The notes: generated by a model not told the origin, from the sequence alone. 64,000 nucleotides of DNA from Entomortierella parvispora E1425 (GCA_020891255.1 BQFW01000009.1:62001-126000); one strand, 5' to 3'; shown: positions 1 through 64,000, numbered from the stretch's first letter. Numbers and translations are program-made.

Positions 1-291
1 AATGTAATTGGGACAAAGATCAGTGCAGACTCACTCTCCTTGACCGCTCTCTTGTTGCTCTCCAGGCAAGATTATCTATTTTTCGTTTCAATAACTCATT
101 AAAACTGAACTACAAGCTACTTCACGCGAGTCGTCAACTGTCACTGACCTTTGATTCTTTGCTATAGTCCTCTCAGTGTTTCCTGAATTCAAGGAAGCTG
201 TGGACAAAACTGAACTTGGTGAGATATAATGAATCTACACCTGTCTCCCGACTCTGGATCTGTGTCAGGCCTAATACAATGATGACGCTGA

Positions 292-522
292 GGTCGACGA
301 TGCTGTAATCTCTGGAGACTCCTCCCCGACTTTGGGGATATGGTAGCATCGCTGGATCCTCTGTATATCAGTCAAGATGGTATATCTACGCTAATCAGTG
401 ACTGTGGAGGACATGGCATAGCCCTACAGCACGCTATCGACAAAAACTATTTTGCGGCCACTGGCTGTCAGTATCAGCATAACCCAAAGGCTGGATCAAA
501 TACCATAAAATGTCCAAGTTGA
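292..522 (+). CDS. Possible last exon of an unknown gene that starts left of the window
   Basis: Open frame 292-522 (…LPDFGDMVASLDPLYISQDG…DCGGHGIALQHAIDKNYFAATGCQYQHNPKAGSNTIKCPS*) looks protein-like, and splice-like signals lie upstream (tatag near 168, gtgaga near 220). I could not build a consistent exon chain. Confidence 0.3.
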   Translation, partial: GRRCCNLWRLLPDFGDMVASLDPLYISQDGISTLISDCGGHGIALQHAIDKNYFAATGCQYQHNPKAGSNTIKCPS

Positions 523-1529
523 ATAAACTTGTGCTAGATTACTAGCTGCATTACAGAAAGGAGCGGACAATATACAAGACAGGGGCAATAAATGGAGTGT
601 CCTACCCTGCTGCTCTGAGGAGTTGGGGGGCCGTCAATTGGCGAGAGAGATTGTCTGCCACGCGGCTCGCAGGTCAGAGTGAGGGGCTCACTCTTGGAAT
701 GACCTTAACCAAGCCTGGAGGATCTCCCTTGCATGCTAAAGCCCGCCTTATACAATGTCGTGATCATGGCTCAGTTCCAAAGCGAGGTTCAAGTGAGGAC
801 AGACGAGGATGAGGTGGTCCAAGCACTGCGAAGCTCACCTTTCAACCGTTAATGCTTCATTCGATCCTCTCTCCACATTGCCCAAATGAATGAAAGACCA
901 TCCCAACAATAATGCACAGTCGCATGACACGGTGGACCACACATACCCTGAAGTCGAGGCAATCCCACGCGTCGCTCTCTCTCTTTCTTTGCTTCCATTC
1001 ACTCGTTCAATCACTCACCCCGAGCATAATGCACCCACCCAATGCATTCATCCCATCACAATGACAACCGCTGTGTCTCCGGGTGAACCTCCTATGGACG
1101 TTACTGTAGTCACTCTGCGAGGTATGTGGGATGTGCAGTAAGGAAACACATCCTCCTTTTCTACAGCAAAAAGGAGTGGGAATGAAAATGGCGACGTTTG
1201 ATGTTTGTTGTGCTGTACCCTTGGCCCCTTTCCCTCCATTTTTCCACAAACAAAAGAAAGAAAGGAGTGAGAAAATGAATACCCTGTTGCCCCAAACAAG
1301 CCGACAAAACGACGAACATGTTCATTGACCTTGGGCAGCTGCACTGCAGTGCCCTCGGGGAAGGATACTACCCCTCGAAAGGACCCCTTTGATCGAAACA
1401 CAAAAGGCTTTGCTTCCCACTGACCATTTTACCTTCTGCTTCTTCTTTGTCCTTTGTCGAAACACCCTACCCCCACTGCAGCATTTCAAGTTCGACAGGC
1501 AACCCAGCCGTTGCTAGGATCTATCAACC

Positions 1530-4500
1530 ATGCAGATCCTTCGAACCCGCCTTGCCTCCCTCCTATTGGTTGCATGCGCTAGCTCAATTGCAATTCTTCA
1601 GACAGCATCAGGACTTACAGAAGTATCGGAGACAAACGCCCACGCTGAGGCTCAGAGTCTTGACCACCGTGATCATGGCGCTGGACATCTCAAGCACCAT
1701 CAACATCTTGGCCACCTCGGCCATCCCAACCGTCCTCACCACTTCCACGATAAAGAAGGGAAAGGCAAGCAGGATGGTCCTCGCCACAGATCAAAGGACA
1801 AGCACCATCACCTCCATCACAACAGTCGTCACAAGAAGCCAAATGTGTCCACCTGTAAGTTAGCTACAGCAATATTTTTTTTGTTGGTCATCCTTGAGAG
1901 AAAGACAATGGCGGAAGAAAAGAGAATGAGAGAATTGAGAGCAGGCCGCGATCTTATAAGAGATCCATGTAGACTCTGAAAGACAGCCTTTCTCTTGCCA
2001 GATTCTAACCTATCCTATCCTCTTACTACCATTGACGAGAACTATAGACAAGATCTCCTTGGTTTGTAGCGACTTTGTGATTGACACTATCCAGTGTCCA
2101 GTGCGGCCGACCGACCCAGGATCTCCACCTTCTTGCCATGCCATGAACAACAATGTCGACATTGTATACATCTTCATGCAAGAACCCTGTTCCAAGGACT
2201 TGCCAACAGTGTGCCCCAAGCCTATCGCCATGGCTGTGAACGACGAATCCGAGATTGCAGACTTGCCCGACAACACTGTCCTGTCTGCCAAAACCGAAGG
2301 CAACCATGCCCTATACAAGCGCAATCGCGGTGGTCACCCTCTCAAACACCGAGACCATCACGGGAAGAACCAACACCACCACCACGGTCGCGGCAAGCAC
2401 GGGCACAAAAACCACCGCCACAAGCATTGTCACGACAAGGACAAGAACAAGCATCCATACAAGGATCTGTGTGTGGCGGTCGGAGATTTCTGCGGAAACG
2501 CTCTCTACGGCTGCGACTTTGTTGCTACGACACTGTACCGCTGCGATGCTATTGGTCAGCGTCCCAAGCCTATAGTCGAAGACTCAGCGTCTTGCGGAGG
2601 AACCAAGGCTTGTCTCTGCCCAGCATCTCCTACAGGCATCATTTGTGGCCAGGATCTCCCTAAGGAATGCAAAGTCTCCAAGAATTCTGTGTATGACTGC
2701 TCTGGTGGCGCTGGAACGATTCCCAAGTTGGTGGGTGATTGTGAATCTGGAAAAGTTTGCAGAAAGGACGATCCCTCAAAAGACGCGACCTGCGTGCCCA
2801 TCGGCTGCGAATGCTCAGGCGACAAGGTGGTCTGTTCGGATAGCTTCCCTGATGCATGTGGCTACAGCAAAAACACGATCTACAGGTGCACCAACGGTGG
2901 CAAACCCGAGAAGGTGATAGAGTGTCAAGACCCTGAAGTCTGTACCTCTCTTTCTGATGGAGCGATCTGCAAGCCAGAAGAGCATGACAAGTGTGTCTGT
3001 CCGACAGGGGGTTCCAACAAGATTTGTGGATCGCAGCTCCCAGAGGATTGCAAGGCCCAACTGAACGGCATCTACGACTGCTCAGCAGGAGGTGGCACCA
3101 AGCCATCCGAGATTGGCCTTTGTCCTCCAGGAATCGAATGTGTGGATGGAGCCGGATCGAACGATGCCATTTGCGGTTCCTACAACTGCGACTGCACTGG
3201 CGACTTGGTGGTATGCTCCAATGCCTTCCCCGAGAAGTGTAAACTGCAACCCAACACCATCTACAAGTGCACTGCCAGCGGCAGGCCAGCAAAGGTCACC
3301 TCTTGCAAAGATGGGGAAACGTGCATCACAGTCGCAGATGGATCCATCTGCCGACCCGATGACTGCAAGTGTACCGACGACGGTGTTGTCTGTGGCGACG
3401 CGTTCCCAGCCAAGTGTAACCTTAAGACTAGCTCATTATACGATTGCAAGAAGGGCGGGGATCCAGTTTTCAAGACCGAGTGCAGTAATCCTGGACGCTG
3501 CACCTCTACCCAAGCCTCCATGTCTGCAGAAGCTGTATTCAAGGCCAATGCCAACGACAGATGTATCGACGGCTGCACGTGTGGTGACAGGGGCAAGGTA
3601 AGATAAAATCCATATGCCTCTTTGGAAAATTGACCGCTCGAGTATCTAACTATTTACTTCCTTTTGGTGTGGTTTCGACTGTCCTAGGCATGCGCGTCAA
3701 CGTTCCCTCCAGAGTGCAACTACCCTCTGGATTCGATCGTGGATTGTTCTGGATCTGGCGCCACCCCTACCAATTTCCAGAAATGCGTGACTGGCGCTTG
3801 TATTGTCAGTAATGGCGACGATAGATGCAGCAACAACAAGTGCACCTGCCCCGGCGACACCCCGATCTGTGGATTCGATCTTCCTAAGGAATGTAACGCA
3901 AAGCCCCATATCATCTACTATTGCCCTGATGGCAAGGGCACGGAACCTGTGGAACTCACCGAGTGCAAGCCTGGCACTATCTGCAACAAGAAGGATGCCC
4001 CCATTGGAGCTGCCTGTGGTGGAGAGAATTGCGACTGTCCCGGCGACAAGGAAGTCTGCTCCAACGCTTTCCCCGACTTTTGTGGATATGAGAAGAACGC
4101 CATCTACGAGTGCACCACATCCGGCAAGCCTATGAAGAGAAAGAACTGCGAAGACAATCAGGCCTGTGTCACCCTATCTGATGGAGCAGTTTGCACCCAA
4201 ACCGACTGCAAATGTCCCACGGATGGCGATATCTGCGGCATCTTCTTCCCTCAAGCTTGCAGGATCCCCACTGATGACATCTACTCTTGTGTCAAAGGCG
4301 AGGATCCCGTTCTCACAAGGGTCTGCGGTGTTGGCGGATGTATTGCAACCGTAGGCTCTTCGATGGCGACAGCAACGGCAGTATTCCAAGGAGCATCAGC
4401 ATCAGACAAGTGTGTTGAGGACCCATGCAAGTGCCAAGAGAAAGGGGATGTATGCGGGTCGACCTTCCCTAGCGTGTGCAATTTTTTTTCAATGGACACC

Positions 4501-7500
4501 CTATACGGGTGCACTGGCAACGGTGCAACTCCTACGGAGAAGGTCAAGTGCGCCAAGGACAAGTGCATCGTCACTGCTGGCGATGATGTATGCGATCGAA
4601 ACCCTTGCGCCTGCGAGGATGACAGCGCGATCTGTGGTTCTGCCTTCTCACCCAAGTGCGATTTGGATCCCAAAACGTTGTACAAGTGCGATGGAGCTGG
4701 CTCTATTCCGACAATGGAAGAGGTCTGCGACATACAATGTATCGTGAAGGAAGGTCCAGATGAATGTTCGCCGAACCCTTGTATCTGCAAGGAGGTAAAG
4801 AAGGCCATTTGCGGCAACACCTTCAATAAGGTGTGCGGTCTTGACGAGGATACTCTGTATGAGTGCTCTTCTGTGGGGGCTGAACCAAAGCCAATCAGGA
4901 AGTGCGATGCAGGATGCGAGGAAGGAGCCGAAAACTCAGACGATTTTTGCAGGGATCTGTGTGTTTGTCCTGAAAGTAAAAAGGACAAGATTTGCGGATC
5001 AGAGTTGCCGGACTTTTGCAAGGGCTACAAAAACGCTATCTACCATTGCCCCAACGGCGAAGGATCCAAGCCGTTGCTCATCGGACACTGCGAACCGGGT
5101 CTAGAGTGTGTCCGGAAGGAAGAGTTGGATGATGCCACCTGTGGATCTAGGAATTGCGAATGCAATGGAAATATGGAAGTTTGCTCCGACTCTTTCCCTA
5201 AAAAGTGTGGATTGGATTCCAACACCATCTACAAGTGCACCGCCAGTGGTAGGCCAGCCAAGGTCGCCTCGTGCAATGAAGGGGAAATCTGTATCGCGCT
5301 CGCAGATGGATCTATCTGTCGACCTGACGATTGCAAGTGTACTAGTGACGGTGTTGTCTGTGGTGACGCATTCCCGGCCAAGTGTAATCTCCGGATGGAC
5401 GCCCTCTTTGACTGCAAAAGGGGAGAGGATCCGGTATTTAAATCCGAGTGCGACAAGCCGGGCCGCTGTTTCGCTTCCAAGGCTTCCATCTCTGCAGCCT
5501 CGGTTTTCAAGGCCACTTCTGACGACAAGTGTGTTGACGGCTGTACCTGTGGTGACAAGGGCATCGTAAGTTTATGGATATCAATCCCCGTGAAAGGCTG
5601 ATCAATGGAGAAAAATACATTTAATAACTTTTTGTGGTCTCATATGGTCCTAGGCTTGCACTTCGACGTTCCCTCCAGAGTGCGGCCTTCAGCAGAACTC
5701 GATTGTGGAGTGCTCTGGAACTGGCGCCAAGCCAACAAACCCACAGGTGTGCAAGGACGGTCACTGCGTCGTAAGCAACGGCAATGACAGATGCAGCAAC
5801 GACAAGTGCACCTGCCCTGGAGACAATCCAGTCTGCGGATCCGATCTTCCAAAGGAATGCAACGCCAAGGTCAACATTATCTACCATTGCCCTGATGGCA
5901 AGGGCACCGAGCCTCAAGAGCTCTTCGAGTGCATGCCTGGAACCATCTGTCACAAGAAAGGAGATCCTGCCAAGGCTATCTGTGGCCCGGAGAACTGCGA
6001 GTGCTTCGGCGACCATGAAGTCTGCTCCTCTGTATTCCCCGACTCTTGTGGGCTCGACGAGAATTCGATCTACAAGTGCACCCTATCTGGCAAGCCGGAG
6101 AAGAAGGCTGATTGTTTGGATACTGAATCCTGTGTTACCTTGTCTGGCGGCGTTGCCTGTGCCAAGGACGATTGCAAGTGCCACACTGACGGCGACGTGT
6201 GCGGTGCAGTTTTCCCATACCACTGTAGGATCCCTTCTGGCGACATCTATTCGTGCGTCAAGGGCGAAACACCTGACCTCAAGGAGGATTGCGGTGCCAG
6301 CGAATGCATTGCAACCAAAGGTTCTTTAATGGCGATAACGGCTGCGGTCTTCTTAGAGGCCGCAGCGAAGGATAGGTGTGCTGAGGATCCATGCCAATGC
6401 CAGGAGAAGAACCTCGCTTGTGGCCTTACCTTCCCCGAGGAATGCAAGCTCTCCAAGGATACTCTCTACGAATGCACCGCCGCTGGTGAAACTCCGCGAG
6501 AGATTGAGAAGTGCGACGTCGACAAGTGCATCATATCCGGTGGAGATAACAGGTGCGATGGAGGAATCTGTGCCTGCAAGGACGAAGACTTGACCTGCGG
6601 CTCTGCCTTCCCGCCCGAGTGCAAATTAGATCCCAGGACATTGTACAATTGCGCCATAGCTGGTTCGAAGCCAACGCCCAACAAGACCTGCAAGACTAAA
6701 TGTGTAGAGAAGGACGGGCCTGATGAGTGCGATCCAGAGGACGATCCCTCTATATTGGAATGCCGGTGCAAGGACGACTATGATATCTGTGGTGTTGTGT
6801 TCCCCGAATATTGCAGAAGGGACCCCAATACGCTTTACAAGTGCTCTGGCAATGGCACCAGGCCATCAGACCCAACGCCTTGCACTGGTGGCCAATGTTT
6901 GGTCCTGGAAGGAAACGACAAGTGCAGTGGCTTGTGTCTCTGCCGAGAAGCAAAGGAAGCCGTTTGCGGCAACAAATTCGATATAACATGCGGACTCGAT
7001 GATGGAACGCTGTATGAGTGTCCTTCCATTGGAGCTACACCAAAGCCGATCGAGAAGTGCAAGGCAGGATGCGAGGGAGCAGGAATAGACAAACCCGACG
7101 TTTGCAAGGATCCATGTGCCTGTCCTACTGGCAGAATGAGAATTTGCGGATATGAGCTTCCTGCAGAATGCATGGCTGACAAGAATGCCATCTATCTCTG
7201 CCCAGGTGGGGACAGATCCAAGCCATCGCTGATTGGCCATTGCATGCCCGGTGTCGAGTGTGTCCGTGAACGTTCGTCAGACAATGCGAACTGTGGCACT
7301 CACAACTGTGATTGCGTTGGTAGCAATGAAGTGTGCTCCGATTTCTTCCCTGGAACGTGTGGGCTGGAACCCAATACCGTCTATAGGTGCACAGCGAATG
7401 GCAAGCCCGAGAAGGTCGCTCCTTGTGGTGCAGGAGAGGTATGCATTACAGTATCGGACGGATCCATCTGCCGGATAAACAATTGCAAGTGTCTAGGCGA

Positions 7501-10500
7501 TGGCCCTACCTGCGGTGAGGCATTCCCTCCGGACTGCAACATCCCCACAGATGCTCTTTATGATTGCAAAAAGGGAGAGGATCCGGTACTCAAGTCCACA
7601 TGCCCTCAGCCGGGTCGTTGCTCAGCCTCCAAGAGCTCCGTTTCTGCCGCTGCGATTTTCAAGGCTACCGCGGACGACAAATGTGTTGATGGTTGCAAAT
7701 GCGAGGCCAAAGAAACGGTATTTTTTTTTTTTTTGATTTGTGATTTGATCATTATGAAGGCCACTCATTCGATTGACTAAAACCATATCTCCAACTCGGA
7801 TAGGTCTGCGCGTGGACGTTCCCATCACAATGCAATCTTCCCGCAAACTCGCTTGTTGAGTGCTCTGGGCCTGGTGCCAAACCCACCAATCCACAGATTT
7901 GTGAGAACAATGCCTGTCTTGTCAACATTGGACATGACAGATGCAGTGATGACAAATGCACTTGCGTACGTGCTGGCCTTGTTTGTGGATCTGAGCTTCC
8001 ATCAGAGTGCCATGCAAACGACAACACGGTCTATAATTGCGCTGGCCAAGGCTCCAGGCCTGAAGAGCTTTCCGAGTGCCCACCTGGAACTGAGTGCATT
8101 CCGAGAGATGGAACTCCTGGTGCCGTGTGTGGCTCAAAGAAGTGCGATTGCTTCGGCCACGCCACAGTGTGCTCTGACTCTTTCCCTGAATCCTGTGGCC
8201 TCGACAAAAACTCTGTCTACCAGTGCACCTCCTCCGGCAGAGCAGAGAAGGTACAAGACTGTGAGAAGGGCCAGTGTGTCCAATTGGCAGATGGTGCTAT
8301 TTGTACAATCGACAAGTGCAAGTGTCCACATGATGGCGATGTCTGTGGAGCCATCTTCCCGATGGATTGCAAAATCCCCGCTGGCAACATTTACACCTGT
8401 GTCAAAGGTGAAGATCCGATCCTCAAGGAGGAGTGTCCTGTAGGATGCATTAGCACTATGAAGAGCGCACGCAGCCTGATATCCGCCAAGTCGGTGTTTG
8501 AAGCCACGGAAGGAGCAGCAGACAAGTGCACCCAGGACCCATGCAAGTGTCCTAGCAAGGGCGTTTTCTGCGGATCAAACTTTCCAGAAAGCTGCGGTTA
8601 TGACAAGGACACCCTGTATGACTGCAAAGGCCTGGGAGAAACTCCGATTGAGAAGGAGACGTGCGCAAAGGACAAATGTATCAATCTTGTCGGCGAGAAT
8701 CGCTGCGATAAATGTCTCTGTCCTACAGGCAGCACAGGCAGCGTCTGCGGATCAAAGCTTCCCAATGAATGCAATGCCGACAAGAACACCATCTACGACT
8801 GCTCTGATGGCCCCAATACAACACCACTGCCATTGGGCCCATGCAAGCCCGGTGTTGAGTGTGTCGAGCATGCTGGTTCCAAGGACGCCGACTGCGGCTC
8901 ACGCACTTGCGATTGCTCTGGAGATATGGAAGTCTGTTCTAACTCCTTCCCCGATCACTGCGGAATGGATCCCAACACCATCTACAAGTGTACCCCAAGC
9001 GGTCGACCCATCAAGGTCGCCTCCTGCAAAGGAGGGGAGACTTGTATCACAGTCGCAGACGGATCTCTCTGCCGACCCGACAATTGCAAGTGTACTAGCG
9101 ACGGTGTTGTCTGTGGCGATGCGTTCCCAGACAAGTGCCACCTCAAGACTAACTCATTGTACGATTGCAAGAAGGGAGAGGATCCGGTATTCAAGTCTGA
9201 ATGCGACAAGCCTGGACGCTGCTTCGCTTCGAAGGCCTCGATCTCTGCTGCCTCGGTTTTCAAGGCCACCTTTAACGACAAGTGTGTTGACGGTTGCTCC
9301 TGTGGCGATAAGGGAACGGTATGTGTAGATATACATTGCACCAAGCTGAAATTTTGCAGATCAACTAACTCTCGGATAACCCCATTTTGATCCACTGGTA
9401 TGGATTAGGCTTGCACATCCACGTTCCCACCAGAGTGTAATTTGCCCGCGAACTCGATCGTGGAGTGCTTTGGACCTGGAGTGCTACCTAAGAACCCAAA
9501 GAAATGCGAATACGACACCTGTATTGTGAACAACGGCAACGACAAGTGCAGCAACATCAAATGCACCTGTTCTGACAATACCCCTGTCTGCGGCTTCAAC
9601 CTTCCAGAGGAGTGCAATGCCAAGAAAAACACAATCTACCATTGTCCAGGAGGCATTGGCACCGAGCCTGAGGAGCTCACTGAGTGCAAGCCAGGCACGA
9701 TCTGCAACCAGAAAGCGCCTCCCATCGGCGCCGCTTGCGGTGGAGTCGACTGCGAGTGTATCGGCGACCATGCAGTGTGTTCCGAAGTGTTCCCCGACTA
9801 TTGCAAATACGACAAAAACACCATCTATCGATGCACTCGGACTGGACAGCCTCAGAAAATAGAGACGTGTGCAGACGATGAGGCCTGTGTCACCCTGTCT
9901 GATGGACCAGTTTGCACTCAAACCGACTGCAAGTGCCCCACTGACGGCGATGTCTGCGGCAGCGTCTTCCCTCAAGATTGCAGGATCCCCACTGGTGATA
10001 TCTATTCCTGCGTCAAGGGCGAGAAACCTGTTCTCAAGGAGGATTGTGGTGTTGGAGGATGCATCTCAAGCAAGGGATCCTCGTTAGCAGCCGCTGCAGC
10101 AGTCTTCCAAGGAACTGCAGCTACAGACAAGTGTGTCGATGATCCATGCAAGTGTCAGGAGAGGAAGCTCATTTGTGGGGTGACCTTCCCAGAGCAGTGC
10201 CAGTTCCCAGCTGATACTCTGTATGAGTGCACTGGCAACGGAGCAACTCCGACCATCAAGGAGACATGCGAAGAGGGATCTACATGCGTCGTCACAGCTG
10301 GAGACAACAAGTGCAAGAACGACAAGTGCTTCTGTCCGACAGGAGGCACCAACAATATTTGTGGATCGCAGCTGCCTGTGGAATGTAAGGCCCACCTGAA
10401 CGGAATCTACGACTGCTCAGCAGGAGGTGGCACTAGGCCCTCTGAAATTGGCCTTTGTCCTCCAGGAGTCGAATGCGTGGATGGAGCCGGATCTAATGAT

Positions 10501-13500
10501 GCCATTTGCGGCTCCCATAACTGCGACTGCACTGGCGACTTGGTGGTATGCTCCAATGCCTTCCCCGACAAGTGTAAACTGCAACCCAACACCATCTACA
10601 AGTGCACTGCCAGCGGCAGGCCAGCAAAGGTCACCTCCTGCAAAGACGGGGAAACGTGTATCACAGTCGCAGATGGATCTATCTGCCGACCTGACGACTG
10701 CAAGTGTACCGACGACGGTGTTGTCTGCGGCGACGCGTTCCCAGCCAGGTGTGACCTCAAGACTAGTTCGTTGTACGATTGCAAGAAGGGCGAAAATCCA
10801 ATCTTCAAGACTGAGTGTAGTGATCCTGGTCGTTGCACCTCTGCCCAGGCCTTCATATCCGCGCAAGCTGTGTTCAAGGCCAACGCCAACGACAGATGTA
10901 TCGACGGATGCACGTGTGGTGACAGGGGCAAGGTAAGATAAAATCTATACGCCTCTTTGGAAAGCTATTGACCGCTCGAGTATCTAACTCTTTACTTTTT
11001 TTGTTTTGGTGTGGTTTTTGACTGTCCTAGGAATGCACGTCAACGTTCCCTCCAGAGTGCAGTTACCCTGTGGATTCGATCGTGGATTGTTCTGGATCTG
11101 GCGCCACCCCTACCAATTTCCAGAAATGCGTGACCGGCGCTTGTATTGTCAGTAATGGCGAAGATAGATGCAGCAACAACAAGTGCACCTGCCCCGGCGA
11201 CACCCCGATCTGTGGATTCGATCTTCCTGAGGAATGTAACGCAAAGCCCCATATCATCTACTATTGCCCTGATGGCAAGGGCACGGAACCTGTGGAACTC
11301 ACCGAGTGCAAGCCTGGCACTATCTGCAACAAGAAGGATGCCCCCATTGGAGCTGCCTGTGGTGGAGAGAATTGCGACTGTCCCGGTGACAGGGAAGTTT
11401 GCTCCAATGCTTTCCCTGACTTTTGTGGATATGAGAAGAACGCCATCTACGAGTGCACCACAACCGGCAAGCCTTTGAAGAGAAAGAACTGCGAGGACAA
11501 TCAGGCCTGTGTCACCCTGTCTGATGGAGCAGTTTGCACCCAAACCGACTGCAAATGTCCCACGGATGGCGATGTCTGCGGCTTGGTCTTCCCTCAAGCT
11601 TGCAGAATCCCCACGAGTGAGATCTATTCTTGTGTCAAGGGCGAGGATCCTGTTCTCACAGAGGATTGCGGTGTTGGCGGATGTATTGCAACCGTGGGCT
11701 CTTCGATGGCGACAGCGACTGCAGTATTCCAAGGAGTAACAGCGTCGGACAAGTGTGTTGAGGACCCATGCAAGTGCCAAGAGAAGGGGGATGTATGCGG
11801 CTCGACCTTCCCTGGCGTGTGCAATTTCTCAAGGGACACCCTATACGAGTGCATTGGCTACGGTGCAACTCCTACAGAGAAGGTCAAGTGTGCCAAGGAC
11901 AAGTGCATCGTCACTGCTGGCGATGATAAATGCGACAACTGCATCTGTCCGACAGGAGGCACTAGCAAGATCTGTGGATCGCAGCTGCATGTGGAATGTA
12001 AAGCACATCTGAACGGCCTCTATGACTGCTCAGCAGGAGCTGGAACCACACCTTCTCAGATCGGCCTTTGTCCTCCAGGAATCGAATGTGTGGATGGAGC
12101 CGGATCGAATGATGCCATTTGCGGATCCTACAACTGCGACTGCTTTGGAGACTTAGTGGTATGCTCCAATGCCTTCCCGGACAAGTGCGGACTGCAACCC
12201 AACACTATCTACAAGTGCACTGCCAGTGGCAGACCAGCAAAGGTCACCTCCTGCAAAGATGGGGAAACATGTATCACAGTCGCAGATGGATCCATCTGCC
12301 GACCTGACGATTGCAAGTGTACCGACGACGGTGTTGTCTGTGGCGATGCGTTCCCAGCCAAGTGTAACCTGAAGACTAGCGCATTGTATGATTGCAAGAA
12401 GGGAGAGGACCCAGTATTCAAGACCGAGTGTAGTGATCCTGGTCGTTGCACCTCTACCGAAGCCTCCATATCCGCAGAGGCTGTATTCAAGGCTACCGCC
12501 AATGACAGATGTATCGACGGCTGCACGTGTGGTGACAGGGGCAAGGTAAGATAAGATCTACATGCGTCTTTGAATAGTCATTATTCTCCATTCAAATTTT
12601 ACTGATAATTTTATTTTGTGGCAATAGGCATGTACATCGACCTTCCCCCCAGAGTGCAATTACCCTCTGAACTCGATTGTGGATTGCTCCGCCTCTGGCG
12701 CCACCCCTACCAATTTCCAGAAATGCGTGACCGGCGCTTGTATTGTCAGTAATGGCGAAGATAGATGCAGCAACAACAAGTGCACCTGCCCCGGCGACAT
12801 CCCGATCTGTGGATACGATCTTCCTGAGGAATGCAACGCCAATCGCCACAGCGTCTACTATTGCCCTGATGGCAAGGGAACAGAACCAAAGGAGCTCACC
12901 GAATGCAAACCAGGCACTATTTGTAATCGGAAGGAGCCTCCCGTTGGAGCTGAATGTGGTGGACTGACCTGCGAGTGTCCTGGTGACATGGAAGTCTGCT
13001 CAAATTCTTTCCCCGACACTTGTGGGTACGACAAGAACGCCATCTACAAGTGCACCACATCCGGCAGACCCACAAAGACAAAGGACTGCGAGAACAATCA
13101 GGCCTGTGTCACCCTGTCTGATGGAGCAGTTTGCACCCAAACCGACTGCAAATGCCCCACGGATGGCAATGTCTGCGGCTTGGTCTTCCCTCAAGCTTGC
13201 AGGATCCCCACTGGTGACATCTACTCTTGTGTCAAAGGCGAGGATCCTGTTCTCACAGAGGATTGCGGTATTGGCGGATGTATTGCAACCGTAGGACCTT
13301 CGATGGAGGCAGCCGCTGCGGCATTCCAAGGAGAAGCAGCATCAGACAAGTGCGTCGAGGACCCATGCAAATGCCAAGAGAAGGGCGATGCGTGCGGTTT
13401 TACCTTCCCTGAAGAGTGCCACCTCCCTAGAGACACCCTTTACAGATGCAGTGGCAAAGATGCGACTCCGGAGAAGAAGATGGAATGCGACCCAGGCGGA

Positions 13501-16124
13501 TGTATACCCACTGCTGGTGATGATCTTTGCCGCTATTGTATCTGCCCGGATGATACTCCCACCTGTGGATCCGTCTTTGGGCCCGAGTGCAACTTGGACA
13601 GCTCAACACTCTACTCCTGCTCTCACGCTGGCGCTCTTCCTCTAACTCCCACTGAATGTGCATGGGGTTGTGATGTCAGGGATGGACCAGACAGGTGCAA
13701 CGCCGACTGCCTGTGCAAGAATGGAAACGATGTCTGTGGATCCACATTCCCCTCCAAGTGCGGCTACAAGCCTGATACCCTCTACAAGTGTTCAGGCGCT
13801 CTTGCTGACCCTTCAGCTCCAGTCGACTGCGCTTGGGGCTGTGACGCAAAATCTGGACCAGATTCGTGCAACGTCGACTGTCTGTGTGTGGACAAGGACG
13901 ATGTGTGTGGATCAGATTTTCCACCCAGATGCGGCTACAAGAAGGATACACTATACAAGTGCACCGATGCCCTTGCCGACCCCTCATCTCCAACCGTCTG
14001 TAAATGGGGCTGCGATATCAAACCTGGACCAGACAAGTGCAACGCTGATTGCCAGTGTAAGGATGGAGACGATGTCTGCGGATCCGTATTCCCCCCCAAG
14101 TGCGGCTTGGAGAAGAATGCCCTGTACAAGTGCGCAGGCCCTCTTGCCGATCCGACCTCTCCAGTTGTCTGCAGAAAGGGTTGCGACGTCCGACCTGGAC
14201 CAGACAAGTGCAACACTGACTGTCTGTGCAAGAGCGACGAAGATGTCTGTGGATCAGAGTTCCCTGACAAGTGTGGCTTTGATAAGAACTCTCTTTACAA
14301 GTGCTCAGGAGCTTTCGCCGATCCGACCTCTCCAATTGTCTGTAGAAAGGGTTGCGACGTCAAACCTGGACCAGACAAGTGCAACATTGACTGTCTGTGC
14401 AAGAACGGCGAAGATGTCTGTGGATCAGAGTTCCCTGAAAAGTGTGGCTTTGACAAGAATGCCCTGTACAAGTGCGCAGGCCCTCTTGCCGATCCGACCT
14501 CTCCGGTTGTCTGTAGAAAGGGTTGCGACGTCAAACCTGGACCAGACAAATGCAACATTGACTGTCTGTGCAAGAACGGCGACGATGTCTGTGGATCCGA
14601 GTTCCCTGACAAGTGTGGCTTTGACAAGAATGCCCTGTACAAGTGCGCAGGCCCTCTTGCCGATCCGACCTCTCCAGTTGTCTGTAGAAAGGGTTGCGAC
14701 GTCAAACCTGGACCAGACAAATGCAACACTGACTGTCTGTGCAAGAACGACGAAGATGTCTGCGGATCAGAGTTCCCTGACAAGTGTGGCTTTGATAAGA
14801 ATTATCTCTACAAGTGCTCAGGCCCTCTTGCTGATCCGACCTCTCCAGTTGTCTGCAGAAAGGGTTGCGACGTCCGACCTGGACCAGACAAGTGCAACAC
14901 TGACTGTCTGTGCAAGAACGGCGAAGATGTCTGTGGATCAGAGTTCCCTGACAAGTGTGGTTTTGATAAGAATTCTCTCTACAAGTGCTCAGGAGCTCTC
15001 GCCGATCCGACCTCTCCAGTTGTCTGCAGAAAGGGTTGTGATGTTAAGCCTGGACCAGATCAATGCAACACCGACTGTCTGTGCAAGAATGGTGAAGATG
15101 TTTGCGGATCAGAGTTCCCCCCCAAATGCGGCCTTCAGAAGGATTCCCTGTACAAGTGCTCAGGCGCTCTTGCCGATCCTTCCTCGCCAGTGGCTTGTCC
15201 AAAGGGCTGTGATGTTAAACCAGGACCAGACCAGTGCAACACCGACTGCCTGTGCAAGGATGGCAACAACGTCTGTGGAACAGAATTCCCCGACAAATGC
15301 GGCTTCAAGAAGGACTCGCTCTACAGCTGTTCAGGTGCTCTTGCTGAACCGTCCAGACCACAAACCTGCACCTTTGGACCCTGCCTGGTCATCAAGGACA
15401 AGAATGATATTTGTACGCCTGATCCATGCCTTTGCACTGAGAAGAAGAGGTTTTGCAGCAATTCCTTGCCGGCGACATGTGGTTTCTCCAACAATACCGT
15501 CTTGGACTGTTCGGGCAGTGGAGTCAGACCTCAGATTGTGAAGGAATGTGAAACTGCAGACACTTGTGTTGAAGATCCTGTCCAAGGTGCAATCTGCAAA
15601 TGCTTGCCAGCGGAGAGTGGAAATATCATCAATCCATACTCTGGTAAATGTATCGCGGTACCTAAGCTTGCGGTGGTAAGTGACTATTCAAAACAAGTGA
15701 GAATACAACTCTTCTAGCGTGGCCATTTGACTGACATTGACGGTTCTCTTTCCCTTTATTTCACTCTACGCGCTTTTAGGGAGAGGGCGTTATATTCATG
15801 AACTGCAGCAGCAAGGTGTCTTACAACGACTGGCGCTTGGTAGGTGGCAGGATCAAGTCTCAAAACAACCAATTCTGCCTAGGATACAAACTGGGCACCA
15901 GACCGTACGAAAACAACCGGATGATTGTGCTGAGGTGCGACTCCAACGAAAAAACTACGATCGGGTGGACAATCGTGAACAGAGAGTCTATCATGAGCGG
16001 GGAGGGCCGCCTTTGCGTCGACATTGAAGGTCCTATCTACGTGGACGGAAACCCCATTATTGCTTATCCTTGCCACGGAGGAGAAAATCAGCTGTGGACC
16101 TTGCCATTGGGATGGGGATGCTAG
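1530..16124 (+). CDS. Giant secreted cysteine-rich repeat protein (~4,587 aa) with a C-terminal ricin-B-type lectin domain
   Basis: join(1530-1854,2048-3597,3688-5565,5654-7717,7804-9318,9409-10932,11031-12545,12628-15675,15780-16124) = 13,764 nt. All 8 introns are GT..AG and each junction preserves the frame. Hydrophobic N-terminus MQILRTRLASLLLVACASSIAILQTASG. About 68 modules of pattern CxC-x6-CG-x2-FP-x2-C…LYxC…P…C…C…C. The C-terminus has ricin-B hallmarks (NPYSGKCI, NQFCL, LCVDI…GNPIIAYPCHGGENQLW). Confidence 0.9.
2990..4585 (+). repeat. Intragenic duplicated block (end of exon 2, intron 2, start of exon 3); second copy at about 10325-11925
   Basis: Intron 2 (3598-3687) and intron 6 (10933-11030) are nearly identical (gtaagataaaatc…gcctctttggaaa…ttgaccgctcgagtatctaact…ttttggtgtggttt…gactgtcctag), and the flanking exon sequence is near-identical. 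Confidence 0.9.
13708..15426 (+). repeat. Tandem array of 10 coding repeats with a 171-bp (57-aa) period
   Basis: Units start at 13708 + 171n (confirmed at 14050 and 15247). Consensus CLCKNGEDVCGSEFPDKCGFDKNALYKCAGPLADPTSPVVCRKGCDVKPGPDKCNTD. The central units are nearly identical in DNA. Confidence 0.97.
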
Positions 16125-16242
16125 TAATAAAGCGGCGTGTTATTTATTATCAAGTCAGAAAACTATCTTTGAAGGGGCGGAGCATATCATCTGCCTTTCA
16201 GGATATAGTTGACCTCTTCGTGCGTCTGGCAGCGAACTCAGA

Positions 16243-18424
16243 CTAGAATGTTCTCTGGGTTGCAGTTGTGTTCTTTTCCGAGTTCTCCCAAAGGGTTCTC
16301 GCCCGTATGGAACCAGTGTCCATAGCAGAAGCAGCAGCGACGAAATAGTAGGAAAGAAGTATGTGGCAAAGACGTTTATTGTTATTTTGAAGTATTGATA
16401 TGGATGGTACTGAAGTGCTGATATTGTCGGTTAAAGTACTTGCTTGTATGGAACCAGTGCCCGCATAGCAGAAGCAGCAGCGACGAAATAGTAGGAAAGA
16501 AGTATGTGGCAAAGACAGCTTTCCCCTGTCTCCCGCCCATTGCATGTTTTTATACCAGAGTTGCGGTGGCTTGTAGGCAAATCCACGACACGAAGGCGGC
16601 CATGTCCTCGTAGAGGGGATGGCGGGAAATGTGGCCCTTTTACATACAGTCCCAGAGTAAAAAAACATTGGCCGCCGGACACAGTAAAAAAACCTTCACC
16701 CAGGTGTTACAAAAGTCCAAGGGTCGACACTACTTACAGTTTTTCATAGGGTTCCGCCAAGGAGCCGTTGTTTTCAAGAACTTGGTCCCTGAAATACATC
16801 AAATCAGGACCAATATCCACAGGACCAATATCCACATTGCTGTATGTCCACGTGCTTTCGACATTCGAATCATGTCTTCCATCTCCCTCCAGAAAATTCC
16901 AGGCATATAGTCCGGAAGTTGAATCATAGAGGTCCTGGTCAGACAAAAAATCCGGATCATTTGGATCGCATGATGGGAGGTCCAAGTTAAAAAGGGGCTG
17001 TTGGTTCAATGGTTGATCTGTCAGCGTTGCAACATTGCCAATGTCGCTATGATTTTCATTGTTAGGTGAAAGGTATCTCGGGAGGTTCACTATAAAAGTG
17101 ATGTTCAGAAACACTGAGCATCAGAACAAGTCTTCAATTTTACAACACTATTGCCTGAAAATAAGTCCACGATCACTTACGATCATCCATCGTCAAGCTG
17201 TGTCCAAATGAAACTAATAAGAGGAGAAAAGATAAGTGAGTGTATCTGCCTACAAAACAAGATGTCGTTTAACTTTTACGCTACTTACTTCCTGTCGATT
17301 GACTGCGATTCTTGTCAGTGGAAGTCCTAGATTCAAGCTGTCCATACAGATCTTCACTACGATCAACGAACAGAGAGGCAGATGAAGGAGGGCCAGTCGA
17401 GCAGGCACCTTCTTTGCAAGACTGTACAGGTGGTGAAGAAAGTGTATCCCGATTGGGGTGAGAGACAAGTGCATTAGGCGTCTTTGACGAGTCAGCAACC
17501 TGGTCGAACCATGCAAGCCATGCAGCAGGCAGTACGGTATCAGTGAGGAAAATATCGTTGACTTCACCATCCTCACCCCCGATATCCTCGTCTTGGCCAT
17601 CATCTTCCTTGTCTTGAGAAAGGCCTAGCTCATTAACAGTGATGACTGGAGGAGTTTGCGGGGACAGAGGGGCTATTAAAAATGCAAATGTTATCAGCGT
17701 GACTAGTAGAATTGAACAAACAGAAGAGCGTGTCCTAGCGGACGTCCAATTGTTCTCACCTCTTTTCGTGGAGTTACCGTTGTCATCAAATGGGTCTCGG
17801 GGGTGCTTCAGAGGGCCTAGACAGTATCAGTGAAAGTCAAAGAGTGAATACTATTAGCTAGAACAAAGACGAAAATCTTATAGGAACGCATCGCTTACTT
17901 ATACTGGGAAAGTTGTAGCCGGGCAGTGATGGGCCTGGAGCGGGATAGGGAGAGCCTGCCGTCGAGAAGTATTCAAGGAGGGTTGACTGTATGAGTGATA
18001 GGCAAAACGAGTGTTATGAAAAGGGTCCTTTCAAATTACCGGATGAAGTGTATTTATTTGACTGGTCGTCAGAGTCTTCTTTGTATGTCGAGTACTCAGC
18101 TTGAAGTACGTGCAAACCAGCCTCGGCTGAAGAGACAGCAGCCTTCCATGCTGTGCTTTTAAGGCTGAGCTTGAACCGCAGTGATTCCCAATATTGTTTA
18201 GCCTCGTTGGCTTTAAAAGTCTGGTACTCTCTCATTAGATGTTTTCTCCGAGCGGCGACGATTGCTGTCGACTTGATAAGCTGCAAATACTGTTCTTCTG
18301 CAGATTCCGCGTCGGTGTATTTGAATCTTCTGGCAAATGATGGCATATTCACATGCTCTCTGCGGTCTTGCGTAAAAGACAACGCCCACTGGAGTTGGCT
18401 CTTGAATGAACGGTCTGAATCCAT
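16243..18424 (-). CDS. Hypothetical multi-exon protein (~553 aa); 3' end uncertain, possibly truncated
   Basis: complement(join(16243-16636?,16738-17089,17181-17213,17289-17672,17760-17816,17899-17955,18040-18424)). The first six exons join in frame through canonical GT-AG introns. The last exon relies on a weaker AAG acceptor and spans the direct repeat. Confidence 0.6.
16305..16516. repeat. Direct repeat pair of about 70 bp (16305-16373 and 16446-16516)
   Basis: gtatggaaccagtg…catagcagaagcagcagcgacgaaatagtaggaaagaagtatgtggcaaagac occurs twice, 141 bp apart. Confidence 0.95.
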
Positions 18425-19699
18425 CTAAAACATTGAAGAAAAACGTAATTGATTCAAGTCAAATACATCATGTTAACTGGAAAAGCATACTGTAACATGG
18501 ACAATCAAATGTTCTTCACAATCAAATGTTCTCCATCAGAGGTCGACAAGGACTGCGCCCAAAAACATTCGACCACCAGTCCGTTCCCCAACAGCGCCAG
18601 AGACCCCAATTAAGGATGACCGGTAAATCCCGCACGTCGAGCTAGCAGTGCATTGGAAAGGTGTTTGTGCGCAAGTCAATAAAAGAATTGCCATCATACC
18701 TGTCAGGAGGGACTGATGGGAGCGTTTGGAGTGATGTGTGAGTGAAGCGCGGTATAGGCAAAGGGAGAAATGGATGGAGCACAAAATGTGAGTGCTACAG
18801 GAAACTAACTCAAGCAGAATAGAGTGCCAAGGCAAGGCGTGATTGAGAAAGATAGGACGTGAGAGAGAAAGGAAAGGCAGCAAAGAAAAGGAGGTGTGGG
18901 AGAGAAAGGACATCTGTGGTGATGAACAACATGAGACGCGTTCATCGATGGAATTAAGGGGCGTTTGCGCAGCACTTGCGATCAAGAAGACGACCAGGGC
19001 TGACAGGCGGAGGACGACGACCTAACGACTTCAGGCTCGAGTTAGATACCCTGGCTCACGATATCAACATGCACCAGTGCTACACTGCACTGACCAGTCT
19101 ATCAAAACCGCGAAACCTCACCACCTTCGAGATCACTCCCCAAACTCCTCCGTACATTGTCACCGGTTTGATTTGAACGTGGTGCGTGCAGAGTGAAGAG
19201 TGGAGGAACTCTTTTTCATGGCTTCTTGTTCGCGTGCATATTCTCTTCCCTCTCGCTCCTCTTCAGTATACGAGTTTGGGCTCGCAACTTGAGCCACTTC
19301 CCGTCGGGCATCTCACAAAAAAAAGGGCTGCAACATATCAGGATTGCCAGCACAGGTTATGAGGTCCCTTAGGATATCCTCTCCGTCAACACAACCAAGA
19401 CTCGTTTTTGCTGCAAGAACATTTCATGATGCATAGACGATATGCATGGATGGTCAACTCAACAACAGGCCATGCATGGATACCCGCATGCTTATATCGG
19501 CTAAAAGTGGCGACAACAGAACCAACCTGAATGGACAAAAAACACAGAGGCACACTCTCCTCGGAAATATCAACAAGACTCTGAGTAATACAAATGCAAA
19601 TGGTTCAACGCTTTTATCGTTTCTAAAGCAAAACGAGACTGTAGATATAGACCAGGAGATAAAAAAAAACAAAAACAAAAAAAGAAAGAGAGAGGGATA

Positions 19700-26002
<6,303 letters not shown>

Positions 26003-27295
26003 ATTTGCGTTGTCCCTAGTGGAGACGAAAAGAGTAGAGAAGGAGCAAAAGAAACAAAGAAGGAGCAACCGTGCCTACTGGCTATGCGGTAGAAACAAAA
26101 GAAAGGAGGAGAGGGGGGAAAAAATATGTAAAGTCAGCCATGTATGTACACTTGGCTGGTCTCGTTGCGCCTGTGCTGCTGCGAGGATGATCGCCGTCAG
26201 ATCGCCTTTCATTCCCCACCGCACACACCACCACTCCTCCAAGAGGAAGAATAAATTGATCATCGTAATCCCCTTTGGCTCCCTCTCTCCTATGGTCACA
26301 ATTCCACTACGTCCTCATCTTGAATCTCTGTTTTGACTGGAACTGTAACTGACCACGATCGCCGTTATCAAGGCAACATCAACCATAAAGAAATGTTTTT
26401 GTGCAGCACCGTCGTTTTCAATGGCGGTTGCCTTTTAAACCCCTCCCTCCCTCCCTCCCTCCCTCAAACGCCAGCAAAATAGGTGTCCAAGAATAAAAGT
26501 AACAAGATCGAAAACATTTTTGAAACTTACATTTGGAGCTGTGGTTGAAGGGATAATGAAGATATGGTGGTCAATGGATTTGGGTGATCAGGATCAAGAG
26601 CAGAGTAGGTCGTTGAATTATTGTCAATTCCAAAGAGCAAAAACAAAGAGTACGCATTTGCAAAGAGTGTCAAGGATATACCCCAGCTTTTTTTTTGAGT
26701 TGCCGGGCTTTTAATACGGTCCCTCGGTTGTTTGTTTGCTAAGCAAGTGTGCGCGAATGAAGGAGCGGTTCTGTGGGAAAGTGTGGGTGGCTGCGAATAG
26801 GTGGCTGGCAAGGTACAGCCACCGCCAGATCCGGGGGCGATGTGGAAGCTTGTTTTCAATCATGGCCACTCATCCTCCTGCCATTGTCGGTCCTTACAAA
26901 GCCCCCCAGTCGGTGTGTCTTTGATTTCTCATTCATTAACCGGTAAACCCGACTCCAAAACGGCAATTCCCAAGGAGAGAGATCCTCTGAGGCTCTAACG
27001 ACAGGTTTTGTTTGTGTCAGATCGAGTGCGGTACTTCACTCTCACGTCCTTTATGAATTGGTGGCGTACCAGGTAACGTGATACTACATCACGTGCTCAA
27101 AATTTCTCGCCCATCGAACCCGAATCGATGAGGTGGCCCAGGCCACCCGCTATATTTCTCACGCGCATGTCATCAACCGCTTTTGTTTCTCCTCTTCTTC
27201 TTTTTCCTTTCTTTCTGTAACTATCTGTCATCCTTCTGTACCTTTTCCTCTCTACTCCGTCGTTGCTCTCGTAGTCGTCGACCCTACTCTTCACA

Positions 27296-29230
27296 ATGTC
27301 TATCCTACTCCGTGGACGCAGCAGTCGCTCCTTGTCCACTTTGACCGTCTCCTTGCAGACGCGAACTTTCAACCCCGCCTTTTCTCGGCTTCCCATCGTG
27401 ACCACCTCGAGAACCTTTTCCTCCAACAAGGACCCTGCAAAGCCCGACGCTGCCTCGGATGGCGGTCTGGAGAAATCTGACACACAGGAGGAACCAGTCA
27501 AGCCGATGGGCAAGGTCAGCGGAATCGTCAACAGCATTCTACACGGCTCGGGATCCTTGCCAAAGATTCAAAGCCAGGAATCATGGGGCGTTTCTTTGGC
27601 CCGTGGCAAGTATGTACACGAGTTGCAGAGTAAGTAACCGTTTTGGCCTGCCTGATAGCTCCAGTTGGCCCGTCGGATGGCCATGCACTGCCAGCGTTTC
27701 GCTAAATGATCCTGTCTCCTGCTTCTTTTAGAGCACCATATTCGTCCAGAAAGATTTGACGACTATGTAAAATTGGTGTAAGTCCACAGCTCTGAAATGA
27801 TGATGTACTTTGTGACCTTTTAAGGCTTAACCGCTCGAAGCATCGCTAACAGACCTTTTGATCCGAAAACTACTTAGATCCGAAGCCTTCCCGCGGATGG
27901 TCAAGGAATCCAATAACAAGATTCGCCTCACCGGAAGCTGGCTGACGGAGATTGGAGAACTGGACACTGCGGGCAAGTAACAATTTTGATGCTTTCAGGA
28001 CGGACATATATGTGAGCATCGACGTGTGTTTGTGTGTCTGCTGACTTCTGTGCCCAAGAGTTGGGTCGATGCTCTGTCGTCACCGCCCATTCTCTGGGCG
28101 CGTCACCACTCGGTGTTGTTTGCATGAGACACATCCGGAAAATAAGTCTGGGTCGGCTGCAATTATTGTGGAGAGGAAGGGGGGCATCCAACCTATACAA
28201 AGTGTGAGCCCAAACCATACTGGACCACCCGACAAACAAATGGCTCGGCCCAGGGTTCAGGCTCCAAAGCGAGACTACACGCACCTTTTGAAGTGCTTGT
28301 CTGGGATACGTACGACCTTCATCTAATTCTTTGCTCTGTCCCTTCTATTGTCTATAGTCCATATTTGGGAGTTTGATGGGTACTTGGGCCATACTCAGGA
28401 GATGGATCGCCTTCGAAAAGACCCCGTAAGTTCTAAAGTGTCGTGTCTCGTCATTTTTTTTTACTGTGTCCTGCCAGACATACTTATGTGGAGCTCCCCT
28501 TCATATTGCACTATGAACATAGACATACCAAAAGTTTTTGAAGGAGCTGCGAACTATGATTGTTCGCCGCGATAACCAAATCTGTCTCGAATTTGCATTC
28601 TGGAAATCTCGCTCGCCAGTGAACTTGGGCGGTATTTATGAGATGAGAACCTATTTGCTCAAGGTACGTGCTTGGTATCGAGATGTTGATGTGTTTGGCT
28701 TGATCAGCTCAGCAAAGGGCACTCATGCCTTGTGGATGCTTTGTCATCACTTAGCCCGGTAACTTGCTGGAGTGGGAGACAAACTGGCGCAGGGGCCTCG
28801 AGTGTAGACGTCAGTTCTGCGAACCCGTAGGCGCTTGGTTTTCTCAGCTCGGAAAGCTCAACTATGTTCACCACGTGTGGAACTACCCGTAAGAAACCCT
28901 CCGATCGATCCATCTATCGTATTCCTACAATGATACAGCTTTGCAAATGTGCTGTCAGCCTGACTCTGTACTTTGTTATGGGGACGTAGGGACTTGGAAA
29001 CTCGCAAGAAAACTAGAGAACAAGCTTGGAAAGTCGACGGTTGGGCAGAAACTGTGTACAACACGGGTAAATCAACTGATTCTAGCGCAACAGCGTTTTG
29101 TTGTTATTTTTCCTTCCTCGTTCTCGTTGTCTAACGTTTGCCCTTCATGTGATATATCAATATAGTGCGACTCATTGAGAACATGGAAGCCAACATCCTT
29201 TTGCCCATGGAATTTTCTTCCTTGAAATAA
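27296..29230 (+). CDS. NIPSNAP: NIPSNAP family protein with a mitochondrial-type presequence (319 aa)
   Basis: join(27296-27629,27732-27777,27878-27972,28358-28425,28523-28663,28755-28888,28990-29066,29166-29230). Motifs GSWLTEIGELDTAVHIWEF, GGIYEMRTYLLKPG, GAWFSQLGKLNYVHHVWNYP and AWKVDGWAETV. Intron 3 is GC-AG. Confidence 0.93.
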
Positions 29231-29352
29231 ACTGCCCGGGTGCAGTCTTGTCTAGATTGGCATGTCGTTAACAAAGTGTATGCAAATGCGTGTTTTATTG
29301 GACTACGATCCTTGTCCATGCTCGACTCTTTTTCCCAAAAACGACCCTTGAT

Positions 29353-29698
29353 TTACTTTCCGAGCTTCTTGCGCAAAGCACGAGTTCTCTTTCTGAGCTT
29401 TTGGTACTTGTGCTTTCTCATCTTGATCTTTCTCTTGCGCAATACACTGGTCATATACATTCCGTTCGCCTCCTCGATGCCGTCGATCGAAACCTGTTCG
29501 ATCTGTGATGACACTGGGGTAGAGATCCGGCCGTCAATGGTGTCCAAGATGTGCTGCTTCTCCTCCACTGCTCTGAAAAAGTCCTGGACTCTTTGGTCAG
29601 CCTTGATCGACTCGACAGTGTTGGGTGGTGAGAAGGGGCGGAGGGTTGAGAAGTAGTTGGTCAAGTTCTCAACATTGGCAATGTCTATTGAACAATTG

Positions 29699-29730
<32 letters not shown>

Positions 29731-30108
29731 TCAGTCCTACTGACAGGCAATTTTTTGGTTGTTGGAGTCACGTCAAGTGATAGGCTAGATCCAGTCAGTT
29801 ATTCAGTTCGTACCCTCGGCGTTTGAAGACTCCATAGGCATGTTGGTGATGCCGAGCAAAGGGCGGTCGAGGGCAAAGAAGGCACCGTGAGCCAGATCCA
29901 ATCGATCAAGAGTAGAGGCGTGGACCGGGCGCTCAGGCGCGACCAAAGCCGCAAAGTCGTTCTGGAAGGAGGCAAAATCGCTCGAGGAAGACGAGGAGGA
30001 GGATTGGAAGCGACGGGGAGCGGTGGAGAGGGTGGACCAGACGCCAGCAGTCTGCTTGGTGGCAGCCAAGGCAGATCGCCTCATGGGTCCATGAAGAGAT
30101 GCAAGCAT
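29353..30108 (-). CDS. COX24: Mitochondrial COX24/mS38-like protein (DUF1713-type basic C-terminus), 208 aa
   Basis: complement(join(29353-29684,29814-30108)). Arg/Ser/Ala-rich presequence and C-terminal MTSVLRKRKIKMRKHKYQKLRKRTRALRKKLGK. Confidence 0.85.
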
Positions 30109-30462
30109 TATGAGAGGACGAGAGTAAAAAAAAAAGAGGTTGAGGATAGAGAGAGGACTTGTCTGCCAGAAAAATAAGCACGGAACAAGTCGAGGAGGAG
30201 AACAGGGGTGGAGTGGAGAGAAGAGGGAGGATTAGCGAGGGGGGATGGTCAAGGGAGGGGAGGAATGAATGATGCGATTAGATTCCAGAGACGATGCACC
30301 GTTGACGGAGACTGGCAGTTTGAGGTCCAGTTCGGAGAAGACTCGGTGCCTGTCTTTCTGTGCCAGCCAGCCAAGCCAGACACCACCAGGGAGGTGTGTG
30401 TTTTTGTGTTTGAATTGATCCGATGGCAGAGGCAAGAAAGACAGTCCAGCAAGCCACCCGTA

Positions 30463-30498
30463 GTCACATGACTGTAGTCACGTGGCATGCATCACATG
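30463..30498. promoter_or_regulatory. Three RTCACRTG (E-box/Cbf1-like) motifs at an exact 14-bp spacing in a divergent promoter
   Basis: GTCACATG 30463, GTCACGTG 30477, ATCACATG 30491, between the COX24-like gene (-) and the kinase (+). Confidence 0.5.
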
Positions 30499-31264
30499 AT
30501 CTACAGTATCGTCAGGCTGACTGACTGACTGGACCTGTCTGCCGTGCACTTACATGTCGCAGTACATGTACATAGCGTAGGTGTGCTCGAGTGCAACGAG
30601 ACGGACGTCTGCTTGGATTTGCACAGCGTGGATGCAGGCTGGTGACAAAGAGCAGGCCCGTCTGTCCCAAAGAGAAACGCAAAAGATCCATCCATCAGCA
30701 ATCATCCTCCATCTTGCCTGCCTCTCATCTCTTCTCCCTCGCCCGTTCTCTGCTCCATCCTCTTCTTCGGCAAGACGTCCATCCTCACAGCTCATCATCA
30801 GCCCCATCTTTCTCATCTGATTACCATCAAACAGGACCCTCAAACCAGCCTGCAAATAGGAAAAAAGAACCCATCTTTTTTTTATATTCGTTTTTTCAAA
30901 AAAGTGACCCAAACGGACTTTCCAAGGTGCACATCATAAGCACATGCATGTGAATGCCAGATGGAGCAACAGCGAAAAAGGTCCATCCTCTTCTAACACG
31001 CGTGTCCCGTTCTCTTTTGTTCAGTATAGTTGTTTCTTTGCCCGGCTGCATCACTCTGCTCACAGCAACTGACGGACTGACGGATAGACAGCAACCAGTA
31101 TCGTGACATCTGGACAGTGACCCCGGTGGAATCAGACAGTTCCATCCCATCAACACGCATCGCTATTTTCATATCGGGGATATTTGTCCTCTCGGCTGTC
31201 AGAGTTCCCTTCCCACGCAGCTGCTCGCTTCCAGGCAAGCCAGACACAGGACACATTGGACGCA

Positions 31265-33484
31265 ATGGCCCAGATAGTAGGCGCTGCAGGACCCACCAGG
31301 AGGCAGGCAGATTGGGCGGCCTTCTACAAGAACGGCCCTCCCAAGGAGGTCATTGTCATTGATGACGACACGCCGCCACCGCCCTCGCTCTCCTCATCCG
31401 CGTCGTCCTCCTCTTCTTCGACCCATACCGCCCCGACTGGACATTTGACCTCGTCCGGGACGCGCTACAAAATTACGAGACCTGTCATGCCACCCACAAC
31501 ACTGTATCATCCAACGCCAGACTCGCTCTCTGGTCCATCCTCAATACCCGTGCCTACGAGACGAGTCACCAGGAGAGCCAACAAGCGGTTGCCATCCACA
31601 GACTTGACACACTCCGAGATGTCCGGTCAATACGCGTACGCTGACAACACCCATGCTGCTCGAGTCGGTCAACCGGCGAATTCACACTACAGGACTGCCC
31701 AGCCCGTCATTGCCATTGATGAATCCCCAGCAAAGAAAAAGAGGAAATCCAATGCCGATTTGAAGTACATTCAACCCGTGCCACAGGCGAACCGAACAGT
31801 GCAATACGCTGCTCCCCAGCAAAATGCAACGACCACGAACGGAAATGTAAGGACTTGTCAAAGCGAACATGGCTGTGGTGTTTTTCTTGATCGCTAACCC
31901 TTTATGTGATCCGTTTCTAGACCGTAGTAAACGGTCCTCATTGGGATGACAAGGAGGGCCACTACATAGTAACACCGGGTCAAGAGTTCACCTCACGCTG
32001 TATGGCACTTTTGATGCACTCTATACCGTTTTCACGTCAAATTTCTACATGATGGGCTAATGACCTTTGTCGATATTGACTGTTCTGTTGATAGATGAGA
32101 TCATTCGGTTACTCGGACAAGGAACATTTGGCAAAGTGGTTGAATGCATGGACCGGGACACTGGTCGGCGGTGTGCCATCAAGATTATTCGTGCCATTCA
32201 AAAGTACCGCGACGCAAGCAAAATTGAGGCACGGGTATTGAGGACATTGAAGAAAAGCGATCCCACCAATGGATAGTAAGCCACTTAGTCACTTTATCCC
32301 TCGAATGTAAGGTATTATAGGATGCTGGCAGAAACTAACCCTCATGCTCGCCACGAATAGCAAATGCCTTCATCTGAACGACTGCTTCGACTACCGGAAT
32401 CATGTGTGCATGGTGTTTGATCTTCTCGGTCAATCCATCTATGACTGGCTCAAAGACAACCAGTTTTGCCCATTTCCACCCAACCAGATTCAACATTTCG
32501 CCCGACAGTTGTTGACAAGCGTAGCATGTAAGTCGATACACCATGGATGAAAAGTCTCCTTATCCTCCGTGAACAAAGACAGTGCTTTAGATATGCTTTT
32601 TAACACTTGTACCTCTCTTTCTTCTCTCCAGTTCTGCATCGCCTGCGCCTGATTCATACAGATCTCAAACCCGAAAATATCCTGCTGGCCAACGGTGCTT
32701 ACAAGCAGATGCCATACAGGGTACATATCACCTCTTTTTTTTTAAAAAAAACTGTGACAAGGAAATGTAGAGTACTATGGCATGTCATTAACGTTCGCCA
32801 TCCACTGTTGATTAGAAAACACCTACGTCAAAGATGCAGACCAGGAGAGTTTTACTCGACCCAGAGATTCGACTCATTGACTTTGGCAGCGCCACGTTTC
32901 AGGACGAGCACCATTCAACCGTCGTCTGCACGCGGCATTACCGTGCTCCCGAAATTATTCTTGGTACGGGACTTTGTCAATTGAGGGCAAGCAACGACAT
33001 GAGCTCTGGAGGGGTCAATCTAACAAGCATCTTTTTTCTTGGATATGTTGATAATGTTAGGTCTGGGCTGGTCCTACCCATGCGACATCTGGTCCATAGG
33101 GTGTATATTGGTCGAATTTCTGACAGGAGAGGCCTTGTTCCAAACACACGATAATCTGGAGCACCTGGCCATGATGCAAGCAGTCTTGGGACCGATCCCT
33201 GACAAACTTGTCCGCGCCACACAGTAAGCGAACCCCGTTTTCTATTGGACCCTTGGTCTCTGCATGTGCGACTTTGCACAAAAAAAGTTGTTGTTTACCT
33301 CTGATCTAATTCCGCGGAACAAACTCTCTCTCTCTGTCCCCTTAGCAAATCCTCACAAAAGTACTTTGTGCGTGGTCAGTTGGACTACCCCAATGATGAT
33401 ACCAAACGAAACAGTCGGCGATATGTCAAAGCCCTAAAGCCGCTCAAAGTAAGCAAAGGCTCTCCTTTTCTTTTTTTCTTTTTT

Positions 33485-33515
<31 letters not shown>

Positions 33516-33789
33516 GGCTTTATACTCCCCCAATTTGGCTTGCTTGAATACTAACAATGACATTGTGCTTGGTCAATGACAGGACTATGTTGTATCTGCC
33601 AGCAATCGGATCGAAAGTATGGCCTTCTCACAAGAGCTACGGGATCTCCTCCGATCGCTCTTGGCTTACGACCCCGAGGAACGGATCACAGCAGCCCATG
33701 CCCTAAAGCACCCGTACTTTAGCTACGTCGTAGACGAAGATGGCCATGTGCTGGGCAAAAAGTCGGGCAGCGAAACGATCATTATGTAA
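31265..33789 (+). CDS. lkh1: LAMMER/CLK dual-specificity protein kinase (Lkh1/Kns1-like), about 572 aa
   Basis: join(31265-31846,31921-31999,32095-32275,32361-32527,32632-32720,32816-32963,33061-33223,33346-33448,33583-33789). Motifs [36 protein letters not shown] and [11 protein letters not shown]. The exact start codon is less certain. Confidence 0.95.
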
Positions 33790-33858
33790 AATAAATTATT
33801 ATGATTATTTTTTTTTTTTCCTCTCTCTCTCTGTTTCTCCTCTCTTTCTCTCTTGTAT

Positions 33859-36800
33859 CTAAGGCTCTGATTTCATGTCTGAAGAATCCTTGAAAGCTGG
33901 GTCCTCCTCTGAATTGGGCGAGATGGGTGCCTGAACCGTATGCGGAGGTAAACCCTGTGTGGAGATGGACATGGAGGATCGTGCATTCTGACCTACTTCT
34001 TGCGTCGGTGACCGCGCTTGTGTCTCGGTTTCGGCAGCAGCCCCTGGGGAGGCAAAGGGCGCGGACTCTGATCTTGAGCCATCCCTGTCTACAGAGCCCT
34101 CCGTAGATCCCGATGCGGAGGAGCCTGATCCTCCAGCTGTCGTGGAGGAGGTTTGCGGCCGCCGCAGTGGGAATCTGATGGCCTGAAGCTGACCCATGTG
34201 AGAAGAAGGCGATCGCGAACTGTTGCTTGATGAGCCAGCACCTGGCAAGAAGGGGTACTCTAGTCGGGCATGTTCCCCCTGGCGTTTCAGTAACTTGGCA
34301 TAGTCTATTGTGCAGAAATGTCGAAATGAAAAAAGACGGGTCAGTCAAGTCTCTCTTTCTTTTTGTTTTTGTTCTCGCGAAAGGGTACTTACGAAGGCCG
34401 CAGGCATTGCAAAGGGTTCGAGCACCATCAGGTCCTCGGCGCCATTCTGGCGTGTCAGAGGAATCACAAGAAAGGCAACGTCCTGGAGGTTGCGTGCGTT
34501 TGGCACGTTTGCGGTATTTTTGATGAGACTCGTCTTTGGGTTTGCCGGTCTGATTTTTGCCTGCTTGGGTATCCTTGCCTTTGCCTTTGCCCTGTGCCTT
34601 GGGAGCCGCACCAGAGTTGGAGGGTTGGCTGCCACGATGGCGACCTTCTTGGTGTTCAGATCCAGGATTGAAGCCACGCTTCTCGTCTTGCGGATTATTA
34701 TCGCCATGGAGATGACCGTTGCTGAGATGTTGCATCTGTGAGGCCTCTCGGTGCCCCTTGGTAACAGAGTCTATTGATTTGCCTTTAGACTGTTGGGGTA
34801 CAGACTGAACAGGAATGATCGGTTGACTTTGCCGCTGCTCCATCTCACGCTGGCGCTCATGAAAGGTCTTGGAGACGCTTGAAGAGGCCGGCACGATGGC
34901 CCAATCCTTTTGGATGTTTCCATGTCGATCCAAGGTCGGGACCGACAAGGCCCCATCCATCATTAGACAGCGCTTCCCGCGAATAATGGTGATTTCCTCG
35001 TCCAGCTTGCGCTGCTCAGGGGTCATATTAACCCAAGATTTGATCCGGATAGCCAGCTGAAAGATTGAGGTCGCCGCTTTGGCCAGTTCATGGACCATCT
35101 CGTGCGTTGGAGGACCCTCCCCAAATTGGAGCCGTTGCTCGCTCTTGGAGTCGGGTCCTTGCTCCGTGTCCTTGCCTTCCTTTTGAAGCCCGATCAGCAT
35201 GGATGTGTTCATGTTGCGAATCATTTGCAAGTTGGCAAACTCGTTTGGGTCCAAAATCGGTTCTGACGAAGCTTCTTCCTCCTTCCATACGCCGTTTTCA
35301 GAACCGCGCCTGTCCAAAATGGCATGGTCTTGTCTCGACTGTTGCTGATGCAAGGCTTCCCCTGCAGATTGGTTAGCGTAGTGAAGTGCAAACTTGCATA
35401 GCGCGTCACATGACTCTATGGCGGCTTTCAGGTCCACGGTGTTGGGCATGTCGGTTCCAAACTTGAAGCGTTCATGCATGGCCGACCTGGAAACCCCGTC
35501 GTACAGCTCCATATCCTGGTCTTGCATTTTTCGATCATCCACCTCTGGACTGCTATCATAGCTCGAGTCCTGAGTACTGGCACCGGAATCTGCCATCGTG
35601 TGTGCACTTTTTTTCTTGACCAGTTGTTGTGAATAGCTCGTACGTCGGGACATGTGGTGAGGTGACTCAATGGGTGTGTGTACACGGATAGGTTCATCAA
35701 GGGGGCGATGTTGCGTCGGTGTTTGAGAACGATGATGGAAATATTGGGGTCGATGCTCTTGTTGTTGCTGTTCTTGTTGATACTGCTGCTGGCGAGATCT
35801 GAAATCGACTCTGTTGTCGTCCGACCCCTTTAAAGGCACATGTTCGAGACTATGTTGGCCACTGCTGGACCGCCGCCTTGGAGGTGAATTATGGCAATAC
35901 GACTGTGACTTTTGGCTCCATTCCTCATGGTTCTGCCTACTGTGCTGATCATAGGCCATCTCGTTACTGGTTGGTGAATTGGGGCGGTATCCTCGTGCCT
36001 GAGGACGATCCTCGTGAAGCTGGTAATCCAATCCGGACTTTTCTATTGAAGACCATGGTCCCTGTCGCCGGCCCTGCACTTTCTGGTCATATCTTGGATC
36101 GTGACCCTGATCCTGGTCCTGATAACAAGCACGGTCCTTGTCGGAGGGACGAAAAGGGTGGAGCTGTGCGATCGAAGAGAGAACAGCAAGGCCCTCCTCT
36201 GGTAGAATGGGAAGCTCAGCAGGCGGTGCGGCCCAGGTCCGTGCTCCTGCTGATGTTGGTATTGCTCCCGCGTCACCCAGAGATGATGTTCCGGCTCCAA
36301 TTTGCATCCCAGATTGTGGTGCTCTCAACCCTGCGCCCGTGCTTGTGCTTGTGTTTGCGCCAGTGCCCGATCGCACTCCGGTCACATCTCTTGTTGCTAC
36401 AGCTTTTGCTCCCTCTCCTCGATTATCTAGGCCCCCCTTCAGTGCATCGTCCGGCCGAGCTAATGACGGGCGATGAGGGTCATGGTTGTAGCGAGGGTAA
36501 GAGTGGGTATATGGGCCCGCGTCTGCCCTGGGTAAGGCAAAATGGCCGTTCGTGGGGCTATTGATCAGCCCCGGTGCGGCTTTCGAGGCGGAGGAGGGGT
36601 CAGACTGTGCTGTCGCTATTGTTGCTGTTGCTGCTGCCGAGTAGGATGCCATTGACTTTGAGGGCGAAGAGGAGGCAGGCTCAGAGCGCCAAGGTTCGCT
36701 AGTCAAGTCGGAGGTATGATCAATATCCATGCGATCGGCGATCACATTTTGATCCCAGGGGTCTTTGTCAGCATGAGCATGAGCGTGGTGGGCCTTGGGG

Positions 36801-37210
36801 TGCGGGAGGGCGTTTGAAGGATAGCTGCTGGACTGCGGTGAAGAGGGAGGATGGTGCACGGAGCTAGAAGCGGAAGAAGAGGAAGGAAGAGGGGGAGGTG
36901 CAGGGGAAGGATGTGGTTGTCGGTGGTACGGGTGTTGTTGTTGTTGTTGCTGACGGTAAAACTGCTGCTGCTGCTGCTGCTGGGGCGAGCCTGGAAAGTG
37001 CGGCTGCTGCTGCTGGTACTGTTGATGCTGGTATTGTTGATGCTGGTGCCTGTGTTGACCAGGAGGAGGCTGGTGGCGGTGGTGGGGTGAGTGATTGTGA
37101 TGACTGTGTCTGTCCGTCTCTGCGGTATGGGAGACATTCGGAGAGCGGGCCCAGTGAGCTGGTCCTGGAGATGGCGAAGGTCGAGTTTGGAGAGATGGAT
37201 AGTGATCCAT
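33859..37210 (-). CDS. GATA zinc-finger transcription factor (1,087 aa from ATG 37210; possibly 1,258 aa with an upstream exon at 37878-38362)
   Basis: complement(join(33859-34304,34393-37210)). CLSCDSSDTPEWRRGPDGARTLCNACGL|HYAK, a Cx2C-x18-Cx2C finger, is completed across the intron. The ORF track read through this intron. Confidence 0.92.
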
Positions 37211-37806
37211 GGTGTCAAAGCCCTGGGATGGATGGAAGCTAGCTCATGGACAGGGGGATTAGGGCGGGACGGGATGGATGCAGAAAAGAAGAGCGTACGG
37301 GGATGAGATGAGAGTATCACGGAGGACGGATGGATGGATGGAATGGATGAGGATAAAGATAGTCAAAGGGACCAGAGAAAGAGAGAGTGCGGAGAAAGGA
37401 GAGAGGAGGGGAGAGCGAGAAAGAGAAAGAGAAAGAGAATGGGCGATGAGAAGGGACATGCAGTAACGAAGTAACGAGCGATGAACGACGGAATGAACGA
37501 CGAGAATGAACGGAACGACCCAAAGACGCACGAACGAACGACAGAACGAACGAACGACCCAAGAGAAGAGAGCGGCAGGGAAAGAAGGGAAGGAAGGGAA
37601 GACAAGAACAACAGGAACAATTGGGCAAGAAAGAACAAGAGAAGCCAAGAGACGGAAGACTCTAGATGGCAGTAGAAAGTTGCGTAGAAAGTGCACCAGG
37701 TTGACTATGATAGGCGCAACCACAGCGATGGACAAGGAGACAAATGAATTGATGCACAGTGCTTCAGGGGGAGATGGGTCAAGATCGTAGATGTCCAATG
37801 TCGTCT

Positions 37807-37844
<38 letters not shown>

Positions 37845-40800
37845 GTGTTTTCTTCCCGTTGCAGATTGGAAACGCACCTCTTGTTCCGCTGTTGTCGCCG
37901 ATGCAGAGGCCCGATCTCGCGCTGATCTGTTGGCCCACGATGGGCCTCGAGGTGCAGCAGCGGGTGGTCTAGACCCCCTTTCTTGAATGGCGCGTCCTGA
38001 TAGCCTCTAGTTGCATCTTGATCCCAAGGAAGGTATGGATAACGGCGCTGCAGAGTATGTGAAAAGGGGGGCTCACTGTTTAGGCATCGCAAAGGCTGCT
38101 GGACTGACTGGACTTGCACCTGGAGGGCCTTGTCTTGGTGGTGTGGTTCGCAAATCAAACTCTTGTCCCTCGTGACAATTGACCGAAGCGGTGGCCGATC
38201 ATGAAACTGTCCACATTCATCACAACGCTTCACTGCTTCTACGTCTGCACTGAAATATATATCCGAGATCGACAGATTAGACTCAAGACACTGGAAAGAA
38301 GCGTTTGAGCCGCTGCGTGCCCGTGGATCATCCAGAGCATCTGCAGTCTGACGTGGGTTCATTGGGTGCGTTAGGTTCGCGGTTCTGATAGTTGTCGTGA
38401 CTTTAAGAGGGCGTTCCGCGGGCCAAACAGATCCTGCTGCGTGCAGTGAATTTGGTCCGATGGCTCTACTGCGCCATGAAAAAGGTAGGGTTCGGCGTCA
38501 GTCGGTTAGAAGACTCGATCTCACTGGAGACTTTTTTTTTAAAAAAAAATGCGACAAAACACTCCAAGACCAGCAAGGTGACGCGGAATCGGGCAAAGTG
38601 ATGTCAACTTGAGAATGCCAATTGGAAAATAGAAAAAAAAAGAGAGATGGCCAGTAATGGATGTTGATGAGAGAGAAAGAGGTGAAGGTCAGTACTGGTG
38701 AAAGATCAGATATTGAGCGAAAATCCCTTGAAAAAAAAAAAAAAAAAAAAAAAAAGAGAAGAAAAAAGACAATATGACAACTCCCCTGCTCCCTCATCGG
38801 GAAGCTTAGCTTGGTATCAAAGGCCAAGTAATTTCTCCAAATAGATTGGCAATCGGCAAGACGAGGGAGATCTAAGGAGATCGCGCGGTGCCTTTTTTTT
38901 TTTTTTTTTTTTTTGGTGCTGGATTGATTGAAAAGAATGAAAAAAATATATAATAAAAACAGGGTCGACGTTCCAGTGGCAACTCTACTCTTGCAACGGA
39001 GCCAAGGATACAATCTACAGGAGAGGAAAGAGGGGTCTCCCAGCATCAACAAAGGTCAATGTTATTTGGGCCTTGTACTGTTGTCCATGCTCAGGCTTTT
39101 CGGCGACGTAAAATGTTTTTGGTAGCTCGGCCCAAGGATCTTTTTTGATCGTTCATTATTGATCCTCCCTGAATCATGCATACCTGTAAAACCACACCTT
39201 GAAACGATGCACAAAATTTTCACAAGAAAAAAAAAAAAAAAGAGAGATTGGCAGTCTGTTCTCACATGGTGGCCCTTGCGGATCGTACATGCAACACTAC
39301 CGATGAAAGGTGCTGTTGTTGTTGTTGTTTTTCCTGCGGGTATAGGCATTTGGTAAGCTCTCAAAAGAGGACAGGGGAAGGGGTTCCAGAGACTGTCAGT
39401 AGACTCGTTTTGTTCTCCAAAAAGCATTTGCCCAAGGGCTTGCGCTGTTGCAACTTCCCTTCTTGCTCGGAAAAAAGTGCCTTTTTGTTTACAAACATCG
39501 AAGCTTCCTGCTCTCGACAGACATATTGTGTTTTGGCGAGGGGGTTTTAACGTTGGCTGACAATATGACACGAGGCTAGTATCTGTGAGAGGTAATCGGG
39601 GAACGTCGAGCATATCGTCCCAGTGGAGGTCAACTCTCTGAACAGAGACGATTTATTCAAGGGGACATGCTCTTAGCAATAAAGGAGAGTTGCTTATGAT
39701 GACCTTGCCACCCCCTTGCATCCTCTGCTGCGTCTTGATTGCGAAAACAAGTGAATCCCTGAAGAAAAAAGAAAGTGTTGGTACAGTGAACAATTGTACT
39801 CTTTGCTTCCGCCGAAAGAATACTCACTTTTGAGAACAATGATGGAACAAGGTTGTGCCTTATGCTTTGGCTGATGGCCTTCCGAACTGACTCCAACAGA
39901 TATGAGTGCGATCAATTGGAAAGTTGTGAAGAGGATGCAAAGTGAGTCGATCATTCTTTCACGAGAGCAAGGAACGAAAGGAAGCAACATGAAGGACTCA
40001 ATTGCTTCTGCCCTCTTGCCCACCCAGATCGAGTTTGGTAAGCATAGCCATGTTACACGAACTTTGAATGTTCAGGTACAAATCGTCAGATCGGCACTCT
40101 TTCGTCTGTTCCACGCTCACATTCACACATTGCTGTTGCTTAGCACATCCATGATCGCCTTTTGACGAGTCGTTTGCAACTCTGTTCCGTGGACCTCCTG
40201 ATGGTTTCCCGCGGATAAACAAAAAAAGTCTCCCGGTGACCCTGGTCGTGTCTGTTGGCGACAATCCAGTACCGTACATGTGCATGCACCGTGTCCATGG
40301 GCAGTGGCACAAATGCCTGGTGCATTCCGGAATCCGATGGCCTGGCAGTGGTTGGTCAGTCGAGCAGCAAAGGTGGGGAATTGACTTGGAACCCCTCTTC
40401 TGGCTGGTTTGGTGTGCACTCGTGAGGGAAATAGAAATGATCATTGCTACTGATGCAACACCGGACACGGCACAAATTGGGCAGCTTTCAGCTCTCTTTT
40501 TTTTTCCCTCTCTCTTTTTCTTTCCCTCTCTCTCTCCCTTTTTCAACTTGGGCAAAGAGACCCACTTTGTCCCGAACAAGAGAGGTTGCAGAAAAACGGG
40601 TGACGGGATCACGATGGAGAACAAACGGGGGGACAACAAACATTGAGGGCAAGAAAATGCGTTTTAGACAGGCAACCACTCTGTGGGGGGGAACACAGTC
40701 TACTTTGCGTGGTTTGTGGCCACAGGCTGACGACAGGGCTTGAAGTGGTTGGATGAGCTGTGCATGGTCCCTCTTCATCTCTTTTTCTGTCCCCTCTCTT

Positions 40801-41218
40801 CCCTGTCCCTTCTTTCCTGCCTAGCTACGAATGACGGGCAGTGCGGCGAGGGACTTGTTTGGCACCTTGACTTTGCATGCTCTATATTCCTGGTTCTGGT
40901 CTTGACTGAGTGTCTTTGAGGGCCACCAGCCCGTCCAAGTGACTCAAGGTGTTCCAGGGTATCACGAAAATGAGTCTGGTCATTCATAACAATCCACCGT
41001 CGTCGCTGTGGTTCCTCTCAACGCAGTGCCCATGTAAAAAGACAAGGACAGATCAAGTTTTCATATAGCCTCTTATTGGCAATATATAACCTCGTGTGGA
41101 GGCCCAGTCGCCAGCTTCACCCACGCCTTCTCTTTGCTTGTTCTCTCTCTTTTAGTTCTCCCACCCGAATCTTCATTTCACAGCAACCTTGTTAACTTTT
41201 CCTTCCACAATTGTACCA

Positions 41219-44200
41219 ATGACGCGTAAATCTTCGAAGCGCGCTGCACGATCGATTATAGTCTCACCCGACGTATGCTTTGTCAGCCCGATGGTCCTCC
41301 AAGAAAACTTTGCATGCATCAGCCGTGATGCCACTAAAGCAGTCTTGACCATAGATACGAAATTATGGAAAGCGGATCCTCGAGGTCGAGATATTCACAA
41401 AGTGAAGCAGACCTTTCGCAGCACCAGCAGCAGTAGCGATGAAAGTGTTATGAGTTTGTCCAGTCCATTGTCGGGGTCTTTGTCCCCCACTTCGTCTGAC
41501 AGCCAGGGCTCGACAGATAGACTAGATCTCATGGTCGACGCTCTTTGTGTTTCAATGACCCAACCCACTGCATCCAACGGGGTCGATCTGCAGGTGCAGC
41601 TGCAGCTGCAACAACAGCAACAGCAACAGCAACAGCAACGAATTCTCGGTGGGTGGAACGAGGTTCTCGTTTTGCACGTGACAATTCTCAGAGATCTTTT
41701 TTTCGGTGACGTTTTTTTTTTTTTGGAGAAAGGAAGTCAGCATTAACTCTTATCGCTCTTCCTCCTCCTTCACTCCTTCACTCCTTCACTCCTTCACCCT
41801 CACACTTTCACGTACACTCCCCACCGACCCCTTCTTCTCTACTCCTCTATCACACACCACCTCACCCTTTGCCCACCTTTCTCTAGAGAGCAAACAACGC
41901 GCATCCAGGAAGAAGAACCAGAAACGACGCGAGGCCGCCAAACGAAAGGCCCTTTTGCTTGCAGGATCGACCATGACCGCCTCCTCTGACCTCACTCCAC
42001 CCGCGCCAATGTCCAGCTCTGACGATATGACCCCTGAGGCCGATCCCAAGATCGAGAGTGAGCCTGTCAAGGAAGGGGCTCTGTCTCCATTCTCTGAACC
42101 CTCGTCACCGAGCCTCGTCTCCGAATCCACATTTTCCACATCCAACTCTGTCGAGCCTACCACACCAGCACTGCCCCAAGAACGAAGCAGTGACAATGAT
42201 ACACCTTTGGCAGAAGAGTCCATTGCTGAAGACACTGCTGCGCTGAATATCGAGGACGATCAGGATGGCAGCATCAACGAATCCGACGAGGCACAAGCCC
42301 AATCATCATCTGATAGTGCAACGGTTGCGACGCCAACCACCGAGGACTTGGACGTAGCTGATGCGATCGATTCACCAGATACCCTCCAAGAAGGTGGAGA
42401 TCGACAGAATGAGAATGCATCCCCACCAGAGTCTACCCCTATAGGCATTTCGTCCTGGGACATGGCCAGCGAGTCGGTAGCAACTGTGGCACTGCAGTGT
42501 CTGAGCAAGGACAAGGACATGGAGCTCTCTTATGTGGCCATCCTATCTGCCATGACGGTTTTGCAGACGGACCAGGAACAACCGTCAACTTTGGATGAAC
42601 ACACAGTGACTCTGAGCGATGAGGCTATTGAATCGAAACGTCGCGTGGCTGGCTATTTCTCGCAGATCCTCAGCCTGATGTGTGTTCCTGCAACGGTAGA
42701 GGGTCTTGGCAAGGAGATTCAGCAACAGGGAGTCATGGCGCCCGAGTCCCTTTACAGTCAGTTCTACGGCTCCATTCAACAAGCTGGATACGAGCTGGAT
42801 GTAAGTTTTATCTACGGACATCTGAACCGCTGCTGTCCAGCAGCTTGTTGCATTACTCTAAGGCAGTTATATCTTTAATCTTAATAGGATCAAGCTCATC
42901 TATCAATGGCGCAGTACTGGATGAACCGCAAAAGCTTTGAAGATGCCCAGGAATGTCTTCACCGCATCGACACTACCAGATGGTCCGATGTTGCATACCG
43001 CACGGCCATTCGATGCCTTTTGATGTCTAAACCTCGTCAACTCCATGACGCAGAGTCTACGCTTTCTCAGTGGATCAGCTCCCAGGATGGCAGTGAATCA
43101 TCCCAGAACACATGCAAGGAGTGGTTTCAGCTGCAGCTGGATGCTTCCAAATGGGAGGACGTGAAAGCTCTTTACGAAAGGAAGCGCTCCAGGCTCTTGG
43201 ATGCACCCTCCAACGATCGTGTTGCAGACGCAGAGAGCAGGCTCACTCCACAAGCCCTCCAGGATCATCAACAACACGAACAGTCCATGTCACCTTCAAG
43301 GAACCAGAAGCACCAAAGAAGCGTTTCTATCACCTCATCCACAACCACATCTTCCCATCGTCGCTCTCCTACCAACCAGCTCAGTTCGATCTCGGGTCAC
43401 CAACGATCGCCCTCTGGCCATCAGCGTACACCTTCCACAGCCAAGGCTTGGCCATCAGGAGCATCTGCAAGCGCTGCCTCTACCGCTCCTGCTGCTCCAA
43501 CGCCTTCTGCAACCAAGGGCACGTTTTCATTCCTGTCGTCGCTCAAATTTGGCGCAAAGACAGGCGAAGCAGGATCTCCTGGACTCGGGACTACGACGGC
43601 GTTGCCCAGTCGATTGAACGTGAATCGCCATTTGACAGTGTTGGACAACAGTATGCTGGAGGATTGTATCGCTCACAAACAGTTTGAGTATGGCTGGAAG
43701 AACATCTATGAGCGCATGGGGCCTACTCTGGAGGACGGGGACACGGCCAGAATTGCCATGCGTCTGTGCAGGAGGGCATTTTTGGGTCATAGCGGTCTTT
43801 CATTTGATCAGCCCGGTTCCCCCAACTTGATTGCAAAGGATATGTACTTTGACACGACAGACTCCTGTGGAGCCGACTCTGGATCCAAAGCCTCTGACAG
43901 TGACCCAGCCCTCTGGGAGGGTCGCGCGTGGGTCATTTACAACAAGGCAATGTTAAATCCACATGCATTCCTGTCTAAATCCACCGGGGTCTCATCTCAT
44001 CATCCACTCGCCCTTCAGGGTAACGTCGCAGGCGCAGGATCAACACCTATGGCCATGTTCTGGCATGATATCCTCACCATCTCGATCCATTCGCCCGAAG
44101 TCTCTTCTCGTTACTTGAAGTCGTTCAAGATCTACGTGGCCATGCGCAGTGATCCTGCTCATCACCAACAGCTCCGGGACCCTTTCGTGATGTCCTGCAT

Positions 44201-45122
44201 GCTGAAAGCAGTATATGATGCTGCACTTGCTATCGTCCACAATGCAGACCAACCCCCATCTCCAATTCCGACGGATCAAAGCATAGAGGCACTCAAGCGC
44301 CATCGAAGGACATCCTCACTCTCCCTGAACAGGAAACAACCCATCACCCTGGGACCAGTCATCGATTTAGCCTTTGAGATTTACGCTGACCTTCGACAGG
44401 TTGGTCCCATTCGGCATCTCCCTTCCTTGATTACGCTTGCACCAACATCGCCAGCTGGAGTTTCTCAGGCAGGAAGCGACTCTTCTCCTCGAGTGTCTGC
44501 CTCAGTAGAGCTCAGTAAAGCGTCTTCGTCTGATGTTCCAAGAAATTCGTCCATCTCTATTTCTTCTCGGTCCTCATTCAATGAACAGAGCATGCCGGTC
44601 TTTCAGGATCTGAACCCGACCCTTAAGCCGAATCCACAAGCCAAAAGCCTGCCCCCACATATCTATCTGGCATTGCTTCACCTGTCGATTCAAGTTCCAG
44701 TATTCAGACTTTCTTCGCTCGTCGTGGGAACGATCGTTTCCGATCTGCAGTCGGAAGCGGGTGTGAAGTTGACTCGTCGGGACCACCACCTCGCTGCTGC
44801 ATTGCAATGCTATCACGATACATGGATGTGTGCCCAAATTGTCACAGCTGAAACCAAGACATCTGACGCCAGTGCTCAAACGACGCCCTGTGCCTATTTT
44901 GAGTGGATGTATCAACCCTTGGACTCGAACGAGGAGGTCAGTGATCAGGGCGTCATTGCGGGAGGGCCTTTGGAGCCATCTTTAGAGCCATCTCCGTCTA
45001 CGTGCAATGACAACATTTACTGGGATTTGTGGTCAAGTTCTGACCCAGCGCTTCAGGAATTGCGTTTCACGCCTGAAAGGGCCGAAAAACTTTGGGATCA
45101 TGTTGCTCAAGCATTGTTGTAA
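41219..45122 (+). CDS. Hypothetical protein (~1,192 aa) with low-complexity regions and dispersed PPR/TPR-like helical segments
   Basis: join(41219-41648,41887-42800,42888-45122) is in frame through GT-AG introns. The exon 1 donor (GTGGGT) is the least sure. The helical-repeat call is from pattern only. Confidence 0.75.
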
Positions 45123-45252
45123 ATAATACACTTGTTTTATACCCCCCCTCACCTTAGCAAACATACAATAAAAGGAATTCTTTTTTTTTGTTTTTAATGG
45201 ACAAAAAGAGGATGCAAAATGTGGAGAAACTGGGCAAAAGAAAAAAGAAAAT

Positions 45253-46971
45253 CTACAGCTCAATCATGACACCGATGCAGCAACTACACTGCTCAATGTC
45301 GTAGGTATGTGAAGGTGAAGGGCGAGCACGTCGCGTCTTCAAAGGAGTCTCTGAGTTTTCTACTCTTTGGGTATAAGGGGCAGCCTGCTGCTTGGTCGAT
45401 TGGGTTGAAGAAGAGAAAGAAGACGAGACAGAAGTAGGGGGGGAGCTGGATGCGGACGAGGTGGTCGTAAGAGCCGGTGAGGATGCAGCCGTGGACAACC
45501 GAGGCGACCTGGGTGCCGTGTCGGAGGACGCTGAGGAGGAAATGCGTCGAGGCTCAGACTCGACACGGGGAGAAAACGGCGAGAGGATTTTGCGACCTGC
45601 AGCAGCGGCCGCAGCGGCTGCATTTTGAAAGGTGAGACCCACGGGGGACAGCTGTAGGCGCGGAGGTGGGGACTTGGGTGGCAGCTGTTGTTGTTGATGA
45701 TGATGTTGTTGTTGTTGTTGTTGTTGTTGCCCTGACTCCTGCAGAGAGAGTTGTGCCTGCAGACTTTTCCCTGGACTTTGTTGCAAGGGACTGAACAGCT
45801 GCAGCTGCTCCAGGTGTTTTAAATCCTCCGAGCTAGAGAACTGGCCAAGGCCATTGTCGGAGCGATTGCGCTTGGATTCCAGTGAAGCCAGCGCTTCCTT
45901 CAAATGCATCGACTTTTGTCTTCGGAGTCGCCTGGCTTCCTGCTCGGCTTTCTCGGCAGCGCGTCGTTGTTCGTGGACGCGACGCTCCTCCTCTTCCTCT
46001 CGAAGCTGAGCCTGTGTCAGCTCATACTGTATCCTTGCGACCTCTTGGGCTTGTGCCTCGGGTGTCGAAAAGAAGGAGGATGTGGCCGACATGGGAGGTG
46101 TGGCCGGGATACCAGACAGGGGGTTGTATTCACCATGACGACTGGCTCTTGAACCGCCCTGCGGCAATCCACTCAGAGCCAGCGAAAGGGCCGCCGTTTG
46201 GTCATGGCCCAACGTCCGTCTCTGCGACGAGCGTCGTTTCTGTCGTTGTTGTTGATGGTACTGGTGTTGGCGGTGCATGAGGTCCAACTGAATCTCGAGG
46301 GTCGACTTTTCCTGCCGAAGGGCATCGTACCCCCGCTGCAGGTTCGCGATCTGGTCCATCAAGAACTCGCACTTGCGTTGCTCCACCGTCAACTCGTCCT
46401 CCTTGAGGTTCTTGGTTTGGAGGGTGAACCGACGGTGGGGCTTTTCTCGTGTCGCGTTCAGGGTCGTGCCAGCGACTGCCGCGATAGAGGCCAGGAGAGA
46501 AGCCTGAGACAAGTCAGGCACCAGAGCCGCCGACCGGGGCCCTCCTTGTATTGACCCAAAAGGCGACATCGGGGTGGGTGTTTGGGGCCCAAAGGGGGAA
46601 CCTGGTGTGGAGGTGGGTGTGGCGGGCCATTGGGTTTGTTGTTGGAGGAAGGCGAGCTGTGCTTGGGCCTGGAGGTGCTTCCGACCCATCACCAGGACAA
46701 GATCCTGAAGACGCTCGACCTCGACGCGGCTCTTTCGCACCTCCTCGTCAGGAGATGAACGGTTGGGTGACGGCGACAAGGGTGGTCTGCTCTCTTTGCT
46801 CGGGGAAGGGGAGGAGATTTGGAGTTGTTGCTGTTGCAGCCGAAGCTGGTGTTGAAGGTTAGCATTCTCCTGTTGCAGGCGCTGCACCTGGGAAAGTTGC
46901 AACTGGTATTGTTGTTGTGGTGGCAGCGTGGTCGTTACAGTGAGGACATGGTCGTGATGTTTGTGCGACAT
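45253..46971 (-). CDS. Hypothetical Q/S-rich coiled-coil protein (572 aa) ending in HTYDIEQCSCCIGVMIEL
   Basis: Single exon from ATG 46971. The ORF-track extension to 47625 is low-complexity UTR-like sequence. Heptad-rich segments are present (e.g. CEFLMDQIANLQRGYDALRQEKSTLEIQLDLM). Confidence 0.8.
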   Translation of the reverse strand: MSHKHHDHVLTVTTTLPPQQQYQLQLSQVQRLQQENANLQHQLRLQQQQLQISSPSPSKESRPPLSPSPNRSSPDEEVRKSRVEVERLQDLVLVMGRKHLQAQAQLAFLQQQTQWPATPTSTPGSPFGPQTPTPMSPFGSIQGGPRSAALVPDLSQASLLASIAAVAGTTLNATREKPHRRFTLQTKNLKEDELTVEQRKCEFLMDQIANLQRGYDALRQEKSTLEIQLDLMHRQHQYHQQQRQKRRSSQRRTLGHDQTAALSLALSGLPQGGSRASRHGEYNPLSGIPATPPMSATSSFFSTPEAQAQEVARIQYELTQAQLREEEEERRVHEQRRAAEKAEQEARRLRRQKSMHLKEALASLESKRNRSDNGLGQFSSSEDLKHLEQLQLFSPLQQSPGKSLQAQLSLQESGQQQQQQQQHHHQQQQLPPKSPPPRLQLSPVGLTFQNAAAAAAAAGRKILSPFSPRVESEPRRISSSASSDTAPRSPRLSTAASSPALTTTSSASSSPPTSVSSSFSSSTQSTKQQAAPYTQRVENSETPLKTRRARPSPSHTYDIEQCSCCIGVMIEL

Positions 46972-48155
46972 TTGCACGCCTGATGGAGGAACGTCGAAAC
47001 TGCTGAAATGGAGGGTTGCTGTTTGCAAAGGCAGATGCACTAGAGGTCGAGGGATGCTAGAGAAAGAAAAAAAAGGGAAGAATGAGGAATGAGAATGAGG
47101 GTGCAAAGTTGTGTTTGATAAGGACAGAGGGTATATGGTGAGAAAGAAAGGGAGAAGGAGAGAGAGAGTGAGAAAAGAAAACAATAGAGACGAGAGAGAG
47201 ACCAGGCCAGCGGCTAACGAATGAATATCAGAGAGAAGGGCTCTCACCATGTTCTCTTTTTCTTTTTTTCCTCTCTTTTCATTTCCATCTGGTAACACCC
47301 GTCTTGTCTTGTCGAGAGTGGACCAACTCTGTTGCTTGGGGTGCTGTTCGAGAGTCATCCAGCCAGCCAGCCAGACGGGAAGGAACAGAGAGAGAGAGTT
47401 AGCAGCAGGGGATGGGAGAGCACCACTGCAGCGAGAGCACCTATTTTTCCAACTCTTGTCTGTGTCTGGTCTATTGCACAGAGCAAAGTGAGCAATTGAG
47501 CTCTCAACTGGACTGATAACCCGCGCCTGGCCCACGCGAACAGACTCAGGGTACTGTAGGGCACGTTCTTCATATTCCGATGGAAGAAGCAGATGGTTCA
47601 GCCGGGCTAGACGTGTGTTCGTCATTCTTTATCTATTTTAGCACCCTCCATACACGAGTTGGCAACAATGTGGGACTCGAGAGAACGTTAGACGCGACAA
47701 AACGACGCGTCTTTTCACAGACTTCTACGCCAGCAAACAATATCCCACGACCTTCTTTCCTTCTTTTGTTTTCCTTCTCTTCTCTCTTGTTCTCACTCTC
47801 TTTCTCTCTCGCTCCCACAGGTTCTCTGTGTCCCTTGTGCGACCACAGAGACCTGCATCGTTGCAAACAAATCAACATTCATCACTCAGTGGTGCGTTCT
47901 TGTTCTGTAGTTGTGCGAGCCGCTCAGTTCCTATTTTCACTTTTTTTCTTTCTTCCTCTTTCTTTTTCTTTCTCCACTCTGCCAGTCTTTTTTCCTTCCG
48001 TCCGTCCAACCTTCCTTCCCTCCACCTTCATCTCTTTGACGTCCCTTCCCTGGCTTGACAGCTCTGTCGCTTCCGAAATAACCTTTGCAGCAACTACCCC
48101 CCTCCAAAGACCTACACCTTTCGCCCCACTCTCTTCCACACCCAAAACAACAAAA

Positions 48156-49017
48156 ATGGTTAAACTTGTGTCCTCTTCTGCGGCCTTGTTCTTCGCCCTG
48201 GCTTCGACTTGCATGGCTCAAACAACTTCTGCGCCTACAACGACGGCTGTCACACCTCCAACACCAACAGGTTCTCAAGTAGACCTACCCATTCTTTTGG
48301 TGTATTCGCCCCAGAACAATACTGTCGTGCACCAAGGCCAGGCTCTCTCCATCATGGCCACCTTTGAAAACAAGCGCTCAATCAGTACTGCCCCCTGGGC
48401 ATTATCCTCTCTTTTTTTTGACTTTGACAACTGTCGCAACCCTGTTTCTCATTCATTCCTTCTTTTCCATTTTTTTTTTTTTTTGACAGTCAGCATGACG
48501 GCCTCGGTTTCGAAACTCGATGGCACTGGGAATCAAACCGTGGCCATGAGCACCATCCCCAATATGTTGCGCTCTTTTGCCTGGTGGAACATCAGTTCGG
48601 ACTTTCCTCTGGGTGCCTACAAGGTATCATAAACTGAACACATTTTCAAGAGCAGTAAGGCAAACAATGCGGAATGATGATTACTTGTGATGTTTATTAA
48701 CCCTCCTTTCCCTGTGCGCTTGCGCCTTTTTTTTCACGCTAACTAAGATGGATATCCAAGTAAAGCCAATGCTCGTGCTCCCCGCAATCCCTGGGCAGCT
48801 GGCTCCGACTACTTTGCCACCCATGGCCCCGGTGTATTATTGGAACGGCGTGGTTCAGATGCAGACTGCTCTGCCCTCTGCGACTCCTACCGCTGGAAGC
48901 AGTGGCAGTACTGGAGGAAAAGGTTCGACATCTGCAGGGTCCTCCTTGCTCAAGATCAGTGGCGCTGCCACCTCCATGTTGGCCCTTGCTGCCGGAGGAG
49001 CGTTCTTGTGGACGTAA
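48156..49017 (+). CDS. Small secreted Ser/Thr-rich, probably GPI-anchored cell-surface protein (210 aa)
   Basis: join(48156-48384,48490-48623,48748-49017). Signal peptide MVKLVSSSAALFFALASTCMA, S/T/G-rich linker and hydrophobic tail SGAATSMLALAAGGAFLWT. Confidence 0.85.
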
Positions 49018-49187
49018 TTCGGGACCATCCCCTCCCTTTCTTTCCTTCCTCACCCGTCAGCCCTCTGATAATGGCCACTCGGAGGAAGCAGCCATCTTTA
49101 TCACCTCTCGCTAATAAAAACAGCCCACCGCCATATACATACCATCGGTTCATGTTTTTGTTTTTATTCAAACTCACTTTCACCCCT

Positions 49188-50334
49188 CTATGCCTTGGCC
49201 TTCACCAAAGAACCGCCATCGACAGGAATGACAGCACCCGTGGTATAGGCACCGGCTCTGGAAGCCAGGTAGATGGAGGTGGCGGCAATATCCTCGGGCA
49301 TACCAATGCGTCCCAAAGGAATGTTGCCGACAATCATCTCGCCAAAGTCCCGAAGCGTGGCGGCCATCATCTTGGACTCAAAAGGACCAGGGGCGATGGC
49401 ATTGCAGGTGATATGACGGTGACCCAAATGACCGGCCAAGACCCGGGTCATTTGATGCAAGGCCGCCTTGGAGGCCGAGTAGGCATAGGTCTCCAAGGTG
49501 GGGATGTGAATACCATCGACCGATCCAATGTTGATGATCGAAGAAGGCACCTTCTCGGTCGCGGCCGCGTCCAGGAGAGGGAGCATGGCCTGTGTCAACG
49601 AAAAGACGCGCTTCAAGTTCAAGTTCATGACCTTTTCAAAGGCCTCATCAGGGTAGGACTCGAGAGGGGCACCCCACTGTGGAAAAAGAGTTTAAAAAAA
49701 AAAATGTCAAGACGCGCTTTTTTACACCCCAGAATCGATCCCAATTCCTCCTTTCCCCAAAGTGGGGTGTGCTAGCCTTACTGTTGCACCAGCATTGTTC
49801 ACGAGGACATTGACCTCTAAAGGACAGTAAGTGATGGAAAAACAACAGATGTTAATGGGGGAAAGGGGGGGGGTTGCTTGTCAGTTGGACTGGACGACCA
49901 GGCTGATTGCTGAATTCACAAGAAGCAAAAAGTCCTATATAACATCACTTACTGGACTCGCGCTTGGTCAGCTCGGCCACCAATCGGTTGACCTCGTCCA
50001 AGCTCTGAAGATCGGCAGGGAGGGAAATGCACTGACCAGGGCCGAGCTTGGTCAATTCCTGAGCTACCTTGTCGCACACACCAGCCGAGCGGGAAGAGAT
50101 ATAGACCTTGGCGCCATTGACGACGAATCCGTGGGCAATCATCAAGCCGATACTACAACGGAGAATCGTGTTGTACAGAGCGTTAGAAAAAGAGGGTCGG
50201 GTCAAGGATGCGGGGGGGATAGGAAGGAATGAAAGCGTCAATCGATCGTGGTGTTACCCTCGGCTGCCACCGGTGACAAGGACGACCTTGTCCTTGACGT
50301 CAAAGAGAGAGGAAGAGTGCATGGAGGAAGCCAT
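49188..50334 (-). CDS. Short-chain dehydrogenase/reductase (RhlG/3-oxoacyl-reductase-like), 266 aa
   Basis: complement(join(49188-49676,49782-49816,49953-50152,50258-50334)). Motifs TGGSRGIG, VLVNNAG, YSASK and NAIAPG. Confidence 0.95.
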
Positions 50335-50981
50335 TGTGGTGCGAGAAGAGAGGGAAAGAGGAGAGATGGTTGTTTGATGAGTTGCAGGGAGGGGAAGAGA
50401 GATGAAAGAAGAAGAGAGATGGAGGTGAAGGGGGAAAAGAGAATGGGCGAAACGAACGAAATGAACGAAACGAACAAGGCGAGCGAACGGCAAAAGAGAA
50501 CGAAACCCAAAGCGAACGCAAGGTTTCGATCTCCAACAGTCAAGGCCGGGCCGAGGGGAGTCGTGTGTGGAGAGAGAGGGAGAGGGAGGGAGAGGGAGGG
50601 AGGGCGGAAGAGGGCATGATCGCATGGGCTGTGTTGGCACACTTCTCTGCTGGAGTGAGTGTGCCTTTTTTTTTTTAATTTTTTTTTGGCTCTCTGTCCC
50701 TGTCCCTGTCCCTGTCCCCCACGAAAGAGCGATTTATTGAAAGAGAGAGAGAAGCAACTGAACACATGGCATCACGCTATTTCATGCCTCTTTTGTCATT
50801 CTTGTTGTGCTGATCCAATCTCGACTGTGCCTCATCTCCTTTTGTCATCTCGTGCTCGCATTCTTTCTTCTCTGTTCTTTCATCCTTTTCATTCTCATTC
50901 TCATTCTCACTCTCATTCTCATTCACATCACCACTGCAACTACACGCGAAAGACTGCTCCATCTGCAGGATAACGCTCATC

Positions 50982-53511
50982 ATGAAGTCGTCCGCGCGTG
51001 CATCGCAAGGCAATCGCAAGCACACCCTCCACGAGACAGACTCGGACACGGACTCGCACACAACAAACCCACGGACTGCTGCAAGGGACAGTGGCAAGAC
51101 AAAGAGCAAAGACGCTCCCAGAAACAGCACAAAGACCAAAAAGTCAACCCTGGCCGAGAAGGAACCAAAGCCCAAACCCGATGCAGGCAGCTCCAGCAGG
51201 AAGCGGAGCAAACAGGCCGAGTCCACAGACGATGACGACAACGACAAACATGACGACCACCCAGACATGGAGGTCGACAAGGTCTCTGAAAAGGCCAAAA
51301 GGGCCCTTTATTCGGCGCAACAGTTGCAGGATGAGCTCGAGGAGGCTGAGGATGCCAAGGAACGACTCCAGAACAAGGTCGCTCAACTCGAGGAGCGGGC
51401 CCAGTTTCTGGAAGCCAGTTCAAGACTGAATGCCAGTATCGTTGCCAAGGAAAACATGGACCTCAAGGAACGCGCGCGACAGCTTCAAATTCAACTCTGT
51501 AAGTTTGACTGTCTTTGCTTTCTAGTGTACGTTTTGAGTTTCTAGATGTGTCAGTGACTGATGGTGCCTTTTTTTCTCCCTCAATAGCCGAAGCATTGTA
51601 TGAACGAGACAACTTGAGGCAGGGCACGATATTTCAAGGCGAGGGTTCTGAATCTGAGAACAAGGTACGCATAATTTGTCTTTGACTTTTTTTCGCGGAA
51701 ACAACCCCTTTAAACGCTAACAATGCGTCTTCATCTCTGACTTTGCCTAATCATGTTGACAGGATGAGGCGATCCAACTGTCAGTGCAGCTCAAAGAGGC
51801 GTGGCTATCCATCACAAAATTAAAGACGGACAAAGAGGCGCTTAATAAGGAGCTTTCCAAGAGTCAGGAAACATGCACCAGTCTCACCACAGACCTGACC
51901 AACGTTCGCGATCAACTCAAAACCAGTAAGAGCGAAATGACACGGGAAAAGGGACGTTGGAATGCTGATAGAGAGAGTCTGGAAGCAGAAATCAAGTCGC
52001 TCAAGGTACTTGTCCGTTTCGGGAATTCTTTCTTTTTTTCACATTTTTGTCCCAAACGTCGCTAATGCGAAATAATTTTTTTTTGGGATTTTAGGGTAAA
52101 GGTGGTGGCGCTGAAAATGCAGAGTGGACCAAAATCAGGAAACGTGTTCAGGATGAAAGAGCCGCATGGGATCAGGAGAGAAAGATTTTTATGGATCAGA
52201 TCGCATCCCTCAAAGTCAAGGCCGGTAGTCTTGGTCTGCAGTCAAAGGCGCCACCAGAGTGGATCAAGGACAAGCAGCGTTTGATGGACCAATGCTCTAC
52301 TCTACAGGCGCGACTGGCCACCCATGAAAGCGACCGCGCCACTGGAAGCTCTGGCTCGAATAACGCAACCATCAAGAAATTGGAGGCTGAAAACCAAAAG
52401 CTGGAAAAGAAGTTTGAAGATACCCGCGCAAAGCTCAAACAGGCTATGGACGCCTTCAGAGCTTTCCAAGCTCAGGCTGAGGAAGAAAAGGCCAAACCAA
52501 AGCGGGTAAGGAATCGTGATCGTAGGAAACATGGATAGCTAGATGGACTCGCTCTCTAATCTGTTGCTTTTTTCCTTTTAGAAACCTCGCGCGACGCGCC
52601 AGCCAGCATCCAAAAGTCGAGCCAAGCACGCTTCAGGCTCTGAATCAGAATCGGAGGTAGAACAGGAAATCGCCCCGGTGGCCATGAAGCGAACCACGAG
52701 GACCGCTGCTGTGGCTGCTGTGCGGAAAATTGGTCATTTGGTCGAATCGGAATCGGATCAGGAGAGCGATGTGTCAGAGTCGGAGGATGGACACGATGGT
52801 GGCGAAACTGGGGATGCTGACAAGGCCCATGAAGATAAAGACGACGAAGAGGGTCTCGCGGCTGATGAGAATGAAATGGAGGAGGACAGTGATGATTACA
52901 TTCCGAAAAGCAAAGGAAAACAAAAGCAATCAAAGAAGAGCTCCAAGGGAGATGATTCTGCCTCTGACTTTGAAATGACTGAGCAAATAGTCGAGTCCAA
53001 AGAACGCAAGGGCACGGAAAAGCCTGGTAACCCTATCAAACAATCAATAGCCAAAAAGGACGACAAAAAGAATGACAAACATACCAAAGAATCCGCCACT
53101 ATGCCTGAAGACGCATCAGGACCAAGCTCGACACCGAACCCTCCACCCTCCGCCGTCTCGGAATCAACAGGAACAAGTCTTCCTTCAACATCACCCAACG
53201 CTGCAGCCCAAGAGCAGGCTCCAGCGCCGGCAGAAAAGGCCAAGAAGAAGCGCAAACTTTTGACTGGCAAGGGTCTACAAGATCTGAGCGATATCTTACA
53301 CGGGCCAGGATCTTCCCTCGGATCGGAATCGTCGTCTGGACTGGAATTCAGTCGACACCGATTCAACAAAAAGTCTCCAGCGACAACGTCGACGCCGCTG
53401 TCAACGACCACCAAGCCAGCCCAGGCCCTGGATGCACTGAATGCGATCAAGATGCAGTTTTCGATCAAGCCGAAACCAGTGACCACAACTACTGGCCGCA
53501 AAGAGATTTAA
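50982..53511 (+). CDS. Hypothetical coiled-coil protein with an acidic/basic low-complexity C-terminal half (725 aa)
   Basis: join(50982-51498,51588-51664,51763-52005,52095-52505,52582-53511) is in frame. Long heptad regions and an NLS-like KKKRKLL are present. Confidence 0.85.
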
Positions 53512-53659
53512 TATAGACGTGTCTCTTGTACAATTACCACCCATCACTATCATACCCCTCCCCTCCCCTTTGTACCTAGGTAGGTGTGTTCAGTCCGAAT
53601 CGTGTTTTAATAATGACATAAAAAAATAAAAAAAAATTAAAAGGAAACTTGTTGGCGCC

Positions 53660-54003
53660 CTAGAATTTGGTAGTGTTGCACACTAACATCCTGTCTGAAA
53701 AATCCTGCATGCACGTCGTGGAAGCTTTCTCTTCGTCGTCTGGCTTGGGATGGAGGCACCTATCCCGCTTTGTTTCGGCACGTGCAGCACATTTAGCCCA
53801 AGTGTCTTTCTCGTCGTCGTCCCTGGGAGCTATAGATGAAAACAAGACACGTTGCGGGGGTCAGATCACTGCTTCTTTGGCGTCTTTCGAGTCAAAGGAG
53901 AATGTCATGATGCTCTTGGATTCTTACTTGGAGCAGCAGCAACCGCAGAGAACAAGGCCACGGTAGCAATGGCGGCGAGGAGGAGGGATTGAGAGATCTT
54001 CAT
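53660..54003 (-). CDS. Small secreted cysteine protein (81 aa, twin Cx10C)
   Basis: complement(join(53660-53829,53928-54003)) gives MKISQSLLLAAIATVALFSAVAAAPTPRDDDEKDTWAKCAARAETKRDRCLHPKPDDEEKASTTCMQDFSDRMLVCNTTKF. The phase-1 intron is GTAAGA…CTATAG. Confidence 0.82.
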
Positions 54004-55140
54004 ATTGATGAAATGTACGGAAGGGGGATATCGGAGGAATAGAGAGGAATGTGTGTGTGAAGAAAAGAAGAGAGGGATGAGGACGACGATGTGGAGGGGG
54101 CCTTTATATGAATCGTGATGAAGGAATGATTTTTTTTGGAGTGGTGGAGTCGATTGGATGGTTCCTTGGGTTTTTGCCTGTCCGTTGCCACCACAGATGC
54201 ACACGATAACTAGGATGGGTAGAGGGATTGCTCCTTGGAGAGCAGATGCAGCCTGGAAAAACGACCCAGTCAAGGCCGTGTGGGGTTGAAAGTGCCAAGA
54301 ACCCCACCGACACAAACGTGAGCCCAAGGCCCATGGCTATCATCAGCAAATGTACGTTCCCCCTTGTATGCTCATCCGTCTCCCTTTCTTTTGTGGTTAT
54401 CTCCTCTTTTCTTTTTTCTTTCTTTCTTTCTTTTTTTCTTTTTTTATGCCCTCTCTCCTGGAGAATGCCCTCGATCCATGCGAATCCTGATCGTTTTAAG
54501 GGTTCCCGTTACTCCACTCACTCGCTCTCGTTCTATGTCTCTTCTCGTTCACTCTTTGTCTCCATCAGTTGAGTCTTCAGTTGGGGAATCCCTTTGATTC
54601 CAAAGAGCTCTTGGTTTTTCCATTGTCCCTCCCCCCCCTGAATTCGGGGAACCAGGCCTCCTTCTCTGCTTCCCTTCTCCCCTTTTTGTCTCGGCTCCTG
54701 GCACCCCGTGGGGTCCCTCCTGTGGGATCCCACATCCTATCTATGAAGTGCGTCCTACATCCTCGTGCATCTGCCATGTCGCGACATTGGCCAAAACCAC
54801 TCACAGGAGCGCATCGTTATTTGGCTGTTTGGCTATTTGACTGTTTGCTGATTTGCCTGTTTGCTCCAATCGCAACTTGAGAAAAGGGGGACGGACGCCA
54901 GAGATGATCTTGGAGTCGCAACGGGAAACCACAACAAGAACGTGTGCAGCAGCAATCAGAAAAAAGAGATGAAAAACAGTTGAAAACGTCCAAAATCCAC
55001 CTCCACATCGTCCAACATTCACGAAAAACATGATTGCAACCACACCCCATCGTCATATCATGCACCCCCCATAAAATTCCTTTTGGAGAAATGGATATCA
55101 TCCTTAATATTATAGAAAGTGCTCGCGCTAAAAAAATTAT

Positions 55141-57841
55141 CTACAGTTCGTCGTGCACAGCCTCCTTGTTAGTGTCCTCGGTGCTTTCAGAGTCCAGCTC
55201 TTGCTCGACCTCGGCCACCAACTCTTCCACATTGACATTGACCTTCTCTCCTGCCTTGGGCATGGGAGGGTTGGTGCTGTCAGTGAACTCCTTCATCATG
55301 CGGTTCAGCTCCTCGGGAGAGATCATGCCGGGCTTGGGCTCATCAGCGTCCAAAAGATCCTCGCGCTTCTCAACCTCGGCCTCCACCTCCTCTTGGTCAC
55401 GAGCCTCAGCCTTCTCGACCTCAAACTGGGCCTCGGCGTTGGTATCCACACCCAAGTTCACACGGAGCATGTTCTCCACACGTCCGGCAAAGGGCTTGAC
55501 GCCCTCCTTCAAGTTGTATCCCGAGCGAACCAAAGTAATGTCGTAGAGAATCTTGGCCATCTCCTGGAACTGGAGATCCTGCTCGAATCCCTTGGGATCC
55601 TTGTCCGAACGCTCCAGCATGCCCAAGATCAAGGGGTGACCGGGGTTAATCTCAAGAATCTTCTTTTGGTTCTTCATGAACTGGTGCATGGCGTCATCCT
55701 TGTTCTGCTTGGCCTGTCCATCCATCAAACGCTCCATGTTGGCAGTCCAGCCAAAGTCGTTGGCGACAAGGGCGGCGGGGGAGGTGGTCAAGCGCTTAGA
55801 GATGCGGACCTTCTCGACATCGTTCAAGAGGGTTGCGTGCAACCAATCCAAAAGGGAGGCAAACTTGGTCTCGAGCTCCCTCTCAGTGACGGCGGCGTTC
55901 TCGTCACCCAAGTTGAGATCCGACTTGCCAACGTTCTGGAACTTCTTGCCCTCAAAGTTGGCCAACTGGTTCAAAACAATCTCGTCGACGGGGTCATCCA
56001 TGTAAAGAACCTCGTAACCGCGAGCGAGAAGGGACTCGACAAAAGGAGACTGCTTGATCTCCTCAATGTTGGCACCGGTGAAATAAAAGATGTCCTTCTG
56101 GCCCTTCTTCATACGCGAGACATAGTCCTCCAAGGAGGTGTACTTCTCGTGCTCGGAGGTGCGGTAACGCAAAAGACGAGAGATCTTCTTGACGTTCGAC
56201 TTGTCCTCGAGAGCACCGAGCTTCAAGCTGGTACCGAACTCCTTGATGAAACCGGCGTACTTTTCCTCATCCTGGGACAAGGTCTTGAGGAGATCAAACA
56301 TCTTCTTGACCAAGTGCTTGTGAATCGACTTGATGCTCTTGTTGGACTGAACAGTCTCGCGCGAGACGTTCAAAGGAGCATCCTCGGCATCAACCACCAC
56401 CTTCAAGAAGCTGAGCCAGCGGGGCAAGAACTCGGCAGAGTCATCAGTGATGAAGACACGCTTGACGTAAAGCTTGACGTTAGAGAGAACTCCGTCGACA
56501 CGCTGGAAGAGATCCTTGGGAGCCTTGGCGGGAATGTACATGATGCCCTTGAACTCGACATCTCCCTCGGCCTTGAAATGGCTGTAGGCCATGGGCTTGC
56601 TTCCAGTCTCCTTGGTCAAGACAGAGTAAAAAGCGTCATATTCCTCGGGAGTCACCGATTTGGGTTCACGGATCCAGATGGGCTTGTTGCTGTTCATAAG
56701 GTCGTCCTCTTGGTAAGTGACAGTGACAGGTGGAGCCTTCTCCTTGACCTCCTCGACCTTCTCCTCTTCGACAGCAGCCTCCTCAGAGTCCTCGCTCTCT
56801 TCCTCCTTTGCCTCGGGCTCCTTGGCGGGCTCGACCTCGGCCTCAACAGTCTTGGTCTTTGTGCGGCGAAGGTAGATAGGGAAGTTGATGAACTCTGAGT
56901 ATTTGGTGACGAGACCCTGGATGCGAGAGTCATCCAAGTACTGATCCTGACCCTCCTTGAGGTGGATGGCGATCTGGGTACCACGTCCCAAAGTGTTGCC
57001 GGCGGGATCCTTGGCAATGGTGAAATCATCGACAGCAGTCGACTCCCAGATGTATTGGTCGTCTCTGTTGCTCTTGGAGGTCACACGAACTTTGTCGGCC
57101 ACCAAGAATACAGAGTAGAAACCAACACCAAACTTTCCAATCAAATCCATATCAGCAGTGTCGCCAGACATGGTCTCGATGAACTCAGAAGTTCCAGACT
57201 ATCAACATGCAAAGGACGAATGATTGTTAACAACTGACCTCTCACAACAATTGTCAATTGGATGAACTAGCATTGAAGAATGTCAAAAGCATATTACCTT
57301 GGCGATCGTGCCGAGGTTCTTCTGGAGCTCCTCCTTGGTCATACCAACACCAGTGTCAGTAATGGTGATGACACGCTGGTCTTTGTGAACAGCGATGGTC
57401 ACGTTGAGGTTGGGGTTGGATTCGAGTGCAGAAGGATCCGTCAAGGACTGGAAGCGAATCTTGTCCAGGGCATCCGATCCGTTAGAGATGAGCTCACGCA
57501 AGAAGATCTCGGGGGTCTTGTAGAGCGAGTTGATGACAATGTTCATCAAACGGGAGACTTCGGTCTATTTTTGAAAGAGGAATGACAATGTCAGTCTTTT
57601 GCTGGATACGAAACAAGCAATTGAAGCCATTTTTATGCATGACATCATGAAATCAAAGGATCTGTACCTGGAAGTGGAAGGTTTCGCCGTTGAGAACAGG
57701 CTGGGAAGAAGAGTCAAAAGCAAAGTTGTCTGGGACAGCAATGTTATCTCCAGCGCCAAAGGCAGCCTGCGCTGCGGGAGCCTCAGCAGCAACGACCGAG
57801 ATGGCGGCGAGGATGGAAAGGAGGAAGAATGACTTTTTCAT
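55141..57841 (-). CDS. HSP90B1: ER Hsp90 chaperone GRP94/endoplasmin (832 aa)
   Basis: complement(join(55141-57198,57298-57564,57668-57841)). Signal peptide, [53 protein letters not shown] and C-terminal HDEL. Confidence 0.97.
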
Positions 57842-58857
57842 GATTGTGGATTAGGGTAGTGAAATGAAGGGAGGAACAAATAAATACAAAGAGGGGAAGA
57901 GCGGGCTATAAAACAGTGGAGGAAGGAACGAGCAAGGGGGGAGGGTGAAGAGAGTGTAGACTAAAGAAGAAGAAGAAGAAGAAGAAGAAGAAAAGAAGAA
58001 AAAGAAGAAGAGAAAAAGAAGATGAATGGGCAATGGTCCAAGGTGCATGTGGAGAAGACACAGGGCTCTGAGGGACAAAGGAACTCTCGAGAAGGCGCTG
58101 TGGAGTGGCAGCCAGCGATTGGTTCCCATGTTCTGTGCCACGACGAACTTAGTGGCCACTATAAATATGCCCTTGCTAAATACAACCGCCGATCTGTGCC
58201 CTCGCCCAATCACCCGGCGCCGATACGCGTCGATAGGGAAAGGTGTAAATTATCGCACATGTGCCAAGGCTCTGTCCTTCACTCTACCGAGGGCGCCCCT
58301 CTCTTGTGTATACACACCCATTCAGGAACACACACGTACGGTGTATTATTGTTTGTGGATGCCCAGGCAACGAACGCGCTCTCCTGCCTCCCTTCTTCCC
58401 TTTCTTTGCCCTGTCCCTTCCGGTGCTGCAATGCGGTTCCGGGTGCAGCTGACACGGCAGCGATGATGAACTAACCAGCGACATACAAACTATGGCCAAA
58501 AGTCACCATCGCATTCAAAATGTTGTGGTTTCGCTGCCTCACAGCCTCGCCTCGTTGTGGTTGTTGTGAGCAGGCGCCGTGTCGGCACCCAAGGAGGTCC
58601 CTTGCTTCCTCTCATCTCGTCTCTCTATTCTTTCGCCTCTGTCTCTTTTTCTCTCTCTCTCTCTCTCTGTGTTCCCTTTATTTCTCCACCAAGGAAGACG
58701 GAGGTGCCTCTAAGGTTCCATCGCTACCCACTTCTTTCTCAAGGGACGCGGATCACCTCTTTTTGTTCCTGTTTTCTTTTTTCCTCATTCTATCGCAGCT
58801 ATCACCTTCTGACGCACTTTTTTTTTCTTTTGTCCTTTGGTCATTGTCCTCGACACC

Positions 58858-61800
58858 ATGTCTTCCAAAAGGAACTCCTCCATTCAAAACTCGCTGACGA
58901 CTGCTGAGGTCAGGACCCAACATTCAGTCGAGAACTCTAAACGAACCCAACCCGACTCGCCTCCAGCAGTCAAAACCTCTTACTCAATACCCCCCTCTCC
59001 TACACAGCCACTACCGCCACAACAGTCGTCTTTACCAAAAGTCTTCTCCTCTCTGGAGCTCCTTCCTCTTGATCTACTCTTGTACATTGCATCCGCCCGT
59101 TTCTTGACTTTGAATGACATTGTGCAATGGCGGGCCACAAGTTCCATCTTTTATCGGACAATTCCTCTGCCTAATGCTGCTATGGTACCGTGAACCTTCC
59201 TTCTGCCCGCCCTTCTGGATCGCATTATTGTTGTTGTTCGTTGTTGTTGTCCTTTTGTTCCTTGCCTCTCTCCTACCCCCTTCCTCCTTGCCTTTCGCCC
59301 CTTGAATTTTCACCTCGCCCAGAGCACAGCCAGGGTCCAACGGGCGAAGCTTCTTTGCCGCCCCTGCTAATCTCCCGACCATTCTTTCTCATAGATCCTT
59401 CAAGCCGCGCATCTCTTTCAAGTCCGGTCACAGCGGGGTCACCGACGACCCGGGACCGCCTCCACCACCACACCACACCAGCATCCATCAGACGTGCATT
59501 CACACTACAAGGACAGGCAGCTAGATGATGTCATGAATCGTCTGACGCTCTTAATTACGCATCCAGACTTTCAGCCTTACCTCCTTCGATCCAGTTATTC
59601 GTTTCGCCATCTCGATCCGCTGAATCGACATAATCTCTCCACCTCCTCATCACCCTCCTATGGCGACTCGTATTCTTCCTCTGATAGCCAGGACCCATCC
59701 CTCACCTCATCATCCTCATCACCCCCCAAACACCAGCCCTTCAGTCGCTCCAAACGCACGCGACGAGAGCTGCAAGATTATCCCATCTTTTTGAATGGCA
59801 ACCCGCCTGATCTCGTCCGGCTCGCTATTGAGTTTGGACATGGACCCTTTGTCGATCATCTCCTTGATCGAGGCTTTCGACCCCGCGATTTACCGGAATA
59901 CTTCGCATCCATCCCACTGATTCTCTTGGGTGATTCCCCGACAGCTCAACAACGGGAGGACCATAAGAGGCGCAGACAAGAGTTGACCAGGGTATGGGAG
60001 CATATGAGAGGGGCCAACCAGGAGCTGATGGACGCTTGTTCCAACGCCGATCTATCAGCAGTGCTCAAAGTTCTGGATGCGACGCTCCTTTGTCCCCGAC
60101 CCTCGCTGGACCGCCCGTTAGAGCCCCATCCTCCTTCAGCAGGGGACGATGCATCTCTTTCACCGTCAGAACAGGGGCATTACCAACAGCCACAGCCACA
60201 GCAGCCGCCACACCACCAAGAAGGACCAACAGCAACTTCAACTGCAAAAGGCAAGGAGCCAATACGGAACAGGGATTGGTCACACCAAGAAGTTTTGCAA
60301 ACAGATGTTGACAGTCCGATTGCGAGCTCTGTTTGGCATGCTGCAGGAGTAGGGACAAGTGCATCCGCAGCGTCTGCAGCATCGTCTGCATCCGCATGGC
60401 AAAGTCAAGAGGGCTCTTCTCAGTTGCATCAAGCGTCAGGGGACCTCAAGATGCAGGATGACAATAGCTCAAAAATCTTGCCATCGGACGACCCTCAACC
60501 CCTCTTTGTGACCAGACTTCGACAGGAAGGCGACTCGACCATCCCCACCGAAATCCGACCTCACATGCCGTGGATTGATGGAAGGGCCTTGACCAGCGCT
60601 CTGTTGGCAGTTTGCTTCCGCAGGAATGGCTATGACTCTCTCGAAGCAGAGGCACTGGAAGAAAAGTTGGCCGTCCCGATCGTGAAGGAAATCCTCAAAT
60701 ACGACTGTATGCTGACTGCGCCATCACTGGGTCAGGCAGCTCTTGCGATTGCTTATTCGCGCCCACCAGGATCACTCCGCAGAGCGCACGAGCAACGACT
60801 GAATCCAAAAATAGTTCATCCCAGAGAACCGTCAGGCACAGCCCCGGCGAGGGGGAGGGGCGGGGGCGACATTGGCGTCATGGATTTGATGATGGAGCGA
60901 ATTGGACCAAGAGAATGGCTCAAGCTGATCAAGTGTTATCTCCAACGGCAAGCGTTTGACGATTTGGCCGTGATACTGGATCGATGTCCCTTTCGAGGAT
61001 CACAACTTGAGCGTCGGCTTGTAGAAACTCAAAAGCAGTCCATGCCACCACTATCGAGCCAAAGAGGTCGAGGGGAGATCACGTTCACATCTTCAGATCC
61101 ACAGCAGCAGCGATGGCGTCAACAGGCGCGGGAGTTGATATGTCGTGAGGCTGGAATCTGTGGAGTTGGATCCCGCTTGAACCAGTTTACAGGCCGAGGA
61201 AACGGTCAAGCATCCTATAATGTTGCAGGAACACTTCACGAGTCCAGTCGCGTCTTGTTTACTGGCAGCGGAACTCGCTTCAATCACTGCTACATGTTGC
61301 CACGGGGAGGATTCCGAGGGATTGGCGGTAATAGCAGTGGACACACTGGGTCTGCATCTGGGAACCAAGCCCACGCGATCGAAACTGCAGACTCGCAACA
61401 CACTGGAGGAGACAGTTACCAGAATACGCCTCGCATGGAACGAGATGATCCCATTGCAGGAGTGTCCCCGAGGTCAGCTACGATTCGTAGGCAATCCGGT
61501 GACAGTAATGACAATAGCGGTAGCGATGGTTTGGATGAAGACGACGAAGACGACGATCCTTTGCAAGATGCCCGTTCTGGGTTACCTCAAGGAATGGACG
61601 ATTCTCAGGACTCGAACCTCGCATTTGGTGGCGTAGGCAGCAGTACCACATCTAGCTCTCGCCCTGGACCTGGCATCGTTGGCATAGCGATTCAAGTCAG
61701 TGCCCCTGAAGACATTCTTAAGACCCTCCTTCGCATGGGATTTCGATTTTTCAGCATCTGCGATCTCTCCATTTCAGATGCACGGCACCCATTGGCACTA

Positions 61801-64000
61801 CAATTTCGTAGACAGGAGAGGTTGAACAGGCAATTGATCGAGTTTTGTATGGTCCCTGGAGCAGAAGGAGGAACTCTGGACCAAGACAAGGGAAAGGGCG
61901 TGTCCCGTAGGGGCCAGGATGGTCGGAGAGGAAAGGTAACGTTCCAAAGAAGGAACGATCCTGCTGCTCGCGAGGAGGATGCTTTGACAGTGCAGCGGTT
62001 TCTGCATCCAGCGGCAGAGCAACGATCGCGTGGGTACGCCTCTGTTCCTACAGCGTTGCCTGACATGGCCATGACGCCAACAGCCTCCTTCATCGCGACT
62101 GTGGAAGTGGGGCCAATGGTATCTGCTTCTTTTGCAACGGCAGCCTCATCCCTTCAGCACCATCAACAACAACAACAGCACCATCAACAACAACAACAGC
62201 ACCATCAACAACAACAACAGCACCATCAACAACAACAACAGCAGCAACAACAGCAGCAACAACAGCAGCAACAACGTCAGCAACAACAGCCACAACAACA
62301 GCAGCAGCAGAGCATTTCACTACCACCCTTCGATCGTCTTCGATTTGTCCTGCCTCCTGTCCAGCTTGGAGAGTCCTTCGAGTCTCTTGCGTCTTTGAGT
62401 AACTTGCAGCTGCGCAACTCTGATGATCCCTCTACTTTTGTGGTGCCTTTGGATTCCGGAAGATATCGAAACCATGGGTTTGCCGTCTCAATGCCTCTAC
62501 CTATCCGGACATCTATGATTGAGAGCCACAGGACTACCCCCAATGCATTTGCCCTGGGGAGGCGATTTTCTACCCGGACCACAACAAGAGAAGGATCTAT
62601 CAAAGAGCCCATGTGGGTGGAAACAACCCGCCGCCGTGTCCGCGAATTTCTTTCTTCAGAGTACATGGATATGATGACTGTTGGAATATGTCTGCACCAA
62701 GCCTGCTACCACAAGAAGGAGGTCCTGCTTACAGTTTTATTGGAGCATCGATTGTTGGTTGCCCAAGATGCTCTTACAGGTGCTGTGCAAGTCGCCGCCT
62801 CTGTGGGCTGGCGGCGAGGACTGGAGCTTTTGTTGTTGAAGCAGGGAGACCTCGAGGCCGAAATTGAACCAGTGGTCACGACCACCAGTGAGACGGTGCA
62901 TCTTGGCACCTCCATGAAGTGGGACTATGCCACGGCGCCTCGTCTATTTGCGGGCAAGCGTGATCTCAAGAGCGCGACCTTTTCTCTGCTTTTGGACAAT
63001 AGACGTGCATCGCAGATGACGCCCTCCAGAAGCCTCGAGGGTCTTGTTCATCGAACTTTGCGTCGTCATCGAAGTGATGGTGGTCGATTGGACCGTACGC
63101 GAAGAAATAGAGCCGGTACCACTGGACGCACCGAAAGCGGCTCTGTAGAAGATGACGGCTCATCAACGAGATCGCTCACCCATGGTCGTCGCGCTAGTCT
63201 TGATGATTCACTGGCACCAATGTCCACCATCTCTTCGGATACGCCATTGCAGCCATTGCCCCGTCCAACATCATTGACTTTTGATCCAGTTGTCACCACA
63301 ATGCGATCGTCCTCGTTGAGTTCGAGAATATCAACATTTTTGGCCTCGAGTCCCTCCAATGGCTCTGATCGACTGCAGGCTCGAGCACGAGCAAGATCTG
63401 CACCCTTGCAGAGTGCGCTCGCTGGATCAGCTGCCTCAGCACCACCGCGTCCACCAGTAGTGGCCATGCTCTCGACGGGATCTCTGTGGTCGTTGCCTGG
63501 AGTGATGATGTTGCGAAAAAGTCGGAATGCAGTCGTGGCATTGATGGCTGCATGCTCTGGCAACGACCCAGGGTTGGTCTATTGGCTGATCGAAACTTTT
63601 GCCGATATCAAGATGAGCCATATCTTGCAAGCCCTAAAGCTCTCGTGCGACCGTGGGCTCGTTCGAGTGGTCCGCGTCCTCTTGGGTGGCGCCCCTCCTG
63701 CCCCCAAAACGACTGGGGAAGGCCAAAGTGAGGAGGGTAGGGAAGAGGTCCCCTCTAGACTTTTGTTGCGACGATGGATGCGGGACCAATTCAACACGAT
63801 CGCGGCGTTCTGTGGCGAACATTCTATGCGAGGACAGTCCGACCCCTATCCGTTTCTGTTTCTCATGGAGAGTTCTCCACTCTTTCGACACTATTATCAA
63901 ATCCTGAACACAGTTTCTACTTGTCAGTTCATGTTGGCGGCGCCTCACATGTCATCACTACCTACACCGCCAGCACCTCTTTCCCCCCAGCCTTTGGCGG
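58858..64000 (+). CDS. Very large F-box protein with dispersed ankyrin-like repeats (>1,640 aa, 3'-truncated by the window edge)
   Basis: Exon 1 at 58858-59184 has an F-box-like LELLPLDLLLYIASARFLTLNDIVQWRATSSIFY. After intron 59185-59394, I translated 59395-64000 codon by codon and found no stop; this frame is absent from the ORF track. Ankyrin-like pieces: LVRLAIEFGHGPFVDHLLDRG, CLHQACYHKKEVLLTVLLEH, VQVAASVGWRRGLELLL, ALMAACSGNDPGLVYWLIE, ALKLSCDRGLVRVVRVLL. Confidence 0.85.
62155..62310 (+). repeat. Coding (QHHQQQQ)4 perfect 21-bp repeat followed by a polyQ tract
   Basis: cagcaccatcaacaacaacaa x4 (62155-62238), then CAG/CAA codons to about 62310. Confidence 0.95.

Follow-up and report, generated by a model that had tools for sequence, protein, structure and literature searches.

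What does the locus at positions 1530 to 16124 of a 64,000-nucleotide stretch of the Entomortierella parvispora E1425 genome (GCA_020891255.1, BQFW01000009.1:62001-126000; the window) encode, and what might its product do? A first-pass annotation of the window had proposed a giant secreted protein here, hidden from view and unlike any named family, in which a His-rich head, a long Cys-rich array and a lectin tip are joined by splicing. We examined the gene model, the repeated module and its relatives in turn.

One spliced gene

Joining of the open segments at GT..AG boundaries gave the following model.

1530..16124, + strand: whole gene, 9 exons and 8 GT..AG introns; CDS 13,764 nt, 4,587 aa
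1530-1854, 2048-3597 and 3688-5565, + strand: exons 1-3
5654-7717, 7804-9318 and 9409-10932, + strand: exons 4-6
11031-12545, 12628-15675 and 15780-16124, + strand: exons 7-9
1855..2047, + strand: intron 1, 193 nt, phase 1; GTAAGT ... CTAAC ... TAG
3598..3687, + strand: intron 2, 90 nt, phase 0; 8 residues into a module
5566..5653, + strand: intron 3, 88 nt, phase 0; same module position as intron 2
7718..7803, + strand: intron 4, 86 nt, phase 0; same module position as intron 2
9319..9408, + strand: intron 5, 90 nt, phase 0; same module position as intron 2
10933..11030, + strand: intron 6, 98 nt, phase 0; homologous to intron 2, differing by non-3n indels
12546..12627, + strand: intron 7, 82 nt, phase 0; same module position as intron 2
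15676..15779, + strand: intron 8, 104 nt, phase 0; inside the ricin-B domain

The CDS length given by the first-pass annotation was reproduced exactly by these joins, and the CDS is open throughout (0 stops in 13.7 kb). All eight introns (82-193 nt) contain in-frame stops or shift the frame, making read-through impossible. Introns 2-7, all in phase 0, lie exactly 8 residues inside a module, a position that recurs in the Mortierella alpina orthologue and in one paralogue, from contig C5, and splicing restored the Cys spacing 1-6-7-9-12-4-8 in all six junction modules. The position of intron 8 was common to L. zychae and M. alpina. Homologous introns within the array differed by indels that were not multiples of three, and dN/dS in eight duplicated cassette pairs (0.12-0.30) indicates that the modules are under purifying selection. 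From the restored junctions, the intron positions common to the paralogue and the M. alpina orthologue, and dN/dS, we conclude that this is one intact spliced gene. It was hidden only from a prokaryote-style ORF track; many Mortierellaceae genomes list members of its family under the label 'hypothetical protein'.

Although repeats pose problems for assembly and the orthologues are far shorter (below), it is very improbable that the locus is a run of neighbouring genes, a repeat array in decay or a misassembled shorter gene, given the perfect modules at every junction, the constrained and stop-free frame, internal exons in which neither a start codon context nor a signal peptide or hydrophobic segment occurs, cassettes only 70-94% identical at the DNA level, which are therefore distinct copies and neither collapsed nor duplicated reads, and a long-read assembly at ~409x (PMC8759367).

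Protein layout and the eight-Cys module

The predicted protein contains 556 Cys (12.1%, matching the ~12% first estimated), and the mature form has a mass of ~481 kDa, a pI of 4.9 and only seven N-glycosylation sequons. Its parts are as follows.

1530..1610, + strand: signal peptide, ~aa 1-27; the sole hydrophobic segment, N-terminus conserved in the M. alpina orthologue P0008
1662..1832, + strand: His-rich tract 1, aa 45-101; the orthologue is His-rich here too
2048..2232, + strand: 6-Cys head segment, aa 109-170; conserved in orthologues, without a Pfam match
2329..2460, + strand: His-rich tract 2, aa 203-246; missing from the M. alpina orthologue
2467..15609, + strand: array of 68 tandem 8-Cys modules, aa 249-4451; first module degenerate, interrupted by introns 2-7
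15610..16121, + strand: ricin-B-type beta-trefoil lectin, aa 4452-4587 (136 aa); lobe 1 in exon 8, the rest in exon 9

Secretion without an anchor, as first proposed, agreed with the single N-terminal signal peptide: across the whole protein there was no transmembrane segment, GPI tail or internal signal peptide, and no hydrophobic window beyond aa 3-30. The His-rich head was likewise borne out (36 of the 66 His lie within the first 260 residues), and its composition suggests that it may bind metal. The last exon matched Pfam Ricin_B_lectin (PF00652) with an E value of 1e-12 and 48.7 bits, above the 29-bit gathering cut-off, and P0008 spans the full model (positions 2-126 of 126), so that the lectin tip of the earlier description stands. 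By reading of the sequence, the W-motifs are NDW, IGW and QLW, and the last lobe retains C-V-D ... Y-P-C ... N-Q-L-W.

Other architectures were considered and rejected. A GPI-anchored adhesin of the Als/Flo type does not fit a C-terminus that consists of the ricin domain and has no hydrophobic signal, and KR (5) and RR (1) sites in 4,587 aa, none periodic, do not fit a Kex2-processed polyprotein. The analogy with vWF and gel-forming mucins drawn in the first-pass annotation found no domain support, as Pfam searches returned no VWD, C8 or TIL and TILa was reached by only 2/42 modules at an E value of 0.45.

A module HMM built from 42 modules found 68 (aa 249-4451), in line with the ~68 first estimated, and a regular expression found 67 complete modules, each with 8 Cys (67/67). 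The modules follow the spacing C-x-C-x6..8-C-x7-C-x9-C-x11..13-C-x3..5-C-x8..26-C, are 57-75 residues long and acidic (mean net charge -2.7), and are probably each locked by four disulfides. The upstream part of the array is made of cassettes of ~8 modules (~505 aa), and its 3' end of 11 near-uniform 57-aa modules. Comparison of the sequences indicates that the array was enlarged in this lineage when exon cassettes of several modules were duplicated; orthologues in other species have ~10 modules.

The module had no match in Pfam, NCBIfam or PDB sequences. In a profile search of 1.84 billion representative proteins only 199 carriers were found, and all 30 named eukaryotic carriers were Mortierellaceae proteins annotated 'hypothetical protein'. 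On this basis the module domain constitutes a separate sequence family, which within eukaryotes is restricted to Mortierellaceae. Nor does the gene stand alone: it is part of a multigene family that has seven or more other loci in the E1425 genome (on C2, C4, C5 (two), C11, C13 and C14) and members across Mortierellaceae. A ricin domain was present in 6 of the 122 non-module regions of family members.

Bacterial relatives and predicted fold

The absence of a named family was upheld, but the module does have relatives. Alignment of profiles (hhalign) between the fungal module and a bacterial six-Cys repeat gave a probability of 97.6% (E 4.3e-12, 43 columns); the fungal HMM matched bacterial proteins with E values of 1e-21 to 1e-12, and a bacterial query recovered the Podila protein P0042 (E 5e-40). 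These profile matches indicate that the two are homologous. The bacterial carriers are secreted proteins of Patescibacteria and Myxococcota (e.g. P0154, P0160 and P0173), groups of predatory or epibiotic bacteria. Peptidase_M23 occurred in 24/33 of them, with CHAP or C39_2 in others, and ricin-B in 4/33. A role of the bacterial repeat in cell-wall targeting may be suggested by this association with M23. Across species and bacterial homologues, conservation extends beyond Cys to G11, F14-P15, Y26 and P34.

AF2 models were confident for three consecutive modules (pLDDT 95.4, pTM 0.72) and for a single module of another subtype (pLDDT 88.8), and predict a small beta-rich knot. In the structural comparison proposed by the first-pass annotation, the fold matches were weak (Z 2.2-4.6) and Foldseek returned nothing at E<=0.001 for the module models. 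In an exhaustive PDB comparison, ~8 of the top 12 matches were CBM14, peritrophin or tachycitin chitin binders (EHEP, Z 4.3; Der p 23, Z 4.3; Blo t 12, Z 4.0; CHIT1 CBM14, Z 3.6; two Avr4, Z 3.4 and 3.2; tachycitin, Z 2.9). These CBM14-type matches were weak but consistent (Z 2.2-4.3, 45-50 residues aligned, rmsd 2.5-3.3); the best single-module match was an unrelated archaeal Fsx1 domain (Z 4.6), and small disulfide knots frequently look alike. The ESM Atlas returned an 89-aa Ascomycota cluster as the best match (TM 0.71), a Peritrophin CBM_14 (TM 0.60) and a Zoopagomycota GH18+CBM19 chitinase (TM 0.54). Pfam CBM_14 (PF01607) matched neither the exons nor 42 single modules, even at E<=10, and over the whole genome reached only an unrelated C14 locus. 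Conserved aromatics number only one or two per module (F14, Y26), fewer than in typical chitin-binding sites. The models weakly but consistently resemble CBM14/peritrophin/tachycitin domains and PAFC/bubble protein.

Possible functions and known counterparts

The reading we prefer, and to which we give about an even chance, is a giant multivalent secreted binder of cell-wall glycans, running from the signal peptide through the pair of His-rich tracts and the small, conserved head with its Cys to the 68 modules and the ricin-B lectin. Each module would act as a weak carbohydrate-binding unit for GlcNAc-type wall polymers, the candidate ligands being chitin or chitosan in the wall of the fungus itself, or else peptidoglycan. 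With 68 modules in series and a lectin tip, avidity could be very high, and the protein may form a coat on a wall polymer, cross-link it, or fix the hypha to partners that bear glycans; the His-rich head might add pH- or metal-dependent attachment.

A defence protein, that is, a secreted multivalent lectin or antimicrobial directed at nematodes, bacteria or competing fungi through its ricin-B tip and PAFC-like modules, is unlikely. Fungal ricin-B lectins are known defence effectors, the Ascomycota cluster headed the ESM Atlas matches, and PAFC (6trm) had the highest identity in the structural list (Z 3.5, 45 residues, 33% identity; Foldseek probability 0.57, TM 0.52). Pfam Bubble was touched by 2/42 modules (best E 0.0076), which is far under the cut-off, and had no genome match at E<=1. 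The Cys of PAFC lie at 3, 18, 28, 30, 38, 49, 54 and 64 and its net charge is +3.6 (PMC7865535), whereas those of the acidic modules lie at 1, 3, 10, 18, 28, ~40, ~46 and ~55; with membership of Bubble/PAFC (PF09227) judged by Cys positions, abcabdcd disulfides and cationic charge, the modules differed in positions and charge, and were not assigned to it. Nor were there regular Kex2 sites for the release of units, or any toxin or enzymatic domain in the Pfam search.

Somewhat less probable again is an inert spacer, after the disulfide-rigid rod of the first-pass annotation, in which ligand-free modules form a disulfide-stiff rod holding the ricin lectin away from a His-rich metal-binding anchor. 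The high pLDDT and pTM over three modules suggest a defined inter-module arrangement, Cys positions are invariant among modules, and no Pfam ligand-binding family matches them, all of which would fit such a rod. Against ligand-free modules stand the conserved non-Cys residues, the location of the bacterial repeat on wall hydrolases, the usual place of targeting domains, and the many family members that have no ricin domain, in which the modules must function without one. The M23-linked bacterial homology together with the CBM14/PAFC-like predicted fold favours an array that presents a multivalent surface for glycan binding over one that is simply an inert rod.

More doubtful still is a scenario in which a bacterial wall-targeting repeat was acquired by horizontal transfer in a Mortierellaceae ancestor, gained a fourth disulfide and was amplified, the giant proteins now binding peptidoglycan or bacterial surfaces and capturing, agglutinating or managing bacteria. 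Mortierellaceae do have intimate bacterial partners (Mycoavidus endobacteria).

Read as a glycan binder, the protein can be set beside several known systems. Its ricin-B domain carries the canonical Asp/aromatic/Asn-Gln-x-Trp set in the third lobe only, as far as can be read from the sequence, and has a giant Cys-rich array as its partner instead of a toxin A chain or glycosidase. The 64-aa antifungal miniproteins of the Bubble/PAFC family share ~60 residues, 8 Cys, secretion and a fungal origin with the module, but are single-domain, cationic and from Ascomycota/Basidiomycota, whereas the modules are tandem, acidic and from Mortierellaceae. Peritrophins, multi-CBM14 proteins and the fungal CBM14 effector Avr4 are also secreted proteins of small disulfide-rich domains, in tandem in peritrophins as here; the module differs in having 8 Cys with another spacing and no Pfam match, the likeness in fold being a predicted one. 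Insect peritrophins have, to our knowledge, ~19 domains at most, making the 68-module array several times longer. At ~481 kDa the protein would represent an extreme of avidity by repetition, and its array shows cleanly how duplicated exon cassettes can bring about recent growth. If chitin or chitosan is bound, the protein would parallel insect peritrophins in a fungus and be a candidate for organising the Mortierellaceae wall, which has been little studied; if peptidoglycan is bound, it would be relevant to the dealings of these fungi with bacteria.

The closest counterpart is the bacterial six-Cys repeat, with which the module shares the core C-x6-CG ... LY-x-C ... P ... C-x3-C ... C, tandem arrangement and an occasional pairing with ricin-B. 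The fungal unit has two further Cys, one opening the C-x-C and one following F-P; from their co-occurrence, these two probably form the additional disulfide. Bacterial arrays comprise 5-17 units on enzymes, mostly M23 peptidoglycan DD-metalloendopeptidases, whereas the fungal array has 68 units and no enzyme domain. The new domain family is common to Mortierellaceae and bacterial wall-hydrolase proteins, and a ligand found on either side would annotate both.

Gene model and protein layout

Stop-to-stop translation of window positions 1,400–16,300 revealed long Cys-rich plus-strand frames (10–13% Cys) that switched frame at short gaps. The signals in these gaps were of fungal type: donors read GTAAGT, GTAAGA or GTATGT, acceptors YAG, and branch sites resembled CTAAC. 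Plausible donors and acceptors were enumerated, and the canonical set gave nine exons.

Exons of the gene (window coordinates, plus strand, canonical splice sites)
1530–1854, exon 1
2048–3597, exon 2
3688–5565, exon 3
5654–7717, exon 4
7804–9318, exon 5
9409–10932, exon 6
11031–12545, exon 7
12628–15675, exon 8
15780–16124, exon 9

Joined, the exons form an uninterrupted coding sequence of 13,764 nt for a protein of 4,587 aa with 556 Cys (12.1%). A pattern search of the protein identified 67 complete modules; all had exactly eight Cys, spaced as C-x-C-x6..8-C-x7-C-x9-C-x11..13-C-x3..5-C-x8..26-C. An HMM built from 42 modules identified 68 (aa 249–4451), the first of which was degenerate. The last exon matched Pfam Ricin_B_lectin (E 1e-12, above the gathering score) and 36 of the 66 His residues fell within the first 260 positions. 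The sole hydrophobic stretch was the N-terminal signal peptide, and neither a transmembrane segment nor a C-terminal GPI-type tail was found across the 4,587-aa protein. The first-pass annotation had claimed a joined coding sequence of 13,764 nt, roughly 12% Cys, about 68 eight-Cys modules, a ricin-B domain, a His-rich head and a signal peptide without membrane or GPI anchor; all were recovered here, the coding sequence to the nucleotide. The protein was acidic (pI 4.9; mean module charge −2.7) and Pfam detected no enzyme domain on the exons.

Upstream, the array consisted of ~8-module cassettes (~505 aa); it ended 3′ with 11 near-uniform units of 57 aa. Two modules per cassette carried an Ala/Ser-rich insertion of ~12–18 residues in the last loop (e.g. 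...A-T-A-V-F-Q-G...), at a position kept across cassettes and in homologues. This included modules at window 4207–4425, 6173–6391, 8317–8541, 9928–10146, 11550–11768 and 13147–13365, and likewise the 70-aa modules preceding introns 2, 3, 4, 5, 6 and 7. An alternative-frame ORF (window 13658–15541, plus strand, frame 1; 627 aa, 2.4% Cys) overlapped the array, and several further ORFs of 100–250 aa lay inside the gene on both strands. These are by-products of a repetitive, stop-poor stretch and have no homology support.

One gene or several

Comparative and internal evidence together make a single gene at 1530–16124 very probable. Introns 2–7 were all phase 0 and each lay exactly eight residues into a module; in the predicted spliced product, the six modules at the junctions all regain the Cys spacing 1-6-7-9-12-4-8. 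In-frame stops were present in every intron, and the length of five of the eight was not a multiple of three. The intron position, between ...G-K/Q and V/A-C-..., recurred in a source-genome paralogue (contig C5) and in the Mortierella alpina orthologue (P0008). Intron 8 splits the ricin domain; spliced P0008 spans the full Pfam ricin model (positions 2–126 of 126), and the C-terminus of the window protein aligned across the intron-8 junction with both P0008 and the L. zychae protein. The N-terminus was also collinear with P0008, through signal peptide, His tract, Cys head and degenerate first module.

The alternative, that the interval is not one gene but holds separate genes, a decaying array or an assembly artefact, is highly improbable. 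Duplicated cassettes shared 70–94% DNA identity with dN/dS values of 0.12–0.30 in eight comparisons, in contrast to the homologous introns 2 and 6, which differed by frame-disrupting indels. In addition, no internal exon bore a hydrophobic leader, hence the disulfide-rich pieces could not be secreted alone.

Distribution of the family and its bacterial relatives

Searching with exon 8 retrieved 32 proteins, every named one a Mortierellaceae ‘hypothetical protein’ (Linnemannia, Podila, Mortierella, Lunasporangiospora, Gryganskiella and Entomortierella, including Entomortierella parvispora EMPS_03839 and EMPS_01681). Against 1.84 billion representatives, the module profile matched no more than 199 proteins (E<=1e-3). 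The largest had 50 modules in 3,286 aa, and all 30 named eukaryotic matches looked up were Mortierellaceae. The fungal C-x-C type occurred in about 153 of 170 retrieved proteins, and identity to the window protein was at most 78% for all retrieved proteins. The only recurrent fungal partner domain was ricin-B (Pfam scan of 122 non-module regions of family members). In two M. alpina proteins, P0020 and P0022, modules were joined to a C-terminal piece of HMG-CoA reductase or to PQ-loop repeats; these are most likely chimeric gene predictions and not true architectures. One exon-8 match alone, P0002 (Podila epigama, 1,714 aa), carried the precomputed annotation PF27397.1, which probably refers to its first 259 aa rather than to the module.

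The source genome assembly comprises 20 contigs (38.9 Mb). For the published E1425 genome, 19 chromosomal contigs plus a mitochondrion are described (Nanopore + Illumina, 409x), with AUGUSTUS annotation and RNA-seq deposited as DRA013164 (PMC8759367). Further arrays were found on contigs C2, C4, C5 (two loci, with 4-module exons), C11, C13 and C14.

Further module loci in the source genome
C5:1139294–1155728, L003, large array
C5:1778300–1784755, L004, large array
Paralogous loci L005–L009:
C13:2379126–2393834
C14:795744–799897
C2:2640049–2644298
C4:510730, minus strand
C11:143881

Both C5 arrays were built of very regular 4-module exons (~830 nt); the short introns between these exons were GT..AG and interrupted the module at the same position. 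In L003 alone, 39 modules lay within 10 kb, and the array runs on beyond the locus. EMPS_01681 (P0027, 1,692 aa) is the probable counterpart of the C2 locus; its C-terminal region of roughly 430 aa had no Pfam match and recurs in a subfamily (P0025, P0029, P0030, P0035, P0041, P0043 and others). P0008, from a chromosome-level assembly, has only about 10–11 modules in 1,073 aa, which indicates that the 68-module array is a lineage-specific expansion. The orthologous L. zychae gene was cut by a contig end. Neither the L. zychae nor the M. alpina locus shared downstream neighbours with this gene, whose adjacent ORFs had no Pfam matches. Downstream lies an uninterrupted 1,057-aa ORF (window 20116–23289, minus strand), without a Pfam match and without similarity to the genes flanking either orthologue.

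No match to the module was found in Pfam, NCBIfam or PDB sequences (profile and exon searches, E<=10), and the ESM Atlas gave no usable match by features. The first-pass view that the module belongs to no named family therefore stood. The module does have relatives, as a bacterial six-Cys repeat proved homologous (profile-profile probability 97.6%, E 4.3e-12). The weak tail of the module profile search was bacterial (Myxococcales, Patescibacteria), and the bacterial unit is a 50-aa tandem repeat of the form C-P-x2-G-x-Y-C-G ... L-Y-x-C ... P ... C-x-N-G-C ... P-G-T-P-D-x-C. When used as a query, this repeat retrieved a Podila protein (E 5e-40). Its core aligned with the fungal module from the second Cys onward. 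The fungal module has two further Cys, one opening the C-x-C motif and one following F-P. Since both are absent together from the bacterial units, they probably pair with each other, in a predicted C1–C4 bridge specific to the fungal version. Among 33 bacterial carriers retrieved with the repeat region, 24 had Peptidase_M23 and others had CHAP or Peptidase_C39_2; four carried ricin-B. Repeats appended to wall hydrolases are usually the wall-targeting part.

Predicted fold and candidate function

Three consecutive modules (aa 4046–4216; 145-row alignment) were modelled with pLDDT 95.4 and pTM 0.72, and a single module of another subtype (aa 740–798) with pLDDT 88.8. Both models showed short strands and a helical turn. 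Foldseek found nothing in the PDB at E<=0.001 for either model, the best rows for the single module being archaeal Fsx1 (probability 0.93, TMq 0.67) and PAFC (probability 0.57). An exhaustive aligner run against 48,161 chains gave a weak-scoring yet coherent list, in which every match spanned one whole module and Z values were well below the level the tool treats as decisive.

Weak structural matches of the module (exhaustive alignment)
Fsx1 domain, Z 4.6
EHEP, Z 4.3
Der p 23, Z 4.3
Blo t 12 chitin-binding domain, Z 4.0
CHIT1 CBM14, Z 3.6
PAFC, Z 3.5, 33% identity
Avr4 (two structures), Z 3.4 and 3.2
Tachycitin, Z 2.9

Structure matches in the ESM Atlas included an 89-aa Ascomycota cluster (TM 0.71), a Peritrophin CBM_14 (TM 0.60), a Zoopagomycota GH18+CBM19 chitinase (TM 0.54) and Myxococcota proteins. 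As chitin-binding knots account for very few of the 48,161 chains, their dominance in the exhaustive-alignment list is unlikely to be due to chance. Membership of CBM14 and of the Bubble family both failed at the sequence level, with neither Pfam model matching the modules over the whole genome. Given this and the low Z values, a ‘CBM14-like fold’ is kept as a supported lead and not a classification. The genome's only Pfam CBM_14 match (C14:944854–945009, minus strand; 24.6 bits, just over the cut-off) was unrelated to the module family.

The protein is most economically read as binding glycans multivalently. Its modules would supply numerous weak, CBM-like sites for wall polymers of the GlcNAc type, and these would act together with the ricin-B tip; as read from the sequence, the canonical sugar-site residues are retained in the third lobe of that tip. 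The His-rich head could make association dependent on pH or metal. Chitin or chitosan of the fungus itself is one candidate ligand, and one may speculate that the acidity of the protein would suit polycationic chitosan; peptidoglycan is another, as hinted by the bacterial relatives. A defence lectin or PAFC-like antimicrobial, PAFC being among the weak matches, is unlikely. That the array is an inert rod presenting the lectin is slightly less likely still. A Kex2 polyprotein was ruled out by the lack of periodic Kex2 sites in the protein, a GPI adhesin by the lack of a GPI-type tail, and a vWF/mucin architecture by Pfam scans of exons and modules, in which the defining features behind the first-pass analogy were absent.

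This gene and its relatives are already in public genomes, only as hypothetical proteins, and literature searches for the module family returned no describing paper. Secreted proteins that combine a lectin with small Cys-rich domains in tandem, probably carbohydrate-binding, are a known kind; what is new is the domain family, along with its link to bacteria and its scale.
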